Of a stretch of DNA of 64,000 bases, positions 1-64,000 are shown piece after piece. This DNA is from an uncultured Pelagibacteraceae bacterium (GTDB taxonomy: Bacteria > Pseudomonadota > Alphaproteobacteria > Pelagibacterales > AG-422-B15). The first letter of the stretch is position 1. Each line of letters starts with the position of its first letter. Position numbers and translations under genes: made by a program. The notes beneath the pieces were generated by a model. That model was given only the letters and a program-made list of their open reading frames with translations, was not told where the DNA came from and made no database searches. The DNA is taken from positions 19 to 64,018 of the forward strand of contig CACCKE010000005.1 of assembly GCA_902546615.1 (NCBI GenBank), read 5' to 3'.

Positions 1-1
1 A

Positions 2-820
2 GGTATTAATGCAACAATCTCAGGTTATGAAGAAACAATGGAACAAGCTATAAAGTTTATAAAAAATCAATTAAAAATAAAGAAACTTAATATAAAGAAA
101 AATAAAACTAACTTTCTGCCATTTAATAGAATGAAAGTTAGATTAAAAAAAGAAATTGTAAGTCTAGGTGTTGGAAAATTTAAATCAAAAGATTTTATTG
201 GCAAATATATTCCTCCGTCCGGTTGGGATGATACTATTTTAGATAAAAATATAAAGGTAATTGATGTCAGAAATATGTATGAAATAAAAATTGGCAAATT
301 TAATAAAAGTATAGATCCATTTACTAATACATTTAGAGAATTTCCTGGTAAAATTAAAAATCTAAATCTTTCTAAAAAAGATAAAATCGCAATTTATTGT
401 ACTGGAGGAATTAGATGTGAAAAAGCTTCTGCTTACCTTAAATATAGAGGTTATGAAAATATTTATCAACTTGAAGGAGGAATTCTTAACTATTTGCATT
501 ACAAAATGAATTCAGGCGAATCATCCCAATGGAAAGGAAGTTGTTTTGTATTTGATGACAGAGTGGCAATCGACAATAAACTAAATAAAAGTAAATACTC
601 GCAATGTTATGGCTGCAGAAGCCCTATTACAAAAAAAGATACTTTATCGAAATTTTACAAAAAAGGGGTAACTTGCCCATATTGCTACAATAAAAGATCA
701 ATCAAACAAAAAATGAGTTCGATGACAAGGCAAATCCAAATAGAAAAAGCTGAAAAGAAAAATATAGATCATACATTTAAAAAAATTACTAGAGACAAAT
801 CTAAAAATTCAATGATTTAA
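2..820 (+). CDS. trhO: rhodanese-domain tRNA uridine(34) hydroxylase, TrhO/YceA (UPF0176) family; 5' end cut by window edge
   Basis: The frame is open from nt 2: GINATISGYEET precedes the first listed Met. Rhodanese active-site loop YCTGGIRCEKAS. Cys-rich C-terminal tail (CYGC...CPYC). Confidence 0.8.
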   Translation, partial: GINATISGYEETMEQAIKFIKNQLKIKKLNIKKNKTNFLPFNRMKVRLKKEIVSLGVGKFKSKDFIGKYIPPSGWDDTILDKNIKVIDVRNMYEIKIGKFNKSIDPFTNTFREFPGKIKNLNLSKKDKIAIYCTGGIRCEKASAYLKYRGYENIYQLEGGILNYLHYKMNSGESSQWKGSCFVFDDRVAIDNKLNKSKYSQCYGCRSPITKKDTLSKFYKKGVTCPYCYNKRSIKQKMSSMTRQIQIEKAEKKNIDHTFKKITRDKSKNSMI

Positions 821-1298
821 TAAATTCAAAAAGATCTGTTCCATCAAACAAATAACCTTTAATTCGAAATTTATCGGCGCATTCTATATCTGTGATTTTA
901 TCACCTATAAGAAAACTTTTTGATTTATCTATATCCCATTTTTTTTCTGCTAATTCTAACATCCCTATATTAGGTTTTCTCAGGTGAGAAAGTTCTATGA
1001 ACTTATCTTTAAAATCTGGATGGTAAGGTGAATAAAAAAAATCATCAATCTGAGTTTCATTCTTTTTTAATTCCAAATTAATAAATTTATGCAAACTGTC
1101 AACATCACTTTCAGTATAATAACCTCTGGCAATACCAGATTGATTAGTTGCTACAAATACATAATAACCTCTATCTCTAATATATTTAATCGCTTCTTTT
1201 GAGCCTTTAATCCATTCAAAGTTTTCTATTTTATGCACATACCCCTTATCAACATTAAGTACTCCATCCCTATCAAAAAAAACTGCAGGTTTTGTCAT
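801..1298 (-). CDS. gmhB: D,D-heptose 1,7-bisphosphate phosphatase (HAD-IIIA, GmhB/HisB-N type)
   Basis: HAD motifs FFDRDGVLN, VATNQSGIARG and GDKITDIE. The 165-aa size is typical. The 3' end overlaps the trhO 3' end by 20 nt (convergent). Confidence 0.75.
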   Translation of the reverse strand: MTKPAVFFDRDGVLNVDKGYVHKIENFEWIKGSKEAIKYIRDRGYYVFVATNQSGIARGYYTESDVDSLHKFINLELKKNETQIDDFFYSPYHPDFKDKFIELSHLRKPNIGMLELAEKKWDIDKSKSFLIGDKITDIECADKFRIKGYLFDGTDLFEFIKSLNF

Positions 1299-1383
1299 AA
1301 TATATTTTAATCTTTTTAAAACAAAAAAATTACATAATTTTTAAATTACTTTTTTTATTTTTGGCTTAAAATTGTATTTTTAT

Positions 1384-2487
1384 TTAGGTAAGACTATCTT
1401 TTTGAGTTAAATTATATTGCACATAACCTGAGTATAAAAGAACAAATATAATTGAAGAAATAAATCCTATTAGAATTGATGCCAAAGTAACTTTAAAAAT
1501 ATTTAAAAAGTTTTCTGTTTTTTTATAATTAGATAAATCAATCGAAATCGAATAAAAAGGATCTATTTTTTTTATCTTTTCTATAACGATATCATCTGAT
1601 TTAATTTTATTTAACTGGTTATATAAAGAGTCCAAAATTACCTGCTCTCTAGAATAGTTTTCATCATATAATGATATGTCATTGTCATTTCTTTGATACA
1701 AGTTTTCTAATTCCGCTTCAAGTGCCGCATAACCTCTATAATACTCTGGAACTTTATGAAATACATTTGCATATATGCCATCTTTTATACCATCTTTCAG
1801 ATCTATTTTTCTTGCTATGTTTATTTGTTCTTGAAGATTAGTTATTTGAGTTTTTTTATCTTTTGAATATTTATTTTTTGCAATTTCAAGGTTACGTTCA
1901 GTATCAGCGATCCTATTAATTAATCTTGATTCTTTTATAGCCAATTTATTTTTTACTAGATCTATTAAGTCTTTCTTTATATTTAAGTTAATATTTCTAA
2001 TACTTTCTTCTATAACTTCATAGTGAAATGCTTGATCTTCAATATTAGAGGTAAAAATTATCTTATCTTCATTAATGAGGTAATTTTTAGATTGATTAAT
2101 CAAAAATCTGTTAATTTCATTTTCGTCGTTTAGACTGCCTTTATATTTTGCATTTAATACATTTAAAAATTCTTTATTGATTTTATATTTATCAATAAAC
2201 ATATCCTTTAATGTTTTTCTAGAAATTATTATATCTGACATATCTTCTTCTGCAATCTTGGAACCAAGTAAAAAATTATTAACCTCAAGAAACGAATAAA
2301 ATGATTTCTTTTCAATTAAAGTAATTTTATTTTCGAACGTATATGTTTTTTCTTGATTGTAATAAAAAAATAATCCCAGTAAAAATGACATTAAAGTAAT
2401 AATTAAAACAAAAACAGTCTTTTTACGAATTTCTTCAAAAAGATAAAAAAATGAAAACTCAATTTCTTTATTATTAATTTCACTCAT
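1384..2487 (-). CDS. polysaccharide chain-length determinant (Wzz / PCP-1-like)
   Basis: N-terminal TM (VFVLIITLMSFLLGLFFYY) and C-terminal TM (LASILIGFISSIIFVLLY) flank a long coiled-coil-like region. YYRGYAALEAELENL resembles the Wzz motif. Confidence 0.6.
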   Translation of the reverse strand: MSEINNKEIEFSFFYLFEEIRKKTVFVLIITLMSFLLGLFFYYNQEKTYTFENKITLIEKKSFYSFLEVNNFLLGSKIAEEDMSDIIISRKTLKDMFIDKYKINKEFLNVLNAKYKGSLNDENEINRFLINQSKNYLINEDKIIFTSNIEDQAFHYEVIEESIRNINLNIKKDLIDLVKNKLAIKESRLINRIADTERNLEIAKNKYSKDKKTQITNLQEQINIARKIDLKDGIKDGIYANVFHKVPEYYRGYAALEAELENLYQRNDNDISLYDENYSREQVILDSLYNQLNKIKSDDIVIEKIKKIDPFYSISIDLSNYKKTENFLNIFKVTLASILIGFISSIIFVLLYSGYVQYNLTQKDSLT

Positions 2488-2956
2488 TATTTAAAAATTT
2501 TTTTAATTTATAACGACTTTCACTCGATACAATAAAGCCAACACATTTTTTTGAACCACATTTGCACTGATGATCTTTAAAATCATCTTTATCAAAATCA
2601 TATCCATAATCATAACTTAATTCATCTCCTTCTTTAATATTTTTTTTTGCTATAACCCAAATTTTTCCTCGAATAATTTCTATTTCGCAATTAGGTGAAC
2701 AAGAATGATTTATATAACGAGCTTTATTGTAAGTAGGAGATCCATCAATATCATACCTGCTATTTAGCTCAAATATATAGACAGAACCATGAGTTTTTGA
2801 TTTTAAATATTTATTAATCCTCTTCTCTGATCTCAAATCTCCTTCTTTTTTTGTAATCTTTTCACCTATGTACTCAATTATTCTTTTTCCTTTTTTTATA
2901 TCCTCAGTTGCAAAGACACCTGAAGCATGTATTTTTGATTTTTTAACTTTCCACAT
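2480..2956 (-). CDS. SET-domain protein (putative protein-lysine methyltransferase) with post-SET Cys cluster
   Basis: GVFATEDIKKGKRIIEYIGE, RYINHSCSPNC (NHSC motif), GDELSYDYGYDF and post-SET CKCGSKKC. The 3' end overlaps the start of the Wzz-like gene by 8 nt. Confidence 0.85.
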   Translation of the reverse strand: MWKVKKSKIHASGVFATEDIKKGKRIIEYIGEKITKKEGDLRSEKRINKYLKSKTHGSVYIFELNSRYDIDGSPTYNKARYINHSCSPNCEIEIIRGKIWVIAKKNIKEGDELSYDYGYDFDKDDFKDHQCKCGSKKCVGFIVSSESRYKLKKFLNNE

Positions 2957-2962
2957 ATTTAT

Positions 2963-4249
2963 CTAATCTTCTTTTCTGCTTTGGAAATTATTGAAATTTA
3001 TTGAACCAAAATCATTTTTATAAAATTCATGCAAATAAAATCCAACAGGTAAATAATATATTATATTTATCCAATTATTGAATAAGTTTAAAGTTGGAAA
3101 AAATGGCCAAAAGGAAGAAAAGAAACATATTATTAAGCATATTTGGTAGTCATTAATAATATTTTTTTTGTACTTTAACTTAATAAATAAATGATATGAA
3201 AAAATTCTTAGTATATTTATAAATGCTAATATAAAAAATATTGATCCTACAATCCCTGTTTCAGCAAAAAGTTGAACTAGGTAATTATGCGGATGGGTTT
3301 GACAGGATTCACTTCCTTGACTGTACTTTTCATCATCACATTGATTCCTATAATTATTTGGACCAATTCCAATAAATGGATTTTGGATAAACATGGAATA
3401 TGATGTGAATATTAATTTTTCATGCTCAGGAGAAAATAAATGTATTTGCTCATCTTCATTATTCAAGCCTAACTGTTTAATTGTATAGTCAACATTTCTT
3501 TTTTTTGTTTCTGGAAAAGATAATGAAATAAAAATAATTATAATAATTGACAGTAAGATTGTTATTAATCTAAATAACTTGAATTTTGTTACAAAAATTA
3601 ATATTGCAATACTTGATATAAAAATTAAACCAAGCGCTGTTCTTTCTCCAGAAAAATATATTAAAATATCAGAAAGTATGAAAATAAAAAAAATTAAAAT
3701 ATAATCGATTAACCTTTTATTTTTTTGAATTAAAAAAAATGCCATCATAAATGGAAAAAGTCTAGCTAAATACTGTCCTAATACAGCATTGTCGGTGAAA
3801 GGTAGTTCAATTCTGTCAATTTGATAATTATTGCCAATTAAATTATCTTCGATCAAAATTTGATAAAAACCATATATTAATGCGATTATAATTGCTAAAT
3901 ATAAAAAACTTATAAAATTTTTTTTGAAATCATTATTATGGTCAATCACAAACCAAGTAGCTATAGCAAATATACCAAATCTGAAATATACCAAGCTTGA
4001 TTTTAGAGAGTGTAATGGTGTTTCAGATACTATAGAATTAAGTATTAAATAAATGCACAATAACAAAAAAATTATAAAAAATTTATTTTTTATATATTTG
4101 TAATCTTTACTTTGAACTAAATAAATAATAAATGTTAATGCTAATATTGATATCGCAAAGTCAGCTAAAAAAGGTCCTAATAAAATAGATAAAGGGAGCA
4201 AATAAATAATTTTACTTGAAATATTTACATAACGATCTTTACTAAACAT
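2963..4249 (-). CDS. O-antigen ligase family (Wzy_C domain) polytopic membrane protein; WaaL versus PglL-type O-oligosaccharyltransferase not distinguishable
   Basis: About 10-12 hydrophobic segments. GERTALGLIFIS and the periplasmic-loop motif HPHNYLVQLFAETGIVG are typical of Wzy_C proteins. Confidence 0.75.
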   Translation of the reverse strand: MFSKDRYVNISSKIIYLLPLSILLGPFLADFAISILALTFIIYLVQSKDYKYIKNKFFIIFLLLCIYLILNSIVSETPLHSLKSSLVYFRFGIFAIATWFVIDHNNDFKKNFISFLYLAIIIALIYGFYQILIEDNLIGNNYQIDRIELPFTDNAVLGQYLARLFPFMMAFFLIQKNKRLIDYILIFFIFILSDILIYFSGERTALGLIFISSIAILIFVTKFKLFRLITILLSIIIIIFISLSFPETKKRNVDYTIKQLGLNNEDEQIHLFSPEHEKLIFTSYSMFIQNPFIGIGPNNYRNQCDDEKYSQGSESCQTHPHNYLVQLFAETGIVGSIFFILAFINILRIFSYHLFIKLKYKKNIINDYQICLIICFFSSFWPFFPTLNLFNNWINIIYYLPVGFYLHEFYKNDFGSINFNNFQSRKED

Positions 4250-4310
4250 GAGATACTATAACATCTTCTAAATTCAAAAAATAGGTTCCTTTTAAGCTAA
4301 AAAAAAAGTA
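4250..4310. promoter_or_regulatory. divergent intergenic spacer (ligase operon on the - strand, capD-like gene on the + strand); presumed promoters
   Basis: This is one of only four divergent junctions in the window. No specific -35/-10 boxes can be singled out against the AT-rich background. Confidence 0.3.
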
Positions 4311-6170
4311 ATGAATAAATTAATTTTAAATTTAGGTAATTTAAATCGTAGATCAAAACAATTAATACAAATTATTTCTGATACTACCATTATAGTCTTG
4401 TCATATTATCTTTCTTTTTTAATAAGATTGATGGAATTCAATGACTTTTATGACTCTATAAACTTTGTATCAAATATAATATATCTCAATATTCTAGTTT
4501 TAATGGTTATATTTACTATTTCTGGTCTTTATATATCAGGTGTTTATAGATTAGTTTTAAGATTTTTAAGCAATAAAATAATAATTCAAATTGTTATCAT
4601 ATCTTTACTGTCAACAATATTTTTTTATGTTTGCTCAAATTTCACAAATGAAATTATTCCTCGTTCTGTTCCTATCTTATATGGCTTATTAATAATTTTA
4701 TTTTTTATTTCTTCCAGATTATTTGCAAAATCAATTTTAATTTTAAACAATTCAAATAAAACAAAAATATTGATTTATGGCGCTGGTGAAGGAGGACGAC
4801 AATTATTAAATTTTTTAAGTAAAGAAAGTATTTATGAGCCAATTGCATTTATTGACGATAACACATCTTTAGAAAATTTTGTAATTAATGGATTAAAAAT
4901 ACTTCAGCCTATATCAATTAATGATCTAATTATAAAAGAAAATGTAGACATGATATTACTTGCAATGCCTAGCATGAGTAGAAAGAGACGAAGGGAAGTA
5001 TTAATTTTTTTAGAAAAATTTAAAATTAAGGTAAGAACAATACCAAATCTGAATGATATTGTTTCTGGAAAATCAAAAATAAGTGAATTAAAAAATATAC
5101 CTTTTGAAGAACTTTTAGGAAGAGAGACAATCCCACCCATCAAAGAACTATTAATTAAAAATATTTACAATAAAAATGTGGTGGTTACGGGAGCTGGCGG
5201 ATCTATAGGTAGCGAGATGTGTATTCAAATTATGGAACAAAAGCCAGCCAGTCTTATTCTTCTTGATAACTCAGAATTTGCTTTGTATAAGATTTATTCT
5301 AAAATTTATAACAAATACTCAAGTAATAATGATTCAAAAGTAATCCCAATGCTGGGTAATGTCCAAGATGAATATTTAGTCAATGATATATTAAATAAAT
5401 ATAGTATTAATACAATATATCATACTGCAGCCTATAAACATGTCCCTCTAGTTGAGATTAATTCAATTGAGGCAGTAAAGAATAATATTATTGGAACTAA
5501 GAATATCCTTGATTGCGCAATAAATAATAAAGTATCTTCATTTACTCTTATATCAACAGATAAAGCGGTAAACCCGGTAAACATCATGGGTTATTCAAAA
5601 AGATTTTCAGAACTAGTATGTCAGGCTATATCTACTAGAAATAAAACAACAAAAGTAAGTATTGTTAGATTTGGAAACGTCCTTGGTTCTTCTGGATCAG
5701 TAATCCCATTATTTTCGAAACAAATAAACGATGGTGGGCCAATAACAGTTACACACCAGGATGTCGCAAGATATTTTATGACAATTAAAGAAGCATCAGA
5801 ACTAGTAATACAGGCTTCTGCTATGATGAATAAAGGTCAAGTTTTTATCTTAGACATGGGCGAACAAATTAAAATTTTAGATGTTGCAAAAAGAATGGCT
5901 TCGATTCAAGGTTATACACCATACATAAGTAACAAAGATGAAGCGGGCGACCTTGAAATAAAAATAATAGGCCTCAGAAAAGGTGAAAAACTTAGAGAGG
6001 AGTTATATTACACAAATGAAGTTAGCTCGACTAATCATCCAAGAATTATCTGTGCTCATGAGAATATAATTGATCTTATAGAAATAGAGAAAAAATTTAG
6101 AGAAATTCACTCTGCTTTAGAAAATAGAGATGAAAAAGAAATAAAAAATATTTTGACGAGTATCATTTAG
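4311..6170 (+). CDS. membrane-anchored UDP-N-acetylglucosamine 4,6-dehydratase, CapD/PglF/WbpM family
   Basis: Four N-terminal TM segments. Second Rossmann motif VVVTGAGGSIGSEMC, then YHTAAYKHVPLVE, STDKAVNPVNIMGYSKRFSE and RFGNVLGSSGSVIPLF. Confidence 0.85.
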   Translation: MNKLILNLGNLNRRSKQLIQIISDTTIIVLSYYLSFLIRLMEFNDFYDSINFVSNIIYLNILVLMVIFTISGLYISGVYRLVLRFLSNKIIIQIVIISLLSTIFFYVCSNFTNEIIPRSVPILYGLLIILFFISSRLFAKSILILNNSNKTKILIYGAGEGGRQLLNFLSKESIYEPIAFIDDNTSLENFVINGLKILQPISINDLIIKENVDMILLAMPSMSRKRRREVLIFLEKFKIKVRTIPNLNDIVSGKSKISELKNIPFEELLGRETIPPIKELLIKNIYNKNVVVTGAGGSIGSEMCIQIMEQKPASLILLDNSEFALYKIYSKIYNKYSSNNDSKVIPMLGNVQDEYLVNDILNKYSINTIYHTAAYKHVPLVEINSIEAVKNNIIGTKNILDCAINNKVSSFTLISTDKAVNPVNIMGYSKRFSELVCQAISTRNKTTKVSIVRFGNVLGSSGSVIPLFSKQINDGGPITVTHQDVARYFMTIKEASELVIQASAMMNKGQVFILDMGEQIKILDVAKRMASIQGYTPYISNKDEAGDLEIKIIGLRKGEKLREELYYTNEVSSTNHPRIICAHENIIDLIEIEKKFREIHSALENRDEKEIKNILTSII

Positions 6171-6180
6171 GTAAAATTTT

Positions 6181-6738
6181 TTAATGTAAAATATCCCTAA
6201 TAAAAACTACTTTTATTAGTGTCATTAATATTATTTTGATATCAAAAAATAAGTTTTTATTTTCTTCATAAAATGACTCTAAAATCACTTTTTTTTCAAT
6301 CGAGATAGTATCTCTTCCATTTACCTGCGCCCATCCTGTTAGACCGGGCTTGATATTATTTAATTTATATTTTCTTCTAAGTTTAATCAGATCTTTTTGA
6401 TTAAACAGCGCTGGCCTTGGACCTATTAAGTTCATATCTCCTTTTAAAATAGAATAAAGTTGAGGAATTTCATCAAGACTAAATTTTCTTAAAAATTTAC
6501 CAATTGCAGTGATTCTATCCTTATGATTATCTAATAAATGAGTAGCTAATTGAGGTGTATCAATTTTCATTGTTCTGAATTTAGGCATTAAAAATATTTC
6601 TTCATGTTGACCTACCCTTTTTGACCAAAATAATATTGGTCCTCTAGAATCAATTCTAATTAATATCATTATCAATAATAGAGGGATTACTAGAAATGGA
6701 ACTACTAGTAATAAAGTTAGCCTAAAAATATAATTCAT
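6181..6738 (-). CDS. small initiating phosphoglycosyl transferase (bacterial sugar transferase, PglC/WbaP-C type)
   Basis: One N-terminal re-entrant/TM helix, then PILFWSKRVGQHEEIFLMPKFRTM, DEIPQLYSILKGDMNLIGPRP and GLTGWAQVNGR. Confidence 0.85.
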   Translation of the reverse strand: MNYIFRLTLLLVVPFLVIPLLLIMILIRIDSRGPILFWSKRVGQHEEIFLMPKFRTMKIDTPQLATHLLDNHKDRITAIGKFLRKFSLDEIPQLYSILKGDMNLIGPRPALFNQKDLIKLRRKYKLNNIKPGLTGWAQVNGRDTISIEKKVILESFYEENKNLFFDIKIILMTLIKVVFIRDILH

Positions 6739-7700
6739 TTATTATAATAAGACCTATACCATTTTATAAATTCACTAAGACCTTCGCGTAAAGTATATTT
6801 GACTTTATAATTATATTGCTTCTCAATTCTTGTGTTTAGTGCAAGTGTATCCTTCACATCTCCTTTTTGCATAGGCAAAAATCTTTTCTTTGCTTTAATT
6901 TCCATTACATCTTCAAGAGTTTTAATAAATTTTTTTAAAGTGATAATTTTTCCAGAACCAATATTAAATATCTCATAATTAGTATTAATTTTCTTTTTTG
7001 ACAAAATAATTTTAATGACTGCTTCAACTACATCATCAATATATGTAAAATCTCTATTCATATCCCCGTGATTGTAGATATCAATTTTCTTTTTTTTGAA
7101 AATTGCATCTGTAAACTTAAATAATGCCATATCTGGCCTTCCCCATGGCCCATAAACCGTAAAGAACCTCAATCCAATTGTTGAAAGATTATGAATATGC
7201 GAATAGGTGTGAGCTATTAACTCATTAGCCTTCTTTGTTGCCCCATATATTGACGCAGGCTTTTCACATTTTTCACTTTCATCAGATGGTTTAGTTGTAT
7301 TTAGACCATAGACTGAGCTTGATGAAGCGTAAGCAAATTTTTTTATTTTATTTTTTGCCGACAACTCAATAATATTTCCAAATCCAACTATATTTGAATT
7401 AATAAATAACCCTGGCTTTTCAATAGAATCTCTCACTCCAGCTTGAGCTGCCATATGTACTACATGACTAAATTTTTCTTTTTTAAATAATTTTTCTAGA
7501 CTCAATTTATTTGTAATATCTAATTTATAAAATTTAAAATTTTTATTTTTAGCTAATATTTTCAATCTGCTTTTTTTAAGATCAAGGTCATAAGCTTGAT
7601 TTATATTATCTATTCCAATAACTATAGCGTTGTTATCTAATAATTTTTTGGCTAAATGAAAACCAATAAATCCTGCGGAGCCTGTAAGTAACACTTTCAT
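6735..7700 (-). CDS. NAD-dependent epimerase, UDP-glucuronate 4-epimerase-like (CapI/LpsL type)
   Basis: MKVLLTGSAGFIGFHL Rossmann motif, YASSSSVYG and the YGATKKANE catalytic YxxxK. 4-nt overlap with the downstream gene. Confidence 0.75.
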   Translation of the reverse strand: MKVLLTGSAGFIGFHLAKKLLDNNAIVIGIDNINQAYDLDLKKSRLKILAKNKNFKFYKLDITNKLSLEKLFKKEKFSHVVHMAAQAGVRDSIEKPGLFINSNIVGFGNIIELSAKNKIKKFAYASSSSVYGLNTTKPSDESEKCEKPASIYGATKKANELIAHTYSHIHNLSTIGLRFFTVYGPWGRPDMALFKFTDAIFKKKKIDIYNHGDMNRDFTYIDDVVEAVIKIILSKKKINTNYEIFNIGSGKIITLKKFIKTLEDVMEIKAKKRFLPMQKGDVKDTLALNTRIEKQYNYKVKYTLREGLSEFIKWYRSYYNK

Positions 7701-7702
7701 AT

Positions 7703-8656
7703 TTAATTAATATCTTGATGCTGATTTAGAGAAAAATGATTGAGCTTGAATTTTGTTATAAAACCTAAATTTCTAATTTTTTGTGATGAAAAGGTTGAAA
7801 CTGTAAATAATTTACGATAATCGGCTACAGTAAATGGGAATTTTATAATTAAGTTCATTAAGCTTCCGAGCATTGCTAATAATAAGAAAATAATTCTTGG
7901 AAAAACAATTTTTATTTTATTTTTTGTATGACCTACAGATAAATTTTCGTAAATTTCCCTGAAACTATAGTCGGTTCCATCTGTTACATTATAAATCTGA
8001 TTATTTGTACTTTCATTTATCGCAGCAAAAATTAAGGAATCAATAAGATCACTAACATGAATCATTGATTGACTTTTAATAGTTTCTTGCGGTATGGGAA
8101 AAAATCCAGTTGAAATTAATTGTAACATCTTTTTCAAGTTTCCTTTCATTTCTGGACCGTACACAAGAGAAGATCTAATGATTGATATATTCATATTAGA
8201 ATTACTTGAAATTTCAATTAGTTTTTTTTCTGCATCTCTTTTAAACTTACCGTATAAATCTATTTTACTACTGTAATCATCTTCCTTAAGTCTTTTTCCC
8301 TTTATATTTCCCGCTGCTTTTACACTACTTAAAAAGACAAATTTTTTTACTCCATTTTTTTCTGAGTATTTTGCAAGTTTTATTGTTGCGTCATAATTTA
8401 TTTTTTTACATTGAAATTTTAATTTTTTAGAATTCAGAGCTGTATGTGCTTGACCTGCTATATGAATTACAACATCGATATTTTTGAATATCTTATCGTC
8501 ATAATATTCATCAGCTAAATCTAGTTTTATATATTTTTTATTTTCTTTGAGGAGATTTCTATTTAAAAATACAAAATCATAATTATATTTTTTATGAAGA
8601 GAGAAAAAATTTGAGCCTATAAATCCTGTTGATGAGGTAACTAAAATTTTAGTCAT
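7703..8656 (-). CDS. NAD-dependent epimerase/dehydratase family (extended SDR)
   Basis: ILVTSSTGFIGSNF glycine-rich motif, SSVKA and YGKFKRDAE (YxxxK). Confidence 0.65.
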   Translation of the reverse strand: MTKILVTSSTGFIGSNFFSLHKKYNYDFVFLNRNLLKENKKYIKLDLADEYYDDKIFKNIDVVIHIAGQAHTALNSKKLKFQCKKINYDATIKLAKYSEKNGVKKFVFLSSVKAAGNIKGKRLKEDDYSSKIDLYGKFKRDAEKKLIEISSNSNMNISIIRSSLVYGPEMKGNLKKMLQLISTGFFPIPQETIKSQSMIHVSDLIDSLIFAAINESTNNQIYNVTDGTDYSFREIYENLSVGHTKNKIKIVFPRIIFLLLAMLGSLMNLIIKFPFTVADYRKLFTVSTFSSQKIRNLGFITKFKLNHFSLNQHQDIN

Positions 8657-8685
8657 TTTTTTTTAAAATATATCTAATTTTTAGC

Positions 8686-9540
8686 TTAGATATACTGAAT
8701 TGGAACATTTTTCCAATCTATTATATTGCTAGCTTCAGAAACACACTCGAATTTGAAATCATTTAGTAGTTTTACTAGCTTATTTTTTGAAGACTTAAGT
8801 CCGATATAAGATTTAATATATCTAATAAGACTAATATCTTTTAAAACTGGCTGGTCAGGATCAAAATCTCGTGGATGAAAATAAGTCATTACATAGCTAG
8901 ACTCTTTCATCATTTTTTTAATCATAAAATAAGGAAATATTCTAAAATACCCTCCTCCTGAAAATATTATATTTTTTCCAAATAGATTATAAAAATTAAT
9001 TGGAAATTCTTTAATTTCACAATTGTTTTTCGTTTTTATTAAACAAGGCGAAGGTGATACAAAGCTGGGAAATCCTCCATTTTCCCTTGTCGCGGGGAAT
9101 ATTGAACAATCATACTTTATTTCAAAATCTATTAGTTCCTCAATCATCCATGAATTTTTCTCTCCCAAACTGAAGCTTGGAGCTCTATATATATCAATTT
9201 TCTTACCAATAAGATCCTCAATTGAATTTTTTGATATTTTAATATCTTCCCTCAACTCTTCTCTATTTAGTTTAAATAATAGTTTATGGTTATTAGAATG
9301 AGAGCCAATTTCATGACCTAAACTATCAATTTTTTTAATTATTTTGGGATATTTTCTTGCAACCCAGCCCAAACAGAAAAAAGTTCCTTTCTTACCTGAA
9401 GAATCCAGAGCATCAAATATAAATTCCATGTTTTGATTTAATCTACTTTCATAATTTGAAAGTGACATCTCATCTTCAAGAAAATTATTATCAAATTTTA
9501 TATGGAACCATTCTTCAATATCAAATGTTAGAATATTCAT
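8686..9540 (-). CDS. polysaccharide deacetylase family protein (NodB fold with DUF3473-like C-terminus)
   Basis: NILTFDIEEWFH N-terminus, GHEIGSHSNNH metal-site motif, YRAPSFS. Layout resembles the deacetylases found in EPS loci. Confidence 0.7.
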   Translation of the reverse strand: MNILTFDIEEWFHIKFDNNFLEDEMSLSNYESRLNQNMEFIFDALDSSGKKGTFFCLGWVARKYPKIIKKIDSLGHEIGSHSNNHKLLFKLNREELREDIKISKNSIEDLIGKKIDIYRAPSFSLGEKNSWMIEELIDFEIKYDCSIFPATRENGGFPSFVSPSPCLIKTKNNCEIKEFPINFYNLFGKNIIFSGGGYFRIFPYFMIKKMMKESSYVMTYFHPRDFDPDQPVLKDISLIRYIKSYIGLKSSKNKLVKLLNDFKFECVSEASNIIDWKNVPIQYI

Positions 9541-9561
9541 AAAAATAAATGATGATAATTA

Positions 9562-10233
9562 TTAGAAAATAATTTCAACTAAATAGTCTCTTCCTAAGTC
9601 ATGGATATGATAATTACTAAGCGATAAATTGGTTAAGATATCATTTATTCTACTTTTATTATAAAACCACAAAGGACAATTTCTGAATTTATATCTTATC
9701 TTTCTTTGAGGCGTTAGCCAATGATTTTCTACAGGAACACTGAATAAAATTCTTTTACTAACAATATCCTTCAATACATTTATTAGACTTTCTGGATCTT
9801 CAAAATATTCAACAACTCCTAAGGCAAAAATTGTATCAAAATCTCGATCAAATTGATAATCCATTATATCGGCAATTATAAATTCTAATTTTGTATCCAT
9901 ATTATTTTCTGATGATAGCTTACGTGATATTTTTATCATATTAGGAGCTACATCAATTCCAGTAACATTAACATTGTTATATTTTGCTAATAAAAAATCA
10001 TGCCAACCTGGGCCACACCCTACATCAAGAACTTCAGAACTTGATGTTGATTTAATTATTTCAGAAACTTTTTGAAATCTTAAAAACATACTATATCGAA
10101 GGTAACGATCAATAAGCCTTATAAATGGATTTTTTTGATCCTCTAAATATATTGAATAGAATTTTTCAGCATATCCATCAAAAAAAAATTTGACCGCTTC
10201 AGCGCTTTCTTCATTTTTTTTAATTGAATTCAT
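9562..10233 (-). CDS. class I SAM-dependent methyltransferase
   Basis: Motif I VLDVGCGPGW, a post-I acidic residue (GIDVAP), then FDTIFALGVVEYF. Confidence 0.75.
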   Translation of the reverse strand: MNSIKKNEESAEAVKFFFDGYAEKFYSIYLEDQKNPFIRLIDRYLRYSMFLRFQKVSEIIKSTSSSEVLDVGCGPGWHDFLLAKYNNVNVTGIDVAPNMIKISRKLSSENNMDTKLEFIIADIMDYQFDRDFDTIFALGVVEYFEDPESLINVLKDIVSKRILFSVPVENHWLTPQRKIRYKFRNCPLWFYNKSRINDILTNLSLSNYHIHDLGRDYLVEIIF

Positions 10234-10317
10234 AAGATAATATCACTCATGTAATTAAGTTTTATTTAGCTCATAATTTATATATAATTTTTCTTTGAAA
10301 TCAATAACTTTAAAATT
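10234..10317. promoter_or_regulatory. divergent intergenic spacer; presumed promoters
   Basis: An 84-nt gap between the start of a minus-strand methyltransferase and the start of a plus-strand glycosyltransferase. No specific boxes assignable. Confidence 0.3.
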
Positions 10318-11433
10318 ATGAAGATTATCATAGTTGGTATTAATAGTTGGTACATTTACCATTTTTGGCTTCCGCTTATTAATGAATTAAAAAAAAAATA
10401 TAATCTATTTATTGTTACTGAATATGATGAGTACTCTAATAAATTAGAGGAAAAAGGGTTTAAATGTATTTATGTAAATTTTTCAAATAGATCTCTAAAC
10501 ATATTAAAAAATATTAAGGCAATTTATAAGATTTTTTCAATTTATAAAAAAATTAAGCCTGACTTAGTTCATCATTTTAATCCTAAGCCTGTAATTATTG
10601 GAAGTTTAGTGGCTCATATTTTAAAAATAAGATTCATAATTAATAGTTATCCTGGTTTAGGAAATTTATTTAGGAAAGATAAAATAAAATTTAATATAAT
10701 AAGGCCTTTTATTCTTTTAGCGTATATCGCAATAAATAGAAAGAATGTAAACTCAATATTTCAAGTTAAAAAAGATGAAGAATTGTTTATTAAAAAAAAA
10801 TTGATAAACAAGTCAAAAACTAACTATATTTCCAGTTCCGGTGTGGATACTATGAAGTTTAAAATGAGAGATTCCTTTAACATGAAGAATAAATTAAAAG
10901 TAGCGATGATTTCAAGGATAAACGTTGATAAGGGAATTGATACATATTTAAAAATAGCAAAAAAACTGAATGATAGATGTGATTTTTTTCTTGCTGGTCA
11001 GTTTTATCAATTTGAGAATACTAGATTTAGTGAAAGTCAACTTATTGAAAGTTGTAATGAAAATTCAATTACTTATTTATCTTTTGTTAAAGACATGAGT
11101 ACTTTTTTAAATCAAATTGATATATTAATTTTACCTACAAGAAGGCTTGAAGGTGTTCCGAAAATTATCTTGGAGTCATGTAGTTGTGGAGTAGTGCCAA
11201 TAGCTTCTGATATTGGTGGCTGTGGAGAAATAGTGCTTCCAGATATAAATGGATACTTAATTGAAATGAATAACATTGACATGTTCGTAAATAAGATAAA
11301 AGTTTTAGATAAAGATAGGCTTTTGATGTCTTATCTTGGAAAAAATGGAAGAAAGTTAGTAGAAAAGAATTTCGAGGTTTCAAATATTATTGCAAATTAC
11401 ATGCATTTATATAAATCAAAATCTATTTTATAA
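10318..11433 (+). CDS. glycosyltransferase, GT-B fold (GT4 / group 1-like)
   Basis: C-terminal signature LPTRRLEGVPKIILESCSCGVVPIASDIGGCGEIV...NGYL, typical of GT4 retaining transferases. Confidence 0.7.
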   Translation: MKIIIVGINSWYIYHFWLPLINELKKKYNLFIVTEYDEYSNKLEEKGFKCIYVNFSNRSLNILKNIKAIYKIFSIYKKIKPDLVHHFNPKPVIIGSLVAHILKIRFIINSYPGLGNLFRKDKIKFNIIRPFILLAYIAINRKNVNSIFQVKKDEELFIKKKLINKSKTNYISSSGVDTMKFKMRDSFNMKNKLKVAMISRINVDKGIDTYLKIAKKLNDRCDFFLAGQFYQFENTRFSESQLIESCNENSITYLSFVKDMSTFLNQIDILILPTRRLEGVPKIILESCSCGVVPIASDIGGCGEIVLPDINGYLIEMNNIDMFVNKIKVLDKDRLLMSYLGKNGRKLVEKNFEVSNIIANYMHLYKSKSIL

Positions 11434-11436
11434 GTT

Positions 11437-13362
11437 TTAAATATTATTATACTCTAACCAGGACTGAAATATTAGTATACTCCATAAAGGTCGATAAAGA
11501 TTTCTTCTCTCTGAAATGTGCTCTTTCCATATTGAGATAACTTTACTGTGGTCGAAATACGGACTTATTTTAAAGTTTTTAGAATAAATAATATCTTCTG
11601 ACCATTCTTTTAAAGGTCCTCTGAGCCAATGATCAATAGGTGCATTGAAACCCGATTTTTGATTATCAATAATATTTTTTGGCAAGTATTTACTTAATAT
11701 CTTTCTCAAAATTACTTTATTATTTTTTTTATCTATTTTTAGTCTCATGGGTATACCTGCGGCAAATTCAACTACATTTCTATCTAAAAATGGTACGCGC
11801 GTCTCTAATGATGACATCATTGCTGATCGGTCTAATTTAACAAGAATATCATCTGGTAAATAATTATTTTGATCTATATACATCATCAAATTTTCAATAC
11901 TTTTAGTTGCTGATCTGTTTATAATATTTTCCTCTATTAAATCTTTTGAAGTATTATTAATCAATATTGAATCTGATAAATTTGTATTTTGTAAAATATT
12001 GATATAACTTAAAACATCATCTTTAGAATTAAAAATATTAAAAACTTTTCTAAGCTTGTCTGAGCCTTGGTCAATATTTAATGATTTTCCAAATGAGTCC
12101 CATACGTTATCAGAAAATAGATTGTAAAAATTAAAAATTGGATTGTGTATTATCGATGGTATAACGCTTTTTATTTTTCGAATTGTGGGAAGCATTTTAT
12201 ATCTATTATAACCTCCAAAAATCTCATCACCACCATCTCCAGATAAGGCAACTGTAACTGACTTCCTTGCAATCTTAGAAATTAATATAGTTGGAAGCAT
12301 TGATGGATCAGCAAATGGTTCACTAAAAACTTTAGGAAGATCAGGTATTAAATCCTGAGCATCCTTAGAACTGAAATAAACTTCATTATGATTTGTATTT
12401 AAAAATTTGGATATTTCACCTGCCTTTTTTGCCTCATTAAACTCTTTTTCATGAAAACCTATTGTAAATGTATTAATAGGCATTCTTGATTGACTTTGTA
12501 GTATTGAAACTATTAATGATGAGTCTATCCCCCCAGACAAGAAGGCCCCCACAGGAACATCTGAAATTGTTTGTAATTTCACAGATTTTGTTAATAATTT
12601 CTCAAGTCTTTCATCTAAATGGTTATAGTTCTCAATTTCATGACTATAATTTTTGGGTAAAGACCAATATTTTTTATTTCTAATAGAATCTAATCCATTA
12701 TTTTTAAAATCATTTAAGTTGACAGTAAGAAATGACGAAGGTGGTAGTTTTTTAATATTTTTAAAAATACTAAGCTGTTGAGGTATATAATTGTATTGCA
12801 AGAGGTAATAAATAGATTTTTCATCAACTTCCATATCTATGTTCTTATATTCTTTAAGCACAACTAAATCAGATGAAAAAAATAAAACTTGACCAATTTG
12901 GCCATAGTAAAGTGGCTTTTCACCAAATCTGTCTCTTGCAAAAATTAAATTATTTTCTTTTTTATCGTAAATAACAAATGAAAACATCCCATTAATTTTA
13001 TCTAATGTTGTTTCAATACCGAATAATGAAATTGATTCAATTAAAGTCTCAGTATCAGATGTTGATTTCCAAATTATGGGGTCTTTACTTTTTTTTTCAA
13101 TTTGCTCTCTTATCTCTAAATGATTATATATCTCACCATTATAGACAATAACATATCTTTTATTTGACGATTGCATTGGTTGACTTCCTGATTTAGATGT
13201 ATCCAATACAGATAGTCTTCTATGACCTAAGAATAACTTTTTATCTAAATCGGCCCAATTTCCTGAATCATCTGGCCCACGATGTTCAAGAGTATTGATA
13301 GTTTTTTTAAAGCTTTCGATACTCAAATTATGATCGTTAAAGAAACCAACGAAACCACACAT
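11437..13362 (-). CDS. asparagine synthase (glutamine-hydrolysing) paralogue, WbpS/EPS-locus amidotransferase type
   Basis: N-terminal MCGF Cys nucleophile, PP-loop FLSGGIDSS, 641 aa. Its setting inside a glycan operon argues for sugar or uronate amidation, not Asn synthesis. Confidence 0.85.
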   Translation of the reverse strand: MCGFVGFFNDHNLSIESFKKTINTLEHRGPDDSGNWADLDKKLFLGHRRLSVLDTSKSGSQPMQSSNKRYVIVYNGEIYNHLEIREQIEKKSKDPIIWKSTSDTETLIESISLFGIETTLDKINGMFSFVIYDKKENNLIFARDRFGEKPLYYGQIGQVLFFSSDLVVLKEYKNIDMEVDEKSIYYLLQYNYIPQQLSIFKNIKKLPPSSFLTVNLNDFKNNGLDSIRNKKYWSLPKNYSHEIENYNHLDERLEKLLTKSVKLQTISDVPVGAFLSGGIDSSLIVSILQSQSRMPINTFTIGFHEKEFNEAKKAGEISKFLNTNHNEVYFSSKDAQDLIPDLPKVFSEPFADPSMLPTILISKIARKSVTVALSGDGGDEIFGGYNRYKMLPTIRKIKSVIPSIIHNPIFNFYNLFSDNVWDSFGKSLNIDQGSDKLRKVFNIFNSKDDVLSYINILQNTNLSDSILINNTSKDLIEENIINRSATKSIENLMMYIDQNNYLPDDILVKLDRSAMMSSLETRVPFLDRNVVEFAAGIPMRLKIDKKNNKVILRKILSKYLPKNIIDNQKSGFNAPIDHWLRGPLKEWSEDIIYSKNFKISPYFDHSKVISIWKEHISERRNLYRPLWSILIFQSWLEYNNI

Positions 13363-13380
13363 TTATTTTCCAATCGTAAA

Positions 13381-14298
13381 TTAGTTATTGTAAGTATTAA
13401 TTATTTCTTTTTTAGAGGATATTCTATTTATCTTTTCTGCTAAAACATATGTACATGATGCGCCATCTAGAGATTTTTTATTTATTTGGAAAAAATAATC
13501 AAAATATTTTAACCAAAAAAATAAAATTCTCGAAACTAGTATTGAAAAGTTCCTTAGTATGTTCTTGTTAAAAAAAGCTTTAATAAAATTTTCAATTGAC
13601 CACGCTAAAACGCTACCTGGGCCAGCAACTAATCCATAGTCAATTAATTTAAAGTGGTGAAATAATTTATTGTGACCAACCATAGAATATCTAGTAAAAT
13701 CATATGCCCCTTCATGAATTTGTTGCATGAATGGTATTTCAGAGTAGACAATACCATGGTCTTTTAAAACTCTATGAATATTTTTGACGACATCCTCTGG
13801 ATCATAAACATGCTCTAAAACTGCTGTTATTATTATGCCATCAAAAGACTTATCTTCAAATGGTATATTGTGACAATCAATTATAATATCACAATCAGAC
13901 TCTAAACTAATATCTGTAAAAATAATATTTTTATCTGAGTCAAAAATACTAAGTAGATCTTTTCTTTGATTTCCACATCCTAAAACTAATAATTTATAAT
14001 TTTTTCTCTTTTCAATTATTTTTTTAAATTTATATAACATTTTTTTTTGTGAGAGATTAACTGATATTTCTGGTACTGCGGATTTAATCTTTGAAAGTAA
14101 ATAATTATTTTTATTTTTGCTAGCATTTATATAATTTTCGACTGGAAATAATTCATTGTCCTTACTTACTAGTATTAATTTTTTACTTACGATGAGATAT
14201 TCCATATGACATTTTAAGCACTTAATTAAATTCATTTCACTTGTAAGTCTGGAGTAGCAATCCGGACATCGGATATTTTCAAATAAAAATTTATTCAT
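13381..14298 (-). CDS. SAM-dependent methyltransferase with N-terminal Trm112-like zinc ribbon
   Basis: CPDC...CLKC four-Cys ribbon, then LLVLGCGNQ (motif I) and FDGIIITAVLEHV. Confidence 0.65.
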   Translation of the reverse strand: MNKFLFENIRCPDCYSRLTSEMNLIKCLKCHMEYLIVSKKLILVSKDNELFPVENYINASKNKNNYLLSKIKSAVPEISVNLSQKKMLYKFKKIIEKRKNYKLLVLGCGNQRKDLLSIFDSDKNIIFTDISLESDCDIIIDCHNIPFEDKSFDGIIITAVLEHVYDPEDVVKNIHRVLKDHGIVYSEIPFMQQIHEGAYDFTRYSMVGHNKLFHHFKLIDYGLVAGPGSVLAWSIENFIKAFFNKNILRNFSILVSRILFFWLKYFDYFFQINKKSLDGASCTYVLAEKINRISSKKEIINTYNN

Positions 14299-15131
14299 CT
14301 TTGAATTAATTTATTATATTTTTTATTGCTTCCCCAAAAGGCCATTGGTTCATCTTTATTATATTTATAATAACCATAATTTGGCTTGATCGTCCATCCA
14401 TGCTCATTTATCCACTGTTGTACTAGATTTCTTATCTTTGTCGGCACACCACTACATAAATTTACAATTCCATTATCATTATTTAAATATGACAATTTTG
14501 CTATTTTAGAGACGATTTCTGAAACGTGCGAGTAATCTCTTTCTTGATTTCCCTCAGACATATCAAAGAATTTCTCTTTTTTTTTAGCTGCATTTTTTAA
14601 TTGTTCAAAAATAGAATTTCTACTTTGATTTTCACCATAAATATAAAAGATTCTCATCCAAGTGAGGTTAAAGTCTTTTTTAATTTTTAGAAACTCAATT
14701 TTTTTTCTCAGCTTATCTTTGGCTAAACTATAATTATTTATTGGTTTAGGACTAAAATCCTCTTTCACTTCACCTTCGATATTTCCGTATTCAAAACATG
14801 TTCCAGCAACTAGAATATTTTTTATACCATGTTCGATCGCCTCATTTATAAATTGAAAGCTAATTTTTAATTCTTCATCTAGGTGTCTCTTATCAGAGTA
14901 ATCGTCTAACTTACTCCATGCTAAATGGATTAAAGTATCTATTTGAGGTAAATCTCTGAACAGAGAGGCATTATCTAGAGAAATATTATGCAAAATATAT
15001 TTAACATTTTTAATTTCTTTTTTCTTTGGAAAATTTCTAACAATGCAGTTTACTGAGCCTTTTTGTTTCAACAGTTCATCCAGAAGATTTTTTCCAATAA
15101 AACCATTTGCACCAGACAATAAAAAATTCAT
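14295..15131 (-). CDS. NAD(P)-dependent sugar-nucleotide reductase/epimerase (SDR)
   Basis: FLLSGANGFIGKNL and YSLAKDKLR (YxxxK). 4-nt overlaps with both neighbouring genes. Confidence 0.7.
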   Translation of the reverse strand: MNFLLSGANGFIGKNLLDELLKQKGSVNCIVRNFPKKKEIKNVKYILHNISLDNASLFRDLPQIDTLIHLAWSKLDDYSDKRHLDEELKISFQFINEAIEHGIKNILVAGTCFEYGNIEGEVKEDFSPKPINNYSLAKDKLRKKIEFLKIKKDFNLTWMRIFYIYGENQSRNSIFEQLKNAAKKKEKFFDMSEGNQERDYSHVSEIVSKIAKLSYLNNDNGIVNLCSGVPTKIRNLVQQWINEHGWTIKPNYGYYKYNKDEPMAFWGSNKKYNKLIQR

Positions 15132-16354
15132 GATATATCTAATTTTGGTATTGCAGTTACAAATTTAGCTCCCCAATTTCTAACATATTTCAAATTAGAC
15201 TTAATTTCATCTTTGAGATTCCAAGGTAAAATAATAATGTAATCAGGTCTATATTCTTTTATTATTTTTTCTTCAAAAATAGGTATACCACTTCCAGGCA
15301 TAAATTTATTTTGCTTTGATGGATTTAAATCAACGACATATTTTATTACATCACTTTTGATCTCTGCATAGTTTAATAAAGTATTTCCTTTAGCTGCAGC
15401 ACCATAAGCAATAATTTTTTTGTTTTCAGCTGACGCCTTGTGTATAAATTTTTTAAACTTATTCGTAACACCGTCAATTTTTTCCTGAAATTTTAAATAT
15501 AATTTTAAATTATTTATTCCATTTTTTTTCTCAAAATCTATAAGATTTTTTACTCTGTTATTTATTTTTATTTTACTATTATCTTTTCGTTGTGCATATA
15601 TTCTTAAACTACCACCATGGGATTGAATCTTTTCGACATCAATAATTTTTAAACCACATTCTTTAAATATATTATTTACTGAAATAAATGAAAAGTATGA
15701 GAAATGCTCATGATAAATTGTATCAAACTGTTTATACTTAATTAAGTTGTACAAATGGGGGAATTCAAAACAAGCTACACCATTTGATTTTAACAATAGC
15801 GCAAATCCTTTAACAAAGTCTTTTACATCAGGTACATGCGCCAAAACATTATTGGCAATTATCAAATCAGCAAGGTACTTCTTCTTTCTTAATTTTTTTG
15901 CTAATGATTCAGTAAAGAATTCTTTTATTGTCATTATACCTTTTTCTTCTGATTTTGCCGCTGTATTTTTAGTAGGTTCAATCCCAAGACAAGGGATTGA
16001 ATGATTTTTAAAATATTGCAACAAATAGCCATCATTTGAGGCAACTTCCACAACAAAACTATTTTCATTAAGTTTAAAATTCTTGATTGCTTTATCAACA
16101 AATAACCTTGAGTGATTCAGCCAATACTTAGAAAATGAGCTAAAATAAACATAATCGTTATTAAAAATCTTGCTATGTTTTACTTGGTCAAGGGTTTGAA
16201 CCAGCCAACACTTGTTACAAATTAGTATTTTTAACTTATAGTGCTTTTCAGATTTAAGCTGTTTAATTGAACTTAAAAGACTATTTGCCAGTGGTGTACT
16301 TCCTAAATCTGCAAATTGATGATTTAACTGTGATTTACAGTTCCTACATTTCAT
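15128..16354 (-). CDS. NDP-hexose C-methyltransferase (zinc-ribbon + class I MT + C-methyltransferase C-terminal domain; TylCIII-like)
   Basis: MKCRNCKSQLNHQFADLGSTPLANSL N-terminus, VVEVASNDGYLL motif I and about 408 aa. This architecture is characteristic of sugar C-methyltransferases. Confidence 0.75.
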   Translation of the reverse strand: MKCRNCKSQLNHQFADLGSTPLANSLLSSIKQLKSEKHYKLKILICNKCWLVQTLDQVKHSKIFNNDYVYFSSFSKYWLNHSRLFVDKAIKNFKLNENSFVVEVASNDGYLLQYFKNHSIPCLGIEPTKNTAAKSEEKGIMTIKEFFTESLAKKLRKKKYLADLIIANNVLAHVPDVKDFVKGFALLLKSNGVACFEFPHLYNLIKYKQFDTIYHEHFSYFSFISVNNIFKECGLKIIDVEKIQSHGGSLRIYAQRKDNSKIKINNRVKNLIDFEKKNGINNLKLYLKFQEKIDGVTNKFKKFIHKASAENKKIIAYGAAAKGNTLLNYAEIKSDVIKYVVDLNPSKQNKFMPGSGIPIFEEKIIKEYRPDYIIILPWNLKDEIKSNLKYVRNWGAKFVTAIPKLDIS

Positions 16355-16356
16355 AT

Positions 16357-16926
16357 TTATTCTATTTTTAAACCTTTAAAATTATTATCGATATACTTAA
16401 ATCCTCTATCTCTCTTAGATATTTTATTAATTTTAATCGGCCACTTAACATTTAGTTTTTTGTCTAAGACATTTAAGCCACTCTCAGACTTTTTTTGATA
16501 AGAATTTGAATGTATGTATAAAATTATACAATTGTTTTCTAATGCTTGAAAACCATGGGCAAAGCCCTTTGGGATAATTAAACTTTTTTTATTTCTCTCA
16601 GATAACTTTTCAACATGATGACATAAAAAAGTTTTTGATGAAGACCTTAGATCAATAGCAACATCACTAATGCTACCTTTTATACAAGTTACAATCTTTA
16701 TTTCTGAGTGAGGTGGTTTTTGAAAATGAAAACCCTTTATAGTTCCTTTATTTTTTACTTCTGTTACATTAATTGAGTCAACTATTTCAGTATATCCTAA
16801 TTTATTAAATCCTTTTTTATTAAAAATTCTTAATAATGAACCTCTAGAATCTATAAAATTATTTCTATTAACTACAATTAAATCTTTAATTTTAGTATTT
16901 GATTTTTTAAATTTATCAAGTGACAT
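16357..16926 (-). CDS. cupin-fold NDP-4-keto-6-deoxyhexose 3,5-(or 3-/5-)epimerase, RmlC-like
   Basis: FIDSRGSLLRIF, GFHFQKPPHSE and IPKGFAHGFQAL. The ORF track starts it at 16983. I prefer ATG 16926 (MSLDKF...), which cuts the overlap with rfbG from 68 to 11 nt. Confidence 0.7.
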   Translation of the reverse strand: MSLDKFKKSNTKIKDLIVVNRNNFIDSRGSLLRIFNKKGFNKLGYTEIVDSINVTEVKNKGTIKGFHFQKPPHSEIKIVTCIKGSISDVAIDLRSSSKTFLCHHVEKLSERNKKSLIIPKGFAHGFQALENNCIILYIHSNSYQKKSESGLNVLDKKLNVKWPIKINKISKRDRGFKYIDNNFKGLKIE

Positions 16927-17980
16927 ATTTTTTTTTGAATAGTTGATTAATTTGTTTTCTTGAGAATTCATATAAATCAACATTATCTATCCATGCTTCA
17001 TACCAATTAGCTGTCATTTTCAAACTCTCTAAATAATTTATTTCTGGTTTCCATTTTAAACTTTTTGATACTTTGGATGTATTTAATGCCAAATAACTAG
17101 ACTCGTAAAATTTATCATTTTTTTCAACTTTTATTTTTATATTTGAGTTCCATAGTTTTAAAAAATCTTTCACAATTTTTTTTACATTTACTTCAGATGA
17201 AGACTTTGGACCAAAATTCCATGAAGAAGAATATTTATTTGGAAATTCATATAGTTTTTCCATTAATTTAATATAACCTATAAGTGGATCAATTACATGC
17301 TGCCAAGGCCTTACAGCTAGGGGATATCTAATTGTAATATTTCTATTTGCTTTCAAAGATCTAATAACATCTGGGATCAATCTATTATCAGACCAATCTC
17401 CTCCGCCAATAATATTTCCAGCTCTAACAGTAGCAATGCCCAGTCTGTCTTTTAGAAAAGAATTATAATAAGCGGTGGTGATGATTTCAGAGCATGCTTT
17501 ACTACTACTATAAGGGTCAAATCCTCCAAGAGGGTCTGTCTCTCTAAATTTATTTTTTTTATTTTTATTGTGGTAGCATTTATCAGAAGTAACATTAATA
17601 AGAGATTTTACTGATTTCAACTTTCTAACTGTTTCAAGCAAATTTATCATACCTATTATATTCGTCTCGTAGGTACCAACAGGATCTTTATAAGAGTTTA
17701 ACACTAAAGGTTGAGCCGCTAAATGAAAAATTATTTTAGGTCTTATTTTTTTTATTGATTTTTCTAAAAATTCTTTTTGGCGTATATCACCATATATACT
17801 TTCTTTAAGTTTTATTTTTTTTTTGATTGAGTTAAAAAAAATTTTATTTTTTTCAGGTTTCAAAGATATACCAGAAATATTAGCGCCTAATTCATTGAGC
17901 ATTAAAGAAAGCCAAGTTCCTTTGAAGCCAGTGTGACCAGTAATTAAAACATCTTTATTTTTCCAAAAAGCTCTATTCAT
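16916..17980 (-). CDS. rfbG: CDP-glucose 4,6-dehydratase
   Basis: WKNKDVLITGHTGFKGTWLSLML, YSSSKACSE and RAGNIIGGGDW. The preferred start ATG 17980 (MNRAFW) forms an ATGA overlap with the rfbF stop. Confidence 0.85.
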   Translation of the reverse strand: MNRAFWKNKDVLITGHTGFKGTWLSLMLNELGANISGISLKPEKNKIFFNSIKKKIKLKESIYGDIRQKEFLEKSIKKIRPKIIFHLAAQPLVLNSYKDPVGTYETNIIGMINLLETVRKLKSVKSLINVTSDKCYHNKNKKNKFRETDPLGGFDPYSSSKACSEIITTAYYNSFLKDRLGIATVRAGNIIGGGDWSDNRLIPDVIRSLKANRNITIRYPLAVRPWQHVIDPLIGYIKLMEKLYEFPNKYSSSWNFGPKSSSEVNVKKIVKDFLKLWNSNIKIKVEKNDKFYESSYLALNTSKVSKSLKWKPEINYLESLKMTANWYEAWIDNVDLYEFSRKQINQLFKKKYVT

Positions 17981-18747
17981 TTCCAATTTTTCCATGGCGC
18001 GATATTTTTTTTCCATAAATCTTCAAGTTTACGTTTCTCTCTTAACGTATCCATAGGTTGCCAAAATCCTGAGTGTTTATAAGCTATTAATTCTCCAATC
18101 TTTGATAAGTTTTCAACTGGTTGTTTTTCCCAAATAGTCATATCATCAGATATTAGTTCAATCACTTTTGGTGATAAAACAAAAAAGCCACCATTTATCC
18201 AATCATTTGAGTCCTCATCTTTTTCTTTAAAAGAATTTACAACATTATTATTATCTATTTTTAAGGCTCCAAATCTACTAGGTGGGTGAACAGCCGTTAT
18301 TGTTGCTAATTTCTTATGCTTTCTGTGGAAATTTATTTTATCTTTTATATCAATGTCAGAAACTCCATCCCCATAAGTAAAGCAAAAAAAATCCTCTTCT
18401 TTCACATAATTAGAAACTCTTTTTAATCTGCCACCTGTCATGGTTTCGTAGCCAGTATCAACTAAATTTACTTTCCAAATATTTGACTCAAATTTAACAA
18501 TTAATTGAGTACTTTCATATTTTTCATCAGTATTTTCAGAAATTGAGTGTGATAAGAAAAACTTTTTAATTACTTCCTTTTTATATCCACAACAAATAAT
18601 AAAATCTGTTATTTCTGCTTGTTCATAAAGTTTCATAATATGCCATAATATTGGATATTTGCCTATCAGTACCATTGGCTTAGGCTTGTCAGATGTTTCT
18701 TCACTAATTCTTGTACCTAACCCTCCTGCTAATATTACTGCTTTCAT
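17977..18747 (-). CDS. rfbF: glucose-1-phosphate cytidylyltransferase
   Basis: MKAVILAGGLGTRISEETSDKPKPMVLIGKYPILWHIM, TGGRLKR and GFWQPMDTLREK. These are near-canonical RfbF motifs. Confidence 0.9.
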   Translation of the reverse strand: MKAVILAGGLGTRISEETSDKPKPMVLIGKYPILWHIMKLYEQAEITDFIICCGYKKEVIKKFFLSHSISENTDEKYESTQLIVKFESNIWKVNLVDTGYETMTGGRLKRVSNYVKEEDFFCFTYGDGVSDIDIKDKINFHRKHKKLATITAVHPPSRFGALKIDNNNVVNSFKEKDEDSNDWINGGFFVLSPKVIELISDDMTIWEKQPVENLSKIGELIAYKHSGFWQPMDTLREKRKLEDLWKKNIAPWKNWK

Positions 18748-19790
18748 ATTGAAATAATTTTATCCCAAGTTTTAGATAATGCATTAGTACTATATTCATT
18801 CTTCAAAAAATTACTAATAGAGTAAATATATTTTAATCTTGCTTGCTTTTCTTTTATTAACAAACAAATTTTTGACTCCCATTCGTCTATTGAACTACAA
18901 AGCCAATTAGAGTTAATTGAATTCATTACCCTTAGATGACTATCTGTTTCAGTGGCTATGACAGGTAGTCCTAAAGACCACATAAGTATCATCTTATTTT
19001 CTGGCTTTAAAAGTAATCTTTTTTTATTTGGGATCGGAATAAGTCCAATATCACTTTTTTTTGCAGCTGATGTAAGATTTTCTTTATTCCAATCATAAAA
19101 AATTATTTCTATTCCAGTATTGTTGAATAGTTTTTGTAATAAATTTGGAGTAGAAAAACAAATATATTGACCGCCTAAAATACAATATTTTTTATCTGTT
19201 ACAATATGTAATTTAATTTTATAACCTTTTATCTTAGTTAATATTTTTTTTATTAATAAAAATATTTCAATATTTGAATGAGATTGACCTTCCCAGAAAA
19301 AATTAATTTCATTATTTTTAATTTCCCATTCAGTTTTTTTATCGTATATATCTTCTTCAAAATAATCTCTTAAAACAAAAATTTTTTTATTAAATTTTTC
19401 TAAAAGTTTTTTTTGCTCAGCACTAGCGCAAATAATTATATCAGAGTAATTAATCATTCTTTTAAAGCTTATTGCATAGCTAAAATCATAATACTTGGAT
19501 TTTCTAAATAAAAAAAAATATATACTTCTCACTATATTATGTAATATTGGATCACTAAGATAAGGATCTGAGGCATCAAAAATTATTTTTGTATCAAAAT
19601 ATTTATTTTTTTTTTTATAGTAGGGCCAATATGTCATATCTGTTTTTCCAGATAGATATAGGATATCATAATGTTTTTCGAAAACTGCTCTTTCTAAATT
19701 GATATTATTAATTTTACAATAATAATAAAATTTTCTTCTATCGCCCGGGTTTCTAAAATCATCAGAATTTGGAACAATGCCTACTTTCAT
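18744..19790 (-). CDS. hypothetical protein, possible GT-B glycosyltransferase
   Basis: The only hint is a C-terminal KPENKMILMWSLGLPVIATETDS segment that resembles the GT-B donor-binding half. 4-nt overlap with rfbF. Confidence 0.45.
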   Translation of the reverse strand: MKVGIVPNSDDFRNPGDRRKFYYYCKINNINLERAVFEKHYDILYLSGKTDMTYWPYYKKKNKYFDTKIIFDASDPYLSDPILHNIVRSIYFFLFRKSKYYDFSYAISFKRMINYSDIIICASAEQKKLLEKFNKKIFVLRDYFEEDIYDKKTEWEIKNNEINFFWEGQSHSNIEIFLLIKKILTKIKGYKIKLHIVTDKKYCILGGQYICFSTPNLLQKLFNNTGIEIIFYDWNKENLTSAAKKSDIGLIPIPNKKRLLLKPENKMILMWSLGLPVIATETDSHLRVMNSINSNWLCSSIDEWESKICLLIKEKQARLKYIYSISNFLKNEYSTNALSKTWDKIISI

Positions 19791-19847
19791 AAGTAAATCT
19801 CAAAATTAATTAATTTTTTGTATTTTCAAATTTTTCATCAAATATCT

Positions 19848-20675
19848 TCATTTTTTATAACTCAAACATACCCAATGTGGGACTCTGTCAGAAAATTCAA
19901 TGTTTTCAAATCCTGCATTAATTAGCATCTCAGTAATCTCCCTTTTACTAAATCTTTTTTCAATTCTTGTTCCAAATCGATCTAGAGAATCAGTTTTTAT
20001 AAAATAAAATGATTTATTTCTATAATCAGAAAGAGGTATATTGGATACATTCAATCCTATTTTTTCACTCAAAAGTGCTAATCTAGAGAATGGAAAATAA
20101 ATAAAAAAAGCAAACAAATAACTGATAAGTAGTTTTAGTGGGAAAGGGAACCTTGATGTTAATATTCTGATAATATTTGAAAGTTTCCACAAAAGTGAAT
20201 ACCAGTAGGGTTTATTTTCAAAGTTATAGTATAAATATAATAGAAAAGGTGCACCAGGTTTTAGAAGTTTGGAACAATTAACAATACCATCATAAGTATT
20301 TGGAACATGATGTAAAACACCTAGGCAATACCCAAAATCTTGAGATGACTCAGGAATATTTGTTTCATCAACTGAAGAACATATAAATTTAATGTTTGCT
20401 TTTTTAGAAAGATTATTTTTAGCGACTAAAATTGCAGCTTCACTCGGCTCAATACAGTTTAGTATTTTCACCCTATCAGAAAATATTTTTGCCCATCTTC
20501 CATTTCCACAACCCATATCAAAACCTATACTATTCTTATCAATACTATTGAATGGAAAAATATGAAAATATTGGTCAAAAGCTGATTTCAATTCATCAGC
20601 TGTAAGCGTAGATTGTGTAAAATGAGACCATTCATTCCCAAAATCTTCTACAACTTTTTTGTCAATATTTTTCAC
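19848..20675 (-). CDS. SAM-dependent methyltransferase with C-terminal hydrophobic insertion
   Basis: Motif I GFDMGCGNGRWA, then GYCLGVLHHV. A hydrophobic stretch (LLISYLFAFFIYFPF) is present. Confidence 0.7.
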   Translation of the reverse strand: MKNIDKKVVEDFGNEWSHFTQSTLTADELKSAFDQYFHIFPFNSIDKNSIGFDMGCGNGRWAKIFSDRVKILNCIEPSEAAILVAKNNLSKKANIKFICSSVDETNIPESSQDFGYCLGVLHHVPNTYDGIVNCSKLLKPGAPFLLYLYYNFENKPYWYSLLWKLSNIIRILTSRFPFPLKLLISYLFAFFIYFPFSRLALLSEKIGLNVSNIPLSDYRNKSFYFIKTDSLDRFGTRIEKRFSKREITEMLINAGFENIEFSDRVPHWVCLSYKK

Positions 20676-20682
20676 TTATTTA

Positions 20683-22032
20683 TCAAGATTTATTTTTTAA
20701 ATAGGCTAGATTTCGTTTATTGTTATTGAATATTAACACTAATAGTAATATCAAAAATAGTTCGGTAACATTTCTACTAAGTATATTCATATCTTTAAAA
20801 TCAAAAATGAACATAATCAATAATAAAGGTAAAATTAATGATTTAAATTCATTTTTATTAATATATGACAGAAATATTGAGGTTAGTTTTATATAAAAAA
20901 ATAGATGAAGAAATAATCCAATTAATCCAGTTGAAAATATCAGCTTTATAATTCCAGAGTCACTATGAGCTGATCTTATCATCGAGCCACCAAATAATAG
21001 TTCAAATATTGAGTCAGGAAATTTAAAAAAACTTATTATTTCTCTAAAGCTTCCAACCGCAAAACCTCTTCCATCAATACCAGCTTCATTGATACTTATT
21101 TTAGGATCTATTATATCACTAAAACCATACCTAATTGTTGCTTCGAGTATCGGATAGAAAGCAAGGACTATATAAATAAATGAAAATACGGCTGCTAAAA
21201 ATATTATAGAAGTATGTATAAAGTTTTTATTTTTTAAAACAATTTGTGTAGTTACAAATATACTTAATAAGGTCCCAACTATCATAAATGTTCTACCAGT
21301 ATAAATACCGCTTAAAAATGATATAAAAATTAGGAGCAAATAAATTAAATTTTTTTTATTTCCAGTTACATAAAGATAATAATTTATAATTATATTGAAG
21401 CATAAAAAAAGTGCCGCCTTATCATATGACCTTGCAATTCCAAAGCTCCTATCTTCAATCAGTCTTCCATAAGTACCTCCTTCCATCTTATATTTTAAAT
21501 TTTCAGAACCTATTAGAGTTGTCCATTCGCCATCAATTAAAACAGTGCTAGTATCAAAGATATAATTTAAATCAGATAAATTAGTATAAGATGCAAATAT
21601 AGGTATAAGTTCCTCATATGAAATTTGAAGGAATATGGATATTGAGTGAATTAAAATGCAAAAGGATGTTATTTTTAAAAATGTTCTAACTGATGGATTA
21701 AAAGATAAAATAATTAAAGGCATAAGAATTAAAGTTGACATAACTCTAACTATCCTGCCAATTAAATATAAATCAGATTGATTATGCAGTAATTGCAATA
21801 CAATTGCATAAATTAATATTAAAAATATTATTGATAATAATGAAATGTAGCCTTTTGGAAATACGAAGTTATATTTAGGATAACCAAATAAAATAGCGTA
21901 GCCTAGTAAAAATATAAAAGTAATATCAAAAACACCGTATCTATGCGTAAACAATTGAGAAAATATAAAAATTAAAAATAAAAACCATATAAGAATACTA
22001 TTTATTAGATTCTCTTTAAAATACATTTTCAC
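20683..22032 (-). CDS. polytopic membrane protein, O-antigen polymerase (Wzy)-like
   Basis: More than 10 hydrophobic segments and a large loop carrying RSAHSDSGIIKLIFSTGLIGL, which resembles the Wzy_C H-x-x-x...G motif. Confidence 0.55.
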   Translation of the reverse strand: MKMYFKENLINSILIWFLFLIFIFSQLFTHRYGVFDITFIFLLGYAILFGYPKYNFVFPKGYISLLSIIFLILIYAIVLQLLHNQSDLYLIGRIVRVMSTLILMPLIILSFNPSVRTFLKITSFCILIHSISIFLQISYEELIPIFASYTNLSDLNYIFDTSTVLIDGEWTTLIGSENLKYKMEGGTYGRLIEDRSFGIARSYDKAALFLCFNIIINYYLYVTGNKKNLIYLLLIFISFLSGIYTGRTFMIVGTLLSIFVTTQIVLKNKNFIHTSIIFLAAVFSFIYIVLAFYPILEATIRYGFSDIIDPKISINEAGIDGRGFAVGSFREIISFFKFPDSIFELLFGGSMIRSAHSDSGIIKLIFSTGLIGLFLHLFFYIKLTSIFLSYINKNEFKSLILPLLLIMFIFDFKDMNILSRNVTELFLILLLVLIFNNNKRNLAYLKNKS

Positions 22033-23231
22033 GACAAATATAATTCCAAATACTCTTTACTTGCTATCTTAATTGAAAAATATTTTTGTGAAAGATTAGC
22101 AATTTTTAATCTATTGTATTTTTTTTTAAAAAATATAGACAATTCTTTTGAGTTATTTTTTTTATTTTTTAAAATAATTCCTGCATTAAGCTTTTGAATA
22201 AATTCCTCAGCTCCTCCAACATTTTTTAAAATCACCGGAAGTCCGTATGCAAAATATTCTGCAACTTTAACACCAAATCTTGTTTTAAAATCTGGGCCTC
22301 TTGAAAGAAGATTGATTCCAGCGTCACATGCTTGAAAAATATTTTTGTTTAAACCCTCAATAAATATATAGCAATTTTTTGGTATAAGATAACTATCAAA
22401 AATTTTTTTAAAAAATGGCTCAATTTTTGGCACCACAAAAACAAATATTAATTCATTGTGAAGTATCTTTAATGAAGATATTAATTCTGCATAATTATAA
22501 ATATTGTTCCATATATTTGTTCCAAATGATCCTGTGTATAAGATTGCAAATTTATTTTCAAAATTGAATTGTTTCCTGATTTGTGCCCTCGTTTTTTTTG
22601 AAAAAGTTACCTTTTCTACCGAACCTATTAAATAGATATTTTTAATATTTGTTTTTTTGCATATATTTTTAATTTGGTTCTCCATTGTTTTAGAAACAGT
22701 GATTACAAAATTTGAATTCTTGATAGTTAAATATTCAATTTTTTTCCATAACTTGTATATATCTGACTCATAAGACCATGTCCCAATAGTTATATTTTCC
22801 TCAGGAAGCAAGCTTCTTACATCAAATATTGTTCGATATTTTTTTTCTTTTTTACTTTTTGATGAGACTATAAAACTTGAAATATATGAACGACAGTGGA
22901 CTATTTTAAAGCGGTTGAGATTCATAAATGAAAAAAGTAACTTTAAATATACGATAAGTATATTGAGAAGTGTCTTTTTAGTAAAAAAAAATCTGTTGGG
23001 TAAAGCAAAATAATAGTTTTCAGTTTTTATATTGGAAGCTTTTAGATCACTATTTAAAAGTGCTATTTTTTTATAATAGAAAAAATAAAAGAATGGCTGC
23101 CATATGAATAATAGTGTAATTTCAATGTTACTATTTTTTGCAATTTCTTTTAATAGTTCAATTACTTGATTATTTATGATTCCAGATTGAGGTCTTTCAT
23201 TATACAAAATATAAGCAATTTTATTTTTCAT
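22029..23231 (-). CDS. glycosyltransferase, GT-B (GT4-like)
   Basis: C-terminal GVKVAEYFAYGLPVILKNVGGAEEFI. 4-nt overlaps at both ends. Confidence 0.6.
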   Translation of the reverse strand: MKNKIAYILYNERPQSGIINNQVIELLKEIAKNSNIEITLLFIWQPFFYFFYYKKIALLNSDLKASNIKTENYYFALPNRFFFTKKTLLNILIVYLKLLFSFMNLNRFKIVHCRSYISSFIVSSKSKKEKKYRTIFDVRSLLPEENITIGTWSYESDIYKLWKKIEYLTIKNSNFVITVSKTMENQIKNICKKTNIKNIYLIGSVEKVTFSKKTRAQIRKQFNFENKFAILYTGSFGTNIWNNIYNYAELISSLKILHNELIFVFVVPKIEPFFKKIFDSYLIPKNCYIFIEGLNKNIFQACDAGINLLSRGPDFKTRFGVKVAEYFAYGLPVILKNVGGAEEFIQKLNAGIILKNKKNNSKELSIFFKKKYNRLKIANLSQKYFSIKIASKEYLELYLS

Positions 23232-24316
23232 TTTTTAAAATTAGTGACTGCATTACATACCTCAATAACTTCATCTTGACTCAAATGCTCTCCCATTGGC
23301 AAACTTAAGATTTCTTCGCATATTTTTGATGCATTCTTTATTAAGTTTTTTTGATTTTTATGAACATCTAAATCGGATAATGCTTTAGGGTAATGAATGG
23401 CAGTTTCAATCTCATGATTTTTAAGATGATCAATCAGTTCATTTCGATAATTATTTCTTATGACATAAAGGTGAAATGCATGAATTGAATTCTTATTTAC
23501 ATGTGGAAGGGCAATCGGACTATGATTTGACAAACGATTTATATACATTTTAGCTACTTCATTTCGTCTCTCAATCCAAGAGTCAAGATGTTTTAATTTA
23601 ACATTCAGGATAGCTGCTTGTATCCCATCTAATCTTGAATTACGTCCAATTATTAAATGCTTATGCTTTTCTATCTGGCCATGGTTTGCTATCATTCTAG
23701 CTTTCTTAGCTATTTCTGGATTATTAGTAACAATCGCTCCTCCATCCCCATATGCTCCTAAATTTTTTCCAGGATAAAAACTATAACATCCAACATCTCC
23801 AAAAGTTCCTGCTTTTTTTCCTTCATAAACAGCTCCATGCGCTTGAGCAGAGTCTTCAATTATTTTTAAATCATTTTCATTTGCAATTTTTACAATTTCA
23901 TTCATTTCACAAATCTGTCCGTATAAATGAACGGGCATTATTGCTGAGGTATTATCACTTATTTTTTCTTTAAGATCCTTTTTATCCATGAGATAGTCAT
24001 TTTTTACATCACAAAAAACAACATTATAGCCTAACCTAACTACCGACTCAGATGATGAAATCCAGGAGTTTGCTGGTACAATAATTTCTGATCCTTTTGG
24101 AAGATCGAGACATTCAATTGCTATTTCTAGAGCATCAGTACCATTGGCGACTCCAATGCAGAAATTGCAACCCACATATTTTGAAAAGTTTTCCTCAAAA
24201 AGAGATAAATACTTGCCGCCAACGAAAGCGGCATCATTGATTACAAAAGAAATAGCTTCGTCAATTTCTTTTTTGATTGATAAGTATTGTTTATTTAAAT
24301 CTAAAAATTTTACCAC
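23228..24316 (-). CDS. PLP-dependent sugar aminotransferase, DegT/DnrJ/EryC1 family (WbpE/WlbC-like)
   Basis: KFLDLNKQYLSIKKEIDEAI, GVANGTDALEIA and the SFYPGKNLGAYGDGG lysine motif. Confidence 0.85.
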   Translation of the reverse strand: MVKFLDLNKQYLSIKKEIDEAISFVINDAAFVGGKYLSLFEENFSKYVGCNFCIGVANGTDALEIAIECLDLPKGSEIIVPANSWISSSESVVRLGYNVVFCDVKNDYLMDKKDLKEKISDNTSAIMPVHLYGQICEMNEIVKIANENDLKIIEDSAQAHGAVYEGKKAGTFGDVGCYSFYPGKNLGAYGDGGAIVTNNPEIAKKARMIANHGQIEKHKHLIIGRNSRLDGIQAAILNVKLKHLDSWIERRNEVAKMYINRLSNHSPIALPHVNKNSIHAFHLYVIRNNYRNELIDHLKNHEIETAIHYPKALSDLDVHKNQKNLIKNASKICEEILSLPMGEHLSQDEVIEVCNAVTNFKK

Positions 24317-24322
24317 TGTAAT

Positions 24323-24907
24323 CTAAACCAATTTAAATTTTTTTGCAGGATTCCCAAAAACGATTGTATTACTCTGAATGTTTTTAGTAACTACGCTGCC
24401 AGCACCGATAATGGCATTTTTTCCAATTTTAATGTTTGGTAATATAGTAACATTTGCTCCAATGATACAATTTTCCATGAGCACTGGTGCGGATAAATTT
24501 TCTTTTGTTTCTTTTCTATTTGGATATTTAGCATTAGTTAATACAACATTTGGACCTATCCATACATTCGATTTTAAAATAGTAAATTCAGGTATAAAAA
24601 CATTTGAGTGAATTCTTACGTTATTTCCAATCTTTACATGATGTTCAATTACTGATTGTGTTCCAATGGATACATTATTTCCAATTTCATTTTCTTCTCT
24701 AATATTAACTTTATTGCCTGTTTGAAAATTTGAACCAATTTTATTGCCAGCATAAATATATGTACCGCTTCTCAAGAAAGAGTCTTTCCCTATAGATGTT
24801 GGCTTATTACAATTTTTTGTCTTAATTCCTATTAAACAAAATTCTTCTAATTTTGTATTTTTTCCAAGTTGAACATTGCTATAAATAATAGAGTTCTCAG
24901 ATTTCAT
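24323..24907 (-). CDS. left-handed beta-helix (hexapeptide) N-acetyltransferase, WbpD/WlbB-like
   Basis: Repeated [LIV]-G-x-x-x-x hexapeptides throughout (IGNNVSIGTQSVI, IGNNVRIHSNVFI, IGANVTILPNIKIGKNAIIGAGSVV). Confidence 0.8.
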   Translation of the reverse strand: MKSENSIIYSNVQLGKNTKLEEFCLIGIKTKNCNKPTSIGKDSFLRSGTYIYAGNKIGSNFQTGNKVNIREENEIGNNVSIGTQSVIEHHVKIGNNVRIHSNVFIPEFTILKSNVWIGPNVVLTNAKYPNRKETKENLSAPVLMENCIIGANVTILPNIKIGKNAIIGAGSVVTKNIQSNTIVFGNPAKKFKLV

Positions 24908-25965
24908 TAGTTGCCGAGCTTGATTTCATAATTTAAATCGTCTAAGTATACTTCACGTGAATTCATAGCTGACTCATATATTGCGTTTATTAGCTTCACG
25001 CTCCTACTCCCATGCTCTCCACTCAGAAAACTATTTTTATTATTTAGAATACAATCAACAACATGTTCGTAATACATTTTATGCCCATAACCATATACAT
25101 CTGGTGGATTTTCATTATAAAGTTCATTCATTTCAAGATTCAGTCCTTGATCGCTAAAAGTCCAAGTTTCCAATTTATTCATCGACATACCACTAACAAC
25201 CACAGCACCATTTTCGCCTAAAATCGAAATTGATCCCTCCAAATTTTGAGGTCTAGCACAATTTGTAGCTTCTATGATCCCAAGTGCTCCGTTTTTAAAT
25301 TTTAAATTACAAATTGCTGTATCTTCAGCCTCAATATTAACCAGAGTTTTATTAATTTTTGCATTTAGGCTTTGAACGTCACCGACCATCCAATCAAGCA
25401 TATCAACATGATGACTAGCTTGATTTGAAATTACTCCGCCATCATATTTCCAAGTTCCTCTCCATTCATTTTGATTGTAGTATTTTTGATCTCGTGCCCA
25501 TCTCACTCTGATTGTTGCTAAAATAATTTTGCCAAAAAAATTTTTATCTATTGCCTCTCTTAACTTTAAAATAGGTTTATTAAATCGATTTTGCTTAACT
25601 ACAAACAATCTTGATTTATTCTCGCTACATTTTTTTATCATTTTTTTAGCATCTAGATATTTTAGTGCCATTGGTTTTTCAACTACTATATCACATGAAT
25701 ATTTTGATAATTCTATTACATGGCTAGAATGTAATCCACTTGGGGTAAGGACAGAAACAACATCAATTTCTTCATTTTCCATCATTTTATGTAAATCAGT
25801 AAAGCAAGGAACATTATATAATTCGCCAAACTTTTTAGACTTTTCTTCATTTATATCGCAAACTGCAATTAATGATGCATTATTTATTAAGCTTGAACCA
25901 AGCAGCTTTGCATGTCTTTCTCCAATTCTTCCACATCCAATTATTGCAAATCTTAAATTTTTCAT
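24907..25965 (-). CDS. Gfo/Idh/MocA-family NAD-dependent sugar-nucleotide oxidoreductase, WbpB/WlbA-like
   Basis: RFAIIGCGRIGERH Rossmann motif and the EKPMA motif. The stop abuts the start of the acetyltransferase gene (1-nt overlap). Confidence 0.8.
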   Translation of the reverse strand: MKNLRFAIIGCGRIGERHAKLLGSSLINNASLIAVCDINEEKSKKFGELYNVPCFTDLHKMMENEEIDVVSVLTPSGLHSSHVIELSKYSCDIVVEKPMALKYLDAKKMIKKCSENKSRLFVVKQNRFNKPILKLREAIDKNFFGKIILATIRVRWARDQKYYNQNEWRGTWKYDGGVISNQASHHVDMLDWMVGDVQSLNAKINKTLVNIEAEDTAICNLKFKNGALGIIEATNCARPQNLEGSISILGENGAVVVSGMSMNKLETWTFSDQGLNLEMNELYNENPPDVYGYGHKMYYEHVVDCILNNKNSFLSGEHGSRSVKLINAIYESAMNSREVYLDDLNYEIKLGN

Positions 25966-25970
25966 GAAGT

Positions 25971-27092
25971 TTAATAGTTAGTTCTCTTAAAGATAGTCTT
26001 ATATAAGAATGACATAGGCTTTATATATATTTGATCTGTTTTGAATTCATCATGTGGAACAGGGTCATCTGACATTATTTTTTCAAATTCATTTTCTGAA
26101 AATCCTAATTTTTTTAAGACAAATTTCTTATCTCTTATTAAATCACTAATATCATAAGCAGAGTTATTGAGCTCGTTTTTTGCTTCATCGCGGCTAATTT
26201 CTTCATTTCTTATTAAACAAGACAAATGAGATCTACGTTTATCAACTTTGAATTTTTCTATAAGTACATATGCTTGATAAAACTTAGTAAAAACTGACTC
26301 GTAATGCTTACCACCATAGTATTCCCAATCAAAAAAATCTTTTAGAGTTTTCATAGCTTCTTTTTTACTATAGTTTACTAAATTTAAAGGCTCTTCAAAT
26401 ATACCACCCAAATTAAAATTTTTCATAATAAGCCACTTGAGATTGCTCATTTTAGGGTACGATTTAATTGGTAAGGTGCCAAACTTTTTATGAATTGATT
26501 TAATATTAGTGTAATCCATTTTAGGCCATATCCAGCTAAAAGGTAGGCCATGTTCTGTAACATAATTGGTTCCACTTAAAACAGTATCTAATTTATGTTC
26601 TTTCCTTATTTTAAAGAGTGCAGCAAAGATTGCATGATCTGTTAACATTTCTATATCGATTACTCCTGCTTTAAAAAATGATCTTTGTAAATCTCGAAAC
26701 TCTGGCCAGTCTATTACATAAGTTGTAAGATCAAATTTAGTTATATTAATTATCTTCTTGATATTTTTTACAGCTATTTCAGAATTCCAACCGTTGTCAA
26801 AATGAACACATAGTGGATTTAGACCTATTTTATATGCTAAGTAAGCAACATAAGAACTGTCCACACCTCCACTCAAACCTAAAATGGAATCATACTTAAT
26901 ATTTTTCTTTTTTCTTTTAATTACATTATCTTTTAATATTAAAAGATTTGATTTTTCTTCTTCTTCAGAAAATTTATATAGAGGAATTTTTTCTTTTGCT
27001 TCAATACAATAATTGCAAATACCTTTATGATTAAAATTTATTGATTTATCAGAGGTGTCCATAATACAATCTACACATTCTTGATAAGTCAC
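25971..27092 (-). CDS. N-acetyl sugar amidotransferase (PP-loop ATPase; WbpG/WbuX/PseA-like)
   Basis: N-terminal Cys ribbon (CVDC...CNYC), PP-loop LGLSGGVDSSY, about 373 aa. Confidence 0.8.
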   Translation of the reverse strand: MTYQECVDCIMDTSDKSINFNHKGICNYCIEAKEKIPLYKFSEEEEKSNLLILKDNVIKRKKKNIKYDSILGLSGGVDSSYVAYLAYKIGLNPLCVHFDNGWNSEIAVKNIKKIINITKFDLTTYVIDWPEFRDLQRSFFKAGVIDIEMLTDHAIFAALFKIRKEHKLDTVLSGTNYVTEHGLPFSWIWPKMDYTNIKSIHKKFGTLPIKSYPKMSNLKWLIMKNFNLGGIFEEPLNLVNYSKKEAMKTLKDFFDWEYYGGKHYESVFTKFYQAYVLIEKFKVDKRRSHLSCLIRNEEISRDEAKNELNNSAYDISDLIRDKKFVLKKLGFSENEFEKIMSDDPVPHDEFKTDQIYIKPMSFLYKTIFKRTNY

Positions 27093-27097
27093 AATAA

Positions 27098-27856
27098 TTA
27101 TATTAACTCTTTATTTAAAATATCTTGGGAGGGATAATTGATTAAAACTCCTTTTGTAGCTCCATGATAAACGAACATACTTCCAACTGCAATTCCTGAA
27201 AAGCCTAATAATGAGGCTTTTTTGAGATCATCGATGCTCTTTGCGCCACCGTTTATAACTATCGGTAGTTTAGTTTCCTTAATATGATTAGATGAACATT
27301 TTAATTCTAAACCATCTTGCGTGCCGTCTTTATCTATGTACGTAATTATAATTTCTCCTACTCCTAATTCAGTGCATTTAAGTAGAGCATCTGAAATCTT
27401 TAAACTAGAAAACTTTCTTGACGTGTAATCATATAATCTATTCTTACCAAATAAATCTTTTTTGATATTTATAGATACAACTATACTTTGAGAACCGAAA
27501 TTATTTGAAATCTCTCTAATTTTATCTGGATTATACAAAAATAATTTATTAAATAATACTTTCTCGACTCCAGAGCTAAGAATTTTTTCTACATCATTTA
27601 TACAACTTACTCCCCCACCTATCATCATTGGCATGAAAGCTTCACTAGCAATCTCTTTTATTAATTTAATATTAGGAGATGTTCCATTTTTTGTTGCATC
27701 AATATCGATAATTGCTATTTCATCCACTTCAAGATCATTAAACAATCTAATCGCATTGATTGGATCACCTATATACTTAGGATTTTTAAATTTCGTTGTT
27801 TTATACAAACCATTTTGATGCAGTAAAAGCAATGGCATAACTCTTGTTCTACGCAT
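27098..27856 (-). CDS. imidazole-glycerol-phosphate-synthase cyclase-subunit paralogue (HisF-like, WbuZ type)
   Basis: (beta/alpha)8 HisF-like motifs DEIAIIDIDA, GGGVSCINDV and INGGAKSIDD. It is located in a glycan operon next to a HisH-like gene. Confidence 0.8.
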   Translation of the reverse strand: MRRTRVMPLLLLHQNGLYKTTKFKNPKYIGDPINAIRLFNDLEVDEIAIIDIDATKNGTSPNIKLIKEIASEAFMPMMIGGGVSCINDVEKILSSGVEKVLFNKLFLYNPDKIREISNNFGSQSIVVSINIKKDLFGKNRLYDYTSRKFSSLKISDALLKCTELGVGEIIITYIDKDGTQDGLELKCSSNHIKETKLPIVINGGAKSIDDLKKASLLGFSGIAVGSMFVYHGATKGVLINYPSQDILNKELI

Positions 27857-27858
27857 AT

Positions 27859-28476
27859 TTAAATCTCAATAATATTTTCAAATAATTTGATGCCATACTT
27901 ATGACTTTTTTCAGGGTGAAATTGAATTCCTATTATATTTTCCTTCTCAATAATTGAGTTGAATGGATTTCCATAAAATGTTTCGGCCAAAACATTATTT
28001 TTAGTCTCCGAATCTATATAATATGAGTGTAAAAAATAGAACCTATTCTTAACATCTATTCCTTGAATTATTTTATGATCTCGTAAAATATTTATACTAT
28101 TCCAGCCCATATGTGGCACTCTCAAGTCGGTTTGATTTGAGAATTTAAATTTACAAACTTTAGAATCAAACCAATTTAAGCCATTAGAGTTACCTTCTTC
28201 ACTATAAGAACACATCAACTGAGCTCCTACACATACACCTATAATTGGCTTTCCAGTATCTTTAAACTCGTTAAGCAAATCAAAAAATCCATTTTTTTTC
28301 AATTTGTTTGCACAATGATCAAAAGATCCAACACCTGGTAGAATCAACATATCTATACTTTTTTTATCATTTGGATCTTTTAAAAATTTTGGTTCAGCGC
28401 CAACTTTTTGTAATATATTTGATATAGAACCTAAATTTCCCACACCATAGTCAATTATATAAATCTGTTTATTCAT
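27859..28476 (-). CDS. class I glutamine amidotransferase (HisH-like, WbuY type)
   Basis: IYIIDYGVGNLGS, the nucleophile elbow GVCVGAQLM and QFHPEKS. Confidence 0.85.
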   Translation of the reverse strand: MNKQIYIIDYGVGNLGSISNILQKVGAEPKFLKDPNDKKSIDMLILPGVGSFDHCANKLKKNGFFDLLNEFKDTGKPIIGVCVGAQLMCSYSEEGNSNGLNWFDSKVCKFKFSNQTDLRVPHMGWNSINILRDHKIIQGIDVKNRFYFLHSYYIDSETKNNVLAETFYGNPFNSIIEKENIIGIQFHPEKSHKYGIKLFENIIEI

Positions 28477-28478
28477 TC

Positions 28479-29519
28479 CTAATCTAACTTAATATTATTT
28501 AACTGTTCTTCATAAAAAAATCTTTTGTCAGCAATATCAACGTTAATTATATTTTCTTCTACTAATTTTTCTTTATAAATTTGATTAACGTAAGTAAAAT
28601 TTTTATATTTATAGAAATTGAATTCATGACTTATACCTTCTACTTCTGAAGCAATAATATGTTTACCTAAACACATATATTCAAACAATTTTGATGAAGC
28701 GCATAACTCTAAATTTTTAATTCTTTTATCATATAATGCAACTGCTGATCGACAATTCTTAACAAGTTGTAACACTTTTTGATTACTTATCAATCCAGTA
28801 GTAACAAGAGTCTTGGAAAACTCATTAGTAATTTTATTAGGTATTAAATTATTAGTACTTACGACAAACTTTAGTTTAAGACTTTTTGCAAATTCACAAA
28901 TTTTAATAAATTCATTGTAGTTATTTATATTTCCAGACAAATAGATATATGCATATTTATCAAAAATTAAATTTTCATCTATAATTGGTTTTGATTTTAA
29001 ACACTGAATAATGTCTATACGTAATGGCATATTTTTTATAAGTACTTTCTCAGATAGAACTTTCTTTTCAATATAATTCATCCTTGGAATTGAGGGCACA
29101 AGTAAAACAACATTAGTACTTTTTAAAATTTTGTTAACAAGATACAGTTTTTCAAATCTCATTAATAATATTATTAAAGATTTTAAAATCTTATAAAAAT
29201 TTTTTTGTTTTAAATTAAACAAAATATTTCTTACATAGTGATCAGATATTAAAGAAAATAGATTAATTGAATATAATTCAAGATTTAATAAATAAATTTT
29301 ATTTATTTTTTTTTCTTTATTTTTTTTTAATATTTCTTTTAAAATATTGTTAGGACTAATATCTGAAACTAAAAGAGTGTCTATCTCTTTATTATTTTCA
29401 AAAAAATTAGATTCATCGACTAATTTTAGGTCTAACTTAGAAGATAAAATTTTAATTCTCTCTATATCTGGTGATTGTAAATTTAAATCGATTAAAGAAA
29501 TTCTATTTTTAGAAATCAT
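28479..29519 (-). CDS. hypothetical protein, possible GT-B glycosyltransferase
   Basis: The C-terminal CASSKLFEYMCLGKHIIASEVEG resembles the GT4 E-x7-E region. The N-terminal half has no recognisable motif. Confidence 0.45.
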   Translation of the reverse strand: MISKNRISLIDLNLQSPDIERIKILSSKLDLKLVDESNFFENNKEIDTLLVSDISPNNILKEILKKNKEKKINKIYLLNLELYSINLFSLISDHYVRNILFNLKQKNFYKILKSLIILLMRFEKLYLVNKILKSTNVVLLVPSIPRMNYIEKKVLSEKVLIKNMPLRIDIIQCLKSKPIIDENLIFDKYAYIYLSGNINNYNEFIKICEFAKSLKLKFVVSTNNLIPNKITNEFSKTLVTTGLISNQKVLQLVKNCRSAVALYDKRIKNLELCASSKLFEYMCLGKHIIASEVEGISHEFNFYKYKNFTYVNQIYKEKLVEENIINVDIADKRFFYEEQLNNIKLD

Positions 29520-29531
29520 TGCTTATTTAAA

Positions 29532-30659
29532 TTATCTTTTGAAACGCTCTTTTAGAATTTTCAAGATCCTTCTTGAAGCCTTGCCGTCCCCATAAGGATT
29601 TTTTTTCTTCAAAAATTTCTTATAGTATCTCTCACTTTTTAATAATTGGCTAACCTCTTTAATAATTCTATTTTTGTTTGTCCCGACAAGCTTAACCAAG
29701 TTATCTTTAACTGCTTCAACTCTCTCAGTTTCTTCTCTTAGAACTATTATTGGCTTCTTAAATGATGGTGCTTCTTCTTGGATCCCTCCTGAATCAGTCA
29801 TTATAAGATATGATTTTTCCATCAGGTAAACAAAAGAATAGTAGTCAAGTGGTTTTAGTAAATGTATATTTTTTTTCTTAGATAAATATTTGTATCCAGG
29901 TTCTCTTATATTTGGATTTGAATGAATAGGATAAACAATATCTACATTGTCGTTTTTTTTAGCAATGCAAATTAATGCTTCACAAATATTTTTAAATGGA
30001 TTTCCAAAGTTTTCCCTTCTATGTGCAGTAACTAATATTAATTTTCTCTTTGGTGATAAAAAATCAAAATTTGCTTGAAGTGTTTTTTTTAAAGATTTAT
30101 CTTTATTTATTATTTTTTTGGTTAACAATAAAGTATCAATTACTGTATTTCCAGTTACAAAAAGTGACTTCTTATCAAATCCTTCTTCGATTAAATTGTT
30201 TTTTGATAATTTTGTAGGACAAAAATGTATTGATGAAATCGTATCAATTAACCTCCGACTTCCCTCTTCAGGCCATGGAGAAAATAAATTTTTAGTTCTC
30301 AAGCCAGCTTCAACATGTGCCACAGGTATCATCTTATAATAAGATGCAATAGAAGCAGCAAAGCTACTTATTGTATCTCCATGCACTAAAACTAATTCTG
30401 GATTTATTTTTTCAATTATTTTTGTTAATCCATTTATTACTCCTTCAGTAATATAAGAAAGAGATTGATTTTTTTTCATTAGATTAAGATTATAATGAGG
30501 TATAATTTTAAACTTTTTAAAAACGTCGTTCAGCATTTGCCTATGCTGACCAGTTGAACAAATAAACACTTTGAAGAATTTATCTTTTCTTAAGGTCTGT
30601 ATCACACTGACCATTTTAATGGCTTCCGGCCTTGTTCCAATCACAATTAATATTTTCAT
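29532..30659 (-). CDS. wecB: UDP-N-acetylglucosamine 2-epimerase (non-hydrolysing), WecB/WbpI type
   Basis: MKILIVIGTRPEAIKM, VHGDT, HVEAGLRT and DSGGIQEEAPSFKKP. Confidence 0.9.
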   Translation of the reverse strand: MKILIVIGTRPEAIKMVSVIQTLRKDKFFKVFICSTGQHRQMLNDVFKKFKIIPHYNLNLMKKNQSLSYITEGVINGLTKIIEKINPELVLVHGDTISSFAASIASYYKMIPVAHVEAGLRTKNLFSPWPEEGSRRLIDTISSIHFCPTKLSKNNLIEEGFDKKSLFVTGNTVIDTLLLTKKIINKDKSLKKTLQANFDFLSPKRKLILVTAHRRENFGNPFKNICEALICIAKKNDNVDIVYPIHSNPNIREPGYKYLSKKKNIHLLKPLDYYSFVYLMEKSYLIMTDSGGIQEEAPSFKKPIIVLREETERVEAVKDNLVKLVGTNKNRIIKEVSQLLKSERYYKKFLKKKNPYGDGKASRRILKILKERFKR

Positions 30660-30672
30660 ATTTTAATCTTAT

Positions 30673-30686
30673 TAGCTTTAAAGCTA
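30673..30686. repeat. perfect 14-bp palindrome TAGCTTTAAAGCTA
   Basis: Read directly from the sequence; it is its own reverse complement. Confidence 0.9.
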
Positions 30687-30690
30687 CTTG

Positions 30691-30712
30691 TTAATGAAAC
30701 AGTTTTCATTAA
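30691..30712. repeat. inverted repeat with 9-bp arms TTAATGAAA / TTTCATTAA and a 4-nt spacer
   Basis: Read directly from the sequence. It lies 32-53 nt upstream of the wecB-like start codon on the minus strand. Confidence 0.9.
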
Positions 30713-30773
30713 AAACTTCATTATATATAAAAAAGCTACTATAAATTAATTTTTAATATATAAAATAACTCTT

Positions 30774-31331
30774 ATGATTTGGAATGAAGTTATTTGTTTA
30801 GGTGACTCGCTAACCTACGGTGCGAGAGATGAATATGAAAGGTCTTATACGTCTGAGCTGCCGCCAATTTTAGAAAAAATAACAAATGAAATTTGGATTT
30901 GCCATAACTATGGCATAAATGGGGAAACTTCGTCAAATCTTTTAAGACGTTCTTGGAGAAATGTTTCTTCTCACCCTCAAGCTAAAATAGTTTGCTTAAT
31001 GATTGGAACTAATGATACTAAACTTCCAACACCTAGTGAAATATATAGAGATAATCTCAGACAAATAATAAATATATGTAAAATACAAAAAAAATTTGTA
31101 ATTCTTGGAACTTTACCAACACTAAAATTAAATCCAAACTATAGACACAATCTAGAGTATATTGATATATATAACACTATTGTTAGGGAATTAGTAAAAG
31201 AAAATAAAATTGAAATTTGTGAATTTGATAACTTAGAGTCATATTTAGTTGATGGTGTTCATTTTGGGAATGAAGGGTATAAAAAAATTGCTGAAATATG
31301 GTCAAAATCAATTTTGAAACTTCAAGAATAG
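30774..31331 (+). CDS. SGNH/GDSL-family hydrolase (possible glycan O-acetyl esterase/transferase)
   Basis: Block I ICLGDSLTYG, block III MIGTNDT and block V DGVHF. Confidence 0.75.
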   Translation: MIWNEVICLGDSLTYGARDEYERSYTSELPPILEKITNEIWICHNYGINGETSSNLLRRSWRNVSSHPQAKIVCLMIGTNDTKLPTPSEIYRDNLRQIINICKIQKKFVILGTLPTLKLNPNYRHNLEYIDIYNTIVRELVKENKIEICEFDNLESYLVDGVHFGNEGYKKIAEIWSKSILKLQE

Positions 31332-32074
31332 CAATAATAGGATCTACGATCCTTACTAAATCTCTCATATCTTATCTTCAAAATGTAAACAATCCAAAGA
31401 TTTTAATGGCTCTTCCTAAAGAAGAAATTAAGATCAAGGCTAATGGCGTTTCATTAGAACGTTTATGTAATAATCTTAAAATTAAATATATAGAAAATAA
31501 TTCATGGGATTATTTTGGAAAAGAATGTATTGCAAAAAAAATAAATCTAATTATCGAATTTGGAGATAGTAGAATAATACCTTCGAAAATTATTAAAAAT
31601 TTTTTTACTATTGGTAATCATGGTGCTTCTTTGCCTACAGTTAAAGGTGGGGCTTCTTTAGTTTGGGGAAGATTGGCAAATCTAAATGAATGGGGAGTAT
31701 CACTGATGAATATATCTAATGGCATAGATAATGGTGACATTATTGCAAAGAAAAAATTTATTTACTCAGATAACACTACAATGTCAGAATTTGTACAAAT
31801 CGCTGATAGAACGACATTAGAATGTCTTGAAGAATTAGTTATTGCTGGCACATATAATCCTATCAAAAATAGTTACGATAGTGAAATTAGAATTGAAAAG
31901 CATTACGACTCATTTCTGGCAGTAAAGAAAATGAAAGATTGCATAAACCAAGGGAAAACAATTTATATGCCACCCAGGACAATAAAAGACTCAAAAATTA
32001 ATTATGACTGGCCTGGAGAATTTATAGAGATTTTTAAAATCGCTAATAATGATCCTTATCCAAAATTTTACTAA
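31298..32074 (+). CDS. formyltransferase-fold protein (divergent)
   Basis: RIAIIGST N-terminus. GNHGASLPTVKGGASLVWGRL...GVSLMNISNGIDNGDII aligns with the H-x-S-L-L-P-x-x-R-G / D-x-G motif region of formyltransferases. 34-nt overlap with the SGNH gene. Confidence 0.55.
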   Translation: MVKINFETSRIAIIGSTILTKSLISYLQNVNNPKILMALPKEEIKIKANGVSLERLCNNLKIKYIENNSWDYFGKECIAKKINLIIEFGDSRIIPSKIIKNFFTIGNHGASLPTVKGGASLVWGRLANLNEWGVSLMNISNGIDNGDIIAKKKFIYSDNTTMSEFVQIADRTTLECLEELVIAGTYNPIKNSYDSEIRIEKHYDSFLAVKKMKDCINQGKTIYMPPRTIKDSKINYDWPGEFIEIFKIANNDPYPKFY

Positions 32075-32889
32075 AACAATTTAATTAGATTTGGATTTTT
32101 CATGATTTTCTTGTTGTATAGATAATAATCAACTATTTTGTTGTCAAATTCATTATAAATAAGGCGCAGGTGCTCTGGCCTAAAATCAGATGTAAGATAA
32201 TTTTTACCTGAGCTTTTTTGCTTATTAAATAGCAATTCTCTACCTTCTAAGGCATAGTTTATAATTTTATTTAATTCCATTTTAGCTTTCACAACAGTAT
32301 TTACTCCTACGTCATGTATTTTTTGACCTTTAGTAAGACTGGGCACACATTGATGCAATATATCTCCTGCATCTGGTTCATTCAAAATCTTATGAAAAGT
32401 TGCACCAGCAAATTGAGGTTCCAAATTATAAAAAGGCCAAAACAAAGTTGCCGAACCTCTATACCAAGGTGATAAACCAAGATGTAAATTTATAGTATTT
32501 TCTGGAAGTATGCTTGAAACAGGATTTTTTATGATATTTGTTCCAAAAATAAAAACAAAATCTGGGGAAAAGTTCTCAACAAAAACTTTCACACTTTCGG
32601 AATTTAATAACTCGGAGTCACATTCTAATATTTGACATTTATTAAATATTTTTTTTATTTGGTCATTGGAGTTAAATAAACCAAATTCATCTTCTTCCCT
32701 TATTGCTCTTTCAAAAAAATGCTTTTCAAAAATTTTTCTATCATTTTCTATTAGATTATTCGGTATTTTTGGTGTTAAATCTTCTCTTTTCATTAAAATA
32801 AGAGAAATTTCAAAATCATATTCAAGAAATAATTTATTAACATATATGTGTCTTGGATGATTACCAGAAAATATTAAAATTTTTTTCAT
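32071..32889 (-). CDS. formyltransferase family protein
   Basis: MKKILIFSG, INLHLGLSPWYRGSATLFWP and NEPDAGDIL (Formyl_trans_N motifs). Its stop codon overlaps the stop of the convergent gene (CTAA). Confidence 0.7.
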   Translation of the reverse strand: MKKILIFSGNHPRHIYVNKLFLEYDFEISLILMKREDLTPKIPNNLIENDRKIFEKHFFERAIREEDEFGLFNSNDQIKKIFNKCQILECDSELLNSESVKVFVENFSPDFVFIFGTNIIKNPVSSILPENTINLHLGLSPWYRGSATLFWPFYNLEPQFAGATFHKILNEPDAGDILHQCVPSLTKGQKIHDVGVNTVVKAKMELNKIINYALEGRELLFNKQKSSGKNYLTSDFRPEHLRLIYNEFDNKIVDYYLYNKKIMKNPNLIKLF

Positions 32890-32890
32890 T

Positions 32891-34192
32891 TTATATTTTT
32901 TTTAAAATATTCTTATTGACAAGAACTTTCAAAATCTTGTCGAGATTAGATTTTTTTATTCTAATTTTATCTAAAACTTCATCAATGCTTGTCTTTCCAT
33001 CACATAAAAAAATAAGCCATAAAATTATATCTAAAGATGAGTGCTTTCCTAAGGTTGGTTTAATTTTACCACCTACTTTTGGATAAAGATCATGTTTAGA
33101 TAACATTGGTTCGCAATATTTATTATTCAAGGAGTAAATTTCTAATCTTTCTAAATTATCAATAATCTTTTTATAAATCTTAAGACTTTTAAAAATATAT
33201 TCTGTTTTAATAAAGTTAAGATTATCCAAAGAAGTATGGTATTCCTTATAATCATAATACTTCGATTTAGATATACTAATTGTATTAATTCTAAATCCTT
33301 GTGATGAATACTGTCTCTCATCACTTCCATGTATATCGAATGGATAAGTTAAATAATTTTTTGATTCACTACTTAATACTTTTTTAGCTATTTGATTGAT
33401 ATAATGTTTGTTATTCCAACTTTCTTTTAAACTATATTTTCCTCTGCCTGCTACTGTAGTTACAACTAATCCAATATCAATATTTTTCATCTTTATTTGA
33501 TTTTTTTTACAGTAAGCAATGGCACCTATAGTTTCTGGTATGAATATAATTCTATAGCTATTAACTCTATTTCTGATTTTAAGAATTTCATTAGCCAATA
33601 AAACAGTCATTACAACACCACTCAGATTATCATTGGCCATAGAGGGATGGCAGATATACGTTGAAATCAAGATTTCTTTTTTTCTTTTACCTTTTAAAAT
33701 TAATTCACCATAATGCATATACCCTTTTGGGTTAAACTGACTTTTAATAAATACTTCGAGCTTATTTTTTGAACTCTCTAAATATTTATACTGGTGCCGA
33801 TTAACACAGAAGCCCCAAGTTTTTCTATAATAACTTGTTCGATAAGGTATCGATTTACTATTTTCATGGTCATAAAAAATATGTTTTTTAAGTTCTTTAA
33901 AACTAATAAATTTATGGATAGACTTGCTATAACTAACAAGATGTAAGTTATTAATTTTAAAATCTACTATTTTTTTTCCAGACGAATCTTTTATCCAAGC
34001 TTCTGATGCATTCCACTCATCTGGAACCTTCCAATCATAAACCTTTGTTCCTGATTTAAATTTTTTCACCTTTAAGGGTATGAACTCTTTTAGCGCAGAT
34101 AGAGTCTCTAGATTACCTTTACCTGTAATGCTTCTATTTATTGGAAAAAGGAATTTCAGTAATTCATTAACTTTTTTTTTAGAAATACTCAT
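32891..34192 (-). CDS. aminopeptidase-like (M28-fold) domain protein with C-terminal winged-helix-like tail, of the type found in polysaccharide loci
   Basis: 433 aa. CHPSMANDNLSGV and FIPETIGA resemble M28-like metal-site segments. The C-terminal LWLIFLCDGKTSIDEVLDKI...LVNKNILKKI looks wHTH-like. Family assignment is from memory (DUF4910/DUF2172-type). Confidence 0.55.
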   Translation of the reverse strand: MSISKKKVNELLKFLFPINRSITGKGNLETLSALKEFIPLKVKKFKSGTKVYDWKVPDEWNASEAWIKDSSGKKIVDFKINNLHLVSYSKSIHKFISFKELKKHIFYDHENSKSIPYRTSYYRKTWGFCVNRHQYKYLESSKNKLEVFIKSQFNPKGYMHYGELILKGKRKKEILISTYICHPSMANDNLSGVVMTVLLANEILKIRNRVNSYRIIFIPETIGAIAYCKKNQIKMKNIDIGLVVTTVAGRGKYSLKESWNNKHYINQIAKKVLSSESKNYLTYPFDIHGSDERQYSSQGFRINTISISKSKYYDYKEYHTSLDNLNFIKTEYIFKSLKIYKKIIDNLERLEIYSLNNKYCEPMLSKHDLYPKVGGKIKPTLGKHSSLDIILWLIFLCDGKTSIDEVLDKIRIKKSNLDKILKVLVNKNILKKI

Positions 34193-35256
34193 ATCAAATC
34201 TTTTTGATCGATCAATTCATCTTCAATTGCATTTTTTTTTAATTTTTTGCCTATGATTGAGTCTAATTCTTTTGGACCTATTCCTGTTCCTGGTCTTTTA
34301 GCAATAATGTCATTTTTCGTCAGAACACCTCCTTTATTAATGTTCTTATTATAATATAAACTCCTTCGAGCATTTGTTCTTGGAATCTCTTCTTCCTTAA
34401 TAGATTCTTTTTCAAAAGAACCTAAGCTCTCTAATAGCAAATCAAGTTTTTTTTGAAGTAAATATAAATCATCTCTATCCATAGCATGATAATGATCATT
34501 TCCAGGTAAAGTTTTGTCGTGTGTAAAGTGTTTTTCAATAACCTTAGCACCAAGAAGAGTGGCTGTTATGATATTTTCCATTTGACTTGGTAATGTATGA
34601 TCTGAATATCCTATTAAATTTTTAGGAAATTTATTTTGTAAATCTTTAATCATTCCAAGATTTGCATTTTTAATTTCAGTAGGATAATTAAGTATACAAT
34701 GCATGATTGAGAATTTAATTTTAAATTTACCGATCCAACCAGCTGCCTCTGTAATTTCATCAACATTTGAAGCACCTGTCGATATTAAAATAGGCTTTTT
34801 AAAACTACAAATATATTCAATGAATGGTTTATTAGTTATATCTGATGAGGATATTTTATAAACTTCCATCAGGTCATTTAAGAATTTAGCTGACTCAAAA
34901 TCAAAAGGTGTACTTAAAAATTCAATTTTAAAATCTTCGCACACTTTTTTTAATATTTCAAATTCGCTTTTCCAGAATTTATCATATTTACTAAATAACT
35001 CATGCTGGCTTTTAATTTTTTCTTTTGATGTATCCCAATATGATGGTGAATTTTTTGATGCTATCGTATCAGCTTTATATGTTTGAAATTTTATTGCATT
35101 AGCTCCAGCATTTGCAGCATCCTCAATTAATTTTTTAGCAAGATCAATATTACATTCATGATTTACCCCAGCTTCCGCAATAATGAAGGGTCTTTGAATT
35201 TGCTCATAATGTGAATTTTTAAAATTTTTAATTAAACTTGAGAGTTCACTTTTCAT
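34189..35256 (-). CDS. nonulosonic-acid synthase, NeuB family (PseI/SpsE-like) with SAF domain
   Basis: FIIAEAGVNHECNIDLAKKLIEDAANAGANAIKFQTY, GYSDHT, and the C-terminal SAF-like RRSLYYNKNINKGGVLTKNDIIAKRPGTGI. Confidence 0.85.
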   Translation of the reverse strand: MKSELSSLIKNFKNSHYEQIQRPFIIAEAGVNHECNIDLAKKLIEDAANAGANAIKFQTYKADTIASKNSPSYWDTSKEKIKSQHELFSKYDKFWKSEFEILKKVCEDFKIEFLSTPFDFESAKFLNDLMEVYKISSSDITNKPFIEYICSFKKPILISTGASNVDEITEAAGWIGKFKIKFSIMHCILNYPTEIKNANLGMIKDLQNKFPKNLIGYSDHTLPSQMENIITATLLGAKVIEKHFTHDKTLPGNDHYHAMDRDDLYLLQKKLDLLLESLGSFEKESIKEEEIPRTNARRSLYYNKNINKGGVLTKNDIIAKRPGTGIGPKELDSIIGKKLKKNAIEDELIDQKDLI

Positions 35257-35931
35257 CTATCTAAATTCCTCAACAATCATTTTGCCATCCATATCTATAT
35301 CAACTTTATGCTTAGATATTTCATTATAGTCTTTGATAGTATCAATATCTAGCTTTAGATTTGAACAAGCAATCTCATTGTCGGGGTCAAAAGTTTTTAT
35401 AGTATATTTTGTTTTATTATTCTTTACGTAATTAAATATATGTTCTTTTTCATCATCATTAAGATTTTTCTCAACCAGTTGTGATATAAGTTTTGATTTA
35501 CAAATTTCTGCACCTAACCCATCAGGATAATTATTTTTATGTGGTATGTTGTTAAATGCTAAATCACATTCATTATTACAAAAATAATTAATTAGTTTAT
35601 CTATCTCTTTATGACATATAAATGGATTATCGGCACAAACTCTTATAACGTTATCACAAGGAAATAATTTAATTGCATCATAAAATCTCTTTACAAGATT
35701 TTTCTCACTACCTCTAAATATTTCAACATCTAGAGACTGAAGATAATCATACAGCGGATCATTTTCAGAAGTATCAGGTATAACAAAAATTAATTTATTA
35801 AAATTACTTGTTTTTTTTACTCTATAATAAACCCAATAAATTACTGGTTTGTTATTTATCATTAGCATTAGTTTATTTTTTAATCTTTTGGAGTTTAATC
35901 TCGCTTGAATAAAAATATTATTGATACTCAT
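35257..35931 (-). CDS. cytidylyltransferase, SpsF/PseF-like (CMP-sugar forming)
   Basis: IFIQARLNSKRLKNK N-terminus (the R-x-x-S-x-R-L-x-x-K motif of the CTP_transf_3 family), 224 aa. Confidence 0.65.
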   Translation of the reverse strand: MSINNIFIQARLNSKRLKNKLMLMINNKPVIYWVYYRVKKTSNFNKLIFVIPDTSENDPLYDYLQSLDVEIFRGSEKNLVKRFYDAIKLFPCDNVIRVCADNPFICHKEIDKLINYFCNNECDLAFNNIPHKNNYPDGLGAEICKSKLISQLVEKNLNDDEKEHIFNYVKNNKTKYTIKTFDPDNEIACSNLKLDIDTIKDYNEISKHKVDIDMDGKMIVEEFR

Positions 35932-36925
35932 TGCACAAATTTGATATTAACTTAACAACCCTTTTTCTATTATTAAACTTTATCTTTTGAAGTTTCCTAT
36001 ATAGTTTTAACCTAAAATCTTTTTTCTGGACTAAATTTGTAAAACTTTTAAATAATAATTTTTTTGTTTTAGTTTTATCATACTTACCAATTGAAATTAC
36101 TCCATTCTTAGGATTACTAAAATTGTGAGTGAGTTCCCTAGTATGCTGTGATATTACAATCGAAGGGATATTCAGATGTGCTAATTCGTGAACAGTCCTG
36201 CCATTAGAGCATATAGCAATATCAGATTTTAACATATATTTTGAAATTACATTTGTACTGTGAGTAAGGGATATATTCTTCATATTCTTTTTTAAGATCA
36301 TATTTTGTAGTTCAGAATATTTGCGATAACCTGGCCCGGTTACTATATTTATGAAAATATTTGCCACATTACAATAATCATAGATATGTTCGAGAGTCTT
36401 TCTAGTTATACTTTTATTGTCTGTGCCACCAAAAGTAATTAATACACTTTTTACTTTCTTAGGAAAGTTTTTAGGCTTTATATTAAAAAATTCTTCTCTC
36501 AAAAGTGCATATTTGTGCCCCCAAACAATATTATTATATTTGAGTATTGGATTTTCATAAAGTTCATTAATTACTAAATCGGCATACTTAATACCTTTAC
36601 CAAGATCTTCAAAATTTATTACATTAATATTGTTTTGTTTTAAAGGATATACATCTGACTTACTTGTATTAAGTATGTCATTAATAACTAAATCAGGTTT
36701 TTGCTTAACTATATTTTTTATTATATTGATTCTACTTGAAATCGTACATTTTAAATTTTTTTTCAATAAGATTTTATACGCTAAAATATTTTGGTTATCA
36801 GTTATAAATTTGATATTAAAGTTGAAGTTTTTAAGTTCCTTTAAAATTGATAGTCCTCTATATACATGGCCAAGTCCTACAGTCTTATTGCCAATGACCC
36901 TAAAAATAATTAATTTTTTTTTCAT
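35918..36925 (-). CDS. PseG/SpsG-like UDP-sugar hydrolase (GT28-related fold)
   Basis: FRVIGNKTVGLGHVYRGLSILKEL matches the R-x-D...G-x-GH-x-x-R motif of PseG/SpsG. 14-nt overlap with the downstream cytidylyltransferase gene. Confidence 0.65.
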   Translation of the reverse strand: MKKKLIIFRVIGNKTVGLGHVYRGLSILKELKNFNFNIKFITDNQNILAYKILLKKNLKCTISSRINIIKNIVKQKPDLVINDILNTSKSDVYPLKQNNINVINFEDLGKGIKYADLVINELYENPILKYNNIVWGHKYALLREEFFNIKPKNFPKKVKSVLITFGGTDNKSITRKTLEHIYDYCNVANIFINIVTGPGYRKYSELQNMILKKNMKNISLTHSTNVISKYMLKSDIAICSNGRTVHELAHLNIPSIVISQHTRELTHNFSNPKNGVISIGKYDKTKTKKLLFKSFTNLVQKKDFRLKLYRKLQKIKFNNRKRVVKLISNLCNEYQ

Positions 36926-36933
36926 TAATTATT

Positions 36934-38109
36934 TTATATTTTTTTTAGTATTTTTTTTGTAGATGAAAGAATTTGATCAATTTCATTATCTGTTAATCTA
37001 TGATGAAATGGAAAGGAAACCATTCTATCAAAGAAATAATCAGCATTCTGGCATGAAGAATCAGAATATCCGAGTTTTCTATAAAAATCATATCGATTTA
37101 ATGGCAAGTATTGGACTGCGCATTGTATTCCTTCTTCATTAGCCATTAATTCTATAAACCTATCTCTTACTTCATGATTGTTAAAATATGCTGCTAAAAG
37201 ATGATAATTGTGTTGCAAACTATCTACTTTGTGAAAATTTAAAATATCAAATTCTTTTAATTCCTCAATAAATCTAATAGCACGTCTTCTTTTACTACTA
37301 TTTATATCATAAACCCTGTCTAATAAAATTGAGCCTAAAGCACACTGAACTTCAGTTATACAGTAATTGTTAGGAAAAAACATTTCATTATTAATAACAC
37401 TTATATCAAGATTTCCCATCGCGGGTTTCCAATATTCGTTACGTGAATAATCAAAGTCACAATGTCCATTATGCCTTAGCTTTGGTATTTCTTTTGAGAT
37501 TTCTTCATTATCTACAATTAACATTCCTCCTTCACCCAAGGTAGTAATATTTTTATGTGAATGAAAAGAAAAAATACTAAAGTCTCCAAACGTACCAACT
37601 TTATCATCTCCTATACTTGTTCCAATAGCTTGAGCGGCATCTTCAATTAAAAGTACATTCTTTGTATTTAAAATTTCTTTTAATGTCCTTACATCTTTAA
37701 AATACCCATATAAATGTGGAACTACAACAGCTTTGGTATTTTTAGTTAATTTATTTATAATAGATTCGTCACTTACTACTCTTGTATCAAGGTCAATATC
37801 AGCCCATACAATTTTGGCACCATTTTTAATGAATGGGTAACAACTAGATGTATAAGTGTGGGTTGGAATTATTACCTCGTCGTTTTTTTTAAAATTACAT
37901 AGTTGAGCAGTAAGTTCTAATGCAGATGTTGCACTATTTACAGCAAAGGCATTTTTTTTGCCAATGAAATTTTCAAACTTATTTTCAAACTCAGTAATTT
38001 TATTTCCCATCGTTAAAATATTTAAACTTGTTATTGTATCTTTAATTACTAGCATCTCTTCTTCAGTATAATCAATACTTTTACTAGAAAATGGAATACG
38101 ATATTTCAT
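36934..38109 (-). CDS. PLP-dependent sugar aminotransferase, DegT family (SpsC/PseC-like)
   Basis: NSATSALELT and the lysine motif FSFHSHKNITTLGEGG. Confidence 0.8.
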   Translation of the reverse strand: MKYRIPFSSKSIDYTEEEMLVIKDTITSLNILTMGNKITEFENKFENFIGKKNAFAVNSATSALELTAQLCNFKKNDEVIIPTHTYTSSCYPFIKNGAKIVWADIDLDTRVVSDESIINKLTKNTKAVVVPHLYGYFKDVRTLKEILNTKNVLLIEDAAQAIGTSIGDDKVGTFGDFSIFSFHSHKNITTLGEGGMLIVDNEEISKEIPKLRHNGHCDFDYSRNEYWKPAMGNLDISVINNEMFFPNNYCITEVQCALGSILLDRVYDINSSKRRRAIRFIEELKEFDILNFHKVDSLQHNYHLLAAYFNNHEVRDRFIELMANEEGIQCAVQYLPLNRYDFYRKLGYSDSSCQNADYFFDRMVSFPFHHRLTDNEIDQILSSTKKILKKI

Positions 38110-38849
38110 TAATTATTTCTTAATTTTATTTGTTCTTTTAATTCTCTTTCATATCTCTTCAATAAAAACTTATCTTTTTGAGATTTTTTACTTTTATACC
38201 GTAATGTTATTCCAACTCTTGAGGAATTACTTGTATTGCTTAAGCTTCCATGAGCAATTAAAGAATGGTGAATTAAACAATCCCCTGGCTTAAGTGAAGG
38301 GTAAACCTTGCTAAAAGCATCTAGGCCCATTGGAAATTTTAACTTCTGAGATGAACCTGGCACATTTGATGGAATATGCTCTAATAAGCCAAGTAAATGA
38401 CTTTTTTTATAATAATAAATTCCTCCATTTTCTTTATTAGCTTTATCCAAAGCTATCCATATAGTGATTGCGTTAGGATTATTTAAACACCAATAATAAT
38501 TATCTTGGTGCGTTGGAACTGATAAACCAGTTCTCTTAGGTTTATAAAAAAGTTCTGCTCCAAAATTTTCAATTTTTTCACCAATTATTTTTTTAGCAAT
38601 AGTCCTTATTGATTTCGAATTCTGCAACTCTGATATCCATTTCCATTTAGTTAAATCATGGACAGAATTAATTTTTTTATTTTTTGTAAAATTAATTTGT
38701 CTGGCACTAAGTTTTTTTTGATATCTTTGAAGAAATATTTCTAAGTCTTGTTTAATTTTTTTCGTATTTTTTTCATTGAGAAATTTTGGTATTTTAATAA
38801 AGCCATTACGATGAAATTCTTCGACTTTTTTTTTTGTTAACGACGTCAT
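38109..38849 (-). CDS. phytanoyl-CoA dioxygenase (PhyH) family Fe(II)/2-oxoglutarate oxygenase
   Basis: PTHQDNYYW (HxD) and the distal HHSLIAHGS...R. 1-nt overlap with the aminotransferase start. Confidence 0.7.
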   Translation of the reverse strand: MTSLTKKKVEEFHRNGFIKIPKFLNEKNTKKIKQDLEIFLQRYQKKLSARQINFTKNKKINSVHDLTKWKWISELQNSKSIRTIAKKIIGEKIENFGAELFYKPKRTGLSVPTHQDNYYWCLNNPNAITIWIALDKANKENGGIYYYKKSHLLGLLEHIPSNVPGSSQKLKFPMGLDAFSKVYPSLKPGDCLIHHSLIAHGSLSNTSNSSRVGITLRYKSKKSQKDKFLLKRYERELKEQIKLRNN

Positions 38850-38866
38850 TTACTGATAATATAAAC

Positions 38867-40060
38867 TTATTTAAGAAAATTTATCCATTTTTTTCTCAAA
38901 TCATTCGCATTTTCTAATGGAAATAATTTATTTGTATTTGATATTATTTTTGATTCATTAAGATTAGAGCATTCATTTATAAAATCATCTGGATTATCAC
39001 AAAAAGTTACATAGGGTTTTATCGTTTCTGATATAGTGTTTGAAGTGCCATATCTTATAAATATAGTATACTTACCTAGCATTAGGGCATCTATAGAGGC
39101 ACTTGATCCATAAAAAACACAGATATCACTCCACATTATTGCTTCAGTTAGAGATTCTTTAAATACTTTATATTTTCTAATATCTTTGAATAAATATTTT
39201 TCTTCCCAATCATTTAATTTTCCATTTCTAATATGGGGCCTAAATCCTATTTCCAAGTTATCATTTAATTCTACAATTCTAATACTTCTTCTTATTTCTT
39301 CTTGATTGATATTGGTTTTGAAATTACTGTGAAGAAATAAAACTCTTTTTTTTCTATATAAAAAATTTCTCTTACTAAATCTACGAGATATTAATTTCTG
39401 CCATTCTTTTGTATTTCGAAATGATTTCATAATTCTTATTTTATTCTCCCAAGAAATACCTATTTTCCTAAACTTATTTAAAGTAGTTTTAGAATTTAGA
39501 ATAAGTTGGTCACAATCATGAACAATAGAAATTGTTTTATTAAAATACCTATCTTCTCCCTGATGAATATAATTTCCTTTATCATGGTTAAGGTTACTCA
39601 ACGCTGGAATAGCTTCAGATATACCTATTACTTTACCTTTAAAACCATTTTTCTTAAAATCGTGAATTAATTGTTTAACTAGTAAATCATTTCCAGGTCT
39701 AACAAGTAAATATTTAAAATTTTTTATTGAGTGCAACGGAACAATTACACTTATAAATATTTTAGAAATTTCTTTAGTTCTAACGGTATGTATATATTTA
39801 TTGAGATATTCGTTATTAATTCTTAATTTTATTAGTAATCTTTGTATTAGAAATAACAACCTATAGTATGAAGTATTTTTTTGATCAAAAACAATTACTT
39901 CTAATTTTGATTTTATGTCTCTTGTAAGCTCAGAATTCTTAATTAAATTAAAGATATCAACAAGTACAAATTTTTTCCCTAGAAAATAACCCATAGGAGC
40001 CATCTCATTTAAAACTATTAGATCATGAACTATTGCTATAACATTTTCTTTTAACTTCAT
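38867..40060 (-). CDS. uncharacterised protein, possible GT-B transferase of TagF / capsule-synthesis type
   Basis: Weak motifs only: IGFRPHIRNG and IMWSDICVFYGSSASIDALMLGKYTIF. Confidence 0.45.
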   Translation of the reverse strand: MKLKENVIAIVHDLIVLNEMAPMGYFLGKKFVLVDIFNLIKNSELTRDIKSKLEVIVFDQKNTSYYRLLFLIQRLLIKLRINNEYLNKYIHTVRTKEISKIFISVIVPLHSIKNFKYLLVRPGNDLLVKQLIHDFKKNGFKGKVIGISEAIPALSNLNHDKGNYIHQGEDRYFNKTISIVHDCDQLILNSKTTLNKFRKIGISWENKIRIMKSFRNTKEWQKLISRRFSKRNFLYRKKRVLFLHSNFKTNINQEEIRRSIRIVELNDNLEIGFRPHIRNGKLNDWEEKYLFKDIRKYKVFKESLTEAIMWSDICVFYGSSASIDALMLGKYTIFIRYGTSNTISETIKPYVTFCDNPDDFINECSNLNESKIISNTNKLFPLENANDLRKKWINFLK

Positions 40061-40068
40061 TATCTTAT

Positions 40069-41595
40069 CTAATTTAAAATGGATTTTATTAATTTTTGAA
40101 AATAATTATTAAACCTTTTTAATTCGTTTTCTTTAAGTTTAAATAAAAATTGTTCTGATAAGAATCCTTTTCTCATAAGAAGATTCATTTTCTCTAATTT
40201 TACTGAATCTGAAGGAATCCCTTTATTTTTAGATTTTATCAGTGAATTAATATTTATTAAATTTTCAACATTGTTACAATCATATACATATGGTAATTCT
40301 TTCCAAATTGATTTTCCTATTGCAAAACTAGGAATATCGTTAAAAAAAGCCTCTAACATAATATTGCCCCTAACAGTAAGAACACCTTCTAATTTGGGAT
40401 GAAACAAAATATCTTTTATGGAAAAATTTTGATCTATAAAATAAACATTTTTTTGAGCTAGTAATTCTTTATAGAAAAATTCTGATCTATATGATTGATT
40501 TCGAGCAGAATTCATGGTGAATTGTCTCGGATGTTCTTTTATTAAAATAGAAATATCTTTATCAAGATAATCTCTTATTAACCTTAATAGTAAATATTGA
40601 TTTGAGTATTCCATGCCATCAGGGCAAGTTGATCTTTCAGGCTGATAATGCAAAGGGAAAAAAATAAATTGACGATTTTTGTCAATTTTTTTTATTGATT
40701 TTGATTTATAATAATTCAATAATTTTTTAGTTTTAAAATGAATAAGCTGCCGTGATAAATGAAAATTAAAATAAGTAATTTTTTTATCAATTTTACCTAT
40801 CTCGTCAGTAGAATAATTATTTGTATAAGTTTTTTGAAAAATAATATTTTTAAACAATGAAGCCCAAAGTATAGTTTTTTGTATAATATTTAGATTTATA
40901 GGTTTAATTAGATTTTTTAATTCTTCAATTGCATTTTCTTTCTCCAGTCCATTATATGAATTAGTTAAACTTGAAACTGAATTAATTTCTAGCAATGGCT
41001 CATCATCATTCAATAGACATTCTCTACTATCTAAGTCAGATATGGGGGTCGCTATTAATAATCTTTGTAATTTATTGTTAATATTCTTATGATAGAAATT
41101 ATGATGGTTAAAAATTATAATTTTTTTTTTAAAATATTTAAAAATTAAATAAATTATATAATCATAAACATCATGTGGAGTATCAAACTGAATATAAAGA
41201 TCAATTTTATTTTCTAATATATATTTATACCAATAGTATAATTGATTATAAATATAAGTTGTTTTATCACTATGTGAAAAATGTTTATAGGTTTCAAACC
41301 TGCCCATCATATCTACAATAATAGATAGATGCTTGTCAAAAAAATCTAATAGCTCTTTTTCAACTTGACTTTTTTCATCAAGGTTCTCTAATCTTTTTAA
41401 CCTTATAATGTCATAATTATTTAAAAATAAGGTATCTGAGAATTTCTTTATTAAATCCTCTTTTTCAGAATTTGAATGAACAATCCATGTACATACTTTA
41501 AAGAGATTATTTTTCTCACATTCAATAATTGCAGCATTAATAGATTCTGAAGAATGAATTACTATTGCATTATTGGTTACACTATTAACTGACAT
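40069..41595 (-). CDS. uncharacterised 508-aa protein, possible surface-carbohydrate (nonulosonate?) transferase
   Basis: FIFFPLHYQPERSTCPDG and ILIKEHPRQ...GVLTVRGNIMLEAFFNDIPSFAIG resemble capsule-synthesis / GT-B patterns. No firm family call. Confidence 0.45.
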   Translation of the reverse strand: MSVNSVTNNAIVIHSSESINAAIIECEKNNLFKVCTWIVHSNSEKEDLIKKFSDTLFLNNYDIIRLKRLENLDEKSQVEKELLDFFDKHLSIIVDMMGRFETYKHFSHSDKTTYIYNQLYYWYKYILENKIDLYIQFDTPHDVYDYIIYLIFKYFKKKIIIFNHHNFYHKNINNKLQRLLIATPISDLDSRECLLNDDEPLLEINSVSSLTNSYNGLEKENAIEELKNLIKPINLNIIQKTILWASLFKNIIFQKTYTNNYSTDEIGKIDKKITYFNFHLSRQLIHFKTKKLLNYYKSKSIKKIDKNRQFIFFPLHYQPERSTCPDGMEYSNQYLLLRLIRDYLDKDISILIKEHPRQFTMNSARNQSYRSEFFYKELLAQKNVYFIDQNFSIKDILFHPKLEGVLTVRGNIMLEAFFNDIPSFAIGKSIWKELPYVYDCNNVENLININSLIKSKNKGIPSDSVKLEKMNLLMRKGFLSEQFLFKLKENELKRFNNYFQKLIKSILN

Positions 41596-41616
41596 ATATC
41601 CTCTAAACTATCAAAA

Positions 41617-42396
41617 TCAAAAGCAAAGTAAATTTTCTTTAATACGTCTAAAATTGTAATTATTATTTTTTAATATATTAATCAAATCCTCTAAACCGTT
41701 TTTATAAGTATGTTCATGAATTTCAAAAAGAATTAATGGATGATAATTGATTTTATTTTTTATAAATAAATCTTGAATGACATCAACTTCAAATCCTTCA
41801 ATATCCATAACAATAATATCTGGTTTAAATACTATATTGTTTAGAAACTCTGAAATACGCATATTCTTCTGAACCTCGGCTTCTTTCATTTTTAATTTTT
41901 TTCGATCGTTGAGCCTTTTAATCGCATTATATGGATGCATGTCGTCTTTTGAAAAAATAACTTTATTATCTGAATTACTTATGAATAGGTTAAATATTTT
42001 AGTATTTTTTAACTTATTAATTTCAAAGTTTTTTTGCAAAATTTTAAAAATATTTGGAGTTCCCTCTACTGAAACTAGATTACCAGTCGGTCCAACGAGG
42101 TGATCGAGTAATACGGTAAATTCTCCGTAACATGCTCCCAGCTCCAAAACGTTCATACCCGGTCTTACCAATGACCTGTATACAGCTGTGGTTTCTGGTT
42201 CTCTTTTACCTTCAATTCTTTGAACGATTGCTGGACCTATCTTTTGATTCAAAAATGTTAACTTGTAATGAAAGCCATCTAAATTTATATCAAAAATATT
42301 ATCATTTTTTTTTGATAATCTTGAGTAAGATTTTATCTTAATCCAATAATATAGTTTCCAATATATTAAAGAAATTTTTTGGAAAAATTTGTGCAT
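41617..42396 (-). CDS. FkbM-family SAM-dependent methyltransferase
   Basis: MNVLELGACYGEFT motif I, VMDIEGFE, about 259 aa. Confidence 0.65.
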   Translation of the reverse strand: MHKFFQKISLIYWKLYYWIKIKSYSRLSKKNDNIFDINLDGFHYKLTFLNQKIGPAIVQRIEGKREPETTAVYRSLVRPGMNVLELGACYGEFTVLLDHLVGPTGNLVSVEGTPNIFKILQKNFEINKLKNTKIFNLFISNSDNKVIFSKDDMHPYNAIKRLNDRKKLKMKEAEVQKNMRISEFLNNIVFKPDIIVMDIEGFEVDVIQDLFIKNKINYHPLILFEIHEHTYKNGLEDLINILKNNNYNFRRIKENLLCF

Positions 42397-42404
42397 AAGA
42401 TTTT

Positions 42405-42968
42405 CTATAATTGATTAGATAACCATTGCATACAAATGTGACAAACTATAAGTTGAAGATCTTCAGAAATTTGCATATCATCAATTGAAAAATGAATGCA
42501 GTGCTTACTTATTTTTTTACATTCGCCTCCGTTAAATCCCAAAATGGAAAAAGTATTAACTTCTAATTTATTTGCAAATTTTATCGCCTCTATAACATTA
42601 GGTGAGTTACCACTTCCTGATAGCACAATTAACATATCGCCCTTGTCAGCTTTAACTCTAAGTTGTTCTGAATAGATTGAGTCATAAGAGACATCGTTTG
42701 CTAGACATGTAATGACAGAAGGATTAGCACTTAATGCCTCAATTCTAATCCCTCCATATTCCTTGTTATTGCATGCGACGCCATAAATAAAATCATTTGC
42801 TATATGAATCGCATTTCCTGCACTTCCACCATTACCACAGATAAATATATTTTTTTTACTCTTCCAGGCATGTAACAAACTTTGACATAGAATTTCTATA
42901 TTTTTGTTTATATCTTCATTGAATGCACTTAATAGTCTTGATTTATATTTTTCTATAAAATCTTTCAT
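42405..42968 (-). CDS. gmhA: SIS-domain sugar-phosphate isomerase, GmhA-like (sedoheptulose-7-P isomerase; a PtmF-like role is not excluded)
   Basis: IFICGNGGSAGNAIHIANDF, LSGSGNSPNVIEAI, 187 aa; collinear with GmhA. Confidence 0.7.
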   Translation of the reverse strand: MKDFIEKYKSRLLSAFNEDINKNIEILCQSLLHAWKSKKNIFICGNGGSAGNAIHIANDFIYGVACNNKEYGGIRIEALSANPSVITCLANDVSYDSIYSEQLRVKADKGDMLIVLSGSGNSPNVIEAIKFANKLEVNTFSILGFNGGECKKISKHCIHFSIDDMQISEDLQLIVCHICMQWLSNQL

Positions 42969-42989
42969 AACTTAATTTTAAATTAATAA

Positions 42990-43679
42990 TTATTTATTGA
43001 GTTTATTTTCTATATTTTGCCAATCTTCCAGATCATCAATATCAATACTTTCACTGCGAGACATTTCAGAGAATAATATTTTACCTCCAAATAATCCATA
43101 ATTTAATAAATTTCTTTTGGTTATATAAATTGCACCATTTCGAGCATAAAAAGTTTTTTTATCTTGTCTTCTTAAAATTGGGTTCTCTTGTTCTATAAAA
43201 TCTTCTAAGTACTTTTTGTCAACTAATTTCATTACAGAATAAGGATTCATATTATGAGGCACCTTTTCTACACTTAACAAACTATCAGCGTCCTGGTCTT
43301 TCATAAATATTGTTAAAGCTTCATCAATATGATCAGATGTACATAAAGGACTTGTTGCCTGTAATGTAACGATGATATCAGGATTATAAATATTTTTTTC
43401 TTCAAGTAACTTTACCATCTCTTGAATTACTGGCAAAGTAGGAGTATCGTCTCTGGCTAGATCTTTAGATCTCATGAAAGGTACTTCTAGACCAATCTTA
43501 AGTCCAATGTCCTTAATCTCTTTATTTTCAGTAGACAAAAATACTCTATCAATAAATTTTGATCCTAAAGCTGCTTTGGCAATATACTCTATCAATGGTC
43601 TACCTTTGAGACTTTTAATATTCTTTCCAGGAATGCTTTTTGACCCACCTCTTGCAGGAATAATGGCCATAATTTTCAT
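42990..43679 (-). CDS. neuA: acylneuraminate (nonulosonate) cytidylyltransferase
   Basis: MAIIPARGGSKSIPGKNIK, LQATSPL and RRQD. Confidence 0.85.
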   Translation of the reverse strand: MKIMAIIPARGGSKSIPGKNIKSLKGRPLIEYIAKAALGSKFIDRVFLSTENKEIKDIGLKIGLEVPFMRSKDLARDDTPTLPVIQEMVKLLEEKNIYNPDIIVTLQATSPLCTSDHIDEALTIFMKDQDADSLLSVEKVPHNMNPYSVMKLVDKKYLEDFIEQENPILRRQDKKTFYARNGAIYITKRNLLNYGLFGGKILFSEMSRSESIDIDDLEDWQNIENKLNK

Positions 43680-43691
43680 TAGCTTTGGACC

Positions 43692-44840
43692 CTAATACGC
43701 TATTTTCTTTTGGATATTAAGTTTACACTTACTTAATATTTTTGCAATTTGACTTCCTGCATTACCATTTCCATAAATGAATTCTCGATTATATTTGCCT
43801 CTTTTGACCTGTTTTAAAATTGATCTAAAGATCTTGTCTTCATTATGAGAAACATCAATAACATTCTTTCCTCTCTGTCTTTTATTCTGACGAGATCCAA
43901 TATTTATTACTGGTGTTCCTATAAATGCACCCTCTCTTATACCACTTGAAGAATTACCTATTAAGCAAGCTGTTTTTTTCATTAAATAAACATAATAATC
44001 AATCGGAAGATTCTTATAAAATTGCATTTTGTTATCAAGACCTTTTTCTCTCCATTTCCTTATTTCCCTTGAAATATCCTCTGTTCCTGCATCTGCATTT
44101 GGCCATAAAATGATAGCAGGTATATTAGATTTTTTTACAGCCTTTAATGTTTGAATAATCTGATTTTGAGCATCTTCATATTCAGTTGTAACAGGATGCT
44201 GAGAAACTAATAAAAAAGGCTTTTCGGTATTAATAGTATCCCCAACACCCGGGGGTAAATCTTTAAAGTCTTTTTTTGATTTCTTTAGATACTCTTTTAC
44301 TAAATCGATTCTAGGGCATCCAACTAAATGGACATCCTCTCTATTCTCTCCAAGCTTTATGATTCTCTTCTTTGCATCAATACTGGCAGGAAAGTGAATA
44401 TTTGCAAACTTAGTTATAGCGTGCCTTATACTCTCGTCAATTGTGCCAGTAACTTCCCCACCCATGGTATGGGCTAGAGTAATATTCATATAACTTGCTG
44501 CTAAAACAGTAGACATTGTTTCAAACCTATCGCCTACAGTAATAACTATATGTGGTTTTAGATTCGAAAATGCACTTGAAATATCAATTAGACCAATACC
44601 AGTCGACTTAGCCATTGTAAGAGGGCTTGATCCCTCAATAAGGGTATTTAATTCAAAATTAATTTTAAAGCCATCTTTTTTAATTAGCTTGCTTACATTT
44701 CCATATCGTTCAAGAACAGCTGATGCACCAAGAACAACTTGGAGTTCAAGATGACGATTTCTCTTAATTTCAGACATAACGCTCTTTATGCTACTATAAT
44801 TAGCGCGACTCCCAATAAATATGCATACTCTTCTTCGCAT
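43692..44840 (-). CDS. neuC: UDP-N-acetylglucosamine 2-epimerase (hydrolysing), NeuC/LegG type
   Basis: RRVCIFIGSRANYSSIKSVM, GDRFE, HTMGGEVTGTIDESIRHAITK and GNSSSGIREG. Confidence 0.8.
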   Translation of the reverse strand: MRRRVCIFIGSRANYSSIKSVMSEIKRNRHLELQVVLGASAVLERYGNVSKLIKKDGFKINFELNTLIEGSSPLTMAKSTGIGLIDISSAFSNLKPHIVITVGDRFETMSTVLAASYMNITLAHTMGGEVTGTIDESIRHAITKFANIHFPASIDAKKRIIKLGENREDVHLVGCPRIDLVKEYLKKSKKDFKDLPPGVGDTINTEKPFLLVSQHPVTTEYEDAQNQIIQTLKAVKKSNIPAIILWPNADAGTEDISREIRKWREKGLDNKMQFYKNLPIDYYVYLMKKTACLIGNSSSGIREGAFIGTPVINIGSRQNKRQRGKNVIDVSHNEDKIFRSILKQVKRGKYNREFIYGNGNAGSQIAKILSKCKLNIQKKIAY

Positions 44841-44869
44841 AGGTTTATATATCTCTTAATACAATTTAA

Positions 44870-45877
44870 TCACAGTAAATTATCGAATTTAATTTGATCA
44901 TTATATTTAATTGCTTTCTTTAATTTTTTCCCAATGACACTCTTATAATTAGCCGCAGAAATACCATTACCAGGCTTTTTAAATGCTAAATCTTCAAAAG
45001 TTATTATTTTGCCTTTATCTAAATTACCAGCAGCTACAATTGACTTTTCGAAAGTTTTTTTCATTTTAACTAATTTTTTTGATAATTTATTTTTATCTAT
45101 ATGAGAGTTCTTAATAATCTCTATATTTCGAATTTGATTTACTAAATTTTTAAATTCGTGAGGTTCCATAGAATTTTTTGCATCACTTCCATACATGTCT
45201 TTAGATAAAGTAATATGTTTTTCAATAACTACTGCACCTTCCATAACAGCAGCAATAGGAGCAGATATTCCATTTGTATGATCACTAAATCCAATATTAA
45301 GATTTTTATATTTTTCTTTAAACTCCGTTATGACATTAATACCGCTATATTTAAGATCACAAGGATACATTGAAGTACATTGCATTAGCGTCAGATTAAT
45401 CTTTTTATTCTTTTTAATAACTTTGATCGCATTATTTATTTCAATCCAGCTACTCATTCCTGTAGAAAGGTAAACTTTGTTAAATAGCTTTGAAATTCTC
45501 TCCAATAATGGAATATTTGTTACCTCGCCAGAAGGTACTTTAATTGCTTTAATGCCTAATTTTTTAAGCCTATCTACTGCTACAATTGAGAATGGGGAAT
45601 TTAAAAAATCTAAATTATATTTTTCTGCATATTTTTTTAATGATTTCCATTCTATATCAGAAAATGAAGTGCGCTTAAAATATTGCTCTCTACTTTCACT
45701 TTTAAAATATGGTGGGTTTGGAGCATTTGGAAGGCTTTCCTCATCAAATATATGCATTTGAAATTTCACTGCATCAGCTCCACAGTCAGCGGCAACTTCT
45801 ATAAATTTCTTTGCTAAACCAAGACTTCCATCATGGGTATTTCCTATTTCAGCAATTATATAAATTTTTTTAGTCAC
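44870..45877 (-). CDS. neuB: N-acetylneuraminate/legionaminate synthase
   Basis: IYIIAEIGNTHDGSLGLAKKFIEVAADCGADAVKFQMH, GFSDHT, and the C-terminal SAF-like IVAAGNLDKGKIITFEDLAFKKPGNGI. Confidence 0.9.
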   Translation of the reverse strand: MTKKIYIIAEIGNTHDGSLGLAKKFIEVAADCGADAVKFQMHIFDEESLPNAPNPPYFKSESREQYFKRTSFSDIEWKSLKKYAEKYNLDFLNSPFSIVAVDRLKKLGIKAIKVPSGEVTNIPLLERISKLFNKVYLSTGMSSWIEINNAIKVIKKNKKINLTLMQCTSMYPCDLKYSGINVITEFKEKYKNLNIGFSDHTNGISAPIAAVMEGAVVIEKHITLSKDMYGSDAKNSMEPHEFKNLVNQIRNIEIIKNSHIDKNKLSKKLVKMKKTFEKSIVAAGNLDKGKIITFEDLAFKKPGNGISAANYKSVIGKKLKKAIKYNDQIKFDNLL

Positions 45878-45883
45878 CTATTT

Positions 45884-46888
45884 TTAATCTTTCTTCTTTG
45901 CTATTAATCTAAGATTCTTACCATAACCACCTGCATTTATAAAAAATTGAAGATTGTTACTAATCTTTTGGATTACCTCAGTATTCTGTTCATTTATATT
46001 CTCTTGCCACCAAATATAATCAAAAATATCTAAACCTTCAGTTTTTATCTCAAGTATTTCAAAGCTTCTTTTTTGAAGAAAGTCTGAAATTGTTTTAATT
46101 GTAAAATAGGTTAGATGATGAGATGGCCAAATAAAGTGGGCATCTTTACCCATTAAAACTCTTGATGCTGAGTCATATTTTGGTACGTACATTGAAATCA
46201 AACCATAATTAGTTAATCTTTCCCTTACTTGTTTTATGATATCACTAGGATCAACCAAGTGTTCTAAAACGTCATATAAAGTGATAACATCATACTTGTT
46301 TTTACTACTAAGCTTAGAAAGCTCTACTTGTTCCAAATTTAATCCTCTTGATTGTCCAAAATCTATTGCACTTGGGTTTAAATCAATTCCTTTCGCATCC
46401 CACTTTAATTCATTAGCTGCTTCAACAAAAAAACCTGTACTACATCCGACATCAAGTAATGATACATCACTATTTTTATTTGTTAGATACCTTTCTATAG
46501 CTTTTACTCTCTCTCTACCGAATCTTTTAACTCTATATTCGTGACTTTTTTCACCAAGATCTCTAACTACTTCTTGATATTCAGCCGCCTTATAAATTTC
46601 TAGGTAATGCTCCTCATCAAAAATAGGATTTGTATAAACCAAATCACAATTGTTACACTTCACAATATCTAAATGATCTTTATTTAATTCTTTTTTAAAA
46701 TTATTACTGTTGCAATTAGGACAGTTCCTTAATCTTAAATAATCTTTAGGTATTTCTCCAAATTCGGATATGAGCTTATCTATGGGATAGGATCTTTTAT
46801 CAATAAGTTTTTTGTACGATCCTTTAGGCCTTAGCTGTTCTACATCGACTTCTAAGTATTCTGAAATAACTCTATATTCTATTTTCAT
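45884..46888 (-). CDS. class I SAM-dependent methyltransferase with internal zinc ribbon
   Basis: CPNC...CNNC ribbon, motif I LLDVGCSTGFF, then YDVITLYDVLEHL. Confidence 0.7.
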   Translation of the reverse strand: MKIEYRVISEYLEVDVEQLRPKGSYKKLIDKRSYPIDKLISEFGEIPKDYLRLRNCPNCNSNNFKKELNKDHLDIVKCNNCDLVYTNPIFDEEHYLEIYKAAEYQEVVRDLGEKSHEYRVKRFGRERVKAIERYLTNKNSDVSLLDVGCSTGFFVEAANELKWDAKGIDLNPSAIDFGQSRGLNLEQVELSKLSSKNKYDVITLYDVLEHLVDPSDIIKQVRERLTNYGLISMYVPKYDSASRVLMGKDAHFIWPSHHLTYFTIKTISDFLQKRSFEILEIKTEGLDIFDYIWWQENINEQNTEVIQKISNNLQFFINAGGYGKNLRLIAKKKD

Positions 46889-46910
46889 ATATTAATACCA
46901 ATGAATTTGA

Positions 46911-47963
46911 TTAAGTACGATTTTTTATATACCAATCAATAGTGTTTTCTAGTGAAACTCGAAAATTAACCTCTGGTTGATAATCAAAAAATTTTTTTGC
47001 CTTATCAATATTTGCCTGAGAATGTGTTATATCGCCTACTCTAAAATCAAGAAATTCTGGATCAGGAATAATTATGTCCATTTTTTCCTTAATAATATCT
47101 CTTATCAAGGTATAAAGTTCATTTAATGATGTTCTTGCATTAACTGCTACATTAAAAACTTGCTTTATCTGAGGATTAAAAGCACAGAAGGAAGCTTGCA
47201 AATTAGCTTGAATTGCATTTTCAATATAACAGAAATCTCTACTGGTATTTCCATCTCCATAAATTTCAATTTTTGAATTTGAAAGCGCTCCTAAAATCCA
47301 CTTAGGAATAACAGCAGCGTAAGCTCCATTTGGATCCTGCCTTTTACCAAAAATATTAAAATATCTTAATCCAATTGACTCCAGTTTATAAATTTTTCTG
47401 TATACATCAGAATATAATTCATTAACAAATTTTGTAACAGAGTATGGACTCAAGGGATTGCCTGTAACTTCTTCTACTTTTGGAAGGGAAGGGTGATCTC
47501 CATAAACTGAAGAAGAAGATGCATAGACAAACCTTTTAACATTTTCCTCATAAGCAGCGATTAACATATTTAACATACCATTTATATTTATTGAATTTGT
47601 CTTTTCAGGCATTTGAATGGATCTAGGCACTGAACCTAAGGCAGCCTGATGCAAAACATATTCTACACCTTTAATTGCTCGACGACATATATCAAGGTCT
47701 TCAATACTACCTTCTATGAGTTCAAATTTATCATTAAGGTCTTTATTGCTTATAGATTTGCCATGGTTTTTGCTCGCACAACTAAGTGCATCATCGATAT
47801 TTGATTGACTCCCAGTAATAAAATTATCTAATCCAACAACTTTTTGATTTAGATTAAGTAATCTCTCTACTAAATTAGAACCAATGAAACCTGCAGCGCC
47901 TGTAACAAGCCAAGTGTGCTCATTATCTTTTAAGTATTTTTCTAGCGATTTATAATCTCTCAT
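46911..47963 (-). CDS. NAD-dependent UDP-N-acetylhexosamin(uron)ate 4-epimerase, WbpP/TviC-like
   Basis: WLVTGAAGFIGSNLVERLL, YASSSSVYG and YSVTKFVNE. Confidence 0.8.
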   Translation of the reverse strand: MRDYKSLEKYLKDNEHTWLVTGAAGFIGSNLVERLLNLNQKVVGLDNFITGSQSNIDDALSCASKNHGKSISNKDLNDKFELIEGSIEDLDICRRAIKGVEYVLHQAALGSVPRSIQMPEKTNSININGMLNMLIAAYEENVKRFVYASSSSVYGDHPSLPKVEEVTGNPLSPYSVTKFVNELYSDVYRKIYKLESIGLRYFNIFGKRQDPNGAYAAVIPKWILGALSNSKIEIYGDGNTSRDFCYIENAIQANLQASFCAFNPQIKQVFNVAVNARTSLNELYTLIRDIIKEKMDIIIPDPEFLDFRVGDITHSQANIDKAKKFFDYQPEVNFRVSLENTIDWYIKNRT

Positions 47964-49257
47964 CTACAATCTTATTTGGAAGAATTTTTTTTATGTCATA
48001 AATAACCGATTTCTTTTTTACATAACTAAGAATTTTTTCATTACTCATGCTTTTAAACTGTTTATGCGCTACTGCTGAAATGACTACATCATAAAATCTT
48101 TTTCTTGGAATATTTAAAAACCTACATTTTTTGTCTATTTTTATACTTGCACTATCCACCCACGGATCAACAATATGAATTATATTACTAAATTTTTTAA
48201 GTGAAGAAACGATATCTACAACTCGGGTATTCCTGACATCAGGGCAATTTTCTTTGAATGTAAAACCTAATATCAACACGTTTATTTTTTTTGATTTGAT
48301 TTTTTTTTGCTTAAGTAATTTTTTTATCCTTTGAGTAATAAAAAATCCCATAGAATCATTAATTCTTCTTCCAGAGAGTATTACTTTAGGAATATAACCT
48401 TTCTTAGCTGATTGATAAGTTAAATAATATGGATCTACACCAATACAGTGACCGCCAACAAGGCCTGGACTAAAAGGCATAAAATTCCATTTCGTACTAG
48501 CGGCTTCAATTACTTCACTTGTATCAATATTTAATTTTTTAAATATGATTGCTAATTCATTTACTAAAGCAATATTAATGTCTCTTTGAGTATTTTCAAT
48601 TACCTTTGCAGCCTCTGCAGTTTTTATATCTTTAGTCAAATAAGTACCTGCTTTGATAATTGATAAATATAATAAATTTATCAATTTTGCTGATTTAGTT
48701 GTAGATCCAGAAACTAATTTTTTTATGTTTTTAAGATTATGATTGCTATCACCAGTATTGATTCTTTCTGGACTATATCCAACATAAAAGCCTCTAGTGG
48801 TAAATTTTTGGTTACTTTGATTAATATAATTTAAAGATGAATTACTTTCCAAAATAGGTACACATACCTCTTCTGTAGCACCAGGAAAAACTGTTGATTC
48901 ATAAATTACTATATCTTGATCATCTAACAGTTTGCCAACTAATTGACTTGCATATTTCAAGTTTCTTAAATCTGGAATTTTGTTTCTAAATATGGGAGTT
49001 GGAACTGTGATTATATATATATTACAATTTTTAAGTTTATTAATATCATCTGAAAAAAATAATTTTTTTGAATTTTTTAAGTCACTTTTGGATATCTCCA
49101 ATGTATCATCATAGCCAATATTTAACCTATTAACTCTTTGCTTATTTGTATCAAAAGCAATAGTTTTGTATATTTTACCAAATTCTACAGCTAGAGGTAA
49201 ACCTACATATCCGATACCAATAATTCCTATATTAAAATTTAATTTTTTAGTTTTCAT
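47950..49257 (-). CDS. UDP-N-acetylhexosamine 6-dehydrogenase (UDP-glucose/GDP-mannose dehydrogenase family; TviB/WbpO/WbpA-like)
   Basis: NIGIIGIGYVGLPLAVEF and the catalytic-Cys region GLVGGHCIGVDPYYL. The preferred start is ATG 49257 (MKTKKL), which removes the overlap with the ABC gene. Confidence 0.85.
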   Translation of the reverse strand: MKTKKLNFNIGIIGIGYVGLPLAVEFGKIYKTIAFDTNKQRVNRLNIGYDDTLEISKSDLKNSKKLFFSDDINKLKNCNIYIITVPTPIFRNKIPDLRNLKYASQLVGKLLDDQDIVIYESTVFPGATEEVCVPILESNSSLNYINQSNQKFTTRGFYVGYSPERINTGDSNHNLKNIKKLVSGSTTKSAKLINLLYLSIIKAGTYLTKDIKTAEAAKVIENTQRDINIALVNELAIIFKKLNIDTSEVIEAASTKWNFMPFSPGLVGGHCIGVDPYYLTYQSAKKGYIPKVILSGRRINDSMGFFITQRIKKLLKQKKIKSKKINVLILGFTFKENCPDVRNTRVVDIVSSLKKFSNIIHIVDPWVDSASIKIDKKCRFLNIPRKRFYDVVISAVAHKQFKSMSNEKILSYVKKKSVIYDIKKILPNKIVDERL

Positions 49258-50971
49258 TAACCAATTGACCATTACTTATTTTGATTATTTTGTCACAACT
49301 ACGAAAGGACTCCTCTCGATGAGAAACTATTACCACCGTCAATCCATTTAGAGAAGTAACTAAATCAATTATATTTTTTTCAGTTTTAACATCAAGAAAA
49401 CTTGAAGCTTCATCAAAAACAAGTACTTCAGGATTATTATATAAAGATCTAGCAATAGCAATTCTTTGCTTCTGTCCTCCTGATAATCTTATTCCATCCT
49501 CACCAACAATAGTATCTAAGCCATTAGGTAGTTGATTAATAAATTCATCTAACTCAGTTTTTTTTATTACTTTTTGGATATCGTTCTCATTAATATTAAT
49601 TTCTGCAATACCAAGTGCTATATTATTTCTGATTGTATCATCAATTAAATATATATTTTGAGAAACATAGCCAATAATATTTTGCCAGGATCTTATATTA
49701 TTATCCTCAATTTTTTTTCCATCAACATATACGGCCCCCTGACTCGGTTTAATAAGACCTAATAAAATATCTAGGAATGTACTTTTTCCAGAACCATTTG
49801 CTCCTTGAATAGCAATGCATTGATTTTTTTTTATATCTACATTTATATTACTTAAACTAGTTTTTTTAGAGTTCGGATAAGAATAATAAACATGTTTGAA
49901 TTGAATTGATTCAACAAATTTAAATTTTTCATTATTTAAATTCACTGACTGATTTGAAGATAGATTTAATTCATTATGAAGATTATCAATAACTGGGGAA
50001 ATAAATCTTAAACTTTGTAAACTATAAAGTATTCTATTTACAGATGGCATTAACCTAAAGGATGCAGCAGCAAAAATTCCTAAAATAGGGATTAGAGAAT
50101 TTATATCTTCGCCGTTATGATTTAAGATTATAATTACAATAGAAAAAACGCAAACGGCCATAAACTCTATAAATTGTCTTGGTACTGACTGAAGCAAAGT
50201 ATTAAATTTACTCATATTTGCACTTTGCTGAGTATGATATGAATAATGAGAAATTGTGTTATTTTCTCTTCCCATCAATTTTATATCTTTAATTCCTCTA
50301 ATACCTTGTTGGAAATACTTTACTTTTAAACCTTCATGATACTGTCTTTTAAAGCCCCAATTCTTCAGTCTGTTTCTCAGGGAAAGATAAAAAATAGCAG
50401 CAAAAAAGGAAAGTAAAGATAAAACAACAATAGATGTTAACGGTTGATAGTAAAATAATAGTAGAGAAATACCCAATACTACCAAAACTTCAGCTATTAA
50501 GTTTGCAAGAGCCATAATGCTGGCGCTAAACTGATTAACTTCGCCATTTGTATTTCTAAATAGCTCAGCTGAATTTCGATTAAAAAAAAATGCATAATCT
50601 TGCTTGATATAGTTCTCATAAAGCCTTGAAGACATTTGCGCGCACAAATTCCAAACATAATTTGACTGTTTCCAAGATATGAATGATAAAAATGTAAATT
50701 TGAGAAAAAATACAAAAACTACAAGAATTACTAATAAAATAAATATATCTGAAAAGTTATTTAATAAATAATAATCAAAATAATTTCTAAGATTAATATT
50801 ATTTTTCAGATATTCTGGGTCTGTTAAAAAAGAAAATAATGGTATTAATGTTCCAATACTAAGTACTTCGAGAATCATCCCTATTGTCATAAGAAAGATT
50901 AAGAGAATTGCATCTTTTTTTTGTTTAGAATTTAATAATTTTATTATTTTGGTTACCATACTCTCATACAT
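49247..50971 (-). CDS. fused TMD-NBD ABC exporter (MsbA/PglK-like; candidate lipid-linked glycan flippase)
   Basis: Six predicted TM helices, Walker A GANGSGKST, signature LSGGQKQRIAIARS and Walker B VLVFDEASS. The preferred start ATG 50971 (MYESMV) lies 4 nt after the upstream stop. Confidence 0.85.
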   Translation of the reverse strand: MYESMVTKIIKLLNSKQKKDAILLIFLMTIGMILEVLSIGTLIPLFSFLTDPEYLKNNINLRNYFDYYLLNNFSDIFILLVILVVFVFFLKFTFLSFISWKQSNYVWNLCAQMSSRLYENYIKQDYAFFFNRNSAELFRNTNGEVNQFSASIMALANLIAEVLVVLGISLLLFYYQPLTSIVVLSLLSFFAAIFYLSLRNRLKNWGFKRQYHEGLKVKYFQQGIRGIKDIKLMGRENNTISHYSYHTQQSANMSKFNTLLQSVPRQFIEFMAVCVFSIVIIILNHNGEDINSLIPILGIFAAASFRLMPSVNRILYSLQSLRFISPVIDNLHNELNLSSNQSVNLNNEKFKFVESIQFKHVYYSYPNSKKTSLSNINVDIKKNQCIAIQGANGSGKSTFLDILLGLIKPSQGAVYVDGKKIEDNNIRSWQNIIGYVSQNIYLIDDTIRNNIALGIAEININENDIQKVIKKTELDEFINQLPNGLDTIVGEDGIRLSGGQKQRIAIARSLYNNPEVLVFDEASSFLDVKTEKNIIDLVTSLNGLTVVIVSHREESFRSCDKIIKISNGQLVNEN

Positions 50972-50975
50972 TTCA

Positions 50976-52211
50976 TCATGAATTAGATTTGATCCATGCG
51001 GGTGATACTCTACATTTATATTTAAGAATATCACTTTTTTTATTTAAAATTATCTCATTAGAAAAATCCTGGTTAATTTGATGATTTTCGGAATATTCTA
51101 AAAATTCTTTTATTATTTCTAAAATTAAATCCTCATTATGGTTTTCAGTTTTAAATCCATCAATTTCATATCTATCATAATAGTCATTAAGTAATTTTAC
51201 TGCCGGAATAAGTTTTCCATTTTGATCTCTAGCGTTTTTATAAGAATATGTACAATTATATGTAGCAGAGTTATATGGCAATGCATTTAATACTAATATG
51301 TGTGGAGGCGGGACAGTTGATAAAGGAAATTGAATCCCTCCCCCATTTGATCCAACAAAATATTTACAATTTAATGCAGAATAAATACATAATTCATCTT
51401 TGTTAACATTTAATATTTCAGCGCAAACTATATTCAACTCTTTAATATCATTTTTAACTTTTTCAAAACAGTAATCTCCATATAAAAAAATTTTAAATCC
51501 CTTATTATTTAAGTATTTAAAAGATTTAATATACTCTTTCCAATCTGAAGATGATCTTAAAAACTCGTCAGGATAATCTTTATCAACTCCTTTATACCTC
51601 AAATAAAAACAAATTATTTTTTCTTTAATTTCATTTATCTCTTTTTTGTAAAATTCTCTAATTTTTTTATCTAAATTTAATTTTATTTTTTGATTTAATT
51701 TGATAGATGGCCTCCTGACCTCAATTGGATAACACTTTCTAATAATAGATGCTTGAGTATCATTAACACCATAGTCTAATTTTATTTTCTTGATATGATC
51801 TTCAGCTGTAAGAATTTTTTTCTTTTTAAAGAGATATTTAATTAATTTTAAAAAGAACTGATAGAACTTAATTGAGTCATGTTTATTTAAACATAAATTT
51901 TTATTTTTGACTTTGATCAGATTACTAGAAATATTTATAAATCTCAGAGTGATATCTGTAAATGCTTGTTGAAGCAAATAATTATGCTTGCCGTTATTAA
52001 AAAAAATTACAATTGTACTTGCTGGATCAAATTTTCTTCTAATATATTCTGTATCAGAAAGTGCAACTCCTGCACCCCATCCGTGATGAAATATAAATAT
52101 ATTTTTCTTATTAATTGATAAAACAATGGTGTTTATGCAATTTAAAGTAAATATAGGAATTATAATAATTTTTTTTATTAAAGATATAAAGCTCTGAGTT
52201 AAGGGATGCAT
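50976..52211 (-). CDS. uncharacterised 411-aa protein (possible glycosyltransferase)
   Basis: Long intact ORF in operon context. No motif I can assign; FVGSNGGGIQFPL is the only conserved-looking segment. Confidence 0.45.
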   Translation of the reverse strand: MHPLTQSFISLIKKIIIIPIFTLNCINTIVLSINKKNIFIFHHGWGAGVALSDTEYIRRKFDPASTIVIFFNNGKHNYLLQQAFTDITLRFINISSNLIKVKNKNLCLNKHDSIKFYQFFLKLIKYLFKKKKILTAEDHIKKIKLDYGVNDTQASIIRKCYPIEVRRPSIKLNQKIKLNLDKKIREFYKKEINEIKEKIICFYLRYKGVDKDYPDEFLRSSSDWKEYIKSFKYLNNKGFKIFLYGDYCFEKVKNDIKELNIVCAEILNVNKDELCIYSALNCKYFVGSNGGGIQFPLSTVPPPHILVLNALPYNSATYNCTYSYKNARDQNGKLIPAVKLLNDYYDRYEIDGFKTENHNEDLILEIIKEFLEYSENHQINQDFSNEIILNKKSDILKYKCRVSPAWIKSNS

Positions 52212-52252
52212 AATCCAATTGTTTTCTACTGTTAAATGTAATATTTGAGTTA

Positions 52253-52960
52253 TTAAATTTTTTGCATATTGTTTGCTAAATTATAATTTTCAATTGTGCC
52301 TATATCTATTACTTTGCTTGAAATTTCATAAGTATATATTCTATCCATAAAATTTGGTATTACATCATTACTAAAATCAGAAACATTATGAAAATCATTT
52401 TTTAATATTCTTAAAAACTCTTTTGAAAGAATATAAATGGCAGCATTGGCTAAGTTTGAAGGAGGGTTATTTTTTTTTTCATAAAAATCGTATACTACTT
52501 TATCTTTATCTACCTTGACAACACCACAAGTTTCAGGATTGTTTGTCCGGAAAACAAGCATAGTTAACAAGCATTTTTTTGGTCTTTCTTTGTGAGCTTT
52601 ATGAAATAAATCAAAATCTATCGTGCAATAGTTATCACTATGCAGCATTAAAATATCTTCGTCATCATCTTCAATAAATGTATTAATGTTGTTAATTAAA
52701 GTTCCAGCTGTTCCTAGTAATTCATTTTCATATAATAGGTTAATCTTTTCTTTATACACGGTGTTATTAAAAAAAGATTTGAATCTTTCAGGTAAGTAAT
52801 GATAATTTATGAATAAGGGACCAAAATTAAATTTTAATAACATTTCAATCCAAATTTCTAATAACGGCTTACCATTTATAGTTAACAATGGTTTGGGAAT
52901 GTCATTAGTCAGCGGTCTTAATCTCTTTCCATATCCAGCTGATAGTAATAAAACTTTCAT
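52253..52960 (-). CDS. sugar-1-phosphate nucleotidyltransferase (HddC/RmlA-superfamily)
   Basis: MKVLLLSAGYGKRLRPLTNDIPKPLL (GxGxRL motif), 235 aa. 4-nt overlap with the upstream fusion gene. Confidence 0.8.
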   Translation of the reverse strand: MKVLLLSAGYGKRLRPLTNDIPKPLLTINGKPLLEIWIEMLLKFNFGPLFINYHYLPERFKSFFNNTVYKEKINLLYENELLGTAGTLINNINTFIEDDDEDILMLHSDNYCTIDFDLFHKAHKERPKKCLLTMLVFRTNNPETCGVVKVDKDKVVYDFYEKKNNPPSNLANAAIYILSKEFLRILKNDFHNVSDFSNDVIPNFMDRIYTYEISSKVIDIGTIENYNLANNMQKI

Positions 52961-54420
52961 ATGGCTTGTTTTTTTATAGCTCTTATTAATTGTTTTTGAT
53001 CTATTGGCAGGTTACCTAATTGTCCAACTTGTATGGATGCCATGAACATACCAAGAAGACTAGAAAGCCATATATTTGAGCCGCAGGCCAACGCAAGAGA
53101 ACTGGCAACAAGCATAGAGTCTCCTGCACCGGCAATATCTCTTGGATTATTATTAAAAGAAGGGACTTTATCAGTGACAATTTTAGACCCACTTTTTTTT
53201 GCCAAATTTATAAGAAGTCCGTCTGCACCAAGTTTCATTAAAATGTATTGTACTTTTGACCTTTCAAAAAGCTTATCAGCTATAACAACAAGTCCATCCT
53301 GCTGGTTTTTAACACTTATCCTTGCTTCTTTTTCTGTAGGAGTGATTAAGTTAACATCTTTATATTTTCCTATATCACCAATTTGTGAAGAACTTTGGCA
53401 ATCTGCAGTCATAATGCATTTATTTTTTTTTCCTAAATTTATTAACCTCCCTAATAACTCATTAGGTAGGCACCCATAATTAAAATCAGAAAAAATTATT
53501 AAATCTATATTTTTAATCATACTCTTTAAGGCTAGAAAAATTTTATTTTGTGTTTCTATTGAAGCTGAAGTTTGCTGTATTTTCGATACTTTTAATAATG
53601 TCTTATTTTCACATCTAAATCTTTGCTTAAGAGTTGTTGGACGCGATTCTTCGATTATAAGATTGTATTTAACATCATTATTATCTAATTCATGAGTAGC
53701 AAAATTATAATTTTCATCTTGACCTGCAATAGATATTAAATTTACTTTTGCTCCAAGTTTAGATGCATGAGCAGCTACAATTCCTGCTCCGCCAATAAAT
53801 CTTTTTTCTTCTTGGGGCGAAATAACCATCACTGGCTCTTCACTTGACATGCCTAATGGTTGACAAGAAATATATTCATCAATTATTAAATCGCCGACAA
53901 CGGCAATTTTTAAGTTTTTAAATTTATGAATGGTGTTAATAAGGTCATCTTTTGTTAAACCATGTCTCTCTAAAAAGTTATCCGAAATTTTACTATTGTC
54001 TAAGCTATTAAGATCAAGTTCTTTTCTTATTAATAGTGAAGATGAGTAACCTGTATCTCCAGAGTTATAAACCAACTTTCCTCCGTATTTGGAAACAATT
54101 TTTTCTTCCGAATTGAAAAGAGATTCATGCTCTTTACCTTTAACAATAATGTCTGGTTTAATTTTTAGTATTGTGTCACTAAGAGATTTTTCTATTAAAG
54201 ATACTTCATCAACTAGTGAACAATTTTTGATAGAATCAATTCTTGATATTTCATCAATATAAGCTTTTGTACCTAATAGGTTATCAGAAAAAACTCCAAC
54301 AAATAATTTTCCACCGAGTGATTTAGCATATTTAAATAGTCTTAGATGGCCAGCATGAAGAATATTAAAATTTCCTGAGATAAAAATTCTTTGAATTTTT
54401 TTTTTATTTTTCATAATCAA
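52957..54420 (-). CDS. bifunctional cytidylyltransferase-like / PfkB sugar kinase fusion (HldE/RfaE-like domains in reversed order)
   Basis: The N-terminal part has IFISGNFNILHAGHLRLFKYA (HxGH nucleotidyltransferase). The C-terminal part has KIAVVGDLIIDEYISCQPLGMSSEEPVMV (RfaE domain I-like) and DIAGAGDSM (PfkB). Confidence 0.8.
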   Translation of the reverse strand: MIMKNKKKIQRIFISGNFNILHAGHLRLFKYAKSLGGKLFVGVFSDNLLGTKAYIDEISRIDSIKNCSLVDEVSLIEKSLSDTILKIKPDIIVKGKEHESLFNSEEKIVSKYGGKLVYNSGDTGYSSSLLIRKELDLNSLDNSKISDNFLERHGLTKDDLINTIHKFKNLKIAVVGDLIIDEYISCQPLGMSSEEPVMVISPQEEKRFIGGAGIVAAHASKLGAKVNLISIAGQDENYNFATHELDNNDVKYNLIIEESRPTTLKQRFRCENKTLLKVSKIQQTSASIETQNKIFLALKSMIKNIDLIIFSDFNYGCLPNELLGRLINLGKKNKCIMTADCQSSSQIGDIGKYKDVNLITPTEKEARISVKNQQDGLVVIADKLFERSKVQYILMKLGADGLLINLAKKSGSKIVTDKVPSFNNNPRDIAGAGDSMLVASSLALACGSNIWLSSLLGMFMASIQVGQLGNLPIDQKQLIRAIKKQAI

Positions 54421-54516
54421 TAAGCTTTGTATTTTTTATGTTAATGCATTATACATATTAATGATGTCATCTAAAAATCTAATAAATTTAGATTTAATTT
54501 TTTGTAAGTTAATACA
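54421..54516. promoter_or_regulatory. divergent intergenic spacer between the kinase/nucleotidyltransferase operon (-) and the transketolase-led operon (+); presumed promoters
   Basis: A 96-nt non-coding gap at a divergent junction. The downstream gene appears to use a TTG start at 54517. Confidence 0.35.
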
Positions 54517-55347
54517 TTGGATAAGTATAATAAACTAAAAAAAACCTCTTATAAGCTAAGAAAAGATATTTTTACATCTATTTATAAGGGTGGAGGCGGT
54601 CATGTAGGAGGTTCATTTTCAATAATTGATGCTCTCACATATTTATATTCTGAAATATTAAATATAGACCCAAAAAATCCAGAAGACATTAATAGAGATA
54701 GATTAATCTTTTCAAAAGGACATTCATGCCAAGCGTTATATTGGGTTTTATGTCACTTTGGTTTCTACAGTAAGTCATACTTAGAAGATTACGGTAAAGA
54801 TGGAGCTCGTTTTGCTGGACATCCTGAATTTGAAAAAGCTCCTGGTATAGAAATATCTAGTGGTTCATTGGGACATGGTCCTTCAATAGGAGCTGGAATT
54901 GCACATGCATGTGTACTTAATAATCAAGAGTCTAAAATATTTGTTATTGTAGGCGATGGAGAGACTAATGAAGGATCAGTGTGGGAAGCAATTTTGTGTG
55001 CATCGCAACTAAAACTAAATAATTTTTACTTAGTGATTGATAATAATCAATTTGAGTCATTGGATAAAACTAGCAATATTCTTGGGATCGAACCAATAGA
55101 CGAAAAGCTTAAATCTTTTGGGTTCGATGTAATTAGATGTAATGGTCATGATTTTGAAGAATTAGATTTATCATTCAAAAAAATTATTAATTTAGATAGC
55201 GAAAAACCAAAAGCAATTATATTAGATACTATAAAAGCTCATGGAATTAGTTTTACTACTGGTATAACAAAGTGGCATTATAGGTCCCCGACGGAGAAAG
55301 AATTAAAAATAGGTTTAGAAGAATTGGATAAAATAATAAATGCGTAA
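54517..55347 (+). CDS. transketolase, N-terminal (TPP-binding) subunit
   Basis: GGGGHVGGSFSIIDALTYLY, and the TPP motif VGDGETNEGSVWEAILCA. TTG start. Confidence 0.85.
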   Translation: MDKYNKLKKTSYKLRKDIFTSIYKGGGGHVGGSFSIIDALTYLYSEILNIDPKNPEDINRDRLIFSKGHSCQALYWVLCHFGFYSKSYLEDYGKDGARFAGHPEFEKAPGIEISSGSLGHGPSIGAGIAHACVLNNQESKIFVIVGDGETNEGSVWEAILCASQLKLNNFYLVIDNNQFESLDKTSNILGIEPIDEKLKSFGFDVIRCNGHDFEELDLSFKKIINLDSEKPKAIILDTIKAHGISFTTGITKWHYRSPTEKELKIGLEELDKIINA

Positions 55348-56260
55348 TTCACTAAGAGATGCTCTTTTAGAAATTAAAAAACCTGGAGATAAAATATATT
55401 TAATTGTTGGAGATATTGGATTTGGAGTATTTGAGGAATATTCGAAAAAATTTAAAGAAGATTATCTAAACATAGGTATATGTGAGTCTAACATGATAGG
55501 ATTTTCCTCTGGAATGTCGATGAATGGATTTTTGCCGATTGTATATACCATTGTTCCTTTTTTAACAATGAGACCATTTGAACAAATTAGAATTGACTTA
55601 GCTCTTCATAAAAGAAAAGTAATCCTTGTGGGTGTCGGAGGAGGATTAGCGTATGGTAATTTGGGCCCTACTCATCATAGTTTTGAGGATTTAACATTAA
55701 TGACCATTCTCCCAAATTTTGCTGTTTTCTCGCCTTCTCAACCTTCAGAAAGTAAAGAGGCTCTCACAGCAGCGCTTAATCATAATGGCCCAAGCTATAT
55801 AAGACTCGGTAAAAATGGAGAACCTGATCTATCTAAATTTATGCTTAAAGGTAATTCAAATCTTAAAAATTATTGCTATGATTATAAGAAGGCCGATGTA
55901 ACCATTCTAACGTATGGAGCTATAACTTATGAATGTATTATTGCTGCAAAAGAATTAATCAAAGATAAAGTAAATGTTGCTGTTGTCTCATTTTTTAAGA
56001 TAAAACCGCTTCCAAAAGATATATTAGAAGTATGTTTTGAAAGTAAAGCTTCATTAATTGTTGAAGAACATACTACATATCATTCGATTGGCACACACAT
56101 AGCTTCTAAAATCATGCAAAGAGGTTTAAGAGGAAAGCTAAAGATATTAGGAATAAATGATAAATTTACTGAAGAGGTAGGAAGTAGAGACTTTCTATTA
56201 AAAGCTCATAAAATAGATTCTAATTCAATTGTTAAAACAATTAGAGAAATGATTACATGA
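55340..56260 (+). CDS. transketolase, C-terminal (pyrimidine-binding + C-terminal domain) subunit
   Basis: GICESNMIGFSSGMSMNG and GPTHHSFEDLTLM. 8-nt overlap with the N-subunit gene. Confidence 0.85.
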   Translation: MRNSLRDALLEIKKPGDKIYLIVGDIGFGVFEEYSKKFKEDYLNIGICESNMIGFSSGMSMNGFLPIVYTIVPFLTMRPFEQIRIDLALHKRKVILVGVGGGLAYGNLGPTHHSFEDLTLMTILPNFAVFSPSQPSESKEALTAALNHNGPSYIRLGKNGEPDLSKFMLKGNSNLKNYCYDYKKADVTILTYGAITYECIIAAKELIKDKVNVAVVSFFKIKPLPKDILEVCFESKASLIVEEHTTYHSIGTHIASKIMQRGLRGKLKILGINDKFTEEVGSRDFLLKAHKIDSNSIVKTIREMIT

Positions 56261-57246
56261 AAAGGATATTAATAACAGGAGGAGGGGGATATGTTGGTTC
56301 TGCGCTAGTACCCCATTTAATTAATAAAGGTTATCACGTCACTGTATTAGATTGGTTTTTATATAAAAAAAATATTTTCGATCAATACAGTAAAGATAAG
56401 TTTAATAAGATTGTTGGCGATTTAAGAAATCTCGAAGATTTAAAAAAATCACTTAGTTCAGTTGATGCTGTAATTCATTTAGCATGCATATCAAATGATC
56501 CTTCAGCTGAGCTTAACCCAAAATTATCAATAGATATTAATCAAAATGCATTTAAATTACTCTTAGAAGAATCTAGAAAAGCAAAACTAAAAAGATTTAT
56601 TTTTGCATCTTCATCAAGTATTTACGGTATATCTGACTCACCTCAAGTTTATGAAGATCACCCTAGAGTTCCTGTTTCCCTCTACAATATATCAAAGGCG
56701 TGGTGTGAAGATCTGCTATACAATGAATATAAAGATATTCCATTTACAATTATTAGACCTGCAACTATTTGTGGTTATGCTGAAAGACTAAGATTAGACC
56801 TTGCAGTAAACTTACTTACCTCACACTGCATTCAAAACAAAAAAATAAGCATATTTGGAGGTGATCAATACAGACCTAACCTTCATATAAAAGATATGGT
56901 AAACTTATATTCATACTTTTTAGAAATAGAAGAAGAAAAAGTACTACACCAAGTATTTAATGCTTCATACAATAATTTTACTATTAATGAAATAGCTGAA
57001 GAAATAATTAATGAACTTAAGCCCAAGATAGGCAATATCTTAGTTGAAAATATTAAATCTAACGACCCAAGATCTTATCGAGTAAATACAGATAAGCTGA
57101 ATTCTATTGGATTTAAACCAAAATATACAATTAAACATGCTTCAAGAGATTTACTCGAAGCTTTCAATAGTGGAAAGGTAGAAGAATCTGTAACTAGTCC
57201 AATATATAACAATGTTTTAATGATGAAATCTCAAAATATATCATGA
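56257..57246 (+). CDS. NAD-dependent epimerase/dehydratase (extended SDR)
   Basis: ILITGGGGYVGSAL, ASSSSIYG and YNISKAWCE. ATGA overlap with the upstream gene. Confidence 0.75.
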   Translation: MKRILITGGGGYVGSALVPHLINKGYHVTVLDWFLYKKNIFDQYSKDKFNKIVGDLRNLEDLKKSLSSVDAVIHLACISNDPSAELNPKLSIDINQNAFKLLLEESRKAKLKRFIFASSSSIYGISDSPQVYEDHPRVPVSLYNISKAWCEDLLYNEYKDIPFTIIRPATICGYAERLRLDLAVNLLTSHCIQNKKISIFGGDQYRPNLHIKDMVNLYSYFLEIEEEKVLHQVFNASYNNFTINEIAEEIINELKPKIGNILVENIKSNDPRSYRVNTDKLNSIGFKPKYTIKHASRDLLEAFNSGKVEESVTSPIYNNVLMMKSQNIS

Positions 57247-58118
57247 AAAGAAAAAATGTTCTGATTACTGGGGCCAATAGTCCATTTGGTAAATATATTT
57301 GTTCATATTTAAAAAATAAAAATAATTTTAAAATATACGGTATCTCCAGAAGAGATGAAAATTTAGAAGAATTTGATGAGGTGTTCATTTTTGATATTAG
57401 AAAAAATATTATTCCAATTGAGTGTGAATTTGATTATATATTCCATGTTGCCTCTGCTGTTCCTAGCAAATATAATATTGACCAGGATTTTTTTGACATA
57501 AATGTTAATGGGTCTTTATCTCTTTTTAGATCAATCAAAATTTCTAATAAAGCTGTTATAATTAATATGTCATCAACTTCAGTTTATGATGATCCTGATA
57601 ATGAATTCATAAATGAAGAATCAAAAAAAGAGGTAAAAAAAGCTTACGGCCTATCTAAATTAACTTTTGAAAATGAATTACATAAACTTTTTTTTAACAA
57701 AGAATGCATGCTTATTACCTTGAGAATCCCTGTGTTACTTGTTCCTGAAATTAAGGGAAATTTTATCTCTTCATGGGCAAGTAAAATTATTAATGGTCAA
57801 CAAATAACTCTTTATAATCCCAACTCACTACTAAATGCAGTAATCAGTGGAAAATCTATTATTCAGTATGCTTTATATGCGGATTACCAAAATAAAAAAA
57901 TTACAATGAATTTAGCAAGTAAAAATGCAATTAAAATAATTGAGGTTGCTAAAATAATGTCTAAGATATTAGATAAGAAACTAATTTATATTGAAGAGAA
58001 AAATGATAGGTTAAATCAGCAAATTGTAACAAATTTAGCTGAAGATAATGGTTTTAAGATCCCAGATTTAAAAACAATAATTAAGGATTTTACCTCCACT
58101 TGTAAAAACTATGTTTAG
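57243..58118 (+). CDS. SDR-family sugar-nucleotide reductase/epimerase (divergent)
   Basis: VLITGANSPFGKY, MSSTSVY and YGLSKLTFE. ATGA overlap with the upstream gene. Confidence 0.6.
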   Translation: MKRKNVLITGANSPFGKYICSYLKNKNNFKIYGISRRDENLEEFDEVFIFDIRKNIIPIECEFDYIFHVASAVPSKYNIDQDFFDINVNGSLSLFRSIKISNKAVIINMSSTSVYDDPDNEFINEESKKEVKKAYGLSKLTFENELHKLFFNKECMLITLRIPVLLVPEIKGNFISSWASKIINGQQITLYNPNSLLNAVISGKSIIQYALYADYQNKKITMNLASKNAIKIIEVAKIMSKILDKKLIYIEEKNDRLNQQIVTNLAEDNGFKIPDLKTIIKDFTSTCKNYV

Positions 58119-58905
58119 TAAATACATTGAAGATCAATCTTCTGATGCCATCGAGTTAATTAATAAAGGATACAAAATAATTAACGTCGAAAACCTGGAA
58201 CTCCTAAGCAATATTCTAGCTCAGTTTAAGAATTACTTAAAAGAACAGAATAATATTGTAGTAAAAGACTTATCAGAATTACATAATCATTTAGATATAA
58301 AAAATCTAAACTCTATACGTCATGGTTTTTATGAAAAATTAAATAAGGAAAGCTCTTTTTCTAAAACATACCTGGAATTAGCCTTTAAAACTATAAACGA
58401 TGTTGTTGGATCTGAATTAGCAGCAAATAGATCTGTAAACTTTTCAATACAAATACCTAATGACACAACTTCAAAACTTGGTATTCACAGTGATTGTTTT
58501 AGCGGAGAAAGTGAATTCCAAATTAATTTATGGGTGCCCCTAACAGATGCGAGAGATACAAACTCCATGTTTATTTTTAATCCAGATTTTTCAAGAGACG
58601 TCATTAATAATATTAGTAAATTTGAGAAATTAGGTATTGAAAATTTATTAAATGAGCATGAAGATCAGTATGAGTTTGTAAATTTAAGTTTTGGAGAAGC
58701 ATTAGTATTTACACCTACTTGTCTTCATGGCAATGTAATAAATACTACTCAAAAAACTAGAATTTCTTTTAATTGTAGATACAAAAATTTATTTTCTCCA
58801 TATTGTAAAAATGAAGAAAATGAAAAGAAATTAGGAACATTTTATATTCCTATTACTCCTAAAGCCGCAACAATTATTGGTTTAAAAAATAAAATTAAAT
58901 ACTAA
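58111..58905 (+). CDS. putative Fe(II)/2-oxoglutarate oxygenase (carbohydrate-cluster type)
   Basis: Candidate facial triad GIHSDCF (HxD) plus the distal TCLHGN, and an R in RISFNCRY. Assignment is tentative. Confidence 0.5.
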   Translation: MFSKYIEDQSSDAIELINKGYKIINVENLELLSNILAQFKNYLKEQNNIVVKDLSELHNHLDIKNLNSIRHGFYEKLNKESSFSKTYLELAFKTINDVVGSELAANRSVNFSIQIPNDTTSKLGIHSDCFSGESEFQINLWVPLTDARDTNSMFIFNPDFSRDVINNISKFEKLGIENLLNEHEDQYEFVNLSFGEALVFTPTCLHGNVINTTQKTRISFNCRYKNLFSPYCKNEENEKKLGTFYIPITPKAATIIGLKNKIKY

Positions 58906-59315
58906 TGAAATATCTCAATGGATATGTCACCGTAAGACGTTTTAAAGGATTTGCTTTACCTGTTCCAGTACAAAATAGATTACTTAGAGAGTATGCAAAT
59001 AAATTAGATATGGTTTATGTCTTACCTCAATGTGAAATGGTGACAAATAAAAATTATATGATGTTGTTTGAAACATTAGATAAAATGAAAGAAAATAGTG
59101 ATTTAGGAATGTGCAGTGTTTTTATGTTTCCTGAAGACCAAAAGAAAGCTATGGATATTATGGAAATAATAATAAAAAAAAATATTACATTACATTTTGT
59201 TTTCAATGAAAGCTCTGTTAAACCTAATGAAATAAAGGAGTATTACATTAATAGTAATATCGATACTATTTTAGGAATACAGAATAAAGATAGTTTTATA
59301 AGCCTTTTTGAATAA
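58905..59315 (+). CDS. uncharacterised 136-aa protein (possibly the LIC12192-like 'sporadic carbohydrate cluster' family)
   Basis: Operon-embedded: TAATG junction with the upstream gene. GYVTVRRFKGFALPVPVQNRLLREYA at the N-terminus. The family recollection is unverified. Confidence 0.45.
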   Translation: MKYLNGYVTVRRFKGFALPVPVQNRLLREYANKLDMVYVLPQCEMVTNKNYMMLFETLDKMKENSDLGMCSVFMFPEDQKKAMDIMEIIIKKNITLHFVFNESSVKPNEIKEYYINSNIDTILGIQNKDSFISLFE

Positions 59316-59335
59316 AAATTTTAAAAAAAATTAAA

Positions 59336-59527
59336 ATGAATTGTATCAATTGCAAAACTAAATTCAAAAAAATTGATTTAGATAATAACCAGATAAAATG
59401 CGTGTACTGTGAGAGTATTTACTTCATAATTGAAAAAATTCCAGTAATGCTCAATAAAGAAAATGATTTCTATAATTACAATAGAATATTTAAAAGATAT
59501 ATCGGTATGAAAAATGAAACGTCTTAG
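59336..59527 (+). CDS. Trm112-like zinc-ribbon protein (63 aa)
   Basis: CINC...CVYC four-Cys ribbon followed by YFIIEKIPVML, matching the Trm112/UPF0434 pattern. Its 3' end overlaps the next methyltransferase gene by 14 nt. Confidence 0.6.
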   Translation: MNCINCKTKFKKIDLDNNQIKCVYCESIYFIIEKIPVMLNKENDFYNYNRIFKRYIGMKNETS

Positions 59528-60176
59528 TCTCAATTTTAATGAAAAAAGAGAAATTAAGTCTCATGAGACAAATGATATATCTCCTATGGATTGGATGAAA
59601 ATTTGGAAGGTAGATGATACATATTTTGATAGTGATAGAAAATTTGGCTATGGTGGGTATAAATATGACGGAAGATGGAAAGACGTTGTTGAACAATTGA
59701 TCCTAAAATTTAACCTAAATAAGAACTCAAACCTACTTGATCTTGGTTGTGCAAAAGGCTATTTGGTTAATGATTTCAATAATAATGCTAATGTAGGATC
59801 AGCAAGTGGAGTAGATATAAGCATATACGCTCTTCTAGAGGGATACAAAGAAAATATTAATGGAAATCTTTATTGTGCAAATTTTACTCATCTACCATTT
59901 GAAAATAAAGAATTTGAAATAGTATTTTGTAAAGATAGCTTACATAATATTCTTCTAAAAAAAGAAGTAGAAAATTCTTTACGGGAAATAAATAGAGTTG
60001 GCAAAATATCTTGGATAAGAGTTGGGGCATATAAGTCAAACCATCAAAAAAAAATTATTGACAATTGGGCTACTTTTGCGACAACTTATTTGCATGTTGA
60101 TGAATGGTTAGAACTTTTTGATAAAGTAAACTACGATGGTTACTATGACTGGTTCCATCCATCAGAGGAAGTATAA
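59514..60176 (+). CDS. class I SAM-dependent methyltransferase
   Basis: Motif I LLDLGCAKGYL, GVDIS and FEIVFCKDSLHN. Confidence 0.7.
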   Translation: MKRLSLNFNEKREIKSHETNDISPMDWMKIWKVDDTYFDSDRKFGYGGYKYDGRWKDVVEQLILKFNLNKNSNLLDLGCAKGYLVNDFNNNANVGSASGVDISIYALLEGYKENINGNLYCANFTHLPFENKEFEIVFCKDSLHNILLKKEVENSLREINRVGKISWIRVGAYKSNHQKKIIDNWATFATTYLHVDEWLELFDKVNYDGYYDWFHPSEEV

Positions 60177-60178
60177 GC

Positions 60179-60814
60179 TTGACTACACTATTTTTTGGAA
60201 CAACCGGTGGATGTTTAGATGCTTTCTATTTATTTAAAGAATTATATCCAGATGATGCTGATATGGCATTCTTATCTGATAGCCACCGTGTAAACGATAT
60301 AGTTTGTGGAGTCAAAATAGTAGGTGGGTTTAATGATATAAAAAACTCGCAATTTAAAAATTCTAATTTTGTTTTTCAGTGTGGCTCGGTAACTAACCAT
60401 ATCAATAGAAATTTTTGGTTTGAGTTGGCCATCAGAAATGGCATGAAACCTGTAAAGCTTGTATCAAAATTTGCTTATGTTCATGAAACTGCTGTTGTAG
60501 GCTTTGGTTCAATAATTTATCCAGGGGTAAAAATAATGGCTAACGTTAAAATTGGATCAAACTGTATTATTTTACCAAATACTGTAATAAATCATGATAG
60601 CTTGATAGAAGACTACTCAATTATAAATAGCTCATGTGTAATCAATGGAAACGTTAATATCGGAAATAAATCCTACATAGGTTCAATGTCCTCAATTAAA
60701 GAAAAAATTAATATTACTCCAAAAACTACAATTGGTATGTCTTCCTCAGTATTATCAGATATAAAAGAACCAGGTATTTATTTTGGCTCTCCAGCAAAAA
60801 AGAATAAAAGTTAA
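60179..60814 (+). CDS. sugar N-/O-acyltransferase, hexapeptide-repeat (PglD/NeuD family)
   Basis: N-terminal Rossmann-like half, then hexapeptide repeats (VGFGSIIYPGVKIMANVKIGSNCIILPNTVINHDSLI...). TTG start. Confidence 0.75.
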   Translation: MTTLFFGTTGGCLDAFYLFKELYPDDADMAFLSDSHRVNDIVCGVKIVGGFNDIKNSQFKNSNFVFQCGSVTNHINRNFWFELAIRNGMKPVKLVSKFAYVHETAVVGFGSIIYPGVKIMANVKIGSNCIILPNTVINHDSLIEDYSIINSSCVINGNVNIGNKSYIGSMSSIKEKINITPKTTIGMSSSVLSDIKEPGIYFGSPAKKNKS

Positions 60815-60818
60815 ATTT

Positions 60819-62009
60819 TTATTTTAAATTAGGATTTATATCATCAATCTTTTGCCATTTCTCAATAGGTACTGGATGATGGTTTTCAAAACCCTCTTTT
60901 ACTATTCGTTTTAGCTCAAATGCTTGCTCAATACAGTCATCTATATCAACTAAATATCTGTAACTACCTGCCCTCCCTAATGAAAAAACTCCGTCTGGCA
61001 TCAGTTTATGATATTCTCTAGCAATCAACATTTGTTCTTTCATCGGTACTGGATAATGGCGACCATTTTTTGAAGGAACTTCCATGCCTATCAAAGAATT
61101 TTTGTCTACATGCTGTGTGAATTTTTTATATTCAACGAGCCTCGTGTGTTTTTCTTTATTCGCATAATACAAGAAATAGACGTGATCTGGAAATACAAAT
61201 TCAGACGGAAAAACCATAAGATGAATATCTCTTCCAATATATGGAAGTTCGCCAAGACAATTATTAAATAAAATATCTGGTGATATAGTACTTATGATTA
61301 AATCGTAAGTATATTTTTCATCATCAATATAAACAGATTTATTTGGTATATCAAAACTCTGGATATTTGTTTTTAATTTAACTGAACATTTATCTACTAT
61401 ACTGTCAAAAAATTTATTGTAACCGTCCTTTGCTATAGGATAAGCAGACATGAGTGTATCATGAAATGCTGCTCTGGGGCCTTCTTGAATTTTTACACCT
61501 TTAGGAGACCATTTAAAAGTATCAATTTGATTTGCGTTACTAACTTGCCACATTTTTTCAGTATAGTTTTTTATTATTTTTTTATATAATGTAGGTCCTA
61601 TAGATCTTATCCAATATTCTTCAAAATCTTTGGCGTGCTCTACACCAGATGCATTTTCTAACTCTGATAATATTTTATCTGAGTCTGGCATAGAACGAAC
61701 ATCATCCATATGAATAGGAAAATTATAAAAGTTATTATCTTGCTCTACATAACTTAAAAATTGGTGATCCCCACAATCTCGGAGTGGCACTATTGAGTTA
61801 AGATAGTTATATATTTCGATGTTTTTTGTAATAAAATGTCGTGGACCAAAAGTATAAGGATGGCCACCATAGTAATGAGTCCTTACTCCTGCCCCAAGTT
61901 GATTTGCATTATCGACAAGAGTTATGTTCCAACCCCCTATCTCATTTAATTTATGAACAGATGCACAGCCTGCGGGACCTCCTCCTATAATTAAAGCTTT
62001 TTTACTCAT
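60819..62009 (-). CDS. glf: UDP-galactopyranose mutase (FAD-dependent)
   Basis: MSKKALIIGGGPAGCAS dinucleotide motif, YTEKMWQ and GRAGSYRYLVDIDD. The start is set at ATG 62009, not the ORF-track 62042, because of the upstream small ORF. Confidence 0.8.
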   Translation of the reverse strand: MSKKALIIGGGPAGCASVHKLNEIGGWNITLVDNANQLGAGVRTHYYGGHPYTFGPRHFITKNIEIYNYLNSIVPLRDCGDHQFLSYVEQDNNFYNFPIHMDDVRSMPDSDKILSELENASGVEHAKDFEEYWIRSIGPTLYKKIIKNYTEKMWQVSNANQIDTFKWSPKGVKIQEGPRAAFHDTLMSAYPIAKDGYNKFFDSIVDKCSVKLKTNIQSFDIPNKSVYIDDEKYTYDLIISTISPDILFNNCLGELPYIGRDIHLMVFPSEFVFPDHVYFLYYANKEKHTRLVEYKKFTQHVDKNSLIGMEVPSKNGRHYPVPMKEQMLIAREYHKLMPDGVFSLGRAGSYRYLVDIDDCIEQAFELKRIVKEGFENHHPVPIEKWQKIDDINPNLK

Positions 62010-62013
62010 TATC

Positions 62014-62166
62014 CTAGAAGATAGTATAGATAAATGGTGCAATTATAGAACTTTCACCAAGTATTATTAAAAAACCAAAAATAACTGAAAAAATAATTAT
62101 AGGAATTAACCAAAACTTTTTTCGCTCAATTGCAAAGCTCCATAAATCTGATATTAATTCTTTCAT
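62014..62166 (-). CDS. small (50-aa) single-TM protein, SxtK/DUF5989-like; not in the supplied ORF track
   Basis: Hand translation: MKELISDLWSFAIERKKFWLIPIIIFSVIFGFLIILGESSIIAPFIYTIF*. ATG at 62166, TAG at 62016..62014. It sits 3 nt after the upstream stop and 4 nt before the glf start. Confidence 0.6.
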   Translation of the reverse strand: MKELISDLWSFAIERKKFWLIPIIIFSVIFGFLIILGESSIIAPFIYTIF

Positions 62167-62169
62167 CCC

Positions 62170-62406
62170 TTAAAATGGTCTTTCATAATCTTTAATTGTT
62201 TTTACTATACTTTGTTTAACATCGCTTTGTTTATAGTATGTTTGAACATTTTTATCAAAACCTAAGAAATTACTTTTTTTTAGTATTTTTCTTAATATAC
62301 CAATGGGGATAAATATAAATATAAATAAAATTAACATAAGAATAGTTGTATTAACAACATTTAGAAAAGAAGATATTTTTTTTAAGTTTATATATATTAA
62401 ATTCAT
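62170..62406 (-). CDS. small (78-aa) membrane protein, possibly SxtJ-like
   Basis: One TM (ILMLILFIFIFIPIGIL) followed by a basic, conserved-looking tail LRKILKKSNFLGFDKNVQTYYKQ. It starts 2 nt after the carbamoyltransferase stop. Confidence 0.5.
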   Translation of the reverse strand: MNLIYINLKKISSFLNVVNTTILMLILFIFIFIPIGILRKILKKSNFLGFDKNVQTYYKQSDVKQSIVKTIKDYERPF

Positions 62407-62408
62407 GA

Positions 62409-64000
62409 TTAATCAGGGTTAATATTACTATAATCTTTTTTGAACGATTCAATTTTACTACTGTTCTGCCATAGTTTATCAAGAAAAATATTTTCTAATA
62501 CTAAAATATTCATACCTGTTTTCATAAAACACTCATAAGCTTCTTTAGGATTGCATACGATGGGTTCTCCTCTTACATTAAAAGAAGTATTTACAAGAAT
62601 TGGACAGTCTGTAATTTCTTCAAAATGAGACAGTAAACTATGGAGCTTATAGTTTTGATCCTTTGTAACAGTTTGAATTCTGGCACTATAATCAACATGT
62701 GTAACGGCGGGTATTTTTGATATTTTTATACTTAGTTTTTTAAACCCCGAGATATTCTTATTATTTATAATGTTTACTTTCTTTTCATCAGTTACTTCAG
62801 AAACAATTAACATGTAAGGACTTTCTATATTTAATTTAAACCAATCTGTAAGTTTCTCATATTTAATAACTGGAGCAAAAGGTCTAAATGACTCTCGATT
62901 TTTTATTTTAATATTCATTAAATGTTGCATATCTTTATTAAGAGGACTTCCAATTATAGATCTATTTCCAAGTGCGCGGGGGCCGAACTCCATCCTTCCT
63001 TGAAACCATCCAACAACACTGTCATTTTTTATCTCTAATGCTACTCTTTTAAAAATCTCTTTTTCAGTAAGTTCTCTATAATTTGCACCAACTAAGTCTA
63101 GGTAATTCTTTATTTCTTCATTGCTATATTTATTTCCCAAGTAAGAATATTTCATTTTGTCTTTATTGCTTATTTCTCTCTTTTTGCCCAAATACTCATA
63201 CCATGCAAGAAGACTAGCACCCAATGACCCCCCTGCATCTCCGGCGGCAGGCTGTATCCAGATATTTTTAAATTTTCCTTTGTTAACAATCTTGCCGTTT
63301 AAAACACAATTAAGAGCTACACCTCCCGCTAAACATAAATTATTTATTTCAAATTCTTCATATAATTTGTCTAAAATTTTCAAAACAATTTCCTCCAAAA
63401 CAACTTGAATAGATTTAGCAAGATCCATTTCCTTTTGTGTAATCTCTGTTTCAGGTTTTCTTGGTTTACCGCCGAAAAGATTATCAAATTTTTTACTTGT
63501 CATTTTCAATCCTGTGGCAAAATCAAAATAACTCATATCAAGCCTAAAAGAGCCATCATCTTTAATATCAATCAGATTATTTTTGATATCATTTACATAA
63601 GTAGCATTGCCATAAGGGGCCAAACCCATTAACTTGTATTCACCTGAATTGACTTTAAAACCTGCATAATACGTAAATGCTGAATATAATAATCCTAAAC
63701 TATGTGGGAATTCTAAAGATCGAATTTTCTTAATCGTATTTTTTTTACCAACCCAAATACTGCTTGTATCCCACTCTCCAACACCATCTAATGTTAATAT
63801 TAATGCTTCCTCAAAAGGACTTGGGAAAAACGCAGATGCAGCGTGAGATTTATGATGATCACTAAATAGCAGATTTGGTAACTTATTATTATCTTTTTTA
63901 TGAGCAATTTTTTTGAGTTCCTTAATAATATTTTGTTTAGTAAATAATTTATTTTTTATCCAAATCGGTAAGGCTCTTGCAAATGAAGAAAAGCCTCTAG
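62409..64000 (-). CDS. carbamoyltransferase, NodU/CmcH family; 5' end beyond the window
   Basis: My hand translation found no in-frame stop from 63630 to 64000 (...DHHKSHAASAFFPSPFEEALILTLDGVGEWDTSSIWVG...PHSLGLLYSAFTYYAGFKVNSGEYKLMGLAPYG...). Further motifs: LAGGVALNCV, QPAAGDAGGSLGA and NTSFNVRGEPIV. Confidence 0.85.
   Translation of the reverse strand, partial: RGFSSFARALPIWIKNKLFTKQNIIKELKKIAHKKDNNKLPNLLFSDHHKSHAASAFFPSPFEEALILTLDGVGEWDTSSIWVGKKNTIKKIRSLEFPHSLGLLYSAFTYYAGFKVNSGEYKLMGLAPYGNATYVNDIKNNLIDIKDDGSFRLDMSYFDFATGLKMTSKKFDNLFGGKPRKPETEITQKEMDLAKSIQVVLEEIVLKILDKLYEEFEINNLCLAGGVALNCVLNGKIVNKGKFKNIWIQPAAGDAGGSLGASLLAWYEYLGKKREISNKDKMKYSYLGNKYSNEEIKNYLDLVGANYRELTEKEIFKRVALEIKNDSVVGWFQGRMEFGPRALGNRSIIGSPLNKDMQHLMNIKIKNRESFRPFAPVIKYEKLTDWFKLNIESPYMLIVSEVTDEKKVNIINNKNISGFKKLSIKISKIPAVTHVDYSARIQTVTKDQNYKLHSLLSHFEEITDCPILVNTSFNVRGEPIVCNPKEAYECFMKTGMNILVLENIFLDKLWQNSSKIESFKKDYSNINPD

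Follow-up and report, generated by a model that had tools for sequence, protein, structure and literature searches.

At one edge of the window (the whole stretch of DNA analysed here, 64,000 nucleotides) lies a minus-strand operon of four genes, which encode an O-carbamoyltransferase (CT), a short SxtJ-like protein, a DUF5989/SxtK microprotein and a GLF-like mutase (Table 1). It belongs to the SxtI/J/K-type module, which is widespread, and lies on the margin of an island of surface-glycan genes, beside a tRNA-Met gene and a 1.4-kb spacer, with a methyltransferase and a hexapeptide acyltransferase as neighbours; the host is a marine bacterium that is streamlined and SAR11-like. Because the gaps between successive genes are only 2, 3 and 4 nt, we treat the four as one operon. 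Plus-strand genes converge on it, the gap to the mutase stop codon being 5 nt; a scan of the operon for promoters and terminators gave no difference from shuffled sequence. A preliminary description of this DNA had already placed the 78-aa protein 2 nt after the CT, the 50-aa peptide 3 nt after the 78-aa stop codon and the 50-aa stop codon 4 nt before a mutase ATG at 62009, and had remarked that the 50-aa frame was absent from the supplied list of open reading frames (ORFs). We recovered all three spacings, and the peptide with an identical sequence.

Table 1 Features of the carbamoyltransferase operon (positions in the window)
Feature	Position	Strand	Basis or remark
O-carbamoyltransferase (CT)	62409..64000	(-)	SxtI/NodU/TobZ family; coding region runs on to window-equivalent 64268; full protein 619 aa
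Short SxtJ-like protein, 78 aa	62170..62406	(-)	Custom SxtJ HMM; C-terminal half of SxtJ
DUF5989/SxtK microprotein, 50 aa	62014..62166	(-)	PF19451, full length
Hexapeptide F45-I-Y47-T-I-F50 of the 50-aa peptide	62017..62034	(-)	FXYXXF motif match
GLF-family FAD enzyme, UDP-galactopyranose-mutase-like, 396 aa	60819..62009	(-)	PF03275; last gene of the operon

The CT reading frame is open to the window edge, as had been proposed, and continues on the contig to an ATG located 268 nt farther out, some 70 nt short of the end of the contig, so Met 63629 is internal. Pfam searches identified Carbam_trans_N (261 bits) and Carbam_trans_C (233 bits), and the protein carries the motif GPRALGNRS and aligned over its full length with PDB 7xb6 (280 bits over residues 14-597), NovN, GdmN and TobZ. 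Both domains of the NodU/CmcH/TobZ family are present and collinear with the solved enzymes, in the two-domain architecture shared by TobZ, NovN, GdmN and NodU (a Kae1-like N-domain and a YrdC-like C-domain). These four enzymes have soluble substrates, which they carbamoylate directly and without partners, whereas the clade to which this CT belongs nearly always has sxtJ and sxtK genes linked to it and is unusually conserved, with 48-59% identity to homologues across many phyla. Against a near-identical operon on another contig (L030), the NG86 dN/dS of the CT gene was 0.11, from few substitutions.

The suggestion that the 50-aa peptide is SxtK/DUF5989-like was confirmed by profile search, which identified it as a full-length member of the family. 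It scored 73.7 bits against PF19451 (cut-off of 27) over model positions 2-49 of 49, a full-length score that marks the ORF as more than a chance frame, and it was the sole match (72 bits) when the genome was searched in six frames; the gene adjacency expected of the family is also present, with a CT in the same operon. The peptide consists of an amphipathic N-segment with an RKK motif, one transmembrane (TM) helix and a C-terminal tail. Two residues, P22 at the start of the TM helix and Y47, are invariant among 64 DUF5989 sequences, and both are found here. The most conserved block of the family is the C-terminal APFIYT[LI]F, in which the Tyr occurs in 66/66 members and the flanking Phe residues in 63/66 and 65/66. 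The N-segment has a mean of 3.7 K+R, compared with none in the C-segment, from which an N-in, C-out topology is predicted. SxtK retains 36-60% identity across phyla. A check of conservation and dN/dS had been proposed for the 50-aa ORF: both small frames are intact on the L030 contig, which is 96-99% identical, and NG86 dN/dS against it was 0.25 for the 50-aa ORF (0.20-0.28 against relatives; few substitutions) and 0.18 for the 78-aa ORF, the latter from only 7 substitutions.

The 78-aa protein was harder to place. It gave no match to the SxtJ family PF19588 (cut-off of 24.4 bits) at E ≤ 1 with hmmscan or E ≤ 10 in a genome search, and Pfam and NCBIfam returned only noise (TMEM156, MrdB and others, E > 0.01). 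As a word-based homologue search yielded a single, 96%-identical sequence, we built HMMs for SxtJ from the genes neighbouring CT homologues. Built on SxtJ genes from 68 unrelated loci but not on the window, a custom HMM ranked the 78-aa protein first among 6111 ORFs of its own genome (44 bits, E = 7e-12), and an HMM made from relatives alone also matched it (20.8 bits, E = 1e-4). The match to the custom HMM covers only columns 58-122, that is, the C-terminal half of the family, in agreement with a MAFFT alignment, and the best six-frame matches in congeners were likewise the C-terminal halves of SxtJ genes. Full-length SxtJ proteins of the relatives scored 16.6-53.8 bits against PF19588, five of the six tested exceeding 24.4. 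Across phyla SxtJ shows 15-33% identity, far below CT and SxtK.

With homology restricted to the C-terminal half of the family, the 78-aa protein is, as judged from these comparisons, an N-terminally truncated SxtJ. The earlier label of SxtJ-like thus holds for the C-terminal half, through the custom HMM, and not through the expected match to PF19588. The protein has the homology to SxtJ and the position between CT and SxtK but not the length of ~130 aa with three hydrophobic segments; it keeps the juxtamembrane helix, one TM helix and the basic tail and lacks the TM1-TM2 hairpin. In an AlphaFold2 (AF2) model, residues 2-47 form one helix (pLDDT of 94-98 over the first 40 residues), and residues 63-73 form another after a linker modelled at low confidence. 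A re-entrant hairpin had been considered for the long run of hydrophobic residues in SxtJ, but the AF2 model shows a single continuous helix.

Such a protein might be a decaying sxtJ remnant without function, leaving the CT and the 50-aa peptide as the working unit. The lack of a match to PF19588 and the missing TM1-TM2 would fit decay, as would two relatives (L009 and L011) in which K and CT lack a recognisable SxtJ neighbour, and the dN/dS of the ORF is based on those 7 substitutions. Against this, two genomes have an uninterrupted frame at a dN/dS of 0.18, and the ORF lies only 2 and 3 nt from its neighbours and retains the better conserved half of SxtJ (2.08 compared with 1.60 bits per column). 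Only one other such short SxtJ was found among about 70 loci, an independent 74-aa form in a Francisellaceae MAG (L065) with the same cut point and the same CT>J>K order, which also argues against decay. We regard loss of function as improbable.

The last gene of the operon encodes a protein with PF03275 (119.7 bits) that aligned at full length, as a distant match, with UDP-galactopyranose mutase (UGM) structures. It shares with Glf, besides PF03275, the N-terminal GxGxxG FAD-binding site, the GRxxxYRY block and collinearity but differs in failing the TIGR00031 equivalog model (97 bits, below the cut-off of 303.75), and it belongs to a distinct subfamily with a putative substrate. The fetched homologues (383-401 aa) all begin with MxKK..IIGGGPAGC and lack an extension of 11 residues; the two nearest of them, at 99% and 87% identity, each have 396 aa. 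These N-termini support the proposal that the gene starts at ATG 62009 rather than at 62042.

To place the operon within its wider family, we surveyed loci around CT homologues. Of 80 such loci from many phyla, 66 contained DUF5989 and about 70 contained SxtJ, in line with the statement in the preliminary description that SxtJ- and SxtK-like proteins go with O-carbamoyltransferases in many bacteria unrelated to one another. The order CT>J>K was found in 42 loci and J>K>CT in 18, and in DUF5989 loci fetched from relatives a CT was adjacent in 12/12. In both surveys the commonest neighbour family was SGNH, with 14 Lipase_GDSL_2 and 3 ALGX matches among 132 ORFs across phyla and 5 matches among 80 ORFs from relatives. 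Anchored SGNH-like genes flank the triad in 16 of the 80 loci, and three relatives have TM-anchored versions. After SGNH, the commonest neighbours across phyla were sugar-nucleotide enzymes and glycosyltransferases.

For the operon described here, a membrane-anchored SGNH was found neither in the genome, which is 58% complete, nor in the 20 kb around the L030 operon, and the genome gave no MBOAT or ALGX match; the sole SGNH found is soluble, 185 aa long and 31 kb away. Pfam searches of three divergent upstream genes in L030 likewise gave no SGNH. A frameshifted gene, for example one for an SGNH protein, was considered for the 1.4 kb that precede CT in L030. This gap contained no ORFs, only a tRNA by Rfam, and no tblastn match from 135 neighbour proteins or from own-genome ORFs, and we treat it as non-coding.

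The triad has been known since the description of the saxitoxin cluster, is covered by Pfam families and is frequent in bacteria of many phyla; its occurrence here is no discovery in itself. SxtI-SxtJ-SxtK of the saxitoxin clusters, where they occur with SxtL, have the same three families in the same CT>J>K order, and the GPRALGxRS motif of SxtI and its small partner of ~50 aa (sxtK, 165 nt) are matched here. The two systems differ in that the saxitoxin genes lie in a toxin cluster whereas the triad here lies in a surface-glycan island with a mutase next to it, in that saxitoxin SxtJ is about 134 aa long rather than 78 aa, and in that no SxtL-like GDSL/SGNH gene adjoins the triad here. The literature still assigns no function to SxtJ and SxtK, which it describes as working 'in conjunction with' SxtI.

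The probable role of the module is membrane-associated O-carbamoylation of a surface glycan. An O-carbamoylated sugar is a plausible prediction from the glycan-operon context, given the neighbouring hexapeptide acyltransferase and methyltransferase here and the frequency of sugar-nucleotide enzymes elsewhere. In such a pathway the cytoplasmic CT would convert carbamoyl phosphate and ATP to carbamoyl-AMP, as TobZ does, and would work at the inner membrane together with both microproteins; the end product would be an O-carbamoylated cell-surface sugar, with the carbamoyl group possibly on or near a furanose supplied by the co-transcribed mutase. A small-molecule or other non-glycan target, as proposed for SxtI and saxitoxin, would instead make the position in the glycan island incidental. 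The founding example of the triad does belong to a secondary-metabolite cluster (PMC2679770), and the operon is peripheral within the island, with the tRNA-Met gene and the 1.4-kb spacer beside it. However, the triad is co-transcribed with a GLF-family sugar mutase, the flanks examined contain no metabolite biosynthetic core genes, and across phyla the commonest neighbours besides SGNH are enzymes of sugar metabolism and transfer, as noted above, making a small-molecule target very improbable.

The C-terminus of the 50-aa peptide suggests how the microproteins might take part. Its last six residues, FIYTIF, match FXYXXF, the acyl-shuttle motif of DltX and PatA (PMC12148441); the corresponding hexapeptides are FIYNEF and FIYNGF in the DltX peptides that we fetched and FIYANF in Neisseria gonorrhoeae PatA. 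DltX peptides are also alike in size (48-50 aa) and in being single-pass proteins with an N-in, C-out orientation (predicted here) that ends in FXYXXF. Because a terminal F.Y..F occurs in 4 of the 6111 own-genome ORF ends, the motif match is weak by itself. Outside the motif no significant sequence homology was found: hmmscan gave no match of the peptide to PF12459 (DltX), and hhalign of DUF5989 against DltX was collinear with a probability of 7% (P = 0.005), for a DltX profile of 2 sequences only, obtained from two phylum-wide scans, centred on Firmicutes-like genomes, that yielded 3 DltX loci. The systems also differ in their enzymes, as the donor enzyme of DltX and PatA is an MBOAT protein and the donor here is an ATP-dependent carbamoyltransferase, and neither of the DltX partners, an MBOAT donor and a membrane-anchored SGNH acceptor enzyme, was found in this 58%-complete genome. 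To our knowledge, a carbamoyl-tyrosine intermediate has never been shown.

With the family identities, tight coupling and conservation of the four genes and the truncation of SxtJ established, the best explanation overall, to which we give slightly better than even chances, is an SxtI/J/K-type operon that carbamoylates at the inner membrane, with a relay as the favoured route. The mechanism we favour, by analogy with DltX and at somewhat under even probability, is that the 50-aa peptide acts as a carbamoyl-tyrosine relay. With its N-terminus in the cytoplasm and the invariant Tyr47 of FIYTIF outside, the peptide would accept the carbamoyl group on Tyr47 as a tyrosyl carbamate and hand it to an extracytoplasmic transferase or acceptor, while the conserved C-terminal helix and tail of SxtJ would couple the CT to the peptide. 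The conserved CT and K would then provide a constant chemistry, and a variable partner, which in many other loci is an SGNH protein with an anchor, would set the acceptor. Several observations argue for this relay: the invariance of Y47 and P22 and the high conservation of the C-terminal block, a motif, size and layout equal to those of DltX with the predicted N-in, C-out topology, the prominence of SGNH among neighbours with TM-anchored versions in three relatives, and the far greater conservation of CT and K than of J across phyla. Other observations argue against it. No MBOAT-like conduit was found here and SxtJ is reduced to one helix, which leaves the passage of the carbamoyl group across the membrane unexplained; no anchored SGNH was found in the 58%-complete genome or in the 20 kb of L030; the profile comparison of DUF5989 with the two-sequence DltX profile was not significant; and the characterised enzymes TobZ, NovN, GdmN and NodU need no partners.

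In a simpler arrangement, the microproteins would serve only to keep the soluble CT on the cytoplasmic side of the inner membrane, and no group would pass through the peptide. The CT would then carbamoylate an undecaprenyl- or otherwise lipid-linked sugar directly, before flipping. Direct transfer to substrate hydroxyls is what the family of the CT does, both microproteins have conserved segments that face the cytoplasm (the N-terminal KEFWxFLxxRKKYW of K and the basic tail of J, with 7.8 K+R on average), a short single-helix SxtJ suits an anchor better than a conduit, and such an anchor is in keeping with the absence of an SGNH or MBOAT partner from what we found here. Tethering alone nevertheless leaves the most conserved part of the peptide unexplained, the uncharged, extracytoplasmic FXYXXF with its invariant Tyr, as well as anchored SGNH proteins as the most frequent neighbours and the 48-59% identity of the CT across phyla that presumably have different glycans. 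We consider it a lesser prospect, though one to be taken seriously. At its boldest, the relay would make the peptide an MBOAT-independent carbamoyl-tyrosine shuttle and the operon a minimal natural machine of CT, one-helix SxtJ core and peptide, a proposal that we put forward tentatively and think rather doubtful as it stands.

Our analysis recovers an unannotated 50-aa gene, corrects the start codon of the mutase and places the module on a surface-glycan island in a marine lineage that is abundant, where it is co-transcribed with a putative furanose-forming mutase. It also reveals a rare natural form of SxtJ, shortened to the conserved C-terminal half, with one parallel in the Francisellaceae MAG; this form marks dispensable and core parts of the protein and yields the smallest three-protein set for reconstitution (619 + 78 + 50 aa). 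If the shuttle proposal is true, the C-terminal helix and tail of SxtJ would suffice to couple a cytoplasmic, ATP-dependent CT to an extracytoplasmic tyrosine, the acyl-tyrosine relay principle would extend from acetyl and D-alanyl to carbamoyl groups, and sxtJ and sxtK would gain a function.

Four closely packed ORFs on the minus strand (60819-64000) comprise a NodU/TobZ-type O-carbamoyltransferase (CT), a 78-aa SxtJ-like protein, a 50-aa SxtK/DUF5989 peptide and a GLF-family gene, and we are highly confident that this operon is an SxtI/J/K-type module. On the plus strand, a hexapeptide acyltransferase gene and a methyltransferase gene run towards it and stop at 60814. The preliminary description had read CT as open to the window edge, making the Met at 63629 internal; the contig extends 340 nt past the window and bears this out, as the ORF continues to an ATG 268 nt beyond the window, ~70 nt from the contig end. 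The spacings it gave for the downstream genes agree with ours, and the 50-aa ORF was recovered with exactly the sequence quoted. Both carbamoyltransferase domains are present in CT, which aligns along its full length with the enzyme structures 7xb6, NovN, GdmN and TobZ. It also contains GPRALGNRS, a motif that has been cited as the putative catalytic site of SxtI. In L030, a near-identical public contig with the same operon, the region upstream of CT (L030:6655-8135) holds tRNA-Met(CAT) and then a ~1.4-kb spacer at 24% GC. The spacer matched no Rfam family and no protein, and its operon strand has no ORF of at least 40 aa; non-coding DNA of this length is unusual in a streamlined genome. Another contig of our genome ends in sequence that matches the tRNA side of this spacer, so the assembly break falls within it.

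Coordinates of the operon genes and of related features in the window and at other loci
Feature	Location	Strand	Remarks
CT	62409 to window edge	-	frame open throughout; full ORF 619 aa
78-aa ORF	62170-62406	-	start 2 nt after CT stop
50-aa ORF	62014-62166	-	start 3 nt after 78-aa ORF
GLF-family gene	60819-62009	-	ATG 62009, 4 nt past 50-aa stop; operon end 60819
Soluble SGNH/GDSL protein, 185 aa	30774-31331	+	GDS motif at residue 10
Half-length SxtJ, 74 aa	L065:3343-3716 (Francisellaceae MAG JAHFQG010000109.1)		CT>J>K order
TM-anchored SGNH-like proteins, 386-490 aa	L122:4902-6059, L129:9469-10887, L128:7612-9081 (complete genomes, same order)		SGNH/AlgX-like matches under Pfam cut-offs

The 50-aa peptide proved to be a full-length DUF5989 member, as proposed (PF19451, 73.7 bits against a cut-off of 27, E = 1e-20), and the sole PF19451 match in the genome. 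Two residues, P22 and Y47, never vary across the 64-66 DUF5989 peptides compared, and conservation is highest in the C-terminal block APFIYT[LI]F. The final six residues here, FIYTIF, match FXYXXF, known as the 'acyl shuttle' motif because its tyrosine is loaded with D-alanine in DltX and with acetyl in PatA (PMC12148441). As 4 of 6111 ORFs in this AT-rich genome end in F.Y..F, the weight rests on family-wide invariance rather than on a single match. DUF5989 peptides average 3.7 K+R before the helix and none after it, and are predicted to lie N-in, C-out, like DltX. DltX peptides fetched via PF12459 are single-pass, 48-50 aa long and end in FIYNEF or FIYNGF. Comparison of the DUF5989 profile with a thin DltX profile gave no significant homology (probability 7%).

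The 78-aa protein had been called SxtJ-like, and here the outcome was mixed. Searches for PF19588 gave no match, either with hmmscan at E ≤ 1 or across the genome at E ≤ 10, and a word-based search returned a single 96%-identical copy. Relatives of the genome carry SxtJ genes of 127-137 aa beside DUF5989 and CT, five of six tested exceeding the PF19588 cut-off. With an HMM built from 11 of these, the 78-aa ORF ranked first of 6111 six-frame ORFs in its own genome (20.8 bits, E = 1e-4; next best, 12.5 bits). A broader HMM, built from SxtJ genes beside 68 CT homologues in many phyla with the window excluded, gave 44 bits (E = 7e-12) over columns 58-122 only. MAFFT likewise aligned the protein to the C-terminal half of SxtJ, the better conserved half (2.08 versus 1.60 bits per column), and C-terminal halves of SxtJ genes were its best non-self matches in a six-frame search of 46 congeners. 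AlphaFold2, given the MAFFT alignment, predicted one continuous helix (residues 2-47; pLDDT 94-98 for the first 40), then a linker modelled with low confidence and a short helix (63-73). Together, the HMM, alignment and structure predictions identify the protein as an SxtJ without the TM1-TM2 hairpin, homologous to the curated family yet failing two of its defining features.

Several observations bear on whether this short form is real. In L030 the operon is conserved at 96-99% protein identity with the 78-aa and 50-aa frames intact. NG86 dN/dS between the two copies was 0.11 (CT), 0.18 (78-aa gene) and 0.25 (50-aa gene), the latter two values reflecting just 7 and 3 differing codons; when the 50-aa gene was compared with more distant relatives, the ratio was 0.20-0.28, with dS saturated. 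Among ~70 SxtJ-bearing loci, one other short SxtJ is not cut by a contig end, in the Francisellaceae MAG. It is an independent case that begins at the same alignment column, and this parallel argues that half-length SxtJ is probably a functional minimal form rather than decay.

By sequence, the last gene encodes a putative mutase of the GLF family (GLF domain, 119.7 bits). It scored 97 bits against the equivalog model TIGR00031, far below the cut-off of 303, and solved UDP-galactopyranose mutases are only distant matches. Its homologues are 383-401 aa long, the two closest (99% and 87% identity) having 396 aa, and every one starts MxKK..IIGGGPAGC, which supports the suggested start at ATG 62009 and rejects TTG 62042. 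The subfamily is large and well conserved (1575 proteins at E ≤ 1e-20), with members in Bradyrhizobium, Azospirillum and Verrucomicrobia at 57-70% identity, and is annotated in sources as UDP-galactopyranose mutase, but the window's protein scores far under the equivalog cut-off; its true substrate may differ. In L030 gene calling splits this gene into two pieces of 163 and 132 aa (L030:10615-11585), and several other genes are also fragmented, most likely reflecting indel errors of long-read assembly, not pseudogenes.

The module itself is not new. CT homologues at 48-59% identity came from 80 loci in Proteobacteria, cyanobacteria, Omnitrophota, Planctomycetota, Patescibacteria, Nitrospirota and Firmicutes. 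Of these loci, 42 are arranged CT>J>K and 18 J>K>CT; the others have variant orders or are truncated by contig ends. The triad does accompany carbamoyltransferases in many unrelated bacteria, as the preliminary description stated. The window's relatives are mostly J>K>CT, and the window itself has the sxtI-J-K order of the saxitoxin cluster. SxtJ and SxtK, of unknown function, were proposed to act with SxtI (PMC2679770), a role still termed hypothetical in a June 2026 preprint; our literature search found no mention of DUF5989.

SGNH hydrolases are the commonest immediate neighbours of the triad across phyla (14 Lipase_GDSL_2 and 3 ALGX hits among 132 neighbour ORFs) and also among relatives (5 hits in 80 neighbour ORFs). 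Three relatives have highly divergent, TM-anchored SGNH-like proteins adjoining the triad. These three look like members of a fast-evolving partner family missed by standard annotation, and a profile built from them detected a further 16 across the 80 loci. The 490-aa protein of L128 is placed between SxtK and SxtJ. In our 58%-complete genome, ALGX and MBOAT had no match, and the only SGNH found, the 185-aa protein inside the glycan island, has no signal peptide or TM segment and was rejected as an SxtL/DltD-like anchored partner. A 20-kb stretch surrounding the operon in L030 yielded no SGNH.

It is reasonably likely that the module acts at the inner membrane to O-carbamoylate a surface glycan, in view of its place in the glycan island, its co-transcription with the sugar mutase gene and the genes that adjoin the triad at other loci. 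How it would do so is a more tentative matter. We lean towards a DltX-like relay, by analogy, in which the outward-facing Tyr47 of the 50-aa peptide would be the carbamoyl carrier. Such a relay would explain the invariant tyrosine, the recurrent anchored SGNH neighbours and the far stronger conservation across phyla of CT (48-59% identity) and the peptide (36-60%) than of SxtJ (15-33%). It is weakened by the single helix of SxtJ in this operon and by the failure to find an acceptor enzyme in the 58%-complete genome, and we know of no conduit for the carbamoyl group. The main rival, simple tethering of CT to lipid-linked substrates, seems to us somewhat less probable than the relay.

The first reading was therefore essentially right and its observation correct: the operon adds a member to a module that is known but functionally unexplained. 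A single feature sets it apart, the rare and probably functional half-length SxtJ, which makes it convenient as a minimal system for experimental work.
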